DNA from: Candidatus Nanohaloarchaea archaeon
GTDB taxonomy: Archaea; Nanohalarchaeota; Nanosalinia; Nanosalinales; Nanosalinaceae
Length of the DNA: 61,152 nucleotides
Reading direction: 5' to 3'
Assembly (NCBI GenBank): GCA_041640075.1
Contig: JBEQAY010000002.1
Coordinates: forward strand, 1 to 61,152
In this document: piece by piece, positions 1-61,152 of the stretch
How positions within the stretch are numbered: the stretch's first letter is position 1
How the letters are laid out: each line of letters opens with the position of its first letter
The notes under the pieces: model-generated
What the model saw: the letters and a program-made list of their open reading frames with translations, nothing else
Database searches by the model: none
Told to the model about the DNA's origin: nothing
Made by a program: the position numbers and the translations under genes

Positions 1-10
1 GTAACCAGTT

Positions 11-85
11 CGAGCCCGTAGGGATTTGAACCCTAGACCTAGCGGTCCGAAGCCGCTCGCTCTGTCCAAGCTGAGCTACGGGCCC
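11..85 (-). tRNA. tRNA-Arg(TCG)
   Basis: Reverse complement folds as a cloverleaf: acceptor GGGCCCG/CGGGCTC, anticodon arm AGCGG-CTTCGGA-CCGCT, T loop GTTCAAATC; CCA not encoded. Confidence 0.95.
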
Positions 86-190
86 TTCTCTGTTATGTTA
101 CAGGATTTGCTGGGATTCTTAAATAAACAGTTACCAACACAGCTCTCTCAGACCTCTGCCTTGAAATTTGTACGGGTTCAATAATGGTTT

Positions 191-562
191 ATGGATAGCA
201 CAGCAGTTTTGATCAGGCGTGACGAAAAATTCTTTTTCACGAGGAAAAAGGATGATGAAAAATTCTCTCCAATATCAAGTGAGCTTGAAAGAGGCAACAC
301 ATTAAGAGAATCTCTAAGAAAGAATATTAGAGAGATTACAGGAGTTGAGGTGGAAATAGAGCAAAAAATAACACGTGTAGAAAATTCTGATAACCGTACG
401 CACTGGTATCTGGCCGAGGAAGTAAGTCCCTCGGAGGAAAATCCTGAACCTGAACAGATAAACGGTGAAACCGGTGAATGGCTCAGCCTTGATGAAAAAG
501 ATAGGATAGAGGATGAGGCAGTCAAGTTTATCGAGGATCACAGGGAAGAACTGGAGATATAG
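191..562 (+). CDS. NUDIX-like protein (degenerate Nudix box)
   Basis: 123 aa; 'ERGNTLRESLRKNIREITGV' resembles GX5EX7REUXEEXGU. Confidence 0.55.
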   Translation: MDSTAVLIRRDEKFFFTRKKDDEKFSPISSELERGNTLRESLRKNIREITGVEVEIEQKITRVENSDNRTHWYLAEEVSPSEENPEPEQINGETGEWLSLDEKDRIEDEAVKFIEDHREELEI

Positions 563-573
563 AGAAAAATTCT

Positions 574-646
574 TGCCAGGGCTGGGATTTGAACCCAGGT
601 CCAGCCACCCCCAGTGACTGATGATGGTCCACTACACTACCCCGGC
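574..646 (-). tRNA. tRNA-Pro(GGG)
   Basis: Cloverleaf: acceptor GCCGGGG/CCCTGGC, anticodon arm AGTCA-CTGGGGG-TGGCT, T arm CTGGG-TTCAAAT-CCCAG. Confidence 0.85.
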
Positions 647-770
647 ATACTCTGGTTGTTGTGTACAGTTAGTCTAAAATTCTTTAATCGATGGCCTAAA
701 ACTGAGTTAGAATTATTAGGGTGATTGAGTTCCGGTGGTTTATTATTGAGGGTTTTCCAATTTTCCTGTG

Positions 771-2360
771 ATGAGCAGGAGTGTTGCCTATTTTTCGATG
801 GAGGTAGGGATTGAACCTGAAATAAAAACTTTTAGCGGTGGCTTAGGGATTTTAGCTGGGGATACCTTGAAAACTGCAGCAGATCAAGATCTGGATTTTA
901 GGGCAGTAACCCTGCTCTACAGAAACGGTTTCTTCAGCCAAGTGATAGAGGGAAACGTACAGCATGAGGAGCCACAGCCCTGGAATTATGAGGAAATATT
1001 AGAGGATACAGGTGAAAGAGTTCACATCAATCTTCGTGGAAGAGAAGTTTGTATCAAGATTTGGAAGTACACATGGAAAGGTGTCAAGGGAGATGTAGAT
1101 ATATTCTTCCTTGACACAGGAGTTGAATCAAACCATCAGGACGATAGAGCACTCACTTCCAGGCTCTACATGGGCGGATCCGAGACCCGTCTATGTCAGG
1201 AAGCGGTTCTGGGGATCGGAGGAACAAGAGCTCTGGAGGAGATTGGAGAGGACAGCGACTACTATCACATGAATGAAGGTCATTCTGCTCTGCTCACGAC
1301 AGAGGCTGATGGTAAAAAGGTTTTCACGAGTCATACGCCAGTACCCGCAGGCCATGACACTTTCTCGTATGACTTAACTGAAAAAGTCCTTCCCGAGAAG
1401 ACTCTGGAAAAACTTGATATCGGAAACCAGTTAAACATGACTGAACTTGCCCTAGAAAACTCTCAGTATGCAAATGCGGTCTCAGATAGGCATGCAGAGG
1501 TTTCAAGGAAAATGTTTCCAGGGTACAGTTTTGATGCTGTAACTAACGGTGTTCATTCAGGTACATGGACTGCTGAACCATTTCAAAGACTTTATAGTGA
1601 TAATATTTCGAAATGGCGGGTTGATCCGGCACGTCTAAACAAGGTCGCAGGGATATCAGATAATTCTATATGGGAGGCTAAGAAAGATTGTAAGAAACGT
1701 CTCTCAAATCTTGTCGAAGAGAACGATGGAGGAGATTTTGATGAAGAAGTTTTCACGATAGGGTTCGCTCGAAGAAGCACGAGTTACAAACGCCCTACAT
1801 TGATATTCAAGGACGTGGAGAAACTGGAAAGTCTAGCGGAAACTTACAACGGACTCCAGATTGTTTTTGGCGGTAAATCTCATCCTGAGGATACAAAAGG
1901 TAAAGAGCTTATCAGCCAGGTGCTGAAGTACTCTGAGATGCTGGAAAGTGTTGATGTTTACTTTATAGAGGACTATGGGATGAAAGATACATCGAAGATG
2001 GTTTCAGGATCTGATCTCTGGCTTAACAACCCGATCCGCGGGAAAGAAGCATCGGGCACATCAGGTATGAAAGCTGCCCATAATGGCACTCCACAGCTCT
2101 CCACACCGGATGGCTGGTGGCTAGAAGGATACATTGAGGATATCACAGGATGGAACATAGGAGAAGATTTTGTCGAAGGTGAAGACGAAGACAGAGTCGA
2201 CAGTATCTCTCTATATTCAAAACTTGAACATATTATGTCTATCTACCATAACGATAGACAAGACTGGATCAAAGTGATGAAACACTGTATAACTTTGAAT
2301 GCCTCTCATTTTAATACTGACAGGATGCTGAAAGAGTACTTAGCCAAAGCATATACATAG
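771..2360 (+). CDS. glgP: Alpha-glucan (glycogen/maltodextrin) phosphorylase
   Basis: AYFSME, SGGLGILAGD, HMNEGH, FARR..YKR, EASGTSGMKA PLP-lysine motif. Confidence 0.95.
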   Translation: MSRSVAYFSMEVGIEPEIKTFSGGLGILAGDTLKTAADQDLDFRAVTLLYRNGFFSQVIEGNVQHEEPQPWNYEEILEDTGERVHINLRGREVCIKIWKYTWKGVKGDVDIFFLDTGVESNHQDDRALTSRLYMGGSETRLCQEAVLGIGGTRALEEIGEDSDYYHMNEGHSALLTTEADGKKVFTSHTPVPAGHDTFSYDLTEKVLPEKTLEKLDIGNQLNMTELALENSQYANAVSDRHAEVSRKMFPGYSFDAVTNGVHSGTWTAEPFQRLYSDNISKWRVDPARLNKVAGISDNSIWEAKKDCKKRLSNLVEENDGGDFDEEVFTIGFARRSTSYKRPTLIFKDVEKLESLAETYNGLQIVFGGKSHPEDTKGKELISQVLKYSEMLESVDVYFIEDYGMKDTSKMVSGSDLWLNNPIRGKEASGTSGMKAAHNGTPQLSTPDGWWLEGYIEDITGWNIGEDFVEGEDEDRVDSISLYSKLEHIMSIYHNDRQDWIKVMKHCITLNASHFNTDRMLKEYLAKAYT

Positions 2361-2396
2361 AAAGGTCATTTAGGAAGAAAAAAGAAATTTATAAAC

Positions 2397-3554
2397 CTAG
2401 AAGGTTGTGATATCGCCTTCAACACACCTATCTGTTATTGAATCAATGTTCTGAAGGTGCTGCTCTACTATATGCTCAAAATCGCTTTCTTCTGCGGATG
2501 TCTCCACTTCAACGAGTCTAGGGTCACTGATAGGTTTTCCGATCTGTGAAAGAAGTTTGACTTCTGCATACTCTCCTGTTCTCTGGTAGATATCCTTGGC
2601 AATCTCCTGGGCGAGAAGATTGTAGATCTTTCCAATATGTGTCACAGGATTTTTACCTGATGCTGCCTCCATACTCATGGATCTATGAGGTGTAATCAAC
2701 CCGTTAACACGGTTACCTCGTCCTACGGAACCATCATCTCCCATCTCCGCAGAAGTACCCGTCACAGTAAGGTAAACTTCCTCTGCATCTATATTATCAG
2801 CAGTATTAACATGTACATCAGCTTCCAACTCATTTCTTTCTGTTACTTCTGTTGCAGTTTCTTTAACTTCTCTTACATGTTGTTTGTAATCCTCCAGCGA
2901 CCTGATTCTAGACGAAATACCTGCTGCTGCGATTGTTACTGTCAGAGTATCTTCTTCACGCAATCCCATTACCTTGACATCTTCTCCACATTTTTCCAGT
3001 TCTCTTACTTCCTCTTCAATCTCCCGGACAGCTTTCTCCGCCGGGGAAAGCGGTGCATGTCCGACACCGAAGCTTGTATCGTTTGAAAGCCTTTCATCTC
3101 TTTCATAGACTGCCTCCAAATCAGTTGATGTCTCACCAATCCTTGACTCAAACTCTATATGTGAAGTCTCCAACTGCTTGAAATTTGAGTCAATGTAATT
3201 CTTAGCAGCATCCAATGCTATCCTATCGACAGGTATTTTCTCGCCATTAAATTCCTTTGTTGCACGGCCTGTTAGCAGAATGTAGATAGGTTCAATGATT
3301 TCTCCTTCTTCAGAATCAATATCCGGATTTGCCTCACCCGCCACAAGTTGGACCTCATCTGTATTATGGTGCAAAATGGTGCCGAACCTGTCACGATACT
3401 CACGTGAGAGAGCCTGTGAAACACTCTCGGCAATACCATCAGAAATACTATCAGGATGGCCCAATCCTTTCCTCTCAACAAGCTCTGTTTTCCTCTGCTT
3501 AACGGGGTCTTTATCTACTTCATGATGTGTAATATCCATATTGAATATATTCAT
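2397..3554 (-). CDS. mat: Archaeal S-adenosylmethionine synthetase
   Basis: ELVERKGLGHPDSI, NDTSFGVG, GEDVKVMG, GDDGSVGRGNRVNGLITP, SGKNPVTHIGKIYN; start uncertain. Confidence 0.95.
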   Translation of the reverse strand: MNIFNMDITHHEVDKDPVKQRKTELVERKGLGHPDSISDGIAESVSQALSREYRDRFGTILHHNTDEVQLVAGEANPDIDSEEGEIIEPIYILLTGRATKEFNGEKIPVDRIALDAAKNYIDSNFKQLETSHIEFESRIGETSTDLEAVYERDERLSNDTSFGVGHAPLSPAEKAVREIEEEVRELEKCGEDVKVMGLREEDTLTVTIAAAGISSRIRSLEDYKQHVREVKETATEVTERNELEADVHVNTADNIDAEEVYLTVTGTSAEMGDDGSVGRGNRVNGLITPHRSMSMEAASGKNPVTHIGKIYNLLAQEIAKDIYQRTGEYAEVKLLSQIGKPISDPRLVEVETSAEESDFEHIVEQHLQNIDSITDRCVEGDITTF

Positions 3555-3612
3555 CAAGGAAACCTAAAAACTCTCACATCAATCTTGCAAGAACCCTGAA
3601 TTCTGTAAATAA

Positions 3613-3686
3613 TGGACTCTCTGGGATTTGAACCCAGGGCCTTCTCCGTGCCAGGGAGACGTTCTGCCAGGCTGAACTAAGAGCCC
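3613..3686 (-). tRNA. tRNA-Ala(GGC)
   Basis: Cloverleaf with G3:U70 pair; anticodon arm TCTCC-CTGGCAC-GGAGA. Confidence 0.95.
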
Positions 3687-3783
3687 TTGTATATTGATTT
3701 CTGCTTGGTTAATCCTAAATAACCTTTCTGGAATTACTGTTCTGGGAGTATTTATTTGATGTTTAGTCTATAAGGAGGTTTTT

Positions 3784-4650
3784 ATGGCTGTTAAGCTAGA
3801 GGATGATTACCGCGACAATTTTTCTGACTACAGTCCTGAAAACCTGAAGGAACGCATGACGTCTCTGGCGGAGGATGACTCGGATTTCTCGGACGAGGAG
3901 ATCGAAGGTCTTCTCTCCGAGTTCGCTTACGCACTGGAGAGAGGTGATATCCGTTCCGCGGAGAAAGTCGACGAAGAATGGCAGGCAAATGCATGGGTTA
4001 AGAAAGGAATACTAACGATTTTCGGTCATGCAGAAAATATTGAGCGAAATGAAGGCCGCAGCTACTATGATGTTATGCCTACAAGAAATGTAGATGAGTT
4101 CCCGGAGAAAGGAGCACGTAATACGCCAGGGACGACGTTGAGGATGGGTAACTTCTTCGGCGACGGTGCAACAGTCATGTCTGAGGCCTACGTCAACATC
4201 GGAGTCTATGTAGGAGACGGCTCGATGGTGGACTCGAACGTGACGATGGGTTCATGTGCACAGGTCGGAGAAGACTGCCACATCGGAGCAAACACCTTGA
4301 TTGGAGGTGTACTGGAGCCTATTGAGGATAATCCTGTGATAATCGAAGACGGAGCGTCTATAGGCGGCGGCTCGATCGTAACCTCCGGCTTCAAAGTAGG
4401 AGAAAACGTCGAAGTCGCAGAAAATACGCTGTTGACACCGAGGATCGATGTCTACGACCTTGTAGAGAACGAAGTCATCAGAGGAGAGATACCTGCGAAC
4501 AGGAGGGTATTCCAGCGCTATGTGACCTCAGGCCTCGCAGAACACGAACTCTTCCAGGAAGAAGGAAAAACACCTCAAAAGCCTGTGATCGTGGCCATCG
4601 ACAAGGAAGAGGACGCAGTAGAGCTGGAAGAAGAGCTGAGGATGGATTAG
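3784..4650 (+). CDS. dapD: Tetrahydrodipicolinate N-succinyltransferase
   Basis: WQANAWVKKGIL, YVNIGVYVG, GSCAQVG, IGGVLEP, hexapeptide repeats. Confidence 0.92.
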   Translation: MAVKLEDDYRDNFSDYSPENLKERMTSLAEDDSDFSDEEIEGLLSEFAYALERGDIRSAEKVDEEWQANAWVKKGILTIFGHAENIERNEGRSYYDVMPTRNVDEFPEKGARNTPGTTLRMGNFFGDGATVMSEAYVNIGVYVGDGSMVDSNVTMGSCAQVGEDCHIGANTLIGGVLEPIEDNPVIIEDGASIGGGSIVTSGFKVGENVEVAENTLLTPRIDVYDLVENEVIRGEIPANRRVFQRYVTSGLAEHELFQEEGKTPQKPVIVAIDKEEDAVELEEELRMD

Positions 4651-4675
4651 AGGTCAAAAAAGGCCTCCATCCTTT

Positions 4676-5911
4676 CTATTCTTTCTCTAACTCTGTACCG
4701 TGGAAGATATCTCTCAGGCCTTCACGTTCACGTATGACTTTAGCTTCTCCATCCTCTACCAGAACTTCCGCGGGTAGAGGCCTCGAGTTCCAATGAGAGG
4801 CCATCGTAAAGCCGTAGGCACCGATATCTTCTATAGAGACAAGATCTCCTTCCTCCATGTCCGGAAGTGCCCGGTCCTCAGCCATAACATCGGTCGAGGA
4901 GCAGACAGGTCCTACAACGTTTTTCTCGCCGTCTACAGGCCTTTCAAGGTCGTTCGCAAGGAGGATCTCGTGGTAGGCGTCGAGCAGCATAGGCCTAATG
5001 TTATGGTGCATCCCAGTGTCAATACCTACGAACTCGGTTCCTCCCTTCTCCTTCACACCCGTTACGCTGGACAGAAGGTGTCCTGACTGTGCTACGAGGA
5101 ACCTCCCCGGCTCAATCCTTAACTGAGGCCTCCCGATATCGTGCTCTTCTATACCTTCGGTGAACTTCTGTGTAACGTTTTCAGCAGTTTCTTCGACATC
5201 TAGTTCGTCCTGTTCAGGCCTGTAAGGGATTCCCAGTCCCCCGCCTATGTCCACAAATTCGAACTCTATATCCAGTTCTTCCGCGATATCACCCGCTATC
5301 TCAAGTAGCTTTTCCGTTATCTGTCCGAAGTACTCCGGGTCTCGCACATTGCTTCCAGTCATCATGTGGATGCCGAACCTCTCAGCACCTCTTTCCTTAG
5401 CCTTCCTGTAGGCCTCGACGGCTCTATCCTCTGGTATACCGAACTTGGTGTCGCCGCCTCCTAGTACGAGTCCGAAGTCGCCTCTTCCTATGCCTGGGTC
5501 GATCCTGAAACATATCTCCTCCGGCATCTCGTCGATCTTGTCGAGAAGGAAGACAGAATCCAGGTTCACAGTCGCTCCGTGCTCGATAGCGTACTCGATC
5601 TCATCCTTCCTGTTATACGGCGCAGTATACATCATCTCATCCGCATCTACCTCGTTCGCCAGCAGTATCTCCGACTTCCCAGCACAGTCTAGACCCGCAC
5701 CCTCTTTAACTAGTAGCCGGGCGATGCTAGGGTTGAAGTTCGACTTCACTGCGAAATTAATGCTGAAATCCTCGTAGCGACTGGAGAAGGCCTCGTCAAG
5801 CCTCCTGTACTGCTCTCTTATCTTCTCGGCGTCGTACACGAACAGCGGCGTATCATATTCCTCTGCGATCTCCTCTGCTTCAAGGCCTCCGATCTCCAGC
5901 TTCTCAGTCAT
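4676..5911 (-). CDS. lysA: Diaminopimelate decarboxylase
   Basis: TPLFVYD, FAVKSN (PLP Lys), KFGI, DIGGGLG, EPGRFLV, GAYG; start taken at MTEKLEIGG. Confidence 0.93.
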   Translation of the reverse strand: MTEKLEIGGLEAEEIAEEYDTPLFVYDAEKIREQYRRLDEAFSSRYEDFSINFAVKSNFNPSIARLLVKEGAGLDCAGKSEILLANEVDADEMMYTAPYNRKDEIEYAIEHGATVNLDSVFLLDKIDEMPEEICFRIDPGIGRGDFGLVLGGGDTKFGIPEDRAVEAYRKAKERGAERFGIHMMTGSNVRDPEYFGQITEKLLEIAGDIAEELDIEFEFVDIGGGLGIPYRPEQDELDVEETAENVTQKFTEGIEEHDIGRPQLRIEPGRFLVAQSGHLLSSVTGVKEKGGTEFVGIDTGMHHNIRPMLLDAYHEILLANDLERPVDGEKNVVGPVCSSTDVMAEDRALPDMEEGDLVSIEDIGAYGFTMASHWNSRPLPAEVLVEDGEAKVIREREGLRDIFHGTELEKE

Positions 5912-5951
5912 AGTGATCTCCCGATAAAGAAAAAAGAGGGTTGAAAGGTTT

Positions 5952-7400
5952 TCATTCTTCCTCACCCACCATCGGGAACAGCAGCACATCCCTGATCGAC
6001 TCCTGACCTGTCAAGACCATCACCAGTCTATCGACACCGATACCAAGGCCTCCGGTCGGCGGCATACCCAATTCTAGGGCCTCGACAAACTCCATGTCAA
6101 GAGGATGTGCCTCATCGTCACCCTGTTCCTGACGTTCCTGTTCCCTCTCGAAGTGCTGTCTCTGCTGTACCGGATCACGCAGCTCAGTATAAGCGTTCGC
6201 AAGCTCCATGCCGGCGACGAAGGATTCGAACCTCTCGATAAGGCCTTCTCTGTCCCGGTGATCCATGCAGAGAGGAGTGGTCTCCTGAGGATAATCAGTG
6301 ATGTGCGTCGGCTGAACCAGTTCCTCTTCCGCGACCTCTTCGAAGATTTCGGTGATAGCAAGGCCTCTCTCGAACTCTGAGTCAAGTTCTGCACCGACTT
6401 CTTCCATTGCTTCACGGAGCTCTTCATCACTCATATCCTCGACGTTAAGGCCTCCGTACTCTTCGATCGCTTCGTGCATGGTTATCCTTCTCCACGGCGC
6501 TGATAAATCGATCTCATCCCCTTGGTACTCGACGGTAGTCGAACCTAGGATCTGTTCTGCGATGTGCTCAACCAATTGCTCTGTGATCTCCATCATATCT
6601 TCGTAGTCGGCGTAGGCCTGATACAGCTCCATCATCGTGAACTCCGGGTTGTGTGTCCGGTCTATTGATTCATTGCGAAAATCTGTGGCGACCTCGAAGA
6701 TTCTCTCGTAGCCGCCGACGATGAGTCTTTTCAGGTACAGCTCCGGTGAGATTCGCAGGTAGGCGTCCATGTCCCTGTCGTTGATATGGGTCTCGAACGG
6801 CTCGGCGTTAGCACCACCGTAGACAGGTTGAATAGTCGGAGTCTCGACCTCCATGAAACCATCATTTTCCAGGAAAGATCTCAGCTCGGAGATTATACGG
6901 CTTCGGTCTCGGAAACGTTCCCTTGCCTCCATATCCATGGCGAGGTGCTGCGGCCTGTCGCGGTACCTGAGCTCCTGGTCCTCAATACCGAAGTGCTCCG
7001 CAGGGATCGGCCTCACGCTCGGTGTCAAGATCTGGATTTCCCCGACTTCTAGAGAAAATTCGCCGCGGTCTGTATAGATCAGTGTTCCAGTGACGCCGAC
7101 GAAGTCGCCCCTGTAGACGTCTTCCAGGGTTTCGAGAGCCTCATCTTCTTCCCTGATCATAATCTGGATATCACTTCTTGAGTCACGCAGGTCTAGGAAG
7201 GCGAGCTCGCCGAAGTCACGGATCTCCATCACCCTTCCGGCGATGGAAAATTCCTGTTCGGGAAGCTCTTCCCCGCTTCCGGAGTCGAACTCTCGAAGTT
7301 CCTCTATGGTATGGCTGCGGTCGAAGTCGTGCGGGAACGCGTCGCCGCTTTCTCGCATCCTTTCCAGGCGTTCCAGGCGCTCCTCCTGTTCATCAGACAT
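5952..7400 (-). CDS. lysS: Class II lysyl-tRNA synthetase
   Basis: OB-fold N-terminus, EVETP, YLRISPELYLKRLIVGG, FRNESIDRTHNPEF, GMPPTGGLGIGVDRL. Confidence 0.95.
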   Translation of the reverse strand: MSDEQEERLERLERMRESGDAFPHDFDRSHTIEELREFDSGSGEELPEQEFSIAGRVMEIRDFGELAFLDLRDSRSDIQIMIREEDEALETLEDVYRGDFVGVTGTLIYTDRGEFSLEVGEIQILTPSVRPIPAEHFGIEDQELRYRDRPQHLAMDMEARERFRDRSRIISELRSFLENDGFMEVETPTIQPVYGGANAEPFETHINDRDMDAYLRISPELYLKRLIVGGYERIFEVATDFRNESIDRTHNPEFTMMELYQAYADYEDMMEITEQLVEHIAEQILGSTTVEYQGDEIDLSAPWRRITMHEAIEEYGGLNVEDMSDEELREAMEEVGAELDSEFERGLAITEIFEEVAEEELVQPTHITDYPQETTPLCMDHRDREGLIERFESFVAGMELANAYTELRDPVQQRQHFEREQERQEQGDDEAHPLDMEFVEALELGMPPTGGLGIGVDRLVMVLTGQESIRDVLLFPMVGEEE

Positions 7401-7541
7401 GAGGACCACCTGAAGGTTCGAGGGATAGAGTAGCTGCTGTTGTAGAAAGGTTTTCAGTTGAAGACTCTAGGAGTCTCCTGTCGGTTGCATACGTGCCAGT
7501 GCTTAAAGCATTCACCAGTCATTGTAATCAGGAAATCTTAC

Positions 7542-7633
7542 CGAAGTTTTAAATATACTTCGAATATTTTAGATAAACGTAATTTTTCTTCATTTTTCAA
7601 GATTGTTTCTTCGAATATAGAAGAGTTTTTAAG
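7542..7633. promoter_or_regulatory. Divergent lysS/dapA control region with inverted repeat and TATA box
   Basis: CGAAGT-N9-ACTTCG at 7542-7562; TTTTTAAG at 7626, 30 nt before the dapA ATG (leaderless geometry). Confidence 0.5.
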
Positions 7634-7655
7634 TTTTCATGTATCTACCGGAAGT

Positions 7656-8597
7656 ATGACATTCACGCCAGAGGGAATCTTCCCCGCATTACCGACACCT
7701 ATCAATGATGACGGTTCGATAAACTACGAGGCCGCAGAAAACCATATTGAATACCTTGAAGAGAACGGCATCCACGGAATAGTTCCCGCTGGATGTACAG
7801 GACATGCCGCGACGCTCGGCGACCAGGGAGGCGAGAACCTGGAGTACGATGAACACGTGGAGTTCGTCTCACGCCTTGCGGAGATGACTGATCTACCTGT
7901 TATCGCTGGCGACGGCATGAACTCGACCCAGCAGACCCTTGAACTCGCAACTCGTATCGAGGAAGAGGCGGATATCGACGCCCATCTTATGATTTCGCCG
8001 TACCAGAACTGTCCTCCACAGGATCTGATAATCGAACACTACAGGACTCTGGCTCGTGAGCTTGAGAAGCCGATCATTGCGTACAATGTTCCGGGGAGAA
8101 CCGGTAGGAACATTGAGGCAGAAACCACTATCGAACTTGCAAGGATTGACGGAGTGATCGGAATCAAGGAAGCTTCACTGGATTACGCACAGATTCATGA
8201 GATCGGTAGAAGACTTCAGGAAGAGGGAATCGATGATTTCTATCTTGGTTCTGGAGATGACGCCGCGAACCACTTTGCCTTTGAACAGGGTGGAAGTTTC
8301 GGTATAAGTGTTTCAGCGAACGTTCATCCGGCAGGAGTCGTTGATGTCTGGGAACTTGCCTACGAGGAAGAGGATTTTCAGTCTGCCTTCGAGAGAAACA
8401 GAGAGCTTAGACCACTGCATGACGCAATGTTCCAGGAAGGAGAGAAAAACCCTATCAGCGTCCAGTACGCTGTAAACCTTCTGGGCTTCGATTTCGGTAC
8501 TCCACGGATGCCTCTGGACAGGAGACCTCGACAGGACGACGAATACCAAAACAGGGATGAGATCAGAAACGTTTTAGAGAATCAAGGCCTAATCTAG
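7656..8597 (+). CDS. dapA: 4-hydroxy-tetrahydrodipicolinate synthase
   Basis: GIFPALPTP, GCTG, YNVPGRTG, GIKEAS; start at MTFTPEG. Confidence 0.93.
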   Translation: MTFTPEGIFPALPTPINDDGSINYEAAENHIEYLEENGIHGIVPAGCTGHAATLGDQGGENLEYDEHVEFVSRLAEMTDLPVIAGDGMNSTQQTLELATRIEEEADIDAHLMISPYQNCPPQDLIIEHYRTLARELEKPIIAYNVPGRTGRNIEAETTIELARIDGVIGIKEASLDYAQIHEIGRRLQEEGIDDFYLGSGDDAANHFAFEQGGSFGISVSANVHPAGVVDVWELAYEEEDFQSAFERNRELRPLHDAMFQEGEKNPISVQYAVNLLGFDFGTPRMPLDRRPRQDDEYQNRDEIRNVLENQGLI

Positions 8598-9359
8598 ATG
8601 CATAAGATGAGAATCGCTGTAACCGGAGCAACCGGTCAGATGGGAACCAACGTCTTAAAATCAGCCAGAGACAGAGAAATAGAAATAGGGCTGGCAGTCG
8701 ACCGTAAAGAGGCGGAAAACCGTGGATTGAAAGTCCAGAGTGACGAAAACTTCGAACAGCTTCTGCGGGAAAAACCGGTCGATGTTATCGTTGACTTCAC
8801 AGTCCCAGAAGCTACGATGAGGTACTTGGAAGCAGCGAGGAAAACCTCCATACCTATCGTCATCGGCACTACAGGATTCTCAGATGAACAGGAAGAGAGG
8901 ATTGAGAGCGCTGGCGATGAAATACCGGTCCTGCGGGCTTCAAATTTTTCACCCAGCATCAATGTAATGCGTGAACTTGTCAGAGAGGCCGCATCAAAAC
9001 TTGAGGACTACGATATCGAGGTCACGGAGACCCATCACAACAGGAAGAGAGATGCCCCTAGTGGGACGGCCAACAGCTTTCTGGAAGAGATAAGGGAAGC
9101 AAGAGGAGATTTTGAAGAAGTCCATGGCAGAGAAGGTGAAGCGCCGAGAACTGAAGGTGAGATCGGTGTCCACGCAAAGAGAGCAGGCGACATCAAAGGA
9201 ACACACGAGGTCTTGATGGCGGGAGACGAGGAAGTACTGAAGATTCGGCACAGAAGTGAGTCTAGGGAAGTTTTCTCTTCTGGAGCCTTGAAGGCCGCTG
9301 AATGGCTTCAGAATCAGAAACCTGGTTTCTACAGTTTTTCAGAGGTGCTAGAAAGATGA
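8598..9359 (+). CDS. dapB: 4-hydroxy-tetrahydrodipicolinate reductase
   Basis: GATGQMG, DFT, IGTTG, ETHHNRKRDAPSGTA. Confidence 0.95.
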   Translation: MHKMRIAVTGATGQMGTNVLKSARDREIEIGLAVDRKEAENRGLKVQSDENFEQLLREKPVDVIVDFTVPEATMRYLEAARKTSIPIVIGTTGFSDEQEERIESAGDEIPVLRASNFSPSINVMRELVREAASKLEDYDIEVTETHHNRKRDAPSGTANSFLEEIREARGDFEEVHGREGEAPRTEGEIGVHAKRAGDIKGTHEVLMAGDEEVLKIRHRSESREVFSSGALKAAEWLQNQKPGFYSFSEVLER

Positions 9360-10543
9360 GGATAGTTGTGAAGTTCGGAGGAACCAGTCTGAAAGACGGG
9401 AATAGGATAGAAAACGCAGTCGATTCCATAGAGAACGCAGTAGAGGAAGGACACGAGGTGGCTGTTGTGGCTTCGGCAATGGGAAGCACGACAGATGAAC
9501 TGCTCGAAAATATTGATTTCAACGCGGAGGAAGAGGATCGGGATGAGATTGTCTCTATGGGAGAGAGAACCAGTGTGAGAATGCTAAAAGCAGCCCTCAG
9601 ATCCAGAGGTATTGATGCAGAGTTCTATGAACCAGGAGCAGAGGACTGGCCTGTAAAGCTAGGTGAAGAAGGAGAGGTAAATATATCTGAGACGCGTGAA
9701 AGATCCGAGAAAATTGCTGAGAGGCTTGAAGATGAGGTTCCGGTGATCACAGGTTTCCTAGCGGAAGATTCGGAAGGAAAAGTTACAACTCTGGGCCGTG
9801 GAGGATCTGATACGACTGCAGTGATGCTTGGAAACTACATGGAAGCGGACAGAACCGTTATTGTCACAGATGTGGAGGGAGTTCTGACCGGTGACCCAGA
9901 GATCGTGGAATCAACGCATAACGTGGGTGAGATCAGCGTCGATGAACTCAGGGATCTCTCCTTCAAGGGTGCAGAGGTCATCGCACCGGAGGCACTACCG
10001 TACAAAGAGGATGAAATGGATGTTACAGTCGTGCATTTCCAGCAAAATAACTTGCTGGAGTCTGGGACAAGTATCGAAGGAGAGTTCGAGCGTATAATCA
10101 ATACTGATGAAAAAGAGTTCGCCTGTCTTACAATAGCCGGGAGAGAAATCAGACTGGAGCCAGGTATACTTGCAAAGCTTTCTACACAGCTCGAGGAAAA
10201 CGGAGTGAATATTGAGGCAGCTTCGACAGGAATGGACAGTGTCAGCTTCTTCGTTGAAGAGGAACAGGCTGATACTGCAAACCAGGCGCTTCATGACCTT
10301 GTGGTGGAGAGGGAGAAAATCTCCTCGGTCACGGTAGATGATGAGATCGGGGTCGTACGGGTTGCAGGTGGAAAACTTCCTGATCGGCCTGGCGTGGTGC
10401 GTGATATAGTTGATCCTCTGGCCGAGGCGAATATAAATATACATGAGATTGTGACAAGTGCCTCCAGCGTTATAGTTTTCGTGAGCTACGAGGTAAGGGA
10501 AAAAGCATTGAGTATAGTGCAGGAGAACCTGGGTGACGCATAG
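9356..10543 (+). CDS. lysC: Aspartate kinase
   Basis: VVKFGGTS, TTLGRGGSDTTA, TDVEG, C-terminal ACT domains; ATGA overlap with dapB. Confidence 0.95.
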   Translation: MRIVVKFGGTSLKDGNRIENAVDSIENAVEEGHEVAVVASAMGSTTDELLENIDFNAEEEDRDEIVSMGERTSVRMLKAALRSRGIDAEFYEPGAEDWPVKLGEEGEVNISETRERSEKIAERLEDEVPVITGFLAEDSEGKVTTLGRGGSDTTAVMLGNYMEADRTVIVTDVEGVLTGDPEIVESTHNVGEISVDELRDLSFKGAEVIAPEALPYKEDEMDVTVVHFQQNNLLESGTSIEGEFERIINTDEKEFACLTIAGREIRLEPGILAKLSTQLEENGVNIEAASTGMDSVSFFVEEEQADTANQALHDLVVEREKISSVTVDDEIGVVRVAGGKLPDRPGVVRDIVDPLAEANINIHEIVTSASSVIVFVSYEVREKALSIVQENLGDA

Positions 10544-10544
10544 A

Positions 10545-11666
10545 ATGTCAAGGATAAAGCTCGGGATTCTCGGTGCGACCGGTATGGGTGGAAGAGACGC
10601 AGTGCTGCACCAGGCAGATCTGGATGAAAGCGGTGAAAACTATGCAGATCTGGAGATCGTTACGGGTAGTCCCAGCAGCGCCGGGAGAAAGCTTGGCGAA
10701 GTTTTCCGGGAGAAAGAGGAGAATCTTTCAAGCCGGTACGGTTTCTGGCAGCCACAGGAATGCCCGGAAAAATACAGAGACATGACTGTGGAGGAACTGG
10801 ATGCGGATAGGATCGCTGAAAAAGCCGACTACGTTATCTCAGCGCTTCCAAGTGCCGTGGCCAGAGAGATAGAGCCCGAACTTAGGGATCGTGGCGTAAA
10901 CGTTTTCTCTAACGCTAGTGAGTTCCGATGGAGGGGAGAAGTTCCTCTGATGATACCTGAGGTTAACCCTGAGGATATAGAGATGCTCGAGGATCAAGAG
11001 ACTCCGGGGAAACAGGCGAACAACCCGAACTGTACGACCGCAGGTTATGTGCCTGTTATAGAGGCACTGAGACAGGAGTTCGAGATTAGAGAGGTTGATC
11101 TGGTGACGATGCAGTCGATCTCTGGTAAGGGAGACAAAGTTGCATCTGAAGATTACTCTTCGAGAATCACCGGGAACGCGATAGATGACTGGGACAGAGA
11201 AAGCAACCACAATGGCGAGGAGATCAAGTCGGAGATCGAACCACAGAAAATCCTGGGCTTTGCTGAAACCCGGGAAGAGGCACTGGAAAAACCGGGAATC
11301 GATATCAATGCACAGACCACACGGATCCCTTCACAGTACGGCCACCTGGAATCAGTCAGGATAGAGTTCGATGAGAGAATTTCAGAGGAAAAAGTACGGG
11401 AAGTCCTGGATTCGTGGAGACCTGATTCAAAAGTGATAGAGCTGCCTTCAAGCCCTGAAAATCCGATAGAGGTACTTGAAAACCAGCCTGAACCACGAGA
11501 AAATGTCTTCACCGGGGAAGGAATGACTGTGACTGTAGGAGACATCAGGAAGATAGATGAGAAACGGATCAGTCTATACTCGCTGAGTCACAACTTGAGA
11601 CGTGGCGCCACCTGGACAGCCCGGCAATCCATGGAGCTCTACCTGAAAGAGAAAGAAATACTGTAA
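10545..11666 (+). CDS. asd: Aspartate-semialdehyde dehydrogenase
   Basis: GILGATGMGG, SNAS, PEVN, NPNCTT, MQSISG, GH, HNLRRGA. Confidence 0.9.
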   Translation: MSRIKLGILGATGMGGRDAVLHQADLDESGENYADLEIVTGSPSSAGRKLGEVFREKEENLSSRYGFWQPQECPEKYRDMTVEELDADRIAEKADYVISALPSAVAREIEPELRDRGVNVFSNASEFRWRGEVPLMIPEVNPEDIEMLEDQETPGKQANNPNCTTAGYVPVIEALRQEFEIREVDLVTMQSISGKGDKVASEDYSSRITGNAIDDWDRESNHNGEEIKSEIEPQKILGFAETREEALEKPGIDINAQTTRIPSQYGHLESVRIEFDERISEEKVREVLDSWRPDSKVIELPSSPENPIEVLENQPEPRENVFTGEGMTVTVGDIRKIDEKRISLYSLSHNLRRGATWTARQSMELYLKEKEIL

Positions 11667-11672
11667 AAGTTT

Positions 11673-12074
11673 TCAGCTCCTTTGATTCAGCACCATGTAA
11701 GTCTCGGTACCTTCAACCCCTGAAATACTTCTTACACTGTCCAGTAAACTGTTTATCTCTCGATTATTTCTTCTTTCAATCCTCAGAACAAGATCGTATC
11801 CTCCTGCTACTTCAAGGATTTCTATACCCTTTGGGAACTCTTTCAGAACTTCTTCAATATCTTTCCCGGTCTCAAGTTCCACCATGACAACCGCTCTAGA
11901 TCCTTCTGTAGATGTCTCTACAGTGAATTTTTCTATCACGCCTGATTCCTGCATTTTTTCGATCCTGTTTCTTACTGTTCCCTCGGAGAAATCGACTTTC
12001 TGCGCGAGCTCCGTGAATGAGATCCTGCCGTCTTCCTCAAGAATTTCCAGAATTTCTTCGTCAGTTCTGTCCAT
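11673..12074 (-). CDS. Lrp/AsnC family transcriptional regulator (LysM-like)
   Basis: MDRTDEEIL..L..DGRISFTELA...SEGTVRNRI HTH plus RAM domain; adjacent to the lysine cluster. Confidence 0.9.
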   Translation of the reverse strand: MDRTDEEILEILEEDGRISFTELAQKVDFSEGTVRNRIEKMQESGVIEKFTVETSTEGSRAVVMVELETGKDIEEVLKEFPKGIEILEVAGGYDLVLRIERRNNREINSLLDSVRSISGVEGTETYMVLNQRS

Positions 12075-12162
12075 AAACCTCTTTTTTCGAAGTTTTTCTT
12101 AAGTATTCTTCGGTTTTCGAAACAGCCGTTAGCTCTAATAGAATGGAAAAGAAGTCTCATTC

Positions 12163-12789
12163 ATGGACCATAAGGAGTCCGCGGCCGAGGCTCTCGAAGA
12201 TATTGAATACTTCGAGCAGAACCTGCCTTACAGGGATGTGATCGACTTGACGCTGGTATACCTTGGTGAAAGACCTGCATGCCTCGTCATGGACCCGGGG
12301 AAAGAAGAAGTCAGAAGGATCAAGGAGTTCTGTGAAAAATTCGGTTTCCATGTCCTGGTGAAGAAAAGTTTGGAGTCCTCAGATCTTTCAAAAACAGGTG
12401 TGTTTGTCGCAAGAGAGAAAGACAGGTTGAACATGCTTGAAGACTCCAGCGGAAGGTTTTATGGTTTCTCGGACAGAAAAGTTGGAGAGTTCCTGGGTTT
12501 CCCGGATGAAGACGTTGAATACTTTGCAGAAAATATTGAGAACGGTCCTTTGGAGCCTGAAACCAGAGAGAAAGCTCTGGAACTGGCTTCAGAAAAGATC
12601 ATCTCCAGAGAAGATGTGAAATTTGTGGAACTGGTCACCTATGTCGCCAGGCCTTCAGAAGAAAGTGTTTTACGGGCTGTCAAACGTGGAAAGGATTACA
12701 GGGATGCACTTCTCGAGTTCGACATGGAGACAGGTTCAGATCTTGGTAAACGTTTGATGGAAAATTTTCTGGGTAGACCTGTAATTTGA
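12163..12789 (+). CDS. Hypothetical protein (paralog of 13867-14478)
   Basis: 208 aa ORF sharing motifs with 13867-14478. Confidence 0.7.
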   Translation: MDHKESAAEALEDIEYFEQNLPYRDVIDLTLVYLGERPACLVMDPGKEEVRRIKEFCEKFGFHVLVKKSLESSDLSKTGVFVAREKDRLNMLEDSSGRFYGFSDRKVGEFLGFPDEDVEYFAENIENGPLEPETREKALELASEKIISREDVKFVELVTYVARPSEESVLRAVKRGKDYRDALLEFDMETGSDLGKRLMENFLGRPVI

Positions 12790-12797
12790 GGAAGAGA

Positions 12798-13427
12798 TTA
12801 TTCCACTAGCTGAATCTCTTTTACTTCCTCGACTCCGCCTTCATCTGCCATGGTGATCGAGTAGGCTTTGCCTGATTCTTCGGCAGCGGCGTTGATGAAC
12901 TCTGTGTCGAAGAGTGAGTCGCGGCCGTAGTCTTCGTGGATATGTCCTGAAGCCCAGAGAGCTGGTTTATGTTTGATTATAAGTTCTCTGAACTGCTCGA
13001 ATCCTACGCGGTCGCCTGTGTGGATTCTGTCGCCGAGTTTTTTCGGTGGATAATGTGATCCGACTATCACTTTTGAAGGATCTCCGTGTTCCTCTATAAG
13101 CTCCTCTACCTGTTCCTTGATGTCGTCAGGGAAGTCCCCGCCGATCAAGATCAGAAGGTATTCTTCATCGATATCTGCTTCCAGAAATGCGTAGACCGGT
13201 ACGTCCCCTTCAAGTAGGTCATCGGAGAAGTGTGCGTCTCGGTTTCCTGTGGTGCCGAGTGCCGGGATCTCTATCCTGTCGAATAGATCTTCCGTGTACT
13301 CCTCGTCCATGTAGTCGCCGAGGTTCAGAAAGATGTCGTAGTCTCCGCTATTGGCTTCCTGTATAGCTGCTTCTTTCAGCTCCTCGTCTGCGTGGAAGTC
13401 ACTGGTAAGCAGAATTTTCAAGCTCAT
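12798..13427 (-). CDS. Calcineurin-like metallophosphoesterase
   Basis: SDFH, GD, GNRD, SHYPP, SGHIHE. Confidence 0.88.
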   Translation of the reverse strand: MSLKILLTSDFHADEELKEAAIQEANSGDYDIFLNLGDYMDEEYTEDLFDRIEIPALGTTGNRDAHFSDDLLEGDVPVYAFLEADIDEEYLLILIGGDFPDDIKEQVEELIEEHGDPSKVIVGSHYPPKKLGDRIHTGDRVGFEQFRELIIKHKPALWASGHIHEDYGRDSLFDTEFINAAAEESGKAYSITMADEGGVEEVKEIQLVE

Positions 13428-13481
13428 ACAAGAATTTGGCCCGGCTATTTTTTTAACTCCTGACCTCTGCAGACCCAGGTC

Positions 13482-13832
13482 TTATTTCTCCAGTCCCAGA
13501 TACGCAAGAGTGATGTTGAGCAAGGTTAGAAGTGCCAGAAGTGTGGCCTGAACCCATACACCCATCGACTGGACGGCCTGGGTAACAGTGAACTCGAAGG
13601 TTACACCAGTGAACCAGTTCATCAGCGGTACAGTCATGATGAAAAATGCGTAGCCAAAGATTCCTACAGTGACCGCGTTGTTGAATTTTTCAAGCATGTC
13701 CTGTTCGTTGATCAGTTTGAAGCGGTAGCTTTTCATCGAGTCAACAGGTTCAACGAGAAGGAGGAAGAACATTCCCGGCAGGACAGGTGCTAGAGAGGTC
13801 ATAATCATCGAGGCCAGGACATCGCTTCCCAT
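13482..13832 (-). CDS. Small membrane protein
   Basis: Three hydrophobic segments. Confidence 0.65.
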   Translation of the reverse strand: MGSDVLASMIMTSLAPVLPGMFFLLLVEPVDSMKSYRFKLINEQDMLEKFNNAVTVGIFGYAFFIMTVPLMNWFTGVTFEFTVTQAVQSMGVWVQATLLALLTLLNITLAYLGLEK

Positions 13833-13866
13833 AACTCATATATCCAGAGTCCACGTAAAAATCTTT

Positions 13867-14478
13867 ATGGAGGAGTCAGAGGAACCGGAAGAAGAAAATA
13901 TTCCTGTAGAAACACTGGAAAAATACGTTCTAGACGAGCTCAGAACCTCTGTAGACCTCCAGAAAAGAGCGATGATCACACTGGTCTTCACAGGTGAAAA
14001 ACCAGGAGAAGAAGTGAAGTTCCTGGACGAAAGCAGGGCAGAAAAGTTCCAGGAGTTCCTTGAGGAAACAGGTCTAAATTACCGGAAGAAAGAAAGCGAT
14101 TTCCACGTCAAGTACTTCTTCACAGTCGAAGAAGAGTTCCTGGACCTCCTGGAAGAGGAAGACGGTCGTGTAACAGTGAAGTCCTCGGCCAGGTTCCGTG
14201 GACTACCTGAACCTGTACCTGAGAAACTCCAGAGACACGGAAGGATGGGACTGAAGAGAAAATTTTCCCAGAACCAGGAGGATTTAATGGAGGACGTTCA
14301 GGTAGAGGATAATGAACATCTCTTCGAGTTAGCAGGTTTTCCACCGACCAACTGGGATGAAGTCCAGAAAGCTATAGAGATTGGTGAGCGGCGTGAAGAA
14401 CTCTTGCGCCAGTTCGACAGAAAAAACGATTCAAAACTTGGATCCAGGTTACTGGAAGAACTCAAGTCGAGATCATAG
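13867..14478 (+). CDS. Hypothetical protein (paralog of 12163-12789)
   Basis: 203 aa acidic ORF. Confidence 0.7.
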   Translation: MEESEEPEEENIPVETLEKYVLDELRTSVDLQKRAMITLVFTGEKPGEEVKFLDESRAEKFQEFLEETGLNYRKKESDFHVKYFFTVEEEFLDLLEEEDGRVTVKSSARFRGLPEPVPEKLQRHGRMGLKRKFSQNQEDLMEDVQVEDNEHLFELAGFPPTNWDEVQKAIEIGERREELLRQFDRKNDSKLGSRLLEELKSRS

Positions 14479-14525
14479 AAATTTCTTTGAAAGAGCATTT
14501 AATTACAGATGTCTTAAAGACGTGT

Positions 14526-14993
14526 ATGGCCAGAAAACCTGAGAAAAAAGTCTCTATAACCTGGTTCCTGCAGGGACTTGTTACCACAGCTATACTTTCC
14601 GGAGTATTTACCGCAGTAGTTTACTTCCTGACAGATTACCCCTCCGAAACAGTATTCTTAATACTTCTAATAACTGGAACAGTTATCTCAGCTGTGCATA
14701 CTTTCTACAGGTATGGTTCATGGAGCTTTGAGTTAAGAGACGACCATGTCTACCTTGAACACGGCGTACTTGTCAAAGTCATGACAATGGTTCCTTTCGT
14801 AAGGATCCAGCATGTTGACACCCAGAGAAATATCCTTGACCGCGTCCTCGGGCTTTCAACAGTCGTTATATACACGGCAGGCTCACGGGGCGCCGACGTA
14901 TCCATCCCGGGACTGAGGCCGAAGGCTGCGGAGAAGCTTCAGGAGAAGCTCAGGGACAAAGCCATAGAATCTGAAGACCGTGACGGTGTATGA
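14526..14993 (+). CDS. YdbS-like membrane protein with bacterial PH domain
   Basis: Two TM segments, then VPFVRIQHVD...LGLSTVVIYTAG..IPGL. Confidence 0.85.
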   Translation: MARKPEKKVSITWFLQGLVTTAILSGVFTAVVYFLTDYPSETVFLILLITGTVISAVHTFYRYGSWSFELRDDHVYLEHGVLVKVMTMVPFVRIQHVDTQRNILDRVLGLSTVVIYTAGSRGADVSIPGLRPKAAEKLQEKLRDKAIESEDRDGV

Positions 14994-16438
14994 AGCTCTC
15001 GAGACTCACAATACCTTACAGAGCTCTCAGGAACTCGGCTTCCATAGCCTTTGTAATCATATTTACAGGATCTTTCTCCATCACAGAAGTCAATCTCGTT
15101 TCACTAGGTATTATAGCTGCCTCCGCAGGGTTAATCATACTGATCAACCTGTTCTGGGCGTACCTGGTCTGGAAAAACTACAGCTACAGCTTCAAAGGAG
15201 ATAGCATAAAGATAAAACACGGTGTACTCAGGAAGAAAGACCGGAAAATTCCTTTAAAGCGTATCCAGAACGTTGACGTTAATAGAAATATTTTTCAGAG
15301 AGCTCTTGGGATAGCAGAGGTTAGCCTGGAAACAGCGGGCGGAGACACCACGGAAGCATCCTTCAAGTACCTTGATCTCCAGGATACAAGAAGCATGAGA
15401 GATAAAATACGTGAAAGGAAATCAGAAAGAAGCGAAGATGAACAGGAGAGCACTGAAGCTGAAGAGGAGGAACCGATCTACGAGATCAATGACAGAGAAC
15501 TGCTTGTGCTCTCGTTTACCTCGATTGATGCAAGAGTACTGGCCGCTATATTCGCAGTCTTCGGAGTAGCACCTGCCGTCATCGGAGGTTACATGGAGGA
15601 AGCAGACCTTGGACTTACAGCAGGCCTAGGATTACTGCTTCTAGGTATCACCGGAGCCACATGGATCTCCAGTGCCGTAACAACTTTCCTCCAGTACTGG
15701 GATTTCAGACTGTACAGGAAAGATGACTCTCTTGAATACGAGAGAGGGCTTCTGAACAGGTCCGAAGGTAGTATACCGCTTGGAAAAATCCAGAAAGTGA
15801 CTATGGAGGAAAATCTTCTGAAAAGAATTTTCGGCTACGCCACCCTCAAGATAGACACAGCAGGTTACTCACCGACCCAGTCAATGCAGCAAGGACCTGA
15901 AGCAGCGATACCACTCGCAAAAAAGGCTAAAACACTGAAGATCGCTGAAAATATTCAGGGAATCAAAGACACGGATTGGCAGAAAATAAGCAAACGTGCA
16001 AGGATAAGATACACCTCCCGATACATGATCGCCTCAATACTAGGGACGTCAGCACTATTTTTCACCTCACTGAGCACTGTGCAAATAGCTGGTATAGGTA
16101 TCGTACTGTTTGCTGTATCTGTCACAGGAGCCCACCTGAAATGGAAGAACAAGGGGTTCAATGCCGGTAAGGAACATGCAGTAACTGTCAACGGTTTCTG
16201 GAACCGTTCAACGAACTACATCCCTTACTTCCGTGTCCAGAACCTTATAGAGACAAGGACAGTCCTGCAGAGGAAATGGAGATTGTCTACAGTAGATATA
16301 GATACAGCAGGGACCGGCAACATCATGAACCGTACAGTTGCAGTTGACCTGGACTCGGAAGAAGCTGGAAAATTCAAGCAAGAAGTTTTCGAAAAATTTC
16401 AGAAATCTCTAAGAGATAAACAGGAGAATTCTCTGTGA
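14990..16438 (+). CDS. YdbT-like membrane protein with three bacterial PH domains
   Basis: IPLKRIQNV, IPLGKIQKV and IPYFRVQNL repeats, each followed by (E/D)TAG; coupled to the ydbS-like gene. Confidence 0.85.
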   Translation: MKLSRLTIPYRALRNSASIAFVIIFTGSFSITEVNLVSLGIIAASAGLIILINLFWAYLVWKNYSYSFKGDSIKIKHGVLRKKDRKIPLKRIQNVDVNRNIFQRALGIAEVSLETAGGDTTEASFKYLDLQDTRSMRDKIRERKSERSEDEQESTEAEEEEPIYEINDRELLVLSFTSIDARVLAAIFAVFGVAPAVIGGYMEEADLGLTAGLGLLLLGITGATWISSAVTTFLQYWDFRLYRKDDSLEYERGLLNRSEGSIPLGKIQKVTMEENLLKRIFGYATLKIDTAGYSPTQSMQQGPEAAIPLAKKAKTLKIAENIQGIKDTDWQKISKRARIRYTSRYMIASILGTSALFFTSLSTVQIAGIGIVLFAVSVTGAHLKWKNKGFNAGKEHAVTVNGFWNRSTNYIPYFRVQNLIETRTVLQRKWRLSTVDIDTAGTGNIMNRTVAVDLDSEEAGKFKQEVFEKFQKSLRDKQENSL

Positions 16439-16451
16439 GAGAAATATTTTT

Positions 16452-16934
16452 TCAGTGTCTTTTCAGAGAGTGGACTTCTCCTTTGATCTCGTCTATATCC
16501 GGTTGATTGGCAGGATCTTCAGCCACCCATTTGTACACAATCTTTCCCTCGGTATCAAGTACAAAAACCGCTCTGTTTGCAACACCGTACAGCCCTAGTT
16601 CCGGTATATCAACGTTGACGTCGTAGCTCTGGCTGACTCTCTGACTCATATCACTTACCAGTTCAAAATTGATGTCTCTCTGTTCTCTGAAAGCTTCTAG
16701 GGTGAAAGGTGAGTCCGTGCTGATGCCGACAACGTTTCCACTGCTGCTCTCCAGTCTCTTCTGCAAGTTACCTAACTTCTCCATCTCATCCTCACAGGGC
16801 GATGAAAAAGCTGCAGGGAAGAAAGCAAGTACTACAGGCCCATAATCAAGTTTTCTCTCCAGTACAAATTCGTCTGCACCGTCTCCAACACTTTTCTCAG
16901 AGAAGAACGGTGCAATCTCTCCTTCAGCAACCAT
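16452..16934 (-). CDS. Peroxiredoxin (AhpC/TSA, AhpE/BCP-like)
   Basis: FFPAAFSSPCEDE, GISTDSPF, RAVFVLD; start at MVAEGE. Confidence 0.88.
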   Translation of the reverse strand: MVAEGEIAPFFSEKSVGDGADEFVLERKLDYGPVVLAFFPAAFSSPCEDEMEKLGNLQKRLESSSGNVVGISTDSPFTLEAFREQRDINFELVSDMSQRVSQSYDVNVDIPELGLYGVANRAVFVLDTEGKIVYKWVAEDPANQPDIDEIKGEVHSLKRH

Positions 16935-17065
16935 AAACAGAACTTGGCCAGGCTGAGATATAAACTTTTCCAGAAAACAGTATCTGAAAACCCTAGAAGC
17001 CAGTCCCAGAGAGAAAGGTGGTGAACCATATTTAAGCTTGAGGTCAACCAGTTCAAACACAGGAA

Positions 17066-17140
17066 GCGGTTGTGGTGTAGTCCGGCCAATCATGTCGGCT
17101 TCTCGAGCCGACGACTCGGGTTCAAATCCCGACAACCGCA
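17066..17140 (+). tRNA. tRNA-Glu(CTC)
   Basis: Cloverleaf: GCGGTTG/CAACCGC, anticodon arm TCGGC-TTCTCGA-GCCGA. Confidence 0.95.
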
Positions 17141-17171
17141 AATTTTTCTCCAAATTTATGCTTTTTAATTC

Positions 17172-18839
17172 GTGGATAGTGAAGAGTTATCCGTGGAGAA
17201 TCTCGAAGAAAAATTGAGTCAGCTTGAGAAAGATCTACGAGACCGGGACGCAGATGTTTTCCGAGAAGTGGAGTCCTGGTATTCTGAGTTTAAAGATACC
17301 CTGAGGAAAGAATTGGATGAGGTGGAAAATGAGTACACTGATGAGACATGTGACGTTTCGGAGGTAGTTGCCTTCGCACCGATAAAAAGAATCAGAGAAG
17401 ACTACAGAGAGGATATTTCCGAGGCAGAATTCCTAGTAGGAATGTCGCTCACCCTGATCAAAGAAGAGGATGCTCATAGATTGGTGCCACAGGAACAAGA
17501 TTCCGATGCATGGAGGACCTTCTCAGATCGGTTTGGAATGATCTCGATGGGTCAGATAGGTCCGGAAGATGAAATAGAACTTGATTGGGCTGGAGAACTA
17601 ATCAGATTTCTGAGGGATAGAGAGTATCAGAAGCCTATCGGCAGGTACTACCCGGAGCATGATGCAGTAGCTCTGAACAAACTGTTTGGCTACTCCCAAG
17701 TCGATCCTGAGAAAGTCCCTCTGATCATGCTCCCGCTAATAGGTTTTCTACTGTCGAGATCCGATGATCTGGCAAAGTCAACTCTACTACATGAGATGAC
17801 TCATGCATACATCAGGAAAAGAAGTGGAGCCAAGTTCACAGCTGAAACCTCTGATGTAAATGCAATAGACGAGGCAGCAGCTCAGACAGTAAGCGATCTA
17901 TCAAGTTACTTCTTCAAGCAGGGAGGTAGAGAAAATCTGCCCAGCTCAAGTTACTACATGGATGAAGGCCTAGAAATCGATAGAGAAATTATGCAGGCTG
18001 CTAGAGAGGCCTTGACAAACGCTATCAGAGACAAAGATTCTTCAGAATGGGTAGATACAGTCAGAAAACGTGCAGTAAAAGCCATCGGAAAAATAGAGGA
18101 TGGTGAAGATCCTATCAGAGCGGTGAGAGAAGAAGACGACCACAGGGCAAGAATGATCCGTATCACAGCTTACACCATCAGAGAAACAGTGAAGGATGCT
18201 GTAGAGGATATGCACAGACTGGGTCTCGAGCTGGATTTTATAGGACGTTTCAATTTTGAAAAGTTCATGGATAACAACTCAACCAACCACAGGTTGAAAC
18301 TCGATCTAAGTCCCGAGTATCACGAGACACTTGGCAAACTGAGATCTGACCTTGTTGAACCTTCAAAGGAACTTGAAGAAACAGTTAGAAAGTTCAATCA
18401 GAAAGTTTCTGACGACTATCTTTCCGAAGAATTGAGTGAGAGTGAGAAAAAAGTTCTACAGGAGATCTTCAGCAGCCCGCACTGGACAGACCCTGCAGCA
18501 GAGTCACAGTGGCTCTCAAGTAACCCACAAAGAGGATCTGAAGAGCTTAAAGAACATCTAATCTACCTACTGAAAAGCTACGGGAAAATCGTAGAGGTAT
18601 ACAGGCAGAAATCCGGAGAACTTGAGGAAATACTCAAAGTAGTACTCAGGAAATCCAGAAAACTCGAGCAAGAATACGAAAACGAGAGATACACTAGAGA
18701 TGTAGCAAATCTGGAGAAAAACTCGAAGAAAATAATAAACCAGATTGAGGAAACCGAGCAGAACCTGAAAGCGATCGAGGAAATGATTGAGACCGGAATC
18801 AAGAAAATCCAAGATCTGGAAGAAAAAGAACTAGATTAA
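17172..18839 (+). CDS. Hypothetical protein with gluzincin-like HExxH motif and coiled coils
   Basis: LLHEMTHAY...IDEAAA; heptad-rich termini. Confidence 0.6.
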   Translation: MDSEELSVENLEEKLSQLEKDLRDRDADVFREVESWYSEFKDTLRKELDEVENEYTDETCDVSEVVAFAPIKRIREDYREDISEAEFLVGMSLTLIKEEDAHRLVPQEQDSDAWRTFSDRFGMISMGQIGPEDEIELDWAGELIRFLRDREYQKPIGRYYPEHDAVALNKLFGYSQVDPEKVPLIMLPLIGFLLSRSDDLAKSTLLHEMTHAYIRKRSGAKFTAETSDVNAIDEAAAQTVSDLSSYFFKQGGRENLPSSSYYMDEGLEIDREIMQAAREALTNAIRDKDSSEWVDTVRKRAVKAIGKIEDGEDPIRAVREEDDHRARMIRITAYTIRETVKDAVEDMHRLGLELDFIGRFNFEKFMDNNSTNHRLKLDLSPEYHETLGKLRSDLVEPSKELEETVRKFNQKVSDDYLSEELSESEKKVLQEIFSSPHWTDPAAESQWLSSNPQRGSEELKEHLIYLLKSYGKIVEVYRQKSGELEEILKVVLRKSRKLEQEYENERYTRDVANLEKNSKKIINQIEETEQNLKAIEEMIETGIKKIQDLEEKELD

Positions 18840-18843
18840 TTAT

Positions 18844-19557
18844 CTATTTATCCTCCAGATACATCTTAGGGCTTACGACGAAAAGATATGTCGTCATTAC
18901 TGCGGATGTGAACCTGCTGGCGATGAATCCTGCGATCCCTATGTTCTGGAGGGTGCCCTGCATGGTAAATGCAACGCCTAGCAAGACCAGACTGAACAGC
19001 ATCAGGACTGAGACCTCTCGGGAGTTTCTCCTGGATGCGTTAAAGGAGTTTGAGAAGCTTTTGACCAGTCCATTGTTCTCTGTTATTGATATAGGTAGGA
19101 AGAAGATCGCAAAGCTAAAGCCAAATATCAGGAGTAAGGACACGGCTGCGCCTGCACCTGTAAATATCATCTGTCCGGTCATGAAAGTCAGTACTATACC
19201 CAGTGCTGTTGGAATGTAGAACAGAACTGTGGACACCATGAGAGTTGCAGAGACCGTTAAAAGTGTCTTCCACTGGTTTAAAGTTTTCAGAAAAGATTTC
19301 CTGAGCAATGGCTTGTCTGCAACCATCTCGGCCAGCATCACGGAGACAAAAACTCCAAGGAGCGCTATCAAAGGCATTGAAGCGACGTAGTACAGTAATG
19401 TAGAAAACTGTATGGAGGATACTTGACCTGAGTAAAGAGCCGGGAAGCTCAGGATCCACGCAGTTGAGATTGAAGTCGAAATCAGACGAGGAACAAACAT
19501 CTTCGGCTGATCCAGCAGCATCCTGAAACTTTCCACCAGCACCTCACGAAGCCCCAT
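18844..19557 (-). CDS. Multi-pass membrane protein
   Basis: About six hydrophobic segments. Confidence 0.7.
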   Translation of the reverse strand: MGLREVLVESFRMLLDQPKMFVPRLISTSISTAWILSFPALYSGQVSSIQFSTLLYYVASMPLIALLGVFVSVMLAEMVADKPLLRKSFLKTLNQWKTLLTVSATLMVSTVLFYIPTALGIVLTFMTGQMIFTGAGAAVSLLLIFGFSFAIFFLPISITENNGLVKSFSNSFNASRRNSREVSVLMLFSLVLLGVAFTMQGTLQNIGIAGFIASRFTSAVMTTYLFVVSPKMYLEDK

Positions 19558-19616
19558 AGAAACTGTTTTTGGAAGTAACAGGATAAAAAACACGCCGTCT
19601 GACTAAAGGAAAACCG

Positions 19617-20150
19617 TCAGTGCAGGGTTCCTTCACGGACTTTGTCATCGTAGGCGAATAACGCATAGCCGACCTCGGCAGATGTAAAACCTGTCTCCTC
19701 CGCTATCTCTCTTATCGGCTTAATCATCTTCACGTAGTCGTCTGGTCCAAAGGAGTCTTTTCTTTCCTCAAAGCAGTTGAGCCGTTCCAGGCTTGCCCAG
19801 ACACGTGTATCAACGACCGCATGGTTTTCCGGGTCAAGAGCCGTCAGGACACAGGAGGCCGTGGGCGCCTTGAAACCTTTCAGAGATGAAACCAGAGCTA
19901 TACGCGAGTAATCATCTTCTATCTCAAGTATGTTTGCAGTCACGTTCCTGCATCTTTCAGAAGGATTTTTCTCGACGTGGTACGCACTCCGGGTTGAGGA
20001 CTCGTAAGCTATCTTGTAGAGCTGGTCCCGGGTCAGGTAACCCTGCTCCCGGAAACTTTCACCGTACTCCTCAAGTTTTTCCGGCATCAATCCCTGTGTC
20101 TCAGAATAGTAATCCAGGTTCTCCCTGATGAACTCTCTGTCAGCCTCCAT
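19617..20150 (-). CDS. Hypothetical protein, possibly helix-hairpin-helix glycosylase-like
   Basis: SLKGFKAPTASCVL...VVDTRVW resembles an HhH-GPD motif. Confidence 0.5.
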   Translation of the reverse strand: MEADREFIRENLDYYSETQGLMPEKLEEYGESFREQGYLTRDQLYKIAYESSTRSAYHVEKNPSERCRNVTANILEIEDDYSRIALVSSLKGFKAPTASCVLTALDPENHAVVDTRVWASLERLNCFEERKDSFGPDDYVKMIKPIREIAEETGFTSAEVGYALFAYDDKVREGTLH

Positions 20151-20198
20151 GTCAGGGAATGGGAAGACAAGATTAAACTACTTTTCTCCCAGGAAAAT

Positions 20199-20414
20199 CT
20201 AGAGTTGGTCGTATGCCAGCAATGAAATCATCAAAACCTCACCGACTACAACAAAGAATATTACAAGTACAACAGGATTCTCTGGAAGAAAGTTCAGGAA
20301 AGGTGTCTCATGCTTCACCCAGTACAGACCGATGAAGGTGGAGACCATGGCTAGAGCAGCCACGAACTGTAAAGCAGCTTCCTTCAACGGATTTTTAGAC
20401 GTTGAAACATGCAC
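20199..20414 (-). CDS. Small two-TM membrane protein
   Basis: 71 aa, two hydrophobic helices. Confidence 0.55.
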   Translation of the reverse strand: MHVSTSKNPLKEAALQFVAALAMVSTFIGLYWVKHETPFLNFLPENPVVLVIFFVVVGEVLMISLLAYDQL

Positions 20415-20444
20415 AATGGCAGGATGAGTCAGGTAAAGATTTTT

Positions 20445-20954
20445 CTACTCTTTGAAAAATTTTCTTACCTTCTCCCAGCTTTTCTTGAAGAATTTTGTGG
20501 TATGCTGGGCTTTTTTACCCTGCTTGGCGACCTTGGCTCCTTTCAAAGCTTTACCGCCTTTTGCCGCTTTCCCGGCTTTTGCAGGTTTACCGAGCTTCAG
20601 TACTTTCAGACCCCTCAAACCCCTCATGAAAGATAGGAAAGGCAGTACCAGGAGTATGTCAAACCACTTGTTCTTGAAGAATTTCCTGTTGTCCTCATAA
20701 ATCAGGAAGTCAACGAAGATCTCAAGTACAAAATACAGGAGTATCCCACGCTCAACCACCAAAACCACCTGATGCTGAGGATGCGTAAGATTGACGAAAA
20801 ACTCCAGGTAGAGAACTACAAACAGTAAAACAAGAACAGCAGGCATCAGGTAATCCAGTAAAGTGTGGACTCTGTAAAGCCTTTCAGAATCCGCAACACG
20901 CTTATTCAATTCCTTTGCCTGCCTGTAAGACTTTTTCAGCACCATGTACATCAA
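20445..20954 (-). CDS. Stand-alone voltage-sensor-like (Ion_trans S1-S4) protein
   Basis: S1 ending LE, S2 YFVLEI, S3 NKWFDILLVLP, S4 RGLRGLKVLK; no pore domain. Confidence 0.7.
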   Translation of the reverse strand: MMYMVLKKSYRQAKELNKRVADSERLYRVHTLLDYLMPAVLVLLFVVLYLEFFVNLTHPQHQVVLVVERGILLYFVLEIFVDFLIYEDNRKFFKNKWFDILLVLPFLSFMRGLRGLKVLKLGKPAKAGKAAKGGKALKGAKVAKQGKKAQHTTKFFKKSWEKVRKFFKE

Positions 20955-20994
20955 AATCTTTGCAGCTATACCTAAATTAGTTTCTCACCTGAAA

Positions 20995-21654
20995 TCATGT
21001 CCAGCCCTCTACTCCTTTTGAAAGATCATCTAGCAGCCGGTCGATATCATGGAAAAGGATTTCAAGATCTTCATTCCGACTAGGATCGACTAACTCATTC
21101 GGTCCAACTCTGGCACGCATCTCATACCCCTCAGGAGGATCGCCGACGAACCTGGTATCATAAGCAAAGTCTTCGCCTAGAGTCTCGCCAGTAGCTACCT
21201 TTACACGCTCGGCAAAGTTTTCGGACAGAAAATAATCGACCAGTGTATCGAAAGCCTGTGTCGAAACATCTTCAACTTCTTTCAAAGGCATCATACGGTC
21301 TTCGATAACTTTACGACCAAGCCTGTGACCTGTCTCATGTCCAAGCAAGGCCTGCTCATCAGAGGAGGTATCAGGATCAAAAAGAGCTTCAGTCACGATA
21401 TACCTGTCTTCATCCTCTCTGTATATCATACCAAGCTGTTTGATAACGTGTAGAGAGCTGCAGTAATCCAGTCCTGATTCTCTAGTAAGGTATTCCCCGA
21501 TCTCCCTTCTATCCTGGACATCCATGAAGTCAACAGTAGTGGATGGATAAGTCGGCGCACCGGCAGACTGTAACTCGCTGTGAATAGTCTCAGCCCGAGC
21601 ATTCAAATCCCTGAGAGCTTCCTGACCATATGTTCCACCTTCTTCCAGACTCAC
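20995..21654 (-). CDS. Hypothetical protein with HExxH zincin motif
   Basis: LLGHETGHRL...SENFAE. Confidence 0.55.
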   Translation of the reverse strand: MSLEEGGTYGQEALRDLNARAETIHSELQSAGAPTYPSTTVDFMDVQDRREIGEYLTRESGLDYCSSLHVIKQLGMIYREDEDRYIVTEALFDPDTSSDEQALLGHETGHRLGRKVIEDRMMPLKEVEDVSTQAFDTLVDYFLSENFAERVKVATGETLGEDFAYDTRFVGDPPEGYEMRARVGPNELVDPSRNEDLEILFHDIDRLLDDLSKGVEGWT

Positions 21655-21763
21655 AACTACTATAACCTGTTTAAATTAAAATACCTTTCCTCTCCAACCA
21701 TTTAACTCGGGAGAAATTTCTACAGGCACAAAGTTTTTGGAACTCACCTCTCAACATCCGGTT

Positions 21764-22510
21764 ATGATAGAACTTGACGGAAAGACCGCAATCATAACAG
21801 GTGCATCATCCGGTATCGGAAAAGCAACAGCACACAGACTCGCAGAAGAAGGAGTCTCAGTCGCACTCGCCTCCAGGACCCAGGAAGAACTAGAGGAAAT
21901 CGCAGAAAACATCAAGGAAAAACACGAGGTAGACGCATTACCGGTTGCAACAGATGTAACCAGCGAATCCGAAGTAGAAAACCTTTTCCAGGAAACAGAA
22001 GACGAATTTGGGGAAATCGATATCGTGGTCAGCAACGCAGGGCTCGCCATGACCGGAGAAATCGAAGACATGCCGACAGAACACTACAAAACCAACAACG
22101 ACGTCAACATCGACGGCATGTTCTACGTCGCCAGAGAAGCAATCCCACACGTCAAGGAAACCGAAGGAAACATCATCTTCCTTGGAAGCATCGCAGGAAA
22201 ATACCCACGAGGAGGAAACCCGGTCTACGCAGCCTCCAAAGCCTGGACAATCAGCTTTGCCAAAAGCCTGTCTGCACAGATCGGCGATGAAGGTGTCGCA
22301 GTAACAGTAGTCAACCCGTCCGAAGTCAGGACTGACTTCAACTCCGAAGAGGGAACAGCATTCAAGGAAACATTCGAAGAAGGCTCAGTCACCGAACCAG
22401 AGAGCATCGCCGACGGCATAATCTACGCAGCCAGACAGGAAAAAACCAACACAGTAGAAGAACTCAACCTCTACAGGAGAGACAAACTAGGCGACATGCA
22501 TCTCGGCTGA
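21764..22510 (+). CDS. SDR family oxidoreductase
   Basis: TGASSGIG, NAG, YAASK. Confidence 0.93.
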   Translation: MIELDGKTAIITGASSGIGKATAHRLAEEGVSVALASRTQEELEEIAENIKEKHEVDALPVATDVTSESEVENLFQETEDEFGEIDIVVSNAGLAMTGEIEDMPTEHYKTNNDVNIDGMFYVAREAIPHVKETEGNIIFLGSIAGKYPRGGNPVYAASKAWTISFAKSLSAQIGDEGVAVTVVNPSEVRTDFNSEEGTAFKETFEEGSVTEPESIADGIIYAARQEKTNTVEELNLYRRDKLGDMHLG

Positions 22511-22548
22511 GTTATTCTTCACTTCCTTCTAAGAAGATAAGAGAAGTA

Positions 22549-22905
22549 TTAAGCCCCTGGTACACCAAGTGCTTTTGACCTTATGCCAAATACGGACTCC
22601 AATTTTGTCACTACAAAAGATGCAATCCATGCAAGGACTGCTATCTGGAAAGCAGTACCTATTCCTACATTGTATGTCTGTGTAACTACTAGAAGCCAGA
22701 CGATAAATGTTATAGCAGAACCTAAGAGTGGTATCCAACCTGCGAAAAGACCTACAAGTGCCCAGGCTACAGCACCAAGAAATGCAGTCATCGCTGCCGT
22801 CTCCAAGCCAGCACCAACACCAGCATACTGAGCACCGAGAAAGATACCCGCAGTACCAGTTACAAAGCCAATCAACAAGTGAAAAATAGAATCAATCAAA
22901 CCCAT
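22549..22905 (-). CDS. Small four-TM membrane protein
   Basis: Gly/Ala-rich hydrophobic helices ending LGVPGA. Confidence 0.7.
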   Translation of the reverse strand: MGLIDSIFHLLIGFVTGTAGIFLGAQYAGVGAGLETAAMTAFLGAVAWALVGLFAGWIPLLGSAITFIVWLLVVTQTYNVGIGTAFQIAVLAWIASFVVTKLESVFGIRSKALGVPGA

Positions 22906-23113
22906 AATCTTTGTTTTGGGAAAAACTTCCTGATAAAAAATGGGTTTATGAAAGCCGCCGAACTGTGGCTTATTGCGTGTCCAAAAATCTCACAGAGATT
23001 TTCTTGATTCAGAAAACCTCCAAAGGTTTTCGGCAACCGAGCGTCGCAGTCTACTTCCAGATGAAGTTGGCCTGCTCAGAACAGATTTTTCCGAAAAATC
23101 TGTGTTAACCAGT

Positions 23114-23303
23114 TGCTCCACCCGGGATTCGAACCCGGGACCGCCGCCTAACTTAAGACACCAGCTGAGCTGGTGACCTGTGGAAACAGGTCTGTATTGC
23201 TAACTGCTACGAGCAGTTATAGGCAACGTGCAGGCCTTGCGGCAAAGTTTTTCTGCACGAGGTCCGTATAAGGACGGTGCTCTAACCCCTGAGCTAGTGG
23301 AGC
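23114..23303 (-). tRNA. tRNA-Ile(TAT) with 117-nt intron (23150-23266) at position 37/38
   Basis: Exons GCTCCACTAGCTCAGGGGTTAGAGCACCGTCCTTATA and AGGCGGCGGTCCCGGGTTCGAATCCCGGGTGGAGCA; canonical bulge-helix-bulge (CTTA/TAAG central helix, two 3-nt bulges, GGAC/GTCT outer helix). Confidence 0.92.
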
Positions 23304-23416
23304 TTGGCTTCCTATGTATGTGGAATCTCTGCGTAAATTAAAAAACCTTTACAGGTCGGCGTGTTTTCTGCCGGGGTTAACTGATTAAATTCTGGCGTGA
23401 AAAAACCTGTTTATTC

Positions 23417-24859
23417 ATGGATTCAGGAAGTGGTTTGCCGGTTGCCGGGGTTATACTCCTGCTGAATCTTGTTTCTGTATTTTTGATCGTCAAGCGGCAC
23501 AGGTTTGACTGGGAACTCGGTCTAAGGAAGCGTTTCGGCGTTGACCGGCACTGGTGGATTCCCTTGATTGCTTTAGGTTTCGCTGTGTTTTTCTCGATAG
23601 TCAGTTTCTCCAGTATCCAGACTGCTTTTGTCGAGAAGTTTGAGATCATTGCGTTGATTTTTTCGTTCGGTGTGATGGCGGAAGGTTTGAGAGCCTCTGG
23701 TTTTTTCCGGCATCTGGCGTACAGAATAGTTGAGAGAGGTAGAGGAGATACTGGTAAACTGATACTTTACATGTTCGTTTTGACGTCTGCTGTGACCTTT
23801 TTCACTTCCAACGATATCGTTATCTATGTCCTGACCCCGATAATCGTTTCCATCTGCTTCCAGGCAGGGATAAAGAACACTAAACTAATTTTGCTATCGC
23901 AGTTTATCGCCGCCAATACTCTTTCTATGGGTATGATGATCGGTTCTCCGACCAACCTGATTATCGCTGAGTCTGTCGGCCTGGATTTTTTCTCTTACCT
24001 TTTCCTAATGGTTCTACCGGCTTTCATCGCCTTTTCAGCTTCCTTCCTGTTGCTGAAAGTTACTGTTAAACTTCTGAGAAACGGGAAACTGCCGTTTTTC
24101 TCGGATCTGGAGTTCGGAGAGAGTTACTCGGTGCCGGATGAGAATCCTGTACCTGAGTTTACCTCGCAGATGCGTGACTGGGTTCTGATTTTCGGGTTTT
24201 TCGTTGGACTGGTTGCTGTAGTAACTTTCATGGATTACTCGCTGATATGGTGTGCTGCACCAGCTGTACTTATCTCGCTGGTTTACTGGCATTTCTCCGG
24301 GAAGCATGAAACCGGTGTCAGGGAACCTCTGGGGAAGCTTCCGTATGGGATTTTCTTCTTCGGTATGACATTTTTCATCTTCGCGGAACAGTTTTCGAGA
24401 ACCGGTTTCGTGAACTCTGAACTTGTTCCTTTACTCCAGAACTTTTTCCAGGGAAGTACTCTGGGAACGGTTTTCACAGGGATATTTGGGTCGGGAGTTA
24501 TGGTTAATATGTTCCTTGATCTTCCGTCCGCTGCGATAATCGGGCAGATTCTTCCGAAGCTGGAGCTTGGTTTTATGGCGGAGAAAATCCTGACGCAGGC
24601 CTCTCTGATAGGTTTGAATATCGGGACTTACGTCACCTCTATCGGTGCCCTGGCTGGTCTGATATGGTTTGAGGAGATCAGGGTTCAGAGGAGTACGGAG
24701 GAGGAGAGAGTTCCTGGTCTTGATGGCGAGATGGTTTTCCCTGACCGCGTTGATCTTCTCCGTTACGGAACTCTGCATTTCTTTTTCACTGGTCTGATTG
24801 CAACTGTTTTCCTGCTGATCGAAGCCGGCCTGATCAAGTTGTTGACCGGAGGGCTGTGA
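23417..24859 (+). CDS. ArsB/NhaD (IT superfamily) membrane transporter
   Basis: FFTSND..LTPI, AANT...IGSPTNL, GLNIG...IGALA. Confidence 0.85.
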   Translation: MDSGSGLPVAGVILLLNLVSVFLIVKRHRFDWELGLRKRFGVDRHWWIPLIALGFAVFFSIVSFSSIQTAFVEKFEIIALIFSFGVMAEGLRASGFFRHLAYRIVERGRGDTGKLILYMFVLTSAVTFFTSNDIVIYVLTPIIVSICFQAGIKNTKLILLSQFIAANTLSMGMMIGSPTNLIIAESVGLDFFSYLFLMVLPAFIAFSASFLLLKVTVKLLRNGKLPFFSDLEFGESYSVPDENPVPEFTSQMRDWVLIFGFFVGLVAVVTFMDYSLIWCAAPAVLISLVYWHFSGKHETGVREPLGKLPYGIFFFGMTFFIFAEQFSRTGFVNSELVPLLQNFFQGSTLGTVFTGIFGSGVMVNMFLDLPSAAIIGQILPKLELGFMAEKILTQASLIGLNIGTYVTSIGALAGLIWFEEIRVQRSTEEERVPGLDGEMVFPDRVDLLRYGTLHFFFTGLIATVFLLIEAGLIKLLTGGL

Positions 24860-24960
24860 ATCCTGTATCTGAAGTGGGAAAATTGTTGAGGGCTCGTCAG
24901 GTTAATAAATCTTCGAGGGAATTGTGGTTGTATAGAGTTCTATAATTGATAGGTGAATGA

Positions 24961-25674
24961 ATGATGCAGATGACCAATCCTCAGCAGCAACAGTACGACC
25001 GTGGTAAAACAATTTTCTCGCCGGATGGAAGACTTTTCCAGGTGGAATACGCAAAAGAGGCAGTTAAAAAAGGTGCTACAGCACTTGGAATCGTCCATGA
25101 AGACGGTGTGGTGCTGGCAGCGACAAGAAATACTAACAGCCTGGGTGTAAGAAACCCTGAGAAGGTCTTCAAGGTCGAAGACCACTTGGGAATCGCGATG
25201 TCCGGTCTTGTAGCCGACGGCCGTAACCTAGTCGAGGAAGCCAGGAACGAGGCACAGAAACACCTCATGACCTACGACGAGGAAATCCCTATATTCTCAC
25301 TGGCAAAGTTCGTCGCAGATAGATGCCAGCAGTTCACACAGTACGGAGGAGTACGTCCTTACGGAGTCTCCACGATCACAGGAGGCGTAAAAGACGGTGA
25401 AGCCGGTGTCTACCAGACGGATCCTTCCGGAACCCTCAACCAGTGGAACGCAATCGCCATCGGAAAAGGAGGAGAAGACGCAAAAGAATACCTGGAAGAA
25501 AACTATGAGGAAGACCTTTCCGAGGAAGAGGCAATCGAAATGGCTGTAGAAGCCCTCAAGGAAGGAGAGGAAGATATAGAGACAGAGAACATCGAACTCT
25601 CAGTAGTTGACGAAGAAAACAACTTCCAGCGCTACAGTCCAGAAGACCTCGAAGAAGAAGGACTCGGAGTATAA
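24961..25674 (+). CDS. psmA: Proteasome alpha subunit
   Basis: YDR..TIFSPDGRLFQVEYA, TQYGGVRPYGVS, TDPSG. Confidence 0.97.
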   Translation: MMQMTNPQQQQYDRGKTIFSPDGRLFQVEYAKEAVKKGATALGIVHEDGVVLAATRNTNSLGVRNPEKVFKVEDHLGIAMSGLVADGRNLVEEARNEAQKHLMTYDEEIPIFSLAKFVADRCQQFTQYGGVRPYGVSTITGGVKDGEAGVYQTDPSGTLNQWNAIAIGKGGEDAKEYLEENYEEDLSEEEAIEMAVEALKEGEEDIETENIELSVVDEENNFQRYSPEDLEEEGLGV

Positions 25675-25728
25675 ACTCCTTTCAACAACACATTTCACAT
25701 TTACATTTCATTTTACTTTCTACCGAAA

Positions 25729-27060
25729 ATGGCTGAATGGATAACAGTACAGGGAACAAAATCCGGTGCAGGAAAATCCCTGATAACCACTAAAATTATC
25801 GAAATACTTTCAGAAAACAATTCAGTCGCACCTTTCAAACCACTGAATTTCTCCCGCAACAGTTTCCCTGTAGAAGACTCGGAGATAGGTTACTCAACTT
25901 TCCACCAGGCCAGGAAAGCAGGTGTGGAACCGGAAAAATCTATGGCGCCAGTTCTTGTCAAGCCTATGGAGGAGAAGACCGAGTTGATAGCCGGAAAAGG
26001 TGTAGAGAAATCATCCTACGAGGAACTGGATGGAAAAATAGGAGAGAAATATAATTTCATCAAGGAATGCATCGAGGAACTTGACAGAAAATTTGACTAC
26101 GTTGTCTGGGAGGGTTTCGGGAGCATGATCAACTCGAACCTGGAGAACAATCCCAACACAGATTTTCTGGAGAAAATAGATGCGAAAATAATGCTTGTCG
26201 GCGACATCTCGGAAGGAGGAGTTGAAGCACAGCTCAAAGGAACACATGAACTCCTGGACGAAAAGTTTTCAGATAAAATCTCCTTAAACATAATAAATAA
26301 GGCAAGCAGGGAAGCAGAAAACATCTCGAAAACGGAAAATTTTGTAGAGAAACATACGCATACAAAGACCGTTTCTCTGCCGTACATCGAAGACCTGAAT
26401 TTTCCCGCGGAAGATGGGAGACCTCAATTCTCTGGTGAAGGAAAAATCGCCGTCATAGACTACCCTCACATGTCGAATACTTCTGACCTGGAATTTTTAC
26501 CTCCGGAAAAAACTTCACTAGTTGAAAAACCTTCAGAACTCGAGGATTCAAAACTGATTATCCTGCCTGGCTCTAAAAACACGTTGAAAGATCTGGAATG
26601 GATTAAGAAAAGAAACCTGGATCAAAAAATTCTGGAAAAATCTTCAGAAGCAGTGATATTCGGTGTATGCGGAGGTTTCCAGATGCTTGGCGAGAAAATC
26701 ACCGGCAACAGTATAGAACAGGGTGAAGTCAGTGGTCTCGGTCTAGTGGAGATGAAAACAGATTTTTCCGGGGAGAAACATCTGGAACAGGTCGAGTACA
26801 GTTTTGAAGGCGAGAATTTTTCCGGTTACAGAATTCACTACGGGGAGTCGGATATTTCAGGAAAAAATTTATTTGAAACAGGTTCGGGAAGGGAGGGATT
26901 TTTCGATGACGGTATCGGCGGGACCTACATACATGACTCGCTGCGAAACCGGGTTTTCCTGAAGTGGCTTCTGGCGGAAGCCAGGGTAGAGCCAGAATTT
27001 TCAGGTTCAAGCGGTTCTGAGTTAAAGGATATTCTGCGAGAGGAAGTTGATCTACTGTGA
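25729..27060 (+). CDS. cobQ: Cobyric acid synthase-like amidotransferase (CobQ/CbiP)
   Basis: VQGT.S.AGKS P-loop, APFKP.N, EG.GS, P.MSN.SD, LPGSKNT, GVCGGFQMLG, GTYIH. Confidence 0.85.
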   Translation: MAEWITVQGTKSGAGKSLITTKIIEILSENNSVAPFKPLNFSRNSFPVEDSEIGYSTFHQARKAGVEPEKSMAPVLVKPMEEKTELIAGKGVEKSSYEELDGKIGEKYNFIKECIEELDRKFDYVVWEGFGSMINSNLENNPNTDFLEKIDAKIMLVGDISEGGVEAQLKGTHELLDEKFSDKISLNIINKASREAENISKTENFVEKHTHTKTVSLPYIEDLNFPAEDGRPQFSGEGKIAVIDYPHMSNTSDLEFLPPEKTSLVEKPSELEDSKLIILPGSKNTLKDLEWIKKRNLDQKILEKSSEAVIFGVCGGFQMLGEKITGNSIEQGEVSGLGLVEMKTDFSGEKHLEQVEYSFEGENFSGYRIHYGESDISGKNLFETGSGREGFFDDGIGGTYIHDSLRNRVFLKWLLAEARVEPEFSGSSGSELKDILREEVDLL

Positions 27061-27102
27061 ACTTCCAAGCTTATTTAATGAAGCGACCAGAAAACAATCT
27101 AC

Positions 27103-27123
27103 ACCGGGATAAGTTATCCCGGT
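27103..27123. promoter_or_regulatory. Perfect palindrome upstream of the 27142 ORF
   Basis: ACCGGGATAA-G-TTATCCCGGT between a TATA-like TATTTAAT and SD-like GGGAGG. Confidence 0.5.
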
Positions 27124-27141
27124 TGGGAGGGGATTTTTCCT

Positions 27142-27867
27142 TTGGCATCAGAAACAGACGAACACGGCGAGGAGCAAGAATCGAAAATCCTGGAAACTGA
27201 GTCAAGCTTCTACGAACCAGAAGCAGGAAGGCAAAAAGAGGGGGAACCAAATTTTGACTCGGGACTAATAGTGGGCGGTTTCCCAACCTCCATAGATCTT
27301 GATCCAACTACTCAGGTGGCAGAGTCTCTGCAGAGTGAAGGGGTTGAAGCCGCTCTTGTAGCGCTCTATCCAAGTGAAGGCGAAGTACTGAATCCTGATA
27401 GAGGAGCGGTGTACAACACGTCTACAGCTCAGATTTTTCAGCAACTGGACCAGACAGTTGATTCTTTAACCGGCGATACAGCAGTCTTCGGATACTGCGC
27501 CGGCGGAGTCTACGCCCTGGAGTCAGAGATAATGAATAGAGATGATATCACGGCGTTCGTCGGCTCGGATGTCCCGCAGGGTATGGAGAACTTTGAAGGA
27601 GTCATGGAACCGGAGACAGATGGATTGGTTTTCTATGATGAGAAGATGAACGGTAGAGTGGATTCCCAGCACCTGGAGGTTCAGGGAACCGACCATATCT
27701 GGAGGAATACACCTGTAAACTACGGTGATGCACAGGTCAGGGCTGCAGATCTTCTGGCAGAGGAAGCCGACCGGATGGAGATCGAGAAACTTGCTGAAAC
27801 ATACGACTGGCTGGAAAGCTCCGGCTACGAGCCACGAGGTGAAAAACTGGATGCAGCAGGTCTTTAA
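27142..27867 (+). CDS. Alpha/beta hydrolase (dienelactone hydrolase-like)
   Basis: Nucleophile elbow VFGYCAGG, late His in GTDHIW; TTG start with SD. Confidence 0.6.
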   Translation: MASETDEHGEEQESKILETESSFYEPEAGRQKEGEPNFDSGLIVGGFPTSIDLDPTTQVAESLQSEGVEAALVALYPSEGEVLNPDRGAVYNTSTAQIFQQLDQTVDSLTGDTAVFGYCAGGVYALESEIMNRDDITAFVGSDVPQGMENFEGVMEPETDGLVFYDEKMNGRVDSQHLEVQGTDHIWRNTPVNYGDAQVRAADLLAEEADRMEIEKLAETYDWLESSGYEPRGEKLDAAGL

Positions 27868-29329
27868 GCAGAAAGAACAGGAGCAGTTTGAGGAAAACTC
27901 TGAGGAGAATGTCCAGACAGTTATAGAGACGGAAACCGATCTCACACCGCAGAAAGTGAACCTTGAACTCGCCGAGAGAACAGTTACAACTACAAGGACA
28001 GAGAAAATCGTGGATGGGGAGGAGAAAACCGTCATCGATATGGACGAGTCCAGAGAAGTCCAGGAAATCTCCTATCCGCGTCCCGACAACCTCTACCAGG
28101 AGAAAGCCGAAAAAATCCCGAAACAAACTCAGGAAGAGAAAGAAGCTGAAGAAGAAAATATAGGGAAATCCACGTCCGTAAACTTCTCGAGGCCGAAAAT
28201 AGTTTTTCTCAAGGTCAAGGCTCCTGAAAAGGATTTTCCCAACGAAGCATGTCAGGTGCCGGAGACAGCAGATACAGAAGCACTAAGACCTTCGGTAGCG
28301 TCTGTAATAGTACAGGAGGAAGATTCCGTAGGTGCCTTAATCGAGGAAGTAGTCGAGTCTCCTGCAGTCGAGAGCGAAACTATTGAAGAGGAGGTAGAAA
28401 GATTCCTTGAAACTCAGGAAACTCTGATTGAGGAATCAGGAGAAAATTATAGCTCGGAAAGTTACAGTGAAGACGAGGAGGAAAAATTTGAGCCCAAGAT
28501 GATCCTCGAGGAACCTGATATCTATGAAGAGATAGAGGATGAGAGCTATGAAGTAACGGAGACATTTTTCGAGACTTTGAAACCTTTGGAGGAGTCACTT
28601 AACCCCAAGTTTCGGGTAGATTCCCTTGAGGATTTTGAAGGCCTGAAGAGTTATACCTCAGTCACTGAAGGCGTCGTGAAGGCAGAGTATAACCCTGAGG
28701 AGAATGAGAGTGGTGTCTCGGAGCGTGTCCTGGTGTCGATGGATGCGCTTACAGAGCAGGAAAGTCTGGAGGGCAGTGAAGTGGTTGAATACCTAGGACG
28801 TCCGGAGGTAGAACTTGATGCGACGGTCGCAGAGATACCTTATTTCTCGGAGAACTCGGGGCAGAGCTGGGAAAGCGGCTGGAACAGTTTCGACATGGTT
28901 CTTCAAATGGGTGACATGGATTTCCAGGACACAGAGTACCTGATCTCAAAACCTGGTGAAACAGTAGATACACCAGCCAGGAGCAGTATAGACTCCGATT
29001 TTGATTCCTCTAAAATCCTGGAGTTCCGGGAGTCCCAGCAATGGTCAAATCACGACGGAGGATACGAAGCCTCAAAAGTGACAAAAAATGCGTGGCAGGA
29101 AAAGTATGGAGAAGGTATCATGGAGCTTGACTCGATGGAGCGAGGGATTTACGCGGCTATAGTAGAAGGAAATGAGTTCAGAGGATCAAGCCTTGATTTC
29201 TCTGAGATGGGTCTTGAGAACGGGAATTTCCTGGAAAAAGTTTACAGAGAAACAACGAAAAGGGAAGATTATCTGGAAGGATTTACTCCTGAAGCAGGTG
29301 GTGGAGGGCGCGCCACAGCCCTTTCCTAG
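27851..29329 (+). CDS. Very acidic hypothetical protein
   Basis: Long Glu-rich ORF overlapping the upstream gene end; no family motif recognised. Confidence 0.6.
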   Translation: MQQVFKQKEQEQFEENSEENVQTVIETETDLTPQKVNLELAERTVTTTRTEKIVDGEEKTVIDMDESREVQEISYPRPDNLYQEKAEKIPKQTQEEKEAEEENIGKSTSVNFSRPKIVFLKVKAPEKDFPNEACQVPETADTEALRPSVASVIVQEEDSVGALIEEVVESPAVESETIEEEVERFLETQETLIEESGENYSSESYSEDEEEKFEPKMILEEPDIYEEIEDESYEVTETFFETLKPLEESLNPKFRVDSLEDFEGLKSYTSVTEGVVKAEYNPEENESGVSERVLVSMDALTEQESLEGSEVVEYLGRPEVELDATVAEIPYFSENSGQSWESGWNSFDMVLQMGDMDFQDTEYLISKPGETVDTPARSSIDSDFDSSKILEFRESQQWSNHDGGYEASKVTKNAWQEKYGEGIMELDSMERGIYAAIVEGNEFRGSSLDFSEMGLENGNFLEKVYRETTKREDYLEGFTPEAGGGGRATALS

Positions 29330-29852
29330 CATCTTCCTCGCTGTCTGCCGAGGAGATCAGGAGTTTATCGCCTTTCTCAGGTATAAAAATATCTTCCAGT
29401 AGCTCTGTATCCTCTTCAAACATTTTTTCCTCCGGATCCTCGTCTTCCGGGAACGTAAAATTTTCATGGTACTCAAGTACGGTGAGTCCTCTGGCTCCTG
29501 CCCGGACCGCCTCATCTCTAAGCTGTATAACATTGAAATTTGTGTCAAGTTTGACAAGTGCTGCGACAGCTTCTTCACCCATACCAAGATAGTTCAGATC
29601 GACATCTGAAACTTTCTCAAGTACCTTGTTTATCTTTGAGAAGATTTTTTCTCCTTCAGAGGTCAACCCTGTTTTCTCCCCGGTCTGTACGTAACCGGAG
29701 TTCTTCAGGTGTTTGAGCATTGTCCGTGTCTTGCTCTCAGTAAGGCCAAGCTCCTGTGCAAGTCTTCTTCTTCCTAGGTTTTTCTCTCCTATCAGGTAGA
29801 TGGCTGCGTAAGCCTGGAATTTTTCGACATTCAGGTTTTCCAGTTCAAGCAT
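29283..29852 (-). CDS. Winged-helix protein (DUF4443-like)
   Basis: LGRRRLAQELGLTESKTRT HTH, then LRDEAVRAGARG. Confidence 0.7.
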   Translation of the reverse strand: MLELENLNVEKFQAYAAIYLIGEKNLGRRRLAQELGLTESKTRTMLKHLKNSGYVQTGEKTGLTSEGEKIFSKINKVLEKVSDVDLNYLGMGEEAVAALVKLDTNFNVIQLRDEAVRAGARGLTVLEYHENFTFPEDEDPEEKMFEEDTELLEDIFIPEKGDKLLISSADSEEDARKGLWRALHHLLQE

Positions 29853-29928
29853 ACAGGTGTTTTAACCCGGGAGAAGTTTAAAATCAGGCGGGAAAATTGT
29901 TTAAGACTGAGTTATCAACTGGTCTAAT

Positions 29929-30618
29929 ATGGATACGTCGGAAGCAATCACCATTTCGTACAGCGGAGGAAAAGACTTCGAGATACTTGTAGACCCTGAT
30001 CTCGCGAAAGAGGCAAAGCTTGAGGGAGAGGACCATGATATAAAGAGGCTGCTCTTCGTACAGGAAGTCTTCACAGATGCCGGAGCAGGAGAACGAGCTT
30101 CATCCGACGAACTAGAACAGGAATTCAATACCAAACAGATAATGGAAGCAGCAGAAGATATCTTCGAGAAAGGAGAGATGCAGCTGACAACCGATCAAAA
30201 AGCAGAGATGCGGGACGAGAAATACAAGCAAGTTGTAAACATGATTGCCCGCAGAGTCCAGAACCCGCAGACCGGAAACCCACACCCGCCGAACAGGATC
30301 GAAAACGCACTTGACGAAGCCGGATTCCACATCCAGGCAATGGATGACGTCGAGGAAAAATTCGAGGAAGCAGTCGACATGCTCAAACCGATCATCCCTG
30401 TCTCACTGGAGGAAAAGACCATGGCGGTCAAGATCCCGAACGATAAAACCGGGAAAGCCTATGACATACTCCAGCAGAAAACCGATCTGGAGGAAGAGCA
30501 GTGGGGCAACGAATACTTCTACGCAAAAATAACAATGCCCGCAGGAGTCCTAGAAGAACTGATGCGGGAAATACAGGAAGCAACAGGCGGAGACGCAGTA
30601 TTCACGGAAGATACCTAG
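29929..30618 (+). CDS. sdo1: Ribosome maturation factor SBDS/Sdo1
   Basis: FEILVDP, QLTTDQ, NPQTGNPHPPNRIENA. Confidence 0.95.
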   Translation: MDTSEAITISYSGGKDFEILVDPDLAKEAKLEGEDHDIKRLLFVQEVFTDAGAGERASSDELEQEFNTKQIMEAAEDIFEKGEMQLTTDQKAEMRDEKYKQVVNMIARRVQNPQTGNPHPPNRIENALDEAGFHIQAMDDVEEKFEEAVDMLKPIIPVSLEEKTMAVKIPNDKTGKAYDILQQKTDLEEEQWGNEYFYAKITMPAGVLEELMREIQEATGGDAVFTEDT

Positions 30619-30635
30619 AGAGCCGGTATAACCGG

Positions 30636-31226
30636 TCAGTGAGCGCTTTCGAGATGTGTAAGCTGCACCCAGGCTTCACGACAATCTTCGAGAAGAGCTC
30701 GGTTATTGGCGCTCTTCAGATTAAAGTATAGGCCAGGGTGTTGATCATTACCATTGTAAACTTCGTCTAATCTCTGTATCAGCTCTCTACTAGTCGTTTC
30801 CTCTTTTCTCTCAAGTTTTTTATCTTCCTTGATTGCGGATTCGACTTCTTCACGCGGTATCCTGCCTATCAGGCTCTGAAGCCTCTGTCTTTTTTCTTCA
30901 GAAAGATCCTGCCTCTGAATTCTGTTCATTAGCTGTACATAAGTTTTCTCGTCTTCTTCAAGCCTCTCTATTTCTTTTCTGATCTCTTTCTCTGACCTAA
31001 TATCTTTTGCAAGATGATGGCACGTCTCTACGAACAGATCAACAATTTTATCGAGGTCCACGTTACTACGTGTTTTTCCGGCGTTCTCTTCCAGATGTTC
31101 GATTTTTTCTTCAACTGTTCTGAGGTCTCCCTCTACTTTACTCTCCTTCTCTTCTTCATCAGACATGAGGTCCTGGAGTTCTTCCTGTATCTCCTGTATG
31201 CTTTCAAGCTTGCTGTCAGACGACAT
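30636..31226 (-). CDS. Hypothetical coiled-coil protein
   Basis: E/K-rich heptads; inserted antisense between sdo1 and rrp4. Confidence 0.6.
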   Translation of the reverse strand: MSSDSKLESIQEIQEELQDLMSDEEEKESKVEGDLRTVEEKIEHLEENAGKTRSNVDLDKIVDLFVETCHHLAKDIRSEKEIRKEIERLEEDEKTYVQLMNRIQRQDLSEEKRQRLQSLIGRIPREEVESAIKEDKKLERKEETTSRELIQRLDEVYNGNDQHPGLYFNLKSANNRALLEDCREAWVQLTHLESAH

Positions 31227-31395
31227 AGATATATTTTGGTCACGGCCGGATAAATAAAATGTCTGCAGCGTTTGGATCAATGACTTTTGTAGACGAGGAT
31301 ATAAAACATGTTTAAAAAAGTTCTACGCTGTTTTGTTTATATAAACCAAGTTTCTCACTGTGTGAGATTGGACTAATTAAGAGGTAATACTGTAT

Positions 31396-32085
31396 ATGTC
31401 ACGTGTAAAAGAGGAAAATGAAATTGTTGCTCCCGGTGATCTTCTGACGGATGAGGATGATGTCCGTCCGAGCTCCGGAGTATACGCTGAAGAAGGTAAA
31501 ATCTATTCACAACACATTGGTACCGTCAAGTACGGTAGTAGTAATGTCCGTGTCCAGCCTATGGATGGGCGTTATATCCCTGAAGAAGGGGATGTAGTCA
31601 TCGCAGAGATCAGCCGAGTAAGTTACTCACGCTGGAACCTGGATCTGGATTCTCCTTACGAAGGAACTCTGGACATTTCAGAGGCTTCGGATCAGTACGT
31701 TGACCTGGATGAGGACGACCTAACTGATTTCTACGACGTTGGAGACGCTGTAGTTGCCAAAGTTACATCCGTCTCAGAGTCGATGGATGTCGACCTGACT
31801 ATGCTTGATGACCGGTGCAGGAAGCTTGAAGAAGGTCGGATTATCAATATCTCGCCTCACAAGGTTCCGAGAGTTATCGGGCGTCAGGGAACGATGGTTC
31901 AGCAGATCAATGAGAAGACTAACTGCCATGTAATTGTAGGGCAGAACGGTCTTGTATGGATCAACGGAGAGAACCCGACAGTCGCTGCTGAAGCAGTCAA
32001 GAAAGTTGAAGAAGAAGCTCATACAGATGGATTGACCGATAGAATCGGTGAATGGATAGACGAGCAGATCGAAGGTGATCAATAA
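31396..32085 (+). CDS. rrp4: Exosome RNA-binding protein Rrp4
   Basis: YIPEEGDVVI S1 domain, KVPRVIGRQG KH, GQNGLVW. Confidence 0.95.
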   Translation: MSRVKEENEIVAPGDLLTDEDDVRPSSGVYAEEGKIYSQHIGTVKYGSSNVRVQPMDGRYIPEEGDVVIAEISRVSYSRWNLDLDSPYEGTLDISEASDQYVDLDEDDLTDFYDVGDAVVAKVTSVSESMDVDLTMLDDRCRKLEEGRIINISPHKVPRVIGRQGTMVQQINEKTNCHVIVGQNGLVWINGENPTVAAEAVKKVEEEAHTDGLTDRIGEWIDEQIEGDQ

Positions 32086-32849
32086 TGAGCGAAGAAGAAA
32101 CTGAATGGTTTGACGAAGACGGAAACCGTGTAGACGGTAGAAAAGCAGATGAGCTCAGAGAGACGACTATGGAAGTCGGAGTCCTTGAAGAAGCAGACGG
32201 TTCAGCGATGGTTGAAATCGGAAACACACGCGTTATCGCGTCAGTTTTCGGACCACAGGACCTGCACCCAAAGCATCTTCAGGAATCTGACAGAGCAGTC
32301 ATCAAAATGAGGTACAACATGGCTCCATTCTCAGTAGACGACAGGATGAGTCCTGGACCAAACAGAAGAGCCCAGGAAATCGAGCTTGTCGCAAAGAGAG
32401 CTCTTGAACCTGCACTGGAACTTGAAAGATTCCCGACCGCTGGAATAGACATCTCAATGGAGGTAGTCGAGTCCGACGGAGGGACACGTGTAACAGGTAT
32501 CACAGCAGCCAGTCTTGCACTTGCAGACGCTGGAATCCCTATGAAGGGAATGGTTTCAGCATGTGCCTCAGGAGTAGTCGACGAAACACCTGTACTGGAC
32601 GTCAACGGGAAGGAAGACAAGGAAGGAAACGCAGACATCCCGATCGCGACCATCAACAGGACTGACGACGACACAGAGTCCACGGAAGATGACAGGATTA
32701 CTCTTCTGCAGATGGACGGAGACCTGACAACCGAACAGGTCGATGACTGTGTTGCTCTTGCAAAGAAAGGCTGTAATAAGTTGTATGAGCAGCAGCGCAG
32801 GACGATACTTGAAAAGTACAACGCATCAGAAGAAGGAGGTGAACGGTGA
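32085..32849 (+). CDS. rrp41: Exosome RNase PH subunit Rrp41
   Basis: RVDGRKADELR, ADGSA, YNMAPFS, DGGTR, LADAGIPM. Confidence 0.96.
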   Translation: MSEEETEWFDEDGNRVDGRKADELRETTMEVGVLEEADGSAMVEIGNTRVIASVFGPQDLHPKHLQESDRAVIKMRYNMAPFSVDDRMSPGPNRRAQEIELVAKRALEPALELERFPTAGIDISMEVVESDGGTRVTGITAASLALADAGIPMKGMVSACASGVVDETPVLDVNGKEDKEGNADIPIATINRTDDDTESTEDDRITLLQMDGDLTTEQVDDCVALAKKGCNKLYEQQRRTILEKYNASEEGGER

Positions 32850-32917
32850 ATGCTACGAGCTTTCACCTCGCAGAAAATCGAAGATTTTCGAGTGGTATTC
32901 ACCGGGGGTGAATACTA

Positions 32918-33706
32918 ATGAAATTGAACGAGAGAGACATCAGACAGAAGGTTAAGGAAGGAAATAGACACGACGGCAGAGATCTTGAAGAGTACAGAGA
33001 TATCGAAATCGACGCAGGCTACATCAACGAGACCTCTAACGGATCTGCACTCGTCAAGATCGGTGAGACACAGGTTCTTGTCGGTGTCAGCATCGATGTA
33101 GAGTCTCCTTACCCGGACAGACCGGAATCAGGAACAATCGTCACGAACGCGGAGCTTGCTCCGATGGCGGACAGAGAGTTCGAATCTGGCCCTCCAAGAG
33201 AACAGGGAGTCGAGCTCGCAAGAGTCGTTGACAGAGGTATCAGAGAATCTGAAGCAATCGATCTACAGGATCTGTGTATTGAACCTGGTGAAAAGGTTTA
33301 CACAGTTTTCATCGACGTTCACATCCTGAACAACGATGGAAACCTTATCGATGCTTCCAGCCTCGCAGCTATGGCAGCTTTGAAGGACGGACACCTGCCA
33401 GAGTACGATGAAGAATCTGGAGAACTTGACAGAGACACAAAGTGGAAGGATATCGAACTTTCCACAGAGCCTGTCACCGCTACTGCACGTAAGATTAACG
33501 GTGAGACAGTCTTCGACACTACACGTGAAGAGGAAGAGGCTCAGGACGCAAGACTGACTGTTTCCATCGATCAGGACGGACAGGTCGTCGCCATGCAGAA
33601 GGGAGAGATACAACCTTACAGCAGTGACGAGATTTCTGAAGCGATGGATAAAATCCGAGAGAAAACCGGAAAGTTCCGCAGCCTGATTGAGGAGGCTGTG
33701 GAATAA
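32918..33706 (+). CDS. rrp42: Exosome subunit Rrp42
   Basis: RHDGR, FESGPP, ELARVVDRGIRES, DGNLIDA. Confidence 0.96.
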   Translation: MKLNERDIRQKVKEGNRHDGRDLEEYRDIEIDAGYINETSNGSALVKIGETQVLVGVSIDVESPYPDRPESGTIVTNAELAPMADREFESGPPREQGVELARVVDRGIRESEAIDLQDLCIEPGEKVYTVFIDVHILNNDGNLIDASSLAAMAALKDGHLPEYDEESGELDRDTKWKDIELSTEPVTATARKINGETVFDTTREEEEAQDARLTVSIDQDGQVVAMQKGEIQPYSSDEISEAMDKIREKTGKFRSLIEEAVE

Positions 33707-33745
33707 AAAACTTTCCTTTCATTTAATTCCTAGGAGTGATTAAAA

Positions 33746-34015
33746 ATGGCATCTAACAAGTCCTCTAAAAGATTCGGAGCTCGTTACGGGAGCAGGATCA
33801 GGAAAAACGTTGACAAGGCAGAACAGAAACATGAAGGATACGAGCGTGTAGCCGCAGGTATCTGGAAAGACAAGGAAACAGGGAAGAAAGTTGCCGGTGG
33901 CGCATTCAAGCCGGATACAGGAGCAGAAGAAATCCTGGACAAAGCACTCAAGTCCGGAGTAAAAGTTGAACTTGAAGAACTTGAGGAAGCAAAAGAAGAA
34001 CTGGAGGAAGAGTGA
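33746..34015 (+). CDS. rpl37ae: Ribosomal protein L37Ae (eL43), cysteine-free variant
   Basis: RFGARYG..IRK, R...GIW, AGGAF.P; canonical position between rrp42 and rpoP. Confidence 0.88.
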   Translation: MASNKSSKRFGARYGSRIRKNVDKAEQKHEGYERVAAGIWKDKETGKKVAGGAFKPDTGAEEILDKALKSGVKVELEELEEAKEELEEE

Positions 34016-34020
34016 TCTCC

Positions 34021-34161
34021 ATGGCAGGATACGTATGTGTTAACTGTGAAGAGGAAGTAGACCTGGACCCTATCGACGAAAAAGTAATCTGTCCAAAATG
34101 CAGTCACAGAGTACTTTTCAAGAAGAGACCTGAGACACCGTCAAAGGTCGAGGCAATTTAA
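34021..34161 (+). CDS. rpoP: RNA polymerase subunit P (Rpo12); not in the ORF track
   Basis: MAGYVCVNC...ICPKCSHRVLFKKRP zinc ribbon, 46 aa. Confidence 0.93.
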   Translation: MAGYVCVNCEEEVDLDPIDEKVICPKCSHRVLFKKRPETPSKVEAI

Positions 34162-34165
34162 AGCA

Positions 34166-34384
34166 ATGAATTCAAGTTTGGAAATAGATACTCAGTCACC
34201 TGAAAAGGTGAAAGAGGTGCTTGAACCAAGTCTTGACGAAAGCAAGCAGGTCAAGCACGAGATAATTTCAGTTAAGAACCGGATACGGATTAATACGGAG
34301 ACAGAGACCCTCGGACAGTTACGAGGAGCTACAGATGGAGTTTTCAGGCTTTCAAGCCTGGCTAAGAAGATTATAGAAAGATAG
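34166..34384 (+). CDS. pcc1: KEOPS complex subunit Pcc1
   Basis: 72 aa, conserved position after rpoP, 'LGQLRGA' helix. Confidence 0.75.
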   Translation: MNSSLEIDTQSPEKVKEVLEPSLDESKQVKHEIISVKNRIRINTETETLGQLRGATDGVFRLSSLAKKIIER

Positions 34385-34402
34385 AACACAAAGGTGATTT
34401 TT

Positions 34403-34738
34403 ATGACAGACGAAGAACAAGACGCACAGAACATTATGATGGAAATGCAGCAGACACAGGGACAGCTGCAGCAGGTAACCACTCAAAAAGAACAGACAGA
34501 ATCAGAGCTTCAGGGGATCAAGAAATCTCTTGATGAACTGGATGAGGAAGCAGACGGAGAAGTATACAAGTCCGTTGGAAACATCCTTGTCGAGAAGGAT
34601 AGAAATGATCTGATCGAAGAGATGGAGGAGAAGAAGGAGACTCTTGAGCTCAGAATGGATAGTCTTGAGAAGAAAGAGGAGAGACTTCAGAAAAAGATGC
34701 AGGAAACACAGCAGAAGTTCACTGACCTTCAGGGCTGA
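34403..34738 (+). CDS. pfdB: Prefoldin beta subunit
   Basis: Coiled coil - VYKSVGNILV hairpin - coiled coil. Confidence 0.92.
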   Translation: MTDEEQDAQNIMMEMQQTQGQLQQVTTQKEQTESELQGIKKSLDELDEEADGEVYKSVGNILVEKDRNDLIEEMEEKKETLELRMDSLEKKEERLQKKMQETQQKFTDLQG

Positions 34739-34743
34739 TTTTC

Positions 34744-34989
34744 ATGCCTTCAGTTGAGTCCGTGACACAGCAGATGCGGGACCTTGCAGATCAGAATGCA
34801 GTACCTTCCAACGTCGCAGAGATGATAAGGGAGGCAGCTGAAGAGCTTGAAAACGAGGATAAGGATCTTTCCGTCCGTGTAAACACGGCTTCTTCACTGC
34901 TTGATCAGGTTTCAAACGACCCTAACATCAAGCAGCATACAAGGACAGAGATCTGGAACCTTGCTTCAAAGACCGAGAGCCTGGAGTAA
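34744..34989 (+). CDS. UPF0147 family protein
   Basis: VPSNV, VSNDPNI..HTRT.IWN. Confidence 0.85.
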   Translation: MPSVESVTQQMRDLADQNAVPSNVAEMIREAAEELENEDKDLSVRVNTASSLLDQVSNDPNIKQHTRTEIWNLASKTESLE

Positions 34990-35046
34990 AGAACAAGCTA
35001 TAAAAGTATCAGATACCCGCTTACAACTAGGAGGTAATTAATACTA

Positions 35047-35418
35047 ATGCCATTTGACTTTCTGAAAAAAAACGAATCCAGTGACTCCAACGATCAGGTC
35101 ATCGAAGACGACTTTGTCGAACTTGACGCGGAGATGAAAAAAGGTAACAAAAAAGTCGTCATAAGAGCCGAGACTCTCCAAGAGTTCGACGACATAGAGA
35201 ACGTTCAGGAGCACTTGAGAAACGATCACGTTGTCTGGATCAACATAGCTCCACTGAAGAACAAGGACATGACCAACCTGAAGAGAGCAGTCAACCGTTT
35301 GAAGAAGACTATCAAGGCAATCGACGGAGATATGGCCGGCGTTGATGAGTCATGGATTGTTGCATGTCCAAGCTACGCAGAGATTGCAAGAAGCACCAAA
35401 GAACAGGGAAGCAGCTAG
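35047..35418 (+). CDS. sepF: Cell division protein SepF
   Basis: LRNDHVVWINI, LKRAV..LK, IDGDMAG, IVACP. Confidence 0.85.
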   Translation: MPFDFLKKNESSDSNDQVIEDDFVELDAEMKKGNKKVVIRAETLQEFDDIENVQEHLRNDHVVWINIAPLKNKDMTNLKRAVNRLKKTIKAIDGDMAGVDESWIVACPSYAEIARSTKEQGSS

Positions 35419-35437
35419 AATAATTTCTCTATTTTTA

Positions 35438-35713
35438 CTATTCGTCATCCCGTACAGGAGGACCCCCTGCATCAGCGATGCCCAGGGTATCAAGTACTTC
35501 CATCATCCTGTCCTCCAACCAGTCTATACTTTCTCCCATCTCCCCAATTCCGAAGATAACGAATTTCTCAACACAGTCCTTGCAGTACCAGTTACCGTCG
35601 AACTTGATGACATTGTCAGAATAACTTTTGCGGGGATCAAGTGACTCCTCAGGCTTTTCACCACCCCAGTCCATCAACTCACCACAGTTATGGCATTTTA
35701 TCTCGTATACCAT
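35438..35713 (-). CDS. Small zinc-finger protein
   Basis: CHNCG ... YCKDC. Confidence 0.65.
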   Translation of the reverse strand: MVYEIKCHNCGELMDWGGEKPEESLDPRKSYSDNVIKFDGNWYCKDCVEKFVIFGIGEMGESIDWLEDRMMEVLDTLGIADAGGPPVRDDE

Positions 35714-35797
35714 GTGAAAGATTTGTACAGTCCTTGCTTATAACTTATTCCAGAACCTCAATGAAGAGTGAAATTAAGAGTAAGAAGGGAAAATAAG

Positions 35798-37672
35798 TTA
35801 GTTCAGCCGCATTGCTTCCAGGTTCTGCGGTGCTGATGTGTCAACATGCAGGATCTTGTGAAGTGAAGATGCCAGGCTGAAGCACTTGGATTCCTCCCCG
35901 TGGTTACAGAGAATCCTGTTCGGTGTAGACCTCAGGTTCTTGCAGTAATTTATGATCTGCTGTCTGTCCGAGTGAGCGGAGAAACCTGACACTGTTGAAG
36001 TATCCAGGTTCACATCGATTTTCTCGCCATCTATCTCGACCTGGTCGGCCCCGCTCTGGATCTTTCTACCAAGTGATCCCTCAAACTGGTATCCGACGAA
36101 GATCAGTGAGTTATCTGGATCATCGGCGAACTCCTTCAGGTAGGACATTACAGGTCCTCCTGTGATGCTTCCGGAAGTTGTCAGGATTACACATGGTCCT
36201 TCCTTGAAAACCTCTTTTCTCTCGTTGTAGCTTCCAACTGTTTCGATGTTTTCCTTGAGGAATGGTGAGTTGTCTCTGTGAACTTTGTCCTGTACTTTTT
36301 CTGAAAGGAATTCTGGGTATGCTGTGTGGAGAGCGTTCGCTCCCTTGATCATACCGTCGATGTAGACAGGATAGTCGAAGTAGTCCCTGTCCATCTCGTC
36401 TGCCAGAAGACCAAGAATTTCCTGTGATCTCCCCACTGCGAAAACAGGCACTATGACCTTACCACCTTTGTTCAACGTCTGCTTCATCTTTGAGAGGAAC
36501 TTCTTATTCGATTCGTCCCTTGGAGTCTGCTTGTCATCCTTACCCCCATAAGTGGATTCGGTAATCATCGTCTCCACCCGCTGGAAGTTCGTATCCGCAG
36601 CGCGCAGCATCTCCGTGTTATCATAGTTATAATCTCCAGTGTACAGGATGTTATGGAGTCCTTCTCCCACGTGGATATGGCAGAGTGAAGAACCGATGAT
36701 GTGGCCTGAATTCTTCAAAGTAAGCCTCATATCTGGTGTAATATCTGTAACCTCATCGAACTCTGGCGTAATAGTCCTCTTCACGGCTTTCTTGATGTGT
36801 GTAGAGTCATAAGGTGCGTCTCCTCCTTCACCATGCGCAAGACCGATGTAATCAAGTGTAAGCATGATCATCAGATCTCTTGTCGGTTCTGTACAGTAAA
36901 GCGGTCCATCGTATCCCATCTTGTACAGGTACGGTATCATTCCACAGTGATCCATGTGTGCGTGGCTTAGAACTACTGCATCCAGATTTCTGAGATCAAG
37001 CTCCGGCGCGTTCAAGTATGGAAAGTTTTCAGGCGTTCCTGGTTCTGCACTCGGGTTTATACCGCAGTCAAGAAGAACATTGGATTCTTCTGTTTGCAGC
37101 AGGAAACAGGATCTTCCGACCTGCCTGCAGCTTCCAAGAGTGGAAATCCTAATCCATTCATCTCCTACGGATTTCTTCAATCGGATTTTCTCCCCTACTT
37201 CATGCAGAAAATCTTTTCGGAAATCCGGATCCTCTACTGTAAGCTCTCGTGCGCGGTCAACAACTTTGGAGTCAATCGCAGGTACTCTTTCAACCTGTGG
37301 TGCCCAGAGAGTTTCTTCTCTAATCTCCTGAAGTCCTTCACCGCTTTTACCGATGACCGATCCAGGTTTTTCAGCCCTTATAACTACTTTTCCAAGACTT
37401 GGCTGGAAAATAATCTCATCTAGACCTGCCTCTTCATCAAGTAATTCTTTCAGTCTTGACTTGGCCTTGTCAGGGTCGTGTGAAAGTTTCTGTGTAGGTC
37501 TTACCTCCACTCTTTTCTTTATTTTTGAAACTATCTCTTTCACTGTCTGAGAGTTATCAAGGAAAAAATCCTCACTCTCTGTATACAGTACTACATCCGA
37601 TGCCTCGTACCTTAAGTCCTTGACGTTTGCGTCAGGTGGTAGAAGGCTTTTTACGTCTTCTAAGTCATCCAT
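35798..37672 (-). CDS. fttA: beta-CASP ribonuclease aCPSF1 / transcription termination factor FttA
   Basis: N-terminal KH domains, SHAHMDH, GHIIGS, ESTYG, FSAHSD, HGE; canonical neighbour of psmB. Confidence 0.95.
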   Translation of the reverse strand: MDDLEDVKSLLPPDANVKDLRYEASDVVLYTESEDFFLDNSQTVKEIVSKIKKRVEVRPTQKLSHDPDKAKSRLKELLDEEAGLDEIIFQPSLGKVVIRAEKPGSVIGKSGEGLQEIREETLWAPQVERVPAIDSKVVDRARELTVEDPDFRKDFLHEVGEKIRLKKSVGDEWIRISTLGSCRQVGRSCFLLQTEESNVLLDCGINPSAEPGTPENFPYLNAPELDLRNLDAVVLSHAHMDHCGMIPYLYKMGYDGPLYCTEPTRDLMIMLTLDYIGLAHGEGGDAPYDSTHIKKAVKRTITPEFDEVTDITPDMRLTLKNSGHIIGSSLCHIHVGEGLHNILYTGDYNYDNTEMLRAADTNFQRVETMITESTYGGKDDKQTPRDESNKKFLSKMKQTLNKGGKVIVPVFAVGRSQEILGLLADEMDRDYFDYPVYIDGMIKGANALHTAYPEFLSEKVQDKVHRDNSPFLKENIETVGSYNERKEVFKEGPCVILTTSGSITGGPVMSYLKEFADDPDNSLIFVGYQFEGSLGRKIQSGADQVEIDGEKIDVNLDTSTVSGFSAHSDRQQIINYCKNLRSTPNRILCNHGEESKCFSLASSLHKILHVDTSAPQNLEAMRLN

Positions 37673-37752
37673 TTTGATTTCAAACCTCTCTATTAAATGA
37701 AAATAATTGAAAGATTGAGTTTCTCAAGAAATTTTTGGGGAGTGCTTGAGAG

Positions 37753-38400
37753 TCACTCCAGACTGTGCTGTTCCTCTAGATCCTCGATCACATTGTAACC
37801 TTCTTCTGTGATCTCTGCTACCATTACTCCGTTTCCTGAAGCAGTATCTCTTTCCATAGCGGACTTCACAGCGTTCATGGCTAGTTCCTTGCCTTCTTCA
37901 TGTGAAAGCTCCTCCTCAAATCCATCTTCAAGTACTCCGAAGGCCATCTGGCTTCCGGAACCTGTAGCCGTGTAATCTACATGAGGCATGAGGCCTCCTG
38001 CAGGATCTAGACTGTACAGGATTCCTTCTCCTTCTTCGATACCCCCCAGGATGAACTGGTTCATGAAAGGCATCATCTTGTTAGCATGTAGAATGTTTGC
38101 AAGAAGTGTCCCTGCTCCTTTGACTGAGAGTTCTTTTGTCTCCAGCTTCTTCATGTTGAGCTGGGATCTCATCATCCTTACTACTTTCTGGGCATCTCCT
38201 ACGCTTCCTGCGATGGTCAAGCCGATCTTGTCGTCCAGCTGATAGATCTTCTGTGCATGCTTGTTGCTTACAAGTCTGCCACCAAGAGCTGCACGCTTGT
38301 CGGCTGCAAGGATCACTCCTTCGTCTGTAGTAAGTCCTAGAGTTGTTGTACCAGTTTCAAATTCATCCATGTCTTTCTTCTGTACTTTTTCGTTCTGCAT
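37753..38400 (-). CDS. psmB: Proteasome beta subunit
   Basis: Propeptide then TGTTT, AADKRA, AGSVGDAQ, TGSGS, SAMERD. Confidence 0.96.
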   Translation of the reverse strand: MQNEKVQKKDMDEFETGTTTLGLTTDEGVILAADKRAALGGRLVSNKHAQKIYQLDDKIGLTIAGSVGDAQKVVRMMRSQLNMKKLETKELSVKGAGTLLANILHANKMMPFMNQFILGGIEEGEGILYSLDPAGGLMPHVDYTATGSGSQMAFGVLEDGFEEELSHEEGKELAMNAVKSAMERDTASGNGVMVAEITEEGYNVIEDLEEQHSLE

Positions 38401-38509
38401 GATTATCACGCCCAGAAAAATCTGTAAAGCAAATACTCTACCAAACAAAATAGGTTTTTATCTTTAAATAGATGAACTGCGTCGGCGATACTCGCAGACA
38501 CACGCAGAC

Positions 38510-38526
38510 CGGAAAGGGTTTAAATA
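38510..38526 (+). promoter_or_regulatory. BRE/TATA promoter for micro-ORF 1 and ligase A
   Basis: CGGAAAGGG-TTTAAATA, TATA 30 nt before ATG 38549. Confidence 0.65.
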
Positions 38527-38548
38527 CCTTTACACCATTACAATCGTC

Positions 38549-38614
38549 ATGGTTCAGTCAACAACCAAGGGTGGACGTGTTCTACTCTCGCGAAGCCGTT
38601 TCTATAACCACTGA
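38549..38614 (+). CDS. Putative leader micro-ORF 1 (MVQSTTKGGRVLLSRSRFYNH)
   Basis: ATG at leaderless distance from the TATA box. Confidence 0.4.
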   Translation: MVQSTTKGGRVLLSRSRFYNH

Positions 38615-38665
38615 ATTCTACAGTTCTAAAAATCCTAACTATAATTCAAAGTTCCGAGGTGGCCG

Positions 38666-40630
38666 ATGATGCCAACCTCAGCAAAAGACGATTCCGGACG
38701 GTTTGACGTCGAATGGGATGAGATAAGAGAATCACAGGCAGAAGATGTAGTGGAGACATTCCCAGAACATGACGACCAGAAAGCAACGGATGAAGAAGAT
38801 TTACAGGAAAGGGACATGATGGGTGCTGAGGCAGAGCACATCGCAGAAAGGGAAAACGGTGGAGTACCTGAACCGGTAACGCGAGACTTCACAAGAAGAC
38901 AAATGGAGGTAATTTCTGAACACCAAACCGCATCAGAAGTAAACCGGATAAATACTGCAGAAAACGATGAGATAGCAAATGTCAAACTTGAATTTGAGAA
39001 TGGTCAAACCGGTATAAGCGATGTAGACGTTGGAGCAGTTGAGAAAGAGGATGTCACAGGACTTGTAAACAGCATTGATGAGGTTGTTGAAAATCTTGAC
39101 TTAGTCGAAGAAGTTACAGCTGAAACCAATCCTGATGAAGACGTGGTTTTCAGGAGACAGGGACACACAACTTCCATGATAATCCGTGGCTCTGGCGAAG
39201 AATATGATTGGGAAAAAGCTGAGGCAGGCATCTACCCAGGGTCCAACATGTTTTCAGGCGCTCCAAGATATCACGCATTTGACGATACCTTTGACGGTGT
39301 AGGACAGGTAGCAGGAACCGGTTCAATACAGGTCACTATGAGACCTAAGATATACGAGGAACACGAAGGTGATCCGGATAAATGGATAAAGGACTTCTCA
39401 GGGGGCGGAGAAAGAATCGGAATGCACGCCTTAAGCCCTCTTATTTACGGGCCTTTCCAGTCATCACCTGTAATAGACGAAGTCTTACCTGAAGGAGTTT
39501 CAGAGGAAGAAGCCAGTGAGGAAGACTTCAAGAAAGTAATAGAAACCCTAAACGGGCGTGACAAGGCTTACGGACAGGGATTCCAGAACGAGCACGATAC
39601 TAAAGGAAAAGGGAAAGATGAGGGAGAGTACGTAACCGAGAACTCCAAGGCTGCTTACTCTCCTGAACTTGCTGAAATAAGGAGCATGGAAGAACAGGTC
39701 GACTTCCCTGCAGATTCTGAGTGGACTTTCTCTGCACCTACCGAAGCAGGCAAGATGAAGGTTGTTGAAGAGGGGGAGACTTATGATCCAGAAGCAGAAT
39801 ATGATACCCTTGCTGATGTTACTTTCCTAGAAGATGACGATAAAGAGTCGATTCGCGTAGGGCATGATAACTGGGAACTTCCTGATGGAAGAAACGTCAT
39901 CAAGACCAATGAGTTCCCGGAGCATGAGAGATTTGAAGGAACAGTGTATGTAGAAGATGAGGAAGGAAATCTTGAGAAAAAGAGAGTCGTCGTGGATTAC
40001 CAGGATGAGGAAATGTTCCCAGACATGGACGAGGAAGAGTTCCAGGAAACTGCTAAAGACCATTATGGAGCAGATGCAACTGCTGTATGGCAATCCTGGC
40101 GAATGCGTCCAAATATGCCCGCCATCGAATACAGGGACATGTGTAACAATCCTTTCAGGGATGCTGGCATAGCAACCCAGGTAGGAGCGTTCAGAAGATG
40201 GAAAGAGATCCAGGAATTCGCAGAGGATGAACTTGGACTCCGTGAAACCGATGCTCAGAGACTTCGCCTCGGAGTCAACGGGATGACAGCAGACCACGAG
40301 AAAGATCCTGAGTACCTCGATAACATCGGACTTGACTACACAATAAACGAAGAGGAGGATATCACACTCCAGGATGCATGGCTCGGAACAGGAATGGAAG
40401 AAGGTCTCCTTGATATAGTATCCGAAGGCGTCGCGGAAATGACAGATGACACCAAGGACGCTTATAGTGTCGGAGAGTACAGAGAAACTATGAAAGAGCT
40501 CCTGGAGAATGGGTTAACACCGGGAGAGATGATGGCCAGAGAGTACGGAGTAGAGATGGAAGGAGACATCCTCTATGAACCTGAAGATGCCGTGGTTGGC
40601 AGAAAAGACGAGGAATATGTAGAGGCCTAA
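38666..40630 (+). CDS. Divergent glutamate-cysteine ligase/GCS2-fold carboxylate-amine ligase A
   Basis: Motifs in family order: GAEAEH, LEFENGQ, TGSIQVT, FQSSP, GRDKAY, WRMRP..IEYRDMCNNP; SD GAGGTG. Confidence 0.7.
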   Translation: MMPTSAKDDSGRFDVEWDEIRESQAEDVVETFPEHDDQKATDEEDLQERDMMGAEAEHIAERENGGVPEPVTRDFTRRQMEVISEHQTASEVNRINTAENDEIANVKLEFENGQTGISDVDVGAVEKEDVTGLVNSIDEVVENLDLVEEVTAETNPDEDVVFRRQGHTTSMIIRGSGEEYDWEKAEAGIYPGSNMFSGAPRYHAFDDTFDGVGQVAGTGSIQVTMRPKIYEEHEGDPDKWIKDFSGGGERIGMHALSPLIYGPFQSSPVIDEVLPEGVSEEEASEEDFKKVIETLNGRDKAYGQGFQNEHDTKGKGKDEGEYVTENSKAAYSPELAEIRSMEEQVDFPADSEWTFSAPTEAGKMKVVEEGETYDPEAEYDTLADVTFLEDDDKESIRVGHDNWELPDGRNVIKTNEFPEHERFEGTVYVEDEEGNLEKKRVVVDYQDEEMFPDMDEEEFQETAKDHYGADATAVWQSWRMRPNMPAIEYRDMCNNPFRDAGIATQVGAFRRWKEIQEFAEDELGLRETDAQRLRLGVNGMTADHEKDPEYLDNIGLDYTINEEEDITLQDAWLGTGMEEGLLDIVSEGVAEMTDDTKDAYSVGEYRETMKELLENGLTPGEMMAREYGVEMEGDILYEPEDAVVGRKDEEYVEA

Positions 40631-40685
40631 CCCCCTCGAAACTTCAGGAACATTTAAAACTGTAAGGTGGTAAATCTTGAACATC

Positions 40686-40775
40686 ATGTTTGAGGCTGGC
40701 AGGCTAAATGATCTAGTATCTGAAGTTAGCGGTGTCAGCCATACTGCTATCATTATTATCTCAATAATTGCTTAA
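40686..40775 (+). CDS. Putative leader micro-ORF 2 (MFEAGRLNDLVSEVSGVSHTAIIIISIIA)
   Basis: TTTAAAA at 40653; Ile-rich end; GC-rich stem follows at 40777-40820. Confidence 0.45.
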   Translation: MFEAGRLNDLVSEVSGVSHTAIIIISIIA

Positions 40776-40882
40776 AGAGGCCTCCTTCCCACAGCGAAAT
40801 GTAGAAGCGGGCGGGGCCTCAAAGAGAAAAATAATTGCCCTGTTTCTGCATTTCAACCAAAAAGAACGGTGTACAATCCCAG

Positions 40883-42907
40883 ATGGAAAATAAGAACAGA
40901 ACAGAATCCGAAAACCAGGACTTGAAGACAAGGACAGCTTCCAGAGTCTCCGAAGAATTCAGGCAAAATCCCCAGAAAAAGTCAGGCGGAGAAGTGGAGG
41001 ACGCCATCCAGCACGAAGACACACTTGAAGCTGCTGGCAGAGAAGACGCACAGGAGAACTTCGAAAACATACTTGAAGACACTGAAGTTGAGACAGAGGA
41101 AAAAACTGTTGACAGCGGGAACGGAGAGGAGCTGAGCGGAGCAACTCTGAAGGATTCTCCGCTTGAAGAAGATCCTGAAGAAGCATTCAATCCTGATATC
41201 GATACCGATTTCAGTCCTCATCAGGGGGAGGTGGCCTCTGCCGTAGTTGATAACCCTGCAGATCTGGTCTACGGCGTTGACAGGCCTAGAAGGATAAGAG
41301 ACAGGAATCTGCCTGAAGGGTTCTCCTCTTTCGAGTACGCACTGAAGCCGGGTATGATGTTCCCGGACTGGGATGGTTCTCACAACCGTGACGAGATGGT
41401 GGACGGAGAACCTGATATGGGTGAAGAAAACAGGATGTGGGATCCAAGATACTTCACCTTTGAACTACTGGATGGCGAGGAATTCCACGCAATGGGAACG
41501 CCAACAGCCACTCAGCTGAATTCAGGAACCCCTGTAGGAGAAGATATGGATGCGAACGAGTTTTTCTACAAGTTCTTCAACGGAGGGGAAAAAGCCAGCG
41601 TACCGGAGATAGCGATGGGGCTCAGCACTCTTTTCGATGCTGACCCTCTTTTCTCAGGTAATCGAGAAGATGGATACGAGATAGAGGTAGAGTCCGGAAG
41701 AGACATGATATACGATCTATTTGTCTCGGAGTCTGATGCTGTGTCCCGTAAGGAAGCTCATGAGAGATGGGGAGACGAATTGGTTGAAGCTCTCCCTACA
41801 AACGAGAACTACGGACGGATAGAGGACTTCACTAATCTTTCAGAGGATCAGGCAGTTGAGGATTACGTGGATATAGTTATGGACCGTCCTGCAAAACTTG
41901 CTCCCGCACTTGAACCAGAGCAGATAAAGTTCGAGAACCCTGAGGAGGTTCTTGACGAAGAAGACCTAGACGAGGGTGATGACTCTCTTGAATACCTTCA
42001 GGCCAAGGACGATGACCGAGAGTGGGAGAAGCAGTGGGCAGTCTTCGACCAGTCAAGACAGGAGATGAACCTGGAGAAACTTGAAGAAGAGCGAAAGTAC
42101 AAGGGCAAGATACTCCTTGACGGCGAACTGGTGGATGTTACAGTCGACCATTCTTCGATGGAGGACGAGGAATTTGATGAACTTATGGACACCTACTTCG
42201 ACTTCCAGAACACCATGGTTCGTCCGGATGTCGCACCGAAAACCAACGGTGTAGTCGAGTCCAGAAACTTCAGCCACAGCGACAGGACGTATCACGCCTT
42301 GCTTACCCAGAAAGCGATGCTGGACAACTTCCAGGAACTTCAGGACAGATTCTTTGAAGCCGGCATGAACTCGGGGAACGCCGAGGAGATGAGGGAAAGA
42401 TTTGTACATGACGGTGTTGACGCAGAACTTCCGGATTACAGTCCTGCAGAGGTTGAAGGAAAGGATTTCTACGCTCCTGAAGAAGATAAGGAACCAGGAA
42501 CTATGCGCGAGTTCTACAGGTTCGAAGTCCTACCTGTACTCGAGGAAGGTCTGCGTGAGGCTTTCACCGAAGAAACGCCTTATGTAGTGCAGAAGATGGT
42601 GGAAGACTTTGAATATGATGACTTTGAAAGAGACGTGCTATCGGAGTTCGACGATATGGATGAGTTCCTGGAATACCAGGATCTTGCAGAGGATGTCGAG
42701 TATAGTTCTTCAGAAGATTACAGTGAAGAAGCTGAGGCATTCGCTAACTGGTTCACTGAAACTGCTTATCGCCAGGAGATGGAGCGCTGGCTTGACCCAG
42801 AAACTCCTACAGTAAACGAGGAATTAAGAGACTATGCAAACAGCCAGTCGCCAGAGGAAGCAATTAAAAGAAAGAAAAGAGCATCACACCATAGCTACGA
42901 GGCGTAA
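40883..42907 (+). CDS. Divergent GCS2-fold carboxylate-amine ligase B
   Basis: VETEEKTVD, HQGEVAS, TATQLN, FDADP, SGRDMIY, RPDVAPK..VVESRNF. Confidence 0.6.
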   Translation: MENKNRTESENQDLKTRTASRVSEEFRQNPQKKSGGEVEDAIQHEDTLEAAGREDAQENFENILEDTEVETEEKTVDSGNGEELSGATLKDSPLEEDPEEAFNPDIDTDFSPHQGEVASAVVDNPADLVYGVDRPRRIRDRNLPEGFSSFEYALKPGMMFPDWDGSHNRDEMVDGEPDMGEENRMWDPRYFTFELLDGEEFHAMGTPTATQLNSGTPVGEDMDANEFFYKFFNGGEKASVPEIAMGLSTLFDADPLFSGNREDGYEIEVESGRDMIYDLFVSESDAVSRKEAHERWGDELVEALPTNENYGRIEDFTNLSEDQAVEDYVDIVMDRPAKLAPALEPEQIKFENPEEVLDEEDLDEGDDSLEYLQAKDDDREWEKQWAVFDQSRQEMNLEKLEEERKYKGKILLDGELVDVTVDHSSMEDEEFDELMDTYFDFQNTMVRPDVAPKTNGVVESRNFSHSDRTYHALLTQKAMLDNFQELQDRFFEAGMNSGNAEEMRERFVHDGVDAELPDYSPAEVEGKDFYAPEEDKEPGTMREFYRFEVLPVLEEGLREAFTEETPYVVQKMVEDFEYDDFERDVLSEFDDMDEFLEYQDLAEDVEYSSSEDYSEEAEAFANWFTETAYRQEMERWLDPETPTVNEELRDYANSQSPEEAIKRKKRASHHSYEA

Positions 42908-42910
42908 AAA

Positions 42911-44023
42911 ATGAAGACAGAAAAGCTTGCGGAACAGCTCATATCATACAAAACAGTCTCACCGGTCGAAGAACCTGAAATATTCGAGTTCGTGAAGGGA
43001 GTGCTTGAAGAGGAAGGTATAGAGGCCGAGATAAGAGAGATCGATGGCGTCTACAACCTCGTAGCTGAAATCGGTACGGGAGACGTCTCAGTATGCCTCA
43101 ACGGCCATCTTGACGTCGTGGAGCCGGAAGGAGAGTGGAGCGTGACAGAGCCTTTTGAACCAAAGGTAGAGGACGGAAAGCTCTACGGAAGAGGCGCCAC
43201 AGACATGAAATCAGAGGCAGCAGCCCAGATAAAGGCGTTCCTAGATCTCCACAGAGACAGCAACTTTGAAGGAAGAGCAGTCCTTATGCTGGTCGGAGAT
43301 GAGGAGATAGGAAGCTTCAACGGATCCAAGCCACTGGTCAAGGAGTACTACGGTAAAGAAGAAGGATTTGACTATGTCATAGTCGGCGAACCAACAGATC
43401 TGGATATACAGGTCGGTACACGTGGAGTGCTCTGGCTGAACGTCTTACTCGAAGGTGAAGGCGTACACGCAAGTAGAGCTCACATGGCAAAGATAAACGT
43501 GATGGATGAGCTGCCGGAAGCGCTTGATAGGCTCAACAGCCTTGAATTATCCTACAAAAATGATGGAGTGCTCCCAAACCCGTCAAAGGAAGTAACAAAG
43601 GTCAAAAGTACGGAGACATACAACAGCGTCCCCGGACAGGTCGAGATAGGTGTAGACATCCGTTACCTGCCCTCACAGAGCGTCGACCAGATAGTCGAAG
43701 AAGTAGAGGCGGCTCTGGACGGACTGGACTGCGGAGTGAAGGTTGAAGTCGAGCACGACCACGGAGGTGCCTTCGAACTTGAAGATGAAAAATTCAGGGA
43801 AGTGGCGAGAGACGAACTCGAGAACGTGAGAGGAAAGGAACCGGAGTACATAACAGAGGGTGGAGCCAGTGACGGAAGATTCTTCTCAGAGCAAGGAACG
43901 CCGTTCATAGAACTCGGACTGAACCAGGAGTCCGTACACGCCGAGAACGAGTACTGCGACCTAGAAAAACTCAGGAAACTCAGGGAAGCATACTACATGA
44001 TTGCCCGGGACCTCAACGAATAG
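42911..44023 (+). CDS. M20 metallopeptidase (DapE/ArgE-like)
   Basis: GHLDVV, YGRGATDMK, DEE, GEPT, HAS, GGASDGRFF, HAENE. Confidence 0.9.
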   Translation: MKTEKLAEQLISYKTVSPVEEPEIFEFVKGVLEEEGIEAEIREIDGVYNLVAEIGTGDVSVCLNGHLDVVEPEGEWSVTEPFEPKVEDGKLYGRGATDMKSEAAAQIKAFLDLHRDSNFEGRAVLMLVGDEEIGSFNGSKPLVKEYYGKEEGFDYVIVGEPTDLDIQVGTRGVLWLNVLLEGEGVHASRAHMAKINVMDELPEALDRLNSLELSYKNDGVLPNPSKEVTKVKSTETYNSVPGQVEIGVDIRYLPSQSVDQIVEEVEAALDGLDCGVKVEVEHDHGGAFELEDEKFREVARDELENVRGKEPEYITEGGASDGRFFSEQGTPFIELGLNQESVHAENEYCDLEKLRKLREAYYMIARDLNE

Positions 44024-44088
44024 TACTTCTCTAGAAACACATCGTCTGGCACAGAACCTTTTAAACATTTGTTACTTATAGGTTAGGT

Positions 44089-44166
44089 ATGAACGCTGTC
44101 GCAAATTATACAGTACAGCTTTCTTCTTTCAGCGACAGCTTCAGCTTTATGTTCATGTTTATATGA
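44089..44166 (+). CDS. Putative leader micro-ORF 3 (MNAVANYTVQLSSFSDSFSFMFMFI)
   Basis: TTTTAAA at 44059; Phe-rich end; 9-bp stem follows at 44170-44200. Confidence 0.45.
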   Translation: MNAVANYTVQLSSFSDSFSFMFMFI

Positions 44167-44278
44167 GATTCCTCATTCCACAGATCTAGATGAATGAGGA
44201 CTTCTTGATCGACTTCAAAACAAGAACACAATCTATACAACAAAAAACAACACAGTACAACGCAAGAGGATAACAAAA

Positions 44279-45628
44279 ATGAGAGAAAACACGGCAAGAA
44301 CTTCCGAAGAAACCTGGGGAGACATAGACACTGCTCTGGAGTATCCCCACTCCGTCATAACCAGTGTCGACACCAAACTCCTTTACAACGAAGACAAGGA
44401 CCGGTTCGAGGCAGCAATGGTTGGAGACTTCAATGCTTTCCCTGAAGGACTCTCCCTTCAGAGCAACTGGGATGAAAACGGAGACCTTGTGCGTATGACT
44501 GCAGAGGCACTGGTAGACCATGTTCCCGGAGAGAATCCGACTGTAGCGGTTAATAAGCCAGGACATATCTACAACAGCGACAACTCTGCGATCATAGACG
44601 GTAAGGACGATCTCATCGAAGAAATCGAAAGGCTCGTAGATGAAACCTACGAAGTCATGGACGGTCAGGGACTTGCATCAGCAGAAGATGGCTCAGAGAT
44701 GCAGGTCAACGGACAGCCTGTTGACGGCTACGTAAACATCAGTGACCGGGCAAAAGGACTTGAATCGGTATCCGATGCCCATCTGGAGCATGGTGCACAG
44801 GCTCCGACAGCAGTCTGGAACACAGAGGTACCTCAGACCGGTAAGATCGGTCTCCTGGAGACAGCTGCAGATGTGACTGCTGACATAGAACACGTGCACA
44901 CTCCAGAATTCTTCACAGTTGAGTCTCCGGAGGAGATAGTGGACTACTTCAGCGAAGGAAACTCTGTCGTGCTGAAGGCCGACCAGTACGGCACACACGG
45001 GGACGACATTGTCTCACTGGACTGGGAGGAGTACCAGGAAGCATCCGAGATGGGCTGGATTGGCCTGGAGCATGCAAAAGGCCTTGTCGAGTCTCCCCTT
45101 GATTATGTCGAGACCAAGATCGAGAACGAGGAGAGGCGTGTCCAAGCAAAAGGTAACCGCCCGGATAACTTCAGGCTGTATGAGGAGGGTGAGTTCAAGG
45201 GTCCAGGACCTGGTCTTGTGGAGGAAGCTGTCGCAGGAACATACGAGATAGATGGAGATACATTTACCGTGGTTGACAGGGACGATCAGCCTATGGACTT
45301 CGTTCCCGTCACGATCTACGACCCAGAGACGAGAGATGCTGGAGTAGAGTCATACCTAGTCAGGGCTTCAGCAACAGAAGACCTGAACGCGAACAGAGGG
45401 TTCGCAAACTTCGATCCCAAGCATATCAGGCACGCCTGGGACCAGGGATTCGACGAAGTCTACGAGGACGGCAGCGGAGCACTACAGGACACCCTTGAAG
45501 AGATCGCAGGTAGACCTGTTGATCTCGAGGAAGAAGTCATTCCTGTACTTGATGAGGCAGGTCAGGCCGCTTACTCAACCAGGAACGCCTCCTCGTACAA
45601 AGGAGTCCAGGATAGAGGTGCTCCATAA
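44279..45628 (+). CDS. Circularly permuted ATP-grasp ligase-like protein
   Basis: N-terminal SVD...GDFNAFP.G (normally the C-terminal D..ExN motif); central TP, VVLKADQYGTHG, LVEEAV, R...NANRG. Confidence 0.6.
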   Translation: MRENTARTSEETWGDIDTALEYPHSVITSVDTKLLYNEDKDRFEAAMVGDFNAFPEGLSLQSNWDENGDLVRMTAEALVDHVPGENPTVAVNKPGHIYNSDNSAIIDGKDDLIEEIERLVDETYEVMDGQGLASAEDGSEMQVNGQPVDGYVNISDRAKGLESVSDAHLEHGAQAPTAVWNTEVPQTGKIGLLETAADVTADIEHVHTPEFFTVESPEEIVDYFSEGNSVVLKADQYGTHGDDIVSLDWEEYQEASEMGWIGLEHAKGLVESPLDYVETKIENEERRVQAKGNRPDNFRLYEEGEFKGPGPGLVEEAVAGTYEIDGDTFTVVDRDDQPMDFVPVTIYDPETRDAGVESYLVRASATEDLNANRGFANFDPKHIRHAWDQGFDEVYEDGSGALQDTLEEIAGRPVDLEEEVIPVLDEAGQAAYSTRNASSYKGVQDRGAP

Positions 45629-45669
45629 AAACCCTCCATCTCTTATTTCTTCAGATAAAATACGTCTGT

Positions 45670-46617
45670 ATGAATCTTTACGAAGGAGCCGAGACCATAA
45701 TCAACCAGTGTCTTAAAGTCAAAGTGGATGAAAAAGTCGTAGTTCTGAACGATTCAAACGATGAAGAACTTGTAGAATCTCTTCTGGACGTTCTAGCAGA
45801 CAGAGGTATCGAACATGAACTAGTGACATATGAGGAACCAGAAAAACAGGGTCAGGAACCTCCAACACTGGTGGCGAAGAAGATGAGGGAATCAGACGTC
45901 TTCATCGCACCAACAATGAAGTCACTGAGCTGGACCGATGCCAGGATAGAGGCAACAGAAAACGGGGCTAGAGGAGCAACACTTCCAAGTATAAACAGAG
46001 AAATATGGCTTGGAGCACTCCAAGCAGACTACGAGCGGGTGGCAGAAATAACTGACAGTGCAAAAAAACTGCTCGAGAATGTAGAGGAGGTCAGGATAGA
46101 GAGTCCAAGCGGAACAGACCTGAAAGTAAAACTGGGAGACAGACTTGTACCTGGTAAGGGTATAGTAACAGATTCAGGCTCTTTCTCGAACCTGCCAGCA
46201 GGAGAAGTGTACACAGCACCACTGGACGCCAAAGGCGTAATGGTGATCGATAACTTCGTTACCAAAGGTGAAGGAACAAAAGTTAGGATAGAAGACGGCA
46301 AAGTAACCGAGATAATCAATGGCGAAAACAAGGAGAAAATTCAGGAAGCCATAGAGGATATAGAGAACGGTGAAAACATCGCAGAGTTTGGCTTCGGGAC
46401 AAATCCTCAGGCAGAGATTATTGGAAATGTTTTGCAGGATGAAAAAGTTCTGGGAACAGTCCACATCGCCATGGGAAACTCTATGCCGATCGCAGAAAAA
46501 GAAGAAAACGGTTTAGAGTCAGATATCCACTGGGACAACGTTATAGAAGACCCAACAGTCTGGTTCGATGATAAGAAAGTTCTAGACAGAGGTAAACCTA
46601 TCTTTCTAGGAGAGTAG
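45670..46617 (+). CDS. M29 (AmpS-type) aminopeptidase
   Basis: SGTDL, NLPAGEVYTAP, IAEFGFGTNP, DEKVLGTVHIAMG, SDIHWD. Confidence 0.9.
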   Translation: MNLYEGAETIINQCLKVKVDEKVVVLNDSNDEELVESLLDVLADRGIEHELVTYEEPEKQGQEPPTLVAKKMRESDVFIAPTMKSLSWTDARIEATENGARGATLPSINREIWLGALQADYERVAEITDSAKKLLENVEEVRIESPSGTDLKVKLGDRLVPGKGIVTDSGSFSNLPAGEVYTAPLDAKGVMVIDNFVTKGEGTKVRIEDGKVTEIINGENKEKIQEAIEDIENGENIAEFGFGTNPQAEIIGNVLQDEKVLGTVHIAMGNSMPIAEKEENGLESDIHWDNVIEDPTVWFDDKKVLDRGKPIFLGE

Positions 46618-46628
46618 AGAGTAAAACT

Positions 46629-47912
46629 CTACTTCTCCGATCTTTCAAATTTTCCGCTTCTTACCTGGGCTTCCTCCATAACCTCTTCTCTATCCAGACC
46701 TAGAACCTTGCCCCTGTCCACGACTTCATCACCGTTCACAAAGACTTTCTCGGGATGTCCCGTGTAAGAGAAAACGAGGTTTGAGACCAAACCTGTTTTA
46801 CCGTGGAACGGTTTCATCTCCGGCCTCTCCATATCTATAATCAGGAGATCCGCTCTCTTCCCTTCTTCGATAGAACCGATCTCATCCTCCAGTCCAAGCG
46901 CTCTGGCTCCGTTGATCGTAGCCATATCCATAACTTGCTGTTCGTTGATGTCCTCGGGGCTTTCAAGTTTGTGTACAAGTGCCGAGGTTTTCATCTCCTC
47001 GAAGAGATTGAAGTTATTGTTTGAAGCTGGTCCATCAGTTCCAAGCGCTACGTTGACGCCTTTTTCTAACAGTTCAGGGATCTCTGCGATGCCGCTGCCG
47101 AGTTTGAGGTTTGCAGCCGGATTGTGTGCGACGTTTGCTTCCCTATCCTCGAAAAGTTTCTTGTCTTCTTCTGAGAGCCAGGCAGCATGCGCGGCAACTA
47201 CACTTGAATCCAGAAGGCCGTGTTCGTCAAGGTACTGTGTCGGTGTCAAGCCGTGTTCTGCCTCGTGGTCTCTGTTCTCCTTCTCGGTCTCGGAGACATG
47301 TATGTGGTATGGTACATCCTTTTCCTCAGCGTATTCTTTCATCTCCTTCAGAAGTTCCTCACTGCAGGAGTAGACAGCGTGTGGGGCGATACCAGGAGTC
47401 ACGAGCTCATGGGCAGAATATTTTTCAACGGCTTTCTTAGCCTCTTCTATTCTTGCTTCTCCGCCATCATCCCAGTCGAACAGTCCTCTGGAAAGTACGG
47501 CTCTTATACCGGTTTCCTCTACAGCTTCCACGATCTGATCGATCCCCTCGTACATGTCGTTGAAACATGTGGTCCCTGTCTCCAGCATCTCTACACATGC
47601 CAGCCTGGCACCCTGCTTCAGATCCTCTTCATCCATAGCTTCCTCTGCAGGGAAGATATCCTCCTGCAGCCAGTCCTCAAGCTCCTTGTTGTCGGAGATA
47701 CCTCTCAGAAGAGACATTGAGGCATGAGTATGCGCATTAACCATGCCAGGCATGACCAGTTTACCTGAACAGTCCACAACCTCTTCACCTTCTTTAGATT
47801 CCAGTTCCCCAATTTCAGCGATCTCTGTACCAACTATCCGTAGATCAGTTTTTTCCAGAATTTCTCTTTCCGGGTTCTGTGTGACGAGGAAACGAATATT
47901 TTGAAGTAGCAT
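46629..47912 (-). CDS. mtaD: Amidohydrolase, MTA/SAH deaminase-like
   Basis: NAHTH, GTTCFNDMY, APHAVY, HIHVSET, HNPAANLKL, GTDGPASNN. Confidence 0.85.
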   Translation of the reverse strand: MLLQNIRFLVTQNPEREILEKTDLRIVGTEIAEIGELESKEGEEVVDCSGKLVMPGMVNAHTHASMSLLRGISDNKELEDWLQEDIFPAEEAMDEEDLKQGARLACVEMLETGTTCFNDMYEGIDQIVEAVEETGIRAVLSRGLFDWDDGGEARIEEAKKAVEKYSAHELVTPGIAPHAVYSCSEELLKEMKEYAEEKDVPYHIHVSETEKENRDHEAEHGLTPTQYLDEHGLLDSSVVAAHAAWLSEEDKKLFEDREANVAHNPAANLKLGSGIAEIPELLEKGVNVALGTDGPASNNNFNLFEEMKTSALVHKLESPEDINEQQVMDMATINGARALGLEDEIGSIEEGKRADLLIIDMERPEMKPFHGKTGLVSNLVFSYTGHPEKVFVNGDEVVDRGKVLGLDREEVMEEAQVRSGKFERSEK

Positions 47913-48005
47913 AAAAACGTGTTTTTGAGAGGAAGAGTTAAGAAAAAATCCCGATAGGTTAAATCAGTTCCGCCTTAAATAGTTCTTGAAGAGTTGTATT
48001 CTAAA

Positions 48006-49115
48006 ATGAGTTTCAGCGATCTAGGTATTTCGACAAGTGTAATTGAAAAACTGTCCTACATGGACATTACCGAGCCTACAGAGGTTCAGGAAAAATCTAT
48101 ACCGGTAATTTTCGAAGGAAAAGACGTTCTAGTTGAATCAGAGACAGGTTCAGGAAAAACACTGGCATTCAGCCTTCCTATAATTGAAAATATCTCAGGC
48201 GGCGAAGTGAAAGCTCTGGTACTCACACCGACCAGAGAACTGGCCAAACAGGTAGAAGACGAGATCTCCAGCGCCGGAGACGAAGACATCGAAACAGTGA
48301 CAATCTACGGAGGAGTAAGCTACGAACCACAGATCCAGGGCGCCAAAAAAGCTAACATAGTAGTAGGAACACCAGGAAGAGTTCTTGACCTACTGAAAAA
48401 AGGTAAGATAGACGTTGACAACCTTGAATACTTTGTACTCGACGAAGCTGACAGAATGCTTGACATGGGATTCCAGGACGAACTGGAAGCCATCATAGAC
48501 TTCCTTCCTGAGGAAAGACAGAACCTCCTGTTCGGAGCAACGATTCCAAGAGCACTGAAGACGATGTGCGACAAGTACGACATCGATCCGGAAACTATTA
48601 GGATCGAACAGACCGAGCACACAAGAAACCTCGACGCCAAGTACATGAACGTCCAGAGGAACGAGAAACTATCGACTCTATACACACTACTAAAAGAACG
48701 TGACAGAGAGCTCTCGATCGTGTTCTGCCAGACCAAGAACACAACCAGATGGCTCGCAGACAAACTCCGGAAAAACGATATCGACGCACAGGAAATGAAC
48801 GGAGACATGAGCCAGAACCAGAGAGAAAAAACACTCGAAAAATTTGAGAAAGGAGAGATCAAGGTCATCGTAGCCACAGACGTCGCGGCACGAGGAATCG
48901 ACGTCGACAACGTAACACACGTCTTCAACTACGACGTACCCGACAAAGCCGATACCTACACCCACAGAATCGGCCGAGCCGGACGCCAGGGAAGAGAAGG
49001 AGAAGCAATCACACTCCTTGAAAAAAACGATCACGACAAGTTCAGGAAGATCAAAAACAAGCTTGACATACCGAGAGCTGACGAAGACCTGGACCTGAAA
49101 GACGCAAAGATGTAG
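48006..49115 (+). CDS. DEAD-box RNA helicase
   Basis: Q motif, ETGSGKT, PTRELA, DEAD, ARGID, HRIGRAGR. Confidence 0.96.
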   Translation: MSFSDLGISTSVIEKLSYMDITEPTEVQEKSIPVIFEGKDVLVESETGSGKTLAFSLPIIENISGGEVKALVLTPTRELAKQVEDEISSAGDEDIETVTIYGGVSYEPQIQGAKKANIVVGTPGRVLDLLKKGKIDVDNLEYFVLDEADRMLDMGFQDELEAIIDFLPEERQNLLFGATIPRALKTMCDKYDIDPETIRIEQTEHTRNLDAKYMNVQRNEKLSTLYTLLKERDRELSIVFCQTKNTTRWLADKLRKNDIDAQEMNGDMSQNQREKTLEKFEKGEIKVIVATDVAARGIDVDNVTHVFNYDVPDKADTYTHRIGRAGRQGREGEAITLLEKNDHDKFRKIKNKLDIPRADEDLDLKDAKM

Positions 49116-49132
49116 AAAAATGAAGGGAATTT

Positions 49133-49453
49133 CTAGTACAGCTGGCCGCCTTCAGGAACTTCTTTGTCAGGTGAGACCAGAACCGGATTCCCGTCTTCAT
49201 CAGGCACTCCAACAGTCAAGACCTCTGACTTGAAACCTGCAATCCTGACATTTCCTAGATCCGTTACGCAGAGGACCTGCTGACCCTCCACTTCTTCAGG
49301 TTCTTGATTGTAACCCAGCTGGGCAGCACTCTGAACTTTCTCCTCACCAGTGTCAATCCACAGCTTGAACATCTCCGGCTTATTCGCTTCATCAAAACTT
49401 TCCGCCTCCTCAACTTTACCTACCACAATCTCATTCTCCAGCATCGAAGTCAT
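49133..49453 (-). CDS. csaA: CsaA/Trbp111 tRNA-binding OB-fold protein
   Basis: QSAAQL, IAGFKSEVL, G..LY C-terminus. Confidence 0.85.
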   Translation of the reverse strand: MTSMLENEIVVGKVEEAESFDEANKPEMFKLWIDTGEEKVQSAAQLGYNQEPEEVEGQQVLCVTDLGNVRIAGFKSEVLTVGVPDEDGNPVLVSPDKEVPEGGQLY

Positions 49454-49592
49454 GAAATAGAAGTTTATCAAAGCAGAATATGAATTTTTTTGATACAGAG
49501 ATCTAAGAAGTCAAATCAAAAATCTCTATATCCAGTTCCAAGTGGTATTTGTAGAAAAAGAAAATTAAAGGTCTTCTACGAAGTAGGACTAG

Positions 49593-50111
49593 ATGAATAC
49601 GGATATCGACTTTCAGGAGGCAAAAGATACTGTAGAAGGATGGAACTCCATAAACCAGCAGAAGTTCTACGAACTCTTCCCTGAAACCGTTCAGCAGGAA
49701 ACACAGTACGACCTCATCGGCTTCCAGCAGCATGACGAAATGGACGAATTCGCATCTAGCCTCGAAGAAGACCTGGAAGAAAAAGACGAGCGACACCTCA
49801 GAAAACAGCTCCAGTCGCAGCTCGCACACCTATCAGGCACTGCAGGAAGAGAAGCAGCCTCCGCACAGAACCTGACAGTCTACAACCACGCCATGACTCT
49901 CTGGAACAAGGCAGAAGACACACCAGAACTCCTCGAATACCTAGAAACATACGCCAACAAAAGAACAGACTGGGAAGAAAGAACAGATCAAGAAAGAATA
50001 GATGAAGACCTCCTCCAGAAACCAAGACTCGAGTACGGAGACACAGAAAACGCAGAGTATGTAGAGGAAATACTGACGCAACTAGTAACAGAGACGATGC
50101 ACGAAATATAA
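49593..50111 (+). CDS. Hypothetical acidic protein
   Basis: 172 aa ORF with genome-typical acidic composition. Confidence 0.6.
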   Translation: MNTDIDFQEAKDTVEGWNSINQQKFYELFPETVQQETQYDLIGFQQHDEMDEFASSLEEDLEEKDERHLRKQLQSQLAHLSGTAGREAASAQNLTVYNHAMTLWNKAEDTPELLEYLETYANKRTDWEERTDQERIDEDLLQKPRLEYGDTENAEYVEEILTQLVTETMHEI

Positions 50112-50261
50112 TCAATCTGTCAAACGCCTGCCATAACCCTCAGAATCAGCTACCACAAAATCATAATAGCCTGGATCCTTCAACTCAGCCTCAACAGAAG
50201 TCTCGTTAACACCTCCTCCGACGACTAGATTATCAATATTGTCAGGATTTTCGGTAGCCAT
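50112..50261 (-). CDS. Possible 49-aa small protein or gene fragment (MATENPDNIDNLVVGGG...)
   Basis: ATG-to-TGA acidic ORF filling an intergenic gap. Confidence 0.35.
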   Translation of the reverse strand: MATENPDNIDNLVVGGGVNETSVEAELKDPGYYDFVVADSEGYGRRLTD

Positions 50262-50378
50262 ACATTTATTCGGAGCTAAGAGATAAAATCTCTGATTTTC
50301 TAGAGAAGGGTAGAAATAGTATATTTGTTAGATAACAGTAACAACAAGAATTTAAGTTTTGGCCTCTTCATCTAAACC

Positions 50379-51011
50379 ATGTCTGGAGATAATTTTGCTC
50401 TTGTCCACGCAGACATAGTGTACTTAGGTGGAGAATACGATGAGGATACAGGTAGAGCATTCTACGGTGGAGATTGGGAAGAAAGGATTGATTCTGCCAT
50501 GGAAGAGTACGAGAACCTTTTCTCAGTAGCTTACCTAGACGAAGGAGCGGATGCGTCACTGAAAGATGACTTCATCAAAAGACCCAGAGAGCTAAAAGAC
50601 AGGACACATCTCCCGTACAGCTTCGGCAACTACGAAAACGTAATAGAAGACAGCAACAACGGAGACATCCCAGATGCAGAGTTAGAGGATTTAACATCAG
50701 GAATAGATACCTTAATTATCGGGGGCGTATGGTTAAATGACTGCATGAGTACCTTCATTGAATCAGTTATTGGATACGATCCGAATATAGAAATTGAGGT
50801 CGATCCTGAATACAGCGCAGTAAGACCCGCCACAGCTGGAAACTCAGGACTTGGAGATAGGGAAGAAATCCTCAACCGTTCGATACAGGAAGACGAACGT
50901 AGAAAATCCGAAAGCCCTCCTTCAGCCGTCGAAAACCAAGAGCGTCTCGAGGAATTTAGAAACAGATTCAGAGACGAGGAAAGAGTAAATCTCCTCGAAG
51001 AAAAACTATAG
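50379..51011 (+). CDS. Divergent isochorismatase/cysteine hydrolase-like protein
   Basis: ALVHAD (Asp) and IDTLIIGGVWLNDCM (Cys) match the cysteine hydrolase layout. Confidence 0.55.
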   Translation: MSGDNFALVHADIVYLGGEYDEDTGRAFYGGDWEERIDSAMEEYENLFSVAYLDEGADASLKDDFIKRPRELKDRTHLPYSFGNYENVIEDSNNGDIPDAELEDLTSGIDTLIIGGVWLNDCMSTFIESVIGYDPNIEIEVDPEYSAVRPATAGNSGLGDREEILNRSIQEDERRKSESPPSAVENQERLEEFRNRFRDEERVNLLEEKL

Positions 51012-51057
51012 GAAAGAAGTCGGAAATTAAAAGAAAAATGTACGGAGAAATTATACT

Positions 51058-52536
51058 TTAGTAGTTTTTAGCGAAGTACGCCCACCTCTCCGCTTTTTCT
51101 CCGCAGATTGCGCATTCTCCGGAGATTTGTTCCTCTGAGTCTTGGATTGTCGCCGGCTTTGAATCCTCACTAAACGGTAGGACGACGATTTCTGCTGCTA
51201 CTTCGTCTTTGATCTCTGCTTCGCATTCTTCGTCTCCGCACCAGCGGGTTTTGACGTATCCGCGGGATTTGCCGATTGTGGCGAGGATCTCGTTTTTGGA
51301 GTCTGCTTCGCGGATGTTTTCCTGCTGGTATTCCTCTAGCTGTGCGTACAGGGTGTCCTGGATGTCTTCGAGGATTTCCTCTGCGGAGTCTGTGAACTCT
51401 TCGCGGTCGATACCCATTTCTTTTTGCCCAGTGTCTCTTCTGACTGTGGTGACGGCGTCGTCTTCCATCTCGTTCGGTCCGACTTCTACTCTGAGAGGTA
51501 CTCCTTTGAGTTCGTGTTCGTTGAACTTGTATCCTGGAGTCCTGTGAGGTCTGTGGTCGAACTCCACTCTTATTCCCTGTTCCTCAAGCTCTTCACTGAT
51601 TTCTTCCGCGTAGTCCATTACTTCTTCCTGGTTGTCTTCCTGGAAGATCGGTACGACTACGATCTGGTTCGGTGCGATGCTTGGAGGCAGTCTCAGCCCG
51701 TCGTCGTCTCCATGCGCCATGATCAGTGCGCCGATAACTCTGGTGGAGAGGCCCCAGCTCGTGGTCCAGGCAGTTTTCTCATCGCTATCTCTGTCCTCGT
51801 ATGTTATATCAAACGCTTCAGCGAAGTGCTGGCCTAGCTGGTGCGAGGTCCCGGACTGGATCGATTTGCCGTCAGGCATCAGTGTTTCGATTGTTGTAGT
51901 GTATTTTGCGCCCGGGAACTTGTCGTGCTCCGGCTTGTATCCCAGGATGCTTGGGATCGCGAGGTGATCTTCGATTACTTCCTGGTACTGTTCAAGTCTC
52001 AGCATTGTTTCTTCGTCAGCAGCTTCCTCGGATGCGTGAGCGGTGTGCCCTTCCTGCCAGAGGAATTCTCTGGTACGGAGGAACGGCCTTGTGTCGGTCG
52101 CCTCCCATCGAACCACGTTTGCCCACTGATTGAGCCTCATCGGTAGGTCTCGATGGCTGCGGATCTCCTCGCTCATGTAAGGTGCGATAACTGATTCGGA
52201 GGTTGGTCTTACAGCTATTCTCTCCTCCAGCTCCTTGTCTCCACCGTGAGTCACCCATGCGACTTCAGGGTCGAATCCTTCTACAATATCTTCCTCTCTG
52301 GACAACTGTTTCTCAGTGATGAAAAGTGGGAAGTACGCGTTGTCTACTCCAGTCTTCTCTATTTTGTCGTTGAAGTTCTCCTTGATGCTTTCCCAGAGCT
52401 TCATTCCGTAGGGCTTGATTATCATGCAGCCCTTGACTTCGGCGTACTTCGCCAGGTCAGCTTTCTTGACTACCTGTGTGTACCATTCTGAAGGGTTCTG
52501 GTCTTTATCTACTGTTATACCTAGTTCTTGGCTCAT
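51058..52536 (-). CDS. proS: Prolyl-tRNA synthetase (archaeal/eukaryal type)
   Basis: VRPTSE, QWANVVRWE, FLRTREFLWQEGH, GTSHQLG, C-terminal FAKNY. Confidence 0.97.
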   Translation of the reverse strand: MSQELGITVDKDQNPSEWYTQVVKKADLAKYAEVKGCMIIKPYGMKLWESIKENFNDKIEKTGVDNAYFPLFITEKQLSREEDIVEGFDPEVAWVTHGGDKELEERIAVRPTSESVIAPYMSEEIRSHRDLPMRLNQWANVVRWEATDTRPFLRTREFLWQEGHTAHASEEAADEETMLRLEQYQEVIEDHLAIPSILGYKPEHDKFPGAKYTTTIETLMPDGKSIQSGTSHQLGQHFAEAFDITYEDRDSDEKTAWTTSWGLSTRVIGALIMAHGDDDGLRLPPSIAPNQIVVVPIFQEDNQEEVMDYAEEISEELEEQGIRVEFDHRPHRTPGYKFNEHELKGVPLRVEVGPNEMEDDAVTTVRRDTGQKEMGIDREEFTDSAEEILEDIQDTLYAQLEEYQQENIREADSKNEILATIGKSRGYVKTRWCGDEECEAEIKDEVAAEIVVLPFSEDSKPATIQDSEEQISGECAICGEKAERWAYFAKNY

Positions 52537-52729
52537 TTTCAGTACCTCTTATATAGAAGAGATGTCTGCAGAATTGTTTTGAAGGTTTTGAGAAATATAG
52601 CAGAAGCTTCCTGTAGACTTATTTGACCGCTTCTGTAATCGAAAAGCTGTCCTCAAAGATCTGAGGAACGTCTTCACCTTTCATTGTATCTTCAGATTTG
52701 ATAGGTGAGTTTTTTATTCCTGTTCAGGA

Positions 52730-53500
52730 TCACTTTGCTCCCCGGACTACGTGGCCGTACTTCATAAGGCCGACGAATATGGCTCCTCCGATGGCGTTGC
52801 CGACAGTTGCAAGTGACAGGAATACGAGGTAATCGGTGAGAGTTACCGCTGTGGTGGTGAAGAGTCCGAAGAGGACTTCCACGTTTCCTGCGATGCTGTG
52901 CGGCAGGTGGAGCATTCCTATAGTTGCTGTTACCATCCAGATGAAGAAGACTCTGGCAAGTGTGTTGTCGGCGGAGGAGACCAGCCATGCGAGAAGGCCC
53001 ATCAGCCAGCCTGCAAAGACCCCTGCCACAAGCAGCCAGTGAAGCGGATGGCTGACAAGTTTGTCGGCTATTGTTCCGAAGGCCGCTGTTTCGATCACTC
53101 CAAGTCCTGGTGCAAGTGTCACAGCCAGAGCCGTGAAAAGAAGCCCTCCTACAATGTTTCCCGCATAGACGATACCCCACAGCCGAGCCAGCTTCCTCAA
53201 AGAGGCCTGTCCATCTATAACCGGCATCACCGCAAGAGTAGTATGTTCTGTGAAGAGCTCTGAACGGCCGAGGATGACGAAGATGAAACCTACGGAGTAT
53301 GCCGAGGCCAGAAGCAGCTCTGTCTGCAGGTCCCCGTAACTTCCTGCGGACAGGGTCAAAATAACAGCCATCAGTAGCGGCCCAAATCCTATATCAAGGC
53401 CTGCTGACAGGCTGGAGAGAAAAAGGCCATCAGCGTCTCTATCGATCTCATGCTTTCCTTTCTCGATCATCGAGGCCAGAATCTCTCTTGCCGGTTTCAT
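52730..53500 (-). CDS. Formate/nitrite transporter family channel
   Basis: SELFTEHT, GNIVGG, HSIAG, GNAIGG. Confidence 0.9.
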   Translation of the reverse strand: MKPAREILASMIEKGKHEIDRDADGLFLSSLSAGLDIGFGPLLMAVILTLSAGSYGDLQTELLLASAYSVGFIFVILGRSELFTEHTTLAVMPVIDGQASLRKLARLWGIVYAGNIVGGLLFTALAVTLAPGLGVIETAAFGTIADKLVSHPLHWLLVAGVFAGWLMGLLAWLVSSADNTLARVFFIWMVTATIGMLHLPHSIAGNVEVLFGLFTTTAVTLTDYLVFLSLATVGNAIGGAIFVGLMKYGHVVRGAK

Positions 53501-53555
53501 GCTTACAACATCTCATTCAATCTCTTGGCCTAAATTTGAAGTAAAGGTGCACGGT

Positions 53556-55547
53556 TTAAACCTTCAGAGCAGCCCTCATGTAGAACATGTAGGCTGTCAG
53601 GGCCAGCACAAGGAGTTGAATACTTCCTATACCAGGCACTTCGCTGGTCTCCTGTGTCGCGTTCGAGGTTCCCTGTGATTGATTGATCTCATCTACGATG
53701 TCTGCCGTGACGTAGTCTGATCCTGTGATACCTGAAGCTGTTGCCTCTGCTGTTACATTCAGGTCTTCAGGCCCTATACTGGCGTTGCTTCCGAATATCT
53801 CTACTCCGTGAATACTTGTTTCTTCTGCCGGTACAGTAGTGGTGAACTGGACTCCGCCCTGACTGAACTCTGTGTGAGGCTCAAGCCTTGTCGGAACATC
53901 AAGAGTTACCTCGAACTCTGTAGAGCTGTCCTGTACGTTTATCAACTGGAACTCTGCTGCAGCTGTACTTCCTTCCTCGACACTGATATTGTCCCGGAGG
54001 AAGACTACTGGCCAGTCAGCATTCCAGGTACCGGCGTAACATGATACCTCTCTCTGTGTGGCTCCCAGATCAACCGTGACTTGATCACCGGTGCTGTAAA
54101 CTTTTCTGTCGTCGTGAGAGATCTTGTTCGGATAGTTCGCACCGTCAAGCACGCAGTCTCCTGACTCATCCGCCACTGCAAGCACCGAGTAGTTCGTGTT
54201 CAGGAGGGAGGTGGAGGATTCCTGAACGACGATATGTTCATCTGAGTCATCTCCTCCACAGAATCCTTTCGTTGCTACAATATCTTTGAAGTTGTTTGGA
54301 TTTGATTTTCTGTACTCCGAGTAGTGATCCGTTATATCTTGACTGACATTCCTTCCTGTCGGAACCGGTGTCTCACCCGCACCATACGAAACATCTCCCT
54401 GGGTTGATGTGTAGTTGTATCTGTCCCTGTTGTAAAGGTAAGGATTCATATCGTCGTCAATCCCCTCTATAACCGCGTACGGATGACTGTCGACGAAACT
54501 GCTGTTAATCCATCTGACCCCTACATCACCGTAGAGCGTATTTGCCTGACAGTACTCCTGGCTGTAATCCTGGTCATACCATACACCAAACCTCGTATCT
54601 GGGGACTGTGTCTCACAGACCTCCATGTCGTTCTTTGATCTTCCAAAGTGCTCCGAGGCCTCATCAGTCTCCACAAGATCTCCATCCCTGTAAACTGCAT
54701 ACTCCCCGCCGTGACGGGCAACACAGACATCTCTACGCCCACTACAGGCATAACTACCGGATCTGTTCATACTGTTAGCAGATTCTCCGAGTTCCTCTAC
54801 AAGATACTCCTTGTGATCATCTCCACAGACAGGAGGTTCCTGGACAAAAGTATCCTCTATACCGGCCTGATCAGCGAATGCTATATCTCCTATGGAAACG
54901 TTTGAGTCCTGATTATCATTCTTGAACCGGAAGATCCCGTTATTATCTGTTCCGTTATCCACTCCTATACCTTTGTCAAATCCTGTGATGTCACAGGTGA
55001 AGTTCATGTATTCTGGTGGAACCTCTGAATCATCAGGGTCATCCCAGACACCTTCTTCAACGCCGTCACTGTCCCAGTCACGGGCGTTGGCGAAAGAGTT
55101 TCCGAAGACTTTGTCCCTCTTGTCAACTCCAGGCTGCATGAGCGCCTGCTTTCTTCCGTCAGAGCTGTGGACAAAGTTCTGCTGGTAGTAACAACCTGTT
55201 CTTCTCTCATTTCCTGGAAGATAAGGATCTCCCCTGTTACCGATTGAAGCATTCATAAATTTAGACAGACCCCAGTTGTCCGGACCTGGAGTTGAGTCAC
55301 GCGAGTCGTACACCCGGTAGTCTTCTCCGAACACGTCTGTCAGGTTCCAGTCTCTCTGTGTAGCTGCTCCTGGCTCCAGCTGATCAGATGAATCCTGCAT
55401 CCTGTTATGGTAACCTAGATAATCATAGCTGTCAGTATCAAAGTTATCTTGGAACGCTCCTTCACTCTGGTTGGATACACCTGCAACTACTCCAATCGAA
55501 AAAGTGAATACTGCAAACAACAGTCCAAGTTTAATTCTGTTTTTCAT
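53556..55547 (-). CDS. Secreted Cys-repeat surface protein with PGF-CTERM-like anchor
   Basis: Signal peptide; CGDD repeats; S/T linker, then VPGIG + TM + basic tail. Confidence 0.75.
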   Translation of the reverse strand: MKNRIKLGLLFAVFTFSIGVVAGVSNQSEGAFQDNFDTDSYDYLGYHNRMQDSSDQLEPGAATQRDWNLTDVFGEDYRVYDSRDSTPGPDNWGLSKFMNASIGNRGDPYLPGNERRTGCYYQQNFVHSSDGRKQALMQPGVDKRDKVFGNSFANARDWDSDGVEEGVWDDPDDSEVPPEYMNFTCDITGFDKGIGVDNGTDNNGIFRFKNDNQDSNVSIGDIAFADQAGIEDTFVQEPPVCGDDHKEYLVEELGESANSMNRSGSYACSGRRDVCVARHGGEYAVYRDGDLVETDEASEHFGRSKNDMEVCETQSPDTRFGVWYDQDYSQEYCQANTLYGDVGVRWINSSFVDSHPYAVIEGIDDDMNPYLYNRDRYNYTSTQGDVSYGAGETPVPTGRNVSQDITDHYSEYRKSNPNNFKDIVATKGFCGGDDSDEHIVVQESSTSLLNTNYSVLAVADESGDCVLDGANYPNKISHDDRKVYSTGDQVTVDLGATQREVSCYAGTWNADWPVVFLRDNISVEEGSTAAAEFQLINVQDSSTEFEVTLDVPTRLEPHTEFSQGGVQFTTTVPAEETSIHGVEIFGSNASIGPEDLNVTAEATASGITGSDYVTADIVDEINQSQGTSNATQETSEVPGIGSIQLLVLALTAYMFYMRAALKV

Positions 55548-58500
55548 GGTGGTACACCTTCTCCTTCTACACTGAAGTTACCTGCACTGAACCATTCATT
55601 ATCCTGAGTTCCTGCTCCAATATCTCCACAAGGCCCTGTACCGGACTCTGATAGGAGAGGACCGCAGTCATCTTCAGTAGCGTATCCTTCAGGACTATAG
55701 TACTCTGTAAATTTACCTCTAACGTTTTCTGTAGCTGCAGGCCCTCCAAGCTTCTCATCCTGATTGTTGAAGTACTCCAGCTCTGTCCTGTCATACTGAG
55801 TGCTCTGGCTTCTCCAATCCGTTCCGTTGTAAGCAGGATCAATGTTGTTTCTATCAAAGTCATGATCAAGGAACCATTCCATTCTATTCCATACCTGCCA
55901 GCCATCATAAGCCAGTTCAGTACTGATCACTATATCATCCAGCCCTGTTGAAGATCCCGGGAGGACTAAACGCTTCTGAGCCTGTATTTCGCCGGCCTTG
56001 AGGTAGTCTATTCTCTGTACAGTGCCACCCGGAAGACTGACCGAATCACTGAACTCTCCATCTGAATCCACACTGATTATTCTACCATTGATGTCAATAT
56101 AACCACCTGTACTGTCCACAACTTCACCCTGTAAAGTGAAGGTGTCAGCTACGCTGTCCGGACCTTGTGGAACATCAAACGTATCCTCTAGACCTATAAT
56201 CCTGTTCTGAACCGTTAGATCCTGGTCCTTGTCATACCATTCTCCTCCAGGTGTTGTCTTATCCAGATCCAGACAGATCTCCTCATCTGAAATATCATCT
56301 CCGTGTTCAGGATCAGTAGCCGAAGGTGACCTCTCAGATATGTCAACTGTCTGTCCTTCGCTGTAGACCTCACCATCATAAGCACAGTCAGTTATCCTGT
56401 CCGCACAAACATAGATATCATCTCTGGCCTGCAGATCAGGATCAATTTCGTTTCCTCTCAAGGTTCTCTGCTCTCTGATAAGGTATTCATTTTTGTCATC
56501 TCCACATGCATCCGGATGCTGCTGAAGATTATCCTGATTGCCACCCAGAGGATCTGAGTTCATATCAAAAGTTATAGGTCCTGAAACCACGTGGCGATCC
56601 GCTACTTCATAACCATGATATCTGGCATCTCCCTCGTAAACGTTCAGAGATGAGCCTGGTCCAAGATTGTAACCTATACCCCAGTCTGTACTGTTGAGAT
56701 CACATGAAAGACCTCCTCTCGAGACTGTTCTCTCTGTTGTATCTGGATCAACCCAGTTTCCTTCGTCTCTTGGATCAGAGTTTACATCCTCTCTTTTGGC
56801 AAAAGAGTTAGCCATGACTGTCTCATTTTTCTCAACCCATCCTTCTGAATGCTGCGGAGGATGACTACCATGACACTGGCCTGTATCATAAACAGTTCCT
56901 GTAGGACCAACCGCATCGTAAGGCTCACTGGCCACAGCCCATGTATCTTCATCCGAGTCAATTTTAGAGTCGTTCAGGTCTGCAGTCGGCCATCCCCAGT
57001 CAGTGGAATCAAAGTTTACTCCTGGCGTATTCTCATTCATCTGACCTGTATTCGAACCATGTGCAGTACTCCCGTCAACATACATACGGACAACCCAGCT
57101 GTCCTCTGTTGAATAGTCATCGCCCTTGACAGCTGTATCATCTTTATTCTCTCTGAAAGGCGAGTAAATAAGATCTGAGGATGGATCATCATCCGTTCCC
57201 CGGGTTTCATCAACTCCCTTATCATCGCAGCCCGATCCTAGGTCTGAATCACAGTCATCCTCCAGAGCATAACCTCTCCAGTAGTCGATACCTGTACCAT
57301 AAATCCCGTTTCCGCCAAGCGGACTGTAAGGTGAGTCTCTCGCCTCCCTCAAAGCCTCATCCCTTACAGGATCCTGCGTCGAGGCATTATGCCAGAAAAT
57401 CCTGTGAGGTCTGTCCTCATCTATTTCTCCTTCGCGGACAAATATCTCAGGATCTTCAACTATGCCTGTACCTATGAGATCTGAACGGATATTCTGGTTA
57501 TCTACATCATACCACTCTCCTCCAGGCAAGGCGTCAACACGATCCAGACAGATCTCCTGGTCCTCAGACTGGACACCGGTCTCCTGGGTTATATCCGATA
57601 CATCCACTATCTGCCCTTCACTGTAGACCTCACCGTCCAGCACACAGTCTGTAGGACGGTCAGCACATGCATAGTAATCCTCTCTCCCTGCAAAAGTAGG
57701 GTTATATTCTCCTTCAATGTCCGCCGCGTGTTCTCTGATCAAGTACTCATTCCTGTCATCCCCACAGGCATTCTTCCATTGCTGGAGATCATTCTGATCC
57801 TTGTCCCCTGGATTAGTATCCATATCCCAGGTGAAGTCATTAGGATCGACAACTATCTCATGAGGAATCGAGAACTCTACTCCCTCAGTTCCAGGAGATG
57901 AAGGGTTCCCTGTCTGATCACAGTCCCCCTCCAAGCAATCAATACCTGAGTAAGTATCGTTCTGAACTGCATAACCCCAGTCATGACCGGTAAGATCACA
58001 TGTTACCCCACCGGAAATAACTGAGGCTGTATCATCATCAGGGTTAATCCAGTTACCATCTTCCTTGGGCTCTGCAAACATGTTAGTATCTCGTACAACT
58101 TTATTACCACGCAGATAGGAGTTAGCATAAGTTGCATCCTCCTTGTTTTTATCGATTCCCTGTTCCCGTGGAGCACCCCAGCACCTACCTGGAGGCCATG
58201 CAGTACCGTTGTTTGCAATACCCCAGTCCATCTCAGGTGTGTAGGCCCACTCATCGTCTTGGGAATCAATCTCGGCGTTCTCATGCCATTCAAGATACTC
58301 TGGATGTCCTCTAACGTTTAGAATAAGAGGTTCCTCATCCTGTGTATTGCCATAACCGCTTGTAGGCGGCGTAGTGGCCGTGATCTCCACTCTGTCCGTA
58401 AGAGGTTCTTCCGGGAGCTTTGTGAGCTCGCTCTCTATCTGGTTGAAAATCTGGTCCCAGTCTCCAGGAGCCTCCCAGTAATCACCGCCTGTAGCGGAAA

Positions 58501-61152
58501 CAAGATCCATCAACTCGTCATGCCATACAGATCCATCTTCAACATTGTAGAAGGTGATATCTTTATTTTGAAGATCGGTTCTTGAGTCAGAGTCAGGGTT
58601 TATCGGACAGTTGCATCCGTTACCTTCCTGAACGTAGATCATTGCCTTTGAAAATCCACTATTCCAGTCAAGTTCGTTCACACCCACCCTGATGCCTTTA
58701 CCAGTGGCCTCTTCTCCTCCGCTAGCCTGTAGATTGTCGATAGCATCCTTTACATCTTGAGTATTGGTGGTGAACTTTTGATAGATATTAGCTGTACCAT
58801 GAGTTCTCCAAGACTCGTAATTGTTAATACCTATTACAGCACCTTCTGAACCAGGACCCAATCTGTCCATGAAGTCTTTCGCACGTGTCTGTATCTGATC
58901 CTGAACGCTTCCCATGCTTCCAGTCTCATCCACTACAAACGCCACCTGTGACGGAACTTCTTCTTCACCTATCCCGACCTTGAATCTCAGGTATCGCTGA
59001 TCTGGAGAGGCTGTCAGAGTGAAGTTCTCTGACTCGTACTGCGAGTTAAGCAGGAACTCCTGAGTGCTAGTATCCTGTGTGAAATCTTCGTCCGAGGCCA
59101 TCTCAACTACAAGCGGATGATCTCCCCCACTGAACTCATTCAGAACTCTGATGTTGGTGAAGACTGTCTCAGGTGTTTTGTCGAAAACCTTTGACTCATA
59201 CCATCCAAACACATTGATACCCGACATCACAACTCCTTCACGATCCGCACTTCCAACGCTTTCAGTAGTATCAAGGAAGCTACCGTCAACCTCTGTATCC
59301 ACAAAAGTCTCCCCTTGATTCCAGTCAGACTCAGTCTCAACAACCATTGTTGACCTGGAGAGTGGCTGACTCTCGGCATGACCTGTGGCACCACCGTTCT
59401 GAACCCTGTTATGATAGTTTGGAAGATTGACCTGGAAGCGTGACTCACCAAAGTTGTAGTCATCGTCTCGTGCACCTTCCGTGAACCTTGCGAATACAGG
59501 TGTCAACCTGCCAGTATTCGGTCCTCTATCCTCACACTCGATTCTTTCATTGCCTATAGTCGCAGCACAATCATCTTCAAGAGCAAACCCTCTATCGTTC
59601 GTGTACTCTGGTTCTACGCCAGTAATATCGGATTTAGGTCCGTAGGAATCAGTTGATGCATTCTTGTCAGGGTTATCCATCCATAGTTCCTCGTAATCCT
59701 TTGAATCCAAATCATGATTTCTTACATACTCCGTGGCTCTCCAGTTATCTATATCCCACCATTCACCTCCCTTATCCCTGTCTCCAGGATATTTCCAGTC
59801 CAGGAAGTCATCTGTCTCGGAGCCAAGGTTGCCTTCACCGTTCTCACTGTTAGTGCTGTCTATGTCAAGACATACTTCCTTATCGTTTGAGTCTCCTCCG
59901 GCCTCGAAACCTGTAAACTTGCTTCTGAACTGGGGAACATCTGCCACATTCTTTACAGTACCCTCAGGGTAAACCTTTCCATTCAGTACGCAGGCGCCGG
60001 TTGTAATATTCTCTTCGCTCGCCTCCGTGTCACGGATCCTGACACTGTAGTCCTCTGTCTCTCCATAAGTCCATGAAGCAGTAGTAGTTGCAGGAGGCAT
60101 GCTTCCATCCCGGATAGACACACGCATAAGAGTGTAACCCAGATCAGCACTGTTGGGAACGTTAATATCCACGAACTCGGTTTCCCCTCCTGAAATATCA
60201 TCGTTATCAGTCTTTATGTCGAATCTCTCGCTTGGTTCAAGGTTGTTGTCGCCATCGAAGTCAATCCAGGCGCTTGCCTTCTCCGGATAAGCTCCTGAAT
60301 CAACGCCAAACTCTATGTAAAGTCTCTGCGAATCTCCTCTCCTCAATGTAGTTTCAGTATTACCTGTGAAGTCCTGATAACCATCTGTGGTGTCAGCACC
60401 TGAACCGTATCCGATCTCCTTGAAGTCTACCCTGCTGATCCACTCTTTCTGAAGATATGCGGAATCAGTAGACGAAGGACCTCCGCTGCCATACGTCCCT
60501 GCATCCACGTCATCATCCAGCGCCACATTGTTTACATCGTCCGGATCATCAGGATACTCGAAGCATTCCTGATGGAATGCCAGATAATCCTCCATCTCTT
60601 CCTCATCAACCTCTATCCCTTCAGAGGCGATCAAACGCTCATGTGGATCGTCACCACAGGCCTCAGGGAGAGGAGTTACCCTTTCAACTCCTCCAGGACT
60701 ACCTGCGTCCTCCCTCACATAGTCACATCTTACCAGATCTCCATCTGCGTTACCGTTCTGCCTTGCAATCCTGTTGATGTTCTTGCAGACCGAATAGCTT
60801 CTGTCCGGAGTCAGTTCATGTCTCTGATCTACTCTAACAGCTGATTTGTAATTATTTCCTGCTGCAGTGGCAGTCCAGCCCGAATCCACAGTCCAGTAAT
60901 CCACATACTTCAAGCAGACCTCCTTGCTTCCCGGACACGACATAATATTATTGTTGTTCCTCATCTTCGACCTGGCGGACATGAAACTTCCGCTCTGACT
61001 GCCATCCCCGAATTCACGGGTCGCCACCCAGATACGATCACCGACTTCATCATTACCGTTGTGGGCCTCGGTCGCAACAATACTCCAGTCACCAGAATTA
61101 GATGAGTACTTACCGTCAGGACCCCTGTTCTCAACAACCACGAAACCGTCAC
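55544..61152 (-). CDS. Giant surface protein (5' end likely outside the window) with GEVED-like, vWA and Cys-rich repeat modules
   Basis: At least 1865 aa, open to the window edge; AWIDFDGD...GETEDY, FVVDETGSMG MIDAS, three ACGDD..E.LI / C..(D/N)G.VY.EG / CLD..GGEW.D repeats. Confidence 0.85.
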   Translation of the reverse strand, partial: DGFVVVENRGPDGKYSSNSGDWSIVATEAHNGNDEVGDRIWVATREFGDGSQSGSFMSARSKMRNNNNIMSCPGSKEVCLKYVDYWTVDSGWTATAAGNNYKSAVRVDQRHELTPDRSYSVCKNINRIARQNGNADGDLVRCDYVREDAGSPGGVERVTPLPEACGDDPHERLIASEGIEVDEEEMEDYLAFHQECFEYPDDPDDVNNVALDDDVDAGTYGSGGPSSTDSAYLQKEWISRVDFKEIGYGSGADTTDGYQDFTGNTETTLRRGDSQRLYIEFGVDSGAYPEKASAWIDFDGDNNLEPSERFDIKTDNDDISGGETEFVDINVPNSADLGYTLMRVSIRDGSMPPATTTASWTYGETEDYSVRIRDTEASEENITTGACVLNGKVYPEGTVKNVADVPQFRSKFTGFEAGGDSNDKEVCLDIDSTNSENGEGNLGSETDDFLDWKYPGDRDKGGEWWDIDNWRATEYVRNHDLDSKDYEELWMDNPDKNASTDSYGPKSDITGVEPEYTNDRGFALEDDCAATIGNERIECEDRGPNTGRLTPVFARFTEGARDDDYNFGESRFQVNLPNYHNRVQNGGATGHAESQPLSRSTMVVETESDWNQGETFVDTEVDGSFLDTTESVGSADREGVVMSGINVFGWYESKVFDKTPETVFTNIRVLNEFSGGDHPLVVEMASDEDFTQDTSTQEFLLNSQYESENFTLTASPDQRYLRFKVGIGEEEVPSQVAFVVDETGSMGSVQDQIQTRAKDFMDRLGPGSEGAVIGINNYESWRTHGTANIYQKFTTNTQDVKDAIDNLQASGGEEATGKGIRVGVNELDWNSGFSKAMIYVQEGNGCNCPINPDSDSRTDLQNKDITFYNVEDGSVWHDELMDLVSATGGDYWEAPGDWDQIFNQIESELTKLPEEPLTDRVEITATTPPTSGYGNTQDEEPLILNVRGHPEYLEWHENAEIDSQDDEWAYTPEMDWGIANNGTAWPPGRCWGAPREQGIDKNKEDATYANSYLRGNKVVRDTNMFAEPKEDGNWINPDDDTASVISGGVTCDLTGHDWGYAVQNDTYSGIDCLEGDCDQTGNPSSPGTEGVEFSIPHEIVVDPNDFTWDMDTNPGDKDQNDLQQWKNACGDDRNEYLIREHAADIEGEYNPTFAGREDYYACADRPTDCVLDGEVYSEGQIVDVSDITQETGVQSEDQEICLDRVDALPGGEWYDVDNQNIRSDLIGTGIVEDPEIFVREGEIDEDRPHRIFWHNASTQDPVRDEALREARDSPYSPLGGNGIYGTGIDYWRGYALEDDCDSDLGSGCDDKGVDETRGTDDDPSSDLIYSPFRENKDDTAVKGDDYSTEDSWVVRMYVDGSTAHGSNTGQMNENTPGVNFDSTDWGWPTADLNDSKIDSDEDTWAVASEPYDAVGPTGTVYDTGQCHGSHPPQHSEGWVEKNETVMANSFAKREDVNSDPRDEGNWVDPDTTERTVSRGGLSCDLNSTDWGIGYNLGPGSSLNVYEGDARYHGYEVADRHVVSGPITFDMNSDPLGGNQDNLQQHPDACGDDKNEYLIREQRTLRGNEIDPDLQARDDIYVCADRITDCAYDGEVYSEGQTVDISERSPSATDPEHGDDISDEEICLDLDKTTPGGEWYDKDQDLTVQNRIIGLEDTFDVPQGPDSVADTFTLQGEVVDSTGGYIDINGRIISVDSDGEFSDSVSLPGGTVQRIDYLKAGEIQAQKRLVLPGSSTGLDDIVISTELAYDGWQVWNRMEWFLDHDFDRNNIDPAYNGTDWRSQSTQYDRTELEYFNNQDEKLGGPAATENVRGKFTEYYSPEGYATEDDCGPLLSESGTGPCGDIGAGTQDNEWFSAGNFSVEGEGVPP

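What the first reader, a model, noticed from the sequence alone, without database searches (positions are those of the whole stretch)
38510..46617. Candidate new amide-ligase system: two GCS2-fold ligases, a circularly permuted ATP-grasp ligase and two peptidases, divergent from the proteasome beta gene
Seen in sequence: five co-oriented genes. The ORFs at 38666 and 40883 look like low-complexity hypotheticals, but both carry the glutamate-cysteine ligase/GCS2 motif series in the right order (ExE, Q-containing strand, TxxxQ, SP/DP, GR, RP...ExR). The ORF at 44279 has ATP-grasp motifs. An M20 peptidase starts 3 nt after ligase B, and an M29 aminopeptidase closes the cluster. Established: clusters that combine glutamine-synthetase-fold ligases, ATP-grasp ligases and peptidases make small peptides or tag proteins, and the PafA/Dop pair of the actinobacterial Pup-proteasome system is a GCS2-fold paralog pair encoded near proteasome genes. 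Inference: this is one of (a) a non-ribosomal oligopeptide or glutathione-like thiol pathway with turnover enzymes, (b) a reversible protein or peptide tagging system feeding the neighbouring proteasome, or (c) a RiPP-like system acting on the micro-ORF peptides. I know of no such system described in DPANN archaea.
Basis: partly seen in the sequence, partly recalled or inferred. Interest (0 to 1): 0.88.

Follow-up and report, generated by a model that had tools for sequence, protein, structure and literature searches.

The report
Starvation-switched amino-acid salvage ligases
In a tiny salt-loving symbiotic archaeon, three predicted amide-ligase genes and two peptidase genes form a cluster in which each ligase gene sits behind its own conserved mini-gene that likely switches it on when leucine, isoleucine or phenylalanine/methionine runs short, so the cluster probably helps the cell obtain amino acids rather than tag proteins for the neighbouring proteasome.

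Summary
The five genes are real and the fold calls hold. Ligase A models as a plant-type glutamate-cysteine ligase (Z 26.4; Dop/PafA about 16), B is its paralogue, and C is a circularly permuted ATP-grasp. The proteasome link looks positional: the beta gene is near in 9 of 23 related loci, the M20 in 22 of 23. The micro-ORFs are conserved, but they read as regulators, not substrates. A's leader is a prfB-like +1 frameshift cassette with a Leu sensor codon. In 61 of 61 such cassettes before a tRNA synthetase the codon names that enzyme's amino acid, and it also matches leuA and ilvA. B's leader is an Ile run followed by two covarying, mutually exclusive helices. C's leader is Phe/Met-rich. No dihydroxy-acid dehydratase was found in 70 genomes of the phylum. 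Best reading: a shortage-induced supply module that handles each hydrophobic amino acid as a gamma-glutamyl-type conjugate, freed by the DapE-like M20. Substrates and reaction direction are untested. The scan had already noted the frameshift switch on other DNA (also in this genome) and similar ligase attenuators in CPR bacteria. My searches found no paper on either in archaea.

The parts
38519..38526 (+). TATA-like box, 22 nt before the leader start; suggests a leaderless transcript
   Evidence: sequence; an A/T run recurs at this distance in relatives
38549..38614 (+). Leader uORF of A, 21 codons
   Evidence: Lys-Gly-Gly core kept in frame in 4 of 4 A loci and, with one Thr-Gly-Gly variant, in 4 of 4 D-family loci
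38567..38584 (+). prfB-like frameshift cassette: SD-like stretch 38567-38575, codon 38576-78, slippery codon 38579-81, Leu sensor codon 38582-84
   Evidence: 16S rRNA 3' end
38583..38669 (+). +1 frame after the sensor codon, open to a stop that overlaps the start codon of A
   Evidence: (tail of ORF 38472-38669)
38666..40630 (+). Ligase A, plant-GCL/YbdK-like carboxylate-amine ligase fold; E55, E57, D121, E128, R201-Y202, Q222, R298, E488, R490
40653..40659 (+). TATA-like box before the leader of B
40686..40775 (+). Leader uORF of B, 29 codons, ending in an Ile run
   Evidence: intact in 8 of 10 B leaders examined (the other two are broken by a frameshift or N gap) and in 6 of 6 single-copy homologues of two other families
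40777..40820 (+). Helix P1, starting 2 nt after the leader stop
40796..40854 (+). Alternative helix P2 (arms about 40796-40814 and 40835-40854), exclusive with P1
   Evidence: 16 pairs, 99% of cells paired, 3 compensatory pairs in 7 sequences
40883..42907 (+). Ligase B, paralogue of A; E37, E39, D109, E116, R189-Y190, Q211, R273, E459, R461
42911..44023 (+). M20 hydrolase, DapE-like, coupled to B
   Evidence: orthologue in 22 of 23 related loci
44059..44065 (+). TATA-like box before the leader of C
44089..44166 (+). Leader uORF of C, 25 codons, Phe/Met-rich end
   Evidence: a Met- and mostly Phe-rich leader in 8 of 9 C loci
44170..44199 (+). Hairpin directly after the C leader stop; switch logic not resolved
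44279..45628 (+). Ligase C, circularly permuted ATP-grasp nearest the 3K1T / PF08886 type
45670..46617 (+). M29 aminopeptidase; variable member (6 of 23 related loci)

Best explanation
The cluster is likely an amino-acid supply module that ribosome-read leaders switch on in shortage, in which each predicted ligase probably joins a glutamyl-type acyl group to one class of hydrophobic amino acid and the M20 enzyme probably frees the L-amino acid for tRNA charging. Shown: folds, catalytic residues, conserved leaders, linkage to M20. Inferred, strong: when Leu-tRNA is scarce the ribosome slips +1 at codon 38582, passes the leader stop, ends on A's start codon and reinitiates. Inferred, moderate: a ribosome held at the last Ile codons melts P1, P2 forms, and B with the coupled M20 is translated. 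Inferred, weak: C responds to Phe/Met shortage. Inferred, weakest: the chemistry (A Leu, B Ile or branched-chain, C Phe/Met as gamma-glutamyl conjugates) serves to capture, store or convert host-derived amino acid, with the ligase standing where the succinyltransferase stands in the GNAT-racemase-M20 pathway.
For: The sensor codon equals the synthetase's amino acid in 61 of 61 synthetase cases among 71 downstream ORFs scanned; Ile precedes ilvA and Leu precedes leuA. The +1 frame ends within -12..+6 nt of the downstream start in 58 of 86 cassettes, against 4 for -1 and 0 for frame 0; shuffles of A's leader keep +1 open in 428 of 2000. In L054, L046 and before ilvA in L223 the +1 frame reads into an Ile/Leu run, so that run also works in shortage. 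Ile is 85 of the last 180 leader codons; AUA is 2 of 85 against 37% in this genome. ilvD is found in 0 of 70 genomes and 14 of 14 controls. The Arg-Tyr aligned to plant GCL Arg220 and the later Arg are kept (PMC6463388 passage). In G067 a family member sits between ilvA and Phe/Tyr biosynthesis genes, ahead of an AstE-M20 fusion. A GNAT-M20-OSBS/NSAR-TrpRS operon sits under a Trp cassette in two relatives.
Against: No substrate was tested. Ligating an amino acid consumes it, and a ligase plus hydrolase in one compartment cannot raise free amino acid at steady state unless a store or a conversion step exists. No Asp/Glu or DapF racemase was found in 5 of 5 cassette genomes. A strong enolase-superfamily racemase hit occurs in 11 of 70 genomes and not in this one. 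The B switch energy beat all 12 shuffles in only 7 of 12 loci and ran the wrong way in 1. Unconstrained ribosome masks gave no uniform trend. C-type leaders showed easier opening in only 5 of 13. The D subfamily lacks both arginines. Related genomes are not independent samples.
Confidence: 0.5

Rival explanations
1. Same shortage control, opposite chemistry: the ligase-fold enzymes act as Dop-like amidases, or run in reverse with ADP and phosphate, releasing Leu, Ile or Phe/Met from gamma-glutamyl or other blocked conjugates taken from the host, alongside the peptidases.
For: Induction in shortage is most simply served by an enzyme that releases the amino acid. Every neighbour is a hydrolase (M20, M29, AstE, M28). 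Dop shows that this fold can hydrolyse, and 20 substitutions turn it into a ligase (PMC7947786 passages).
Against: The fold is far from Dop (Z 16.0 vs 26.4). An ATP-grasp and GNATs share the same leader types and slots, and these folds usually form amides (established knowledge). No source of such conjugates was identified.
Confidence: 0.25
2. Shortage-induced tagging of proteins or peptides that feeds the neighbouring proteasome, as in the Pup system.
For: The beta subunit gene lies beside the cassette in 9 of 23 related loci. Two paralogues of the PafA/Dop superfamily are present. Recycling protein in starvation is plausible (recalled).
Against: No Pup_ligase match in 5 of 5 genomes. No acidic small ORF with a Pup- or LysW-like end among 5701. 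Single-ligase loci in other families lie elsewhere. A cultured relative has the beta gene with the site apparently empty (PMC10266531 supplement rows). One paralogue per amino acid does not fit a tag ligase.
Confidence: 0.08
3. Glutathione-like thiol or osmolyte synthesis (gamma-Glu-Cys, then a third residue) with turnover peptidases.
For: The nearest solved structures of A and C are both titled gamma-glutamylcysteine ligases.
Against: The leaders name Leu, Ile and Phe/Met. The number and type of ligases vary freely between loci. Typical GCS2 genes exist elsewhere in the phylum.
Confidence: 0.06
4. The module removes excess hydrophobic amino acids and is on when they are plentiful.
For: P1 is melted by a ribosome at the stop codon, and this opens the ribosome-binding region in 13 of 15 loci.
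Against: A's cassette is the type that precedes synthetases, leuA and ilvA. The Ile run is reached through a shortage frameshift in three loci, one before ilvA. A stall two codons before the stop already flips the fold in some loci.
Confidence: 0.07
5. RiPP-like system in which the micro-peptides are substrates.
For: The micro-ORFs are conserved and followed by hairpins.
Against: Leader type follows position and amino acid, not enzyme family; codon choice is constrained; the same leaders precede synthetases.
Confidence: 0.03

Closest known systems
Plant / alphaproteobacterial glutamate-cysteine ligase (PDB 2GWC) and YbdK (1TT4, 1R8G; Pfam GCS2 PF04107)
   Same: Fold over 417 residues, metal and ATP residues, the Arg220-Tyr motif
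   Different: 16% structural identity, about 200 extra residues, no PF04107 match, several paralogues with amino-acid-specific leaders
ATP-grasp-type putative gamma-glutamylcysteine synthetase (PDB 3K1T; PF08886 as an Atlas lead) and glutathionylspermidine synthetases
   Same: Circularly permuted ATP-grasp fold
   Different: 16% identity, no Pfam match, Asp in place of the usual Glu of the E-x-N motif (usual residue recalled), Phe/Met leader
[quoted passage not shown]
   Same: An N-acylating enzyme paired with a desuccinylase-like M20; a full version occurs under the same leader system in relatives
   Different: ATP-dependent ligase folds instead of a CoA transferase; no racemase found in this genome
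Bacterial prfB (RF2) +1 frameshift (PMC5009743, passages read)
   Same: Internal SD-like stretch just 5' of a slippery NUU codon, then a slowly decoded codon
   Different: Archaeal; the sensor is a sense codon; in most copies the shifted frame ends at the next start instead of fusing to it
Polycysteine leaderless short-ORF attenuators of mycobacteria (bioRxiv 10.1101/834739, abstract read); classical ilv/phe leader peptides (recalled)
   Same: A leaderless uORF with an amino-acid run and RNA helices that gate the ribosome-binding site
   Different: Archaeal, Ile-specific, can be fed by an upstream frameshift; no terminator-like site follows P2
PafA/Dop Pup-proteasome system (PF03136)
   Same: Superfamily; paralogue pair; proteasome gene nearby in some genomes
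   Different: Lower fold match, no Pup, linkage not conserved

Membership tests
GS/GCL carboxylate-amine ligase superfamily (A, B) | Beta-sheet cradle fold | tested here: met
   A model Z 26.4 to 2GWC, Foldseek E 1.6e-10; B by profile to A
GS/GCL carboxylate-amine ligase superfamily (A, B) | GhExE motif, later Glu, Gln/His, Arg and ExR residues | tested here: met
   motif named in PMC7947786
Glutamate-cysteine ligase / GCS2 (PF04107) | Match to the family profile | tested here: not met
   no match for A, B, for 9 locus homologues or for 25 further relatives
Glutamate-cysteine ligase / GCS2 (PF04107) | Forms gamma-Glu-Cys | not testable with these tools
   needs an assay; the leaders point to other acceptors
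PafA/Dop Pup system | Pup_ligase profile match | tested here: not met
   0 of 5 genomes, control 1 of 14
PafA/Dop Pup system | Small acidic tag protein with a Pup-like C-terminus | tested here: not met
   1 non-acidic hit among 5701 small ORFs of an 89% complete genome
PafA/Dop Pup system | Conserved linkage to proteasome genes | tested here: not met
   9 of 23 loci; absent from six 11-19 kb loci
Circularly permuted ATP-grasp ligases (C) | Permuted ATP-grasp fold | tested here: met
PF08886 GshA (ATP-grasp type) | Profile match | tested here: not met
   no Pfam hit; Atlas score 0.89 is a lead only
GNAT-NSAR-M20 D-to-L pathway | N-acylamino acid racemase in the genome | tested here: inconclusive
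   only a weak (E 1.6e-10) enolase-superfamily hit in this 89% complete genome; no other racemase tested was found
GNAT-NSAR-M20 D-to-L pathway | M20 desuccinylase-type hydrolase linked to the acylating enzyme | tested here: met
   best matches are DapE but below the equivalog cut-offs; linkage
prfB-type +1 frameshift cassette (leader of A) | SD-like stretch, slippery NUU codon, sensor codon, open +1 frame | tested here: met
prfB-type +1 frameshift cassette (leader of A) | Frameshifting shown in cells | not testable with these tools
   needs a reporter or ribosome profiling
T-box riboswitch | Stem I with a specifier loop upstream of the T-box; Rfam match | tested here: not met
   no Rfam match at E <= 1; the motif lies 3-33 nt from the leader start
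Leader-peptide attenuator (leader of B) | Amino-acid run plus mutually exclusive conserved helices | tested here: met
Leader-peptide attenuator (leader of B) | Intrinsic terminator as output | tested here: not met
   none after P2; output inferred at translation initiation

The most novel reading that the evidence does not exclude
A new route of amino-acid acquisition in symbiotic archaea: a set of GCL-fold and ATP-grasp enzymes, one per hydrophobic amino acid, that together with a DapE-like hydrolase turn an unusable form (for example the D-isomer or a host conjugate) into the L-amino acid without a separate racemase. It is wired into a phylum-wide network of ribosome-read sensors, with two-tier logic where a frameshift feeds an RNA switch.
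Probability: 0.25. Interest if true: 0.93.

Novelty: new variant of a known kind. Interest (0 to 1): 0.83.

Why it matters
How DPANN symbionts that lack amino-acid biosynthesis obtain and ration amino acids is an open question. The leaders name the likely substrate of each orphan enzyme, which turns three hypothetical proteins into direct assays. Amino-acid-specific ribosome-mediated control (frameshift and RNA switch) was not found described for archaea in my searches. If the CPR notes of this scan hold, two unrelated symbiont lineages use the same enzyme folds under the same logic.

Tried and rejected
Pfam, NCBIfam and first PDB sequence searches gave nothing for A, B or C; only the 34-sequence profile reached plant GCL. 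The ESM Atlas had no usable hit for B. No RNA holder was listed for the region, so expression and start sites are untested. A complex prediction for B with the M20 was not available. Rfam gave no match; T-box rejected. The 'GshAB' of PMC10266531 (SVXNc_0869-70) is listed in its supplement as glutathione synthase/alpha-L-glutamate ligase between eIF2-gamma and RpoE, so it is a different locus. The amidohydrolase at 46629-47912 is not counted in the cassette: it appears to stay when the cassette is absent. A frameshift relay was tested for the B and C leaders and is not consistent across loci. I first read B's switch as on in plenty and dropped that. A D-to-L route with a separate racemase is not supported in five cassette genomes. 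The family tree is only the quick tree; I draw no order of events from it. Literature searches without a description of this system. The library lacks most subscription papers, and bioRxiv supplements were not seen.
Full report
Observation. The five ORFs are at the stated places. Named homologues are from Candidatus Nanosalina, Nanohalobium and Nanohaloarchaea, and record titles of related loci name Asbonarchaeum, Nanohalalkaliarchaeum and Nanoanaerosalina, so the window is nanohaloarchaeal. A, B and C have no family match; the two peptidases are M20 (DapE-like, below the equivalog cut-offs) and M29.

Folds. The AlphaFold model of A (25 sequences, pLDDT 84.9) matches plant glutamate-cysteine ligase 2GWC (Z 26.4, rmsd 2.9, 417 residues) and YbdK (Z 25.2). 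Dop scores 16.0 and PafA 15.8. B is a paralogue (profile probability 99.2); B itself was not modelled. A profile of 19 family members found 40 clusters among 1.84 billion proteins; none of the 25 I scanned matched Pfam GCS2. With 34 members the profile reaches plant GCL by sequence (E 7e-7), and six catalytic positions are invariant. The Arg-Tyr motif aligns to chain residue 155 of 2GWC, which I count as Arg220 using an offset of 65 (inferred). A passage of PMC6463388 places Arg220 at the cysteine-pocket end, binding a carboxylate. The model of C (12 sequences, pLDDT 84.9) matches 3K1T (Z 17.2, 328 residues), then Gsp synthetases (12.8), with the alignment pattern of a circular permutation.

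Distribution and linkage. B, A and C profiles hit 15, 11 and 6 of 70 genomes of the phylum. The wide profile hits 21 of 70, one of them only weakly. Loci carry one to four ligase genes of several subfamilies. C's slot can hold a Pfam-GCS2 gene with AstE instead. In 23 related loci the M20 orthologue is present in 22 (the other contig ends early), the proteasome beta gene in 9 and M29 in 6. Six loci of 11-19 kb keep ligase and M20 without the beta gene. In the supplement table of PMC10266531 (rows seen) the beta gene follows helicase and amidohydrolase directly, which I read as an empty site. The proteasome adjacency is therefore likely an insertion site of one family.

The micro-ORFs are leaders. 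Each ligase gene is preceded by a short ORF that starts 22-27 nt after a TATA-like box. This fits leaderless transcripts, which are 70% of mRNAs in Haloferax (PMC7261190 passages). A scan of this genome found 35 such candidates among 371 upstream gaps; C's and B's leaders ranked at the top for amino-acid runs.

Leader of A. It holds a Lys-Gly-Gly core. The same core precedes the Thr, Ser, Gly and Val tRNA synthetase genes of this genome (named by likeness to the relatives scanned). A start-plus-core pattern gave 113 matches in 54 of 70 genomes against 4 for the reversed control. The pattern fixed two bases after the core. I examined 73 of the 113: 30 loci returned by the tool and 40 regions that I picked from genomes with several hits. 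Two had no downstream ORF. Of 71 downstream ORFs, 61 are tRNA synthetases, and in all 61 the third codon after Gly-Gly is that enzyme's amino acid. One is ilvA with Ile, one leuA with Leu, one is a gene's own start, and 7 are unnamed. The core can pair with the 16S rRNA 3' end, and the codon before the sensor is NUU in 78 of 86 cassettes. This is the layout of the bacterial RF2 frameshift site (PMC5009743 passages). The +1 frame after the sensor ends within -12 to +6 nt of the downstream start in 58 of 86 cassettes, and past +6 in 16 more. The figures for -1 and frame 0 are 4 and 0. For A the sensor is Leu (38582-84) in 4 of 4 loci, and the +1 frame stops on A's start codon. Because the cassette serves synthetases and biosynthetic genes, it is read as on in shortage. 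I reached this; the look-up then showed that the scan had noted the same switch before.

Leader of B. It ends in an Ile run, as do the leaders of the single-copy homologues in two other families. In 15 loci, 85 of the last 180 codons are Ile, with AUA used twice against 37% in this genome. Helix P1 starts 1-6 nt after the stop in 15 of 15. Masking its 5' arm lowers the cost of opening the ribosome-binding region in 13 of 15. The alternative helix P2 is 99% paired with 3 compensatory pairs in 7 sequences; slid controls pair at 39-56%. P1 was out of register in 2 of those rows. The two states lie within 1.5 kcal/mol in 5 of 8 loci of this family. The effect beat all 12 shuffles in 7 of 12 loci. 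The sign is not fixed by energies alone. In L054 and L046, and before ilvA in L223, the +1 frame of an Ile or Leu cassette reads into such a run, and in the first two it stops just before P1. This makes on-in-shortage the coherent reading. A covariance model found the element in 11 of 70 genomes, mostly the training loci. Two new weak hits were Ile/Leu leaders, one before a D-family ligase and one before an unknown gene followed by DapF-like, epimerase and M29 genes. The nearest described mechanism is the polycysteine leaderless uORF of mycobacteria (abstract read).

Leader of C. It is Met- and mostly Phe-rich in 8 of 9 C loci. Similar Phe-rich leaders precede GCS2 and GNAT genes in the same slot. 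A hairpin follows the stop in 9 of 13, but no consistent switch or frameshift was found. This is the weakest of the three.

What the enzymes do. No ilvD was found in 70 genomes (controls 14 of 14), so de novo branched-chain synthesis is unlikely. Genes under these leaders elsewhere supply amino acids: leuA with leuC in G042, and ilvA and a family ligase among Phe/Tyr genes in G067. In G044 and G067 a GNAT-M20-OSBS/NSAR-TrpRS operon lies under a Trp cassette. The last matches the D-to-L pathway described in bioRxiv 10.1101/2022.03.03.481873 (passage read). I therefore commit to acylation by the ligases and release by the M20, with the leader naming the amino acid. Against this, no racemase was found in five cassette genomes, and a ligase-hydrolase cycle alone gives a store, not a higher steady level. 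A Dop-like releasing activity remains the main rival. That DapE's succinyl-binding Arg corresponds to the invariant R171 is recalled, not tested.

Comparison and novelty. The enzymes are new subfamilies of known superfamilies, not members of PF04107, PF03136 or PF08886. The general pairing of such ligases with peptidases (Iyer and colleagues 2009) is recalled; I did not read that paper. My searches listed no paper on this cassette or on amino-acid-specific leader control in archaea. PMC8116511 (passages) does not contain the word attenuation. Earlier AI notes report the frameshift switch in nanohaloarchaea and leader-controlled GCL-like ligases with M20 in CPR bacteria; I did not check the CPR loci. 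What this window adds is the tie between the three orphan ligases and named amino acids, and the Ile RNA switch. Verdict: real, new variant of known kinds, interest 0.83. Control of A is well supported, control of B moderately, and the chemistry is about even.

Noticed in passing
G000 contig C7:25932-29854 (L097, L106): Two Pfam-GCS2 ligase genes around an AstE gene; the second has a frameshift cassette with a Trp sensor codon, the first a Ser/Tyr-rich leader.
   Followed up: partly
L220 (G044:C2) and L221 (G067:C10): GNAT, M20, OSBS/NSAR and TrpRS operon under Trp cassettes; in L221 a second cassette's +1 frame runs directly into the GNAT frame.
   Followed up: partly
L223:4123-6057 (G067:C36): AstE-M20 fusion protein of 644 aa after a D-family ligase, inside an amino-acid biosynthesis cluster.
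   Followed up: partly
L218:5943-7427 (G030:C7): Unknown 494-aa gene without a Pfam match under an Ile/Leu-run leader, followed by DapF-like, dipeptide-epimerase-like and M29 genes.
   Followed up: partly
L219:1580-2800 (G043:C14): Unknown 406-aa gene without a Pfam match under a Leu cassette, upstream of SerRS.
   Followed up: no
L141, L145: Cys cassettes whose uORFs end in Cys/Gly/Asp-rich runs, before a NUDIX-like gene.
   Followed up: no
L081-L090, L093, L095, L099, L105: A separate GCS2 family of about 340 aa beside two genes that look RimK-like, near RpoE, without a clear leader; probably the locus called GshAB in PMC10266531.
   Followed up: partly
L222 (G042:C61): leuA and leuC with further biosynthetic genes in a phylum where no ilvD was found.
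   Followed up: no
L038:904-2472: Reverse transcriptase gene (Pfam RVT_1) next to the cassette in G044.
   Followed up: no
L065: The record title names a marine bacterium, but the locus encodes this nanohaloarchaeal family; the label may be wrong.
   Followed up: no
window 44190-44273: A second short ORF in C's leader ends 5 nt before C's start; it is not kept in the closest relative.
   Followed up: partly
window 52684 (- strand), before the ProRS-like gene ending at 52536: A short upstream ORF containing a Pro codon lies 148 nt before the gene.
   Followed up: no
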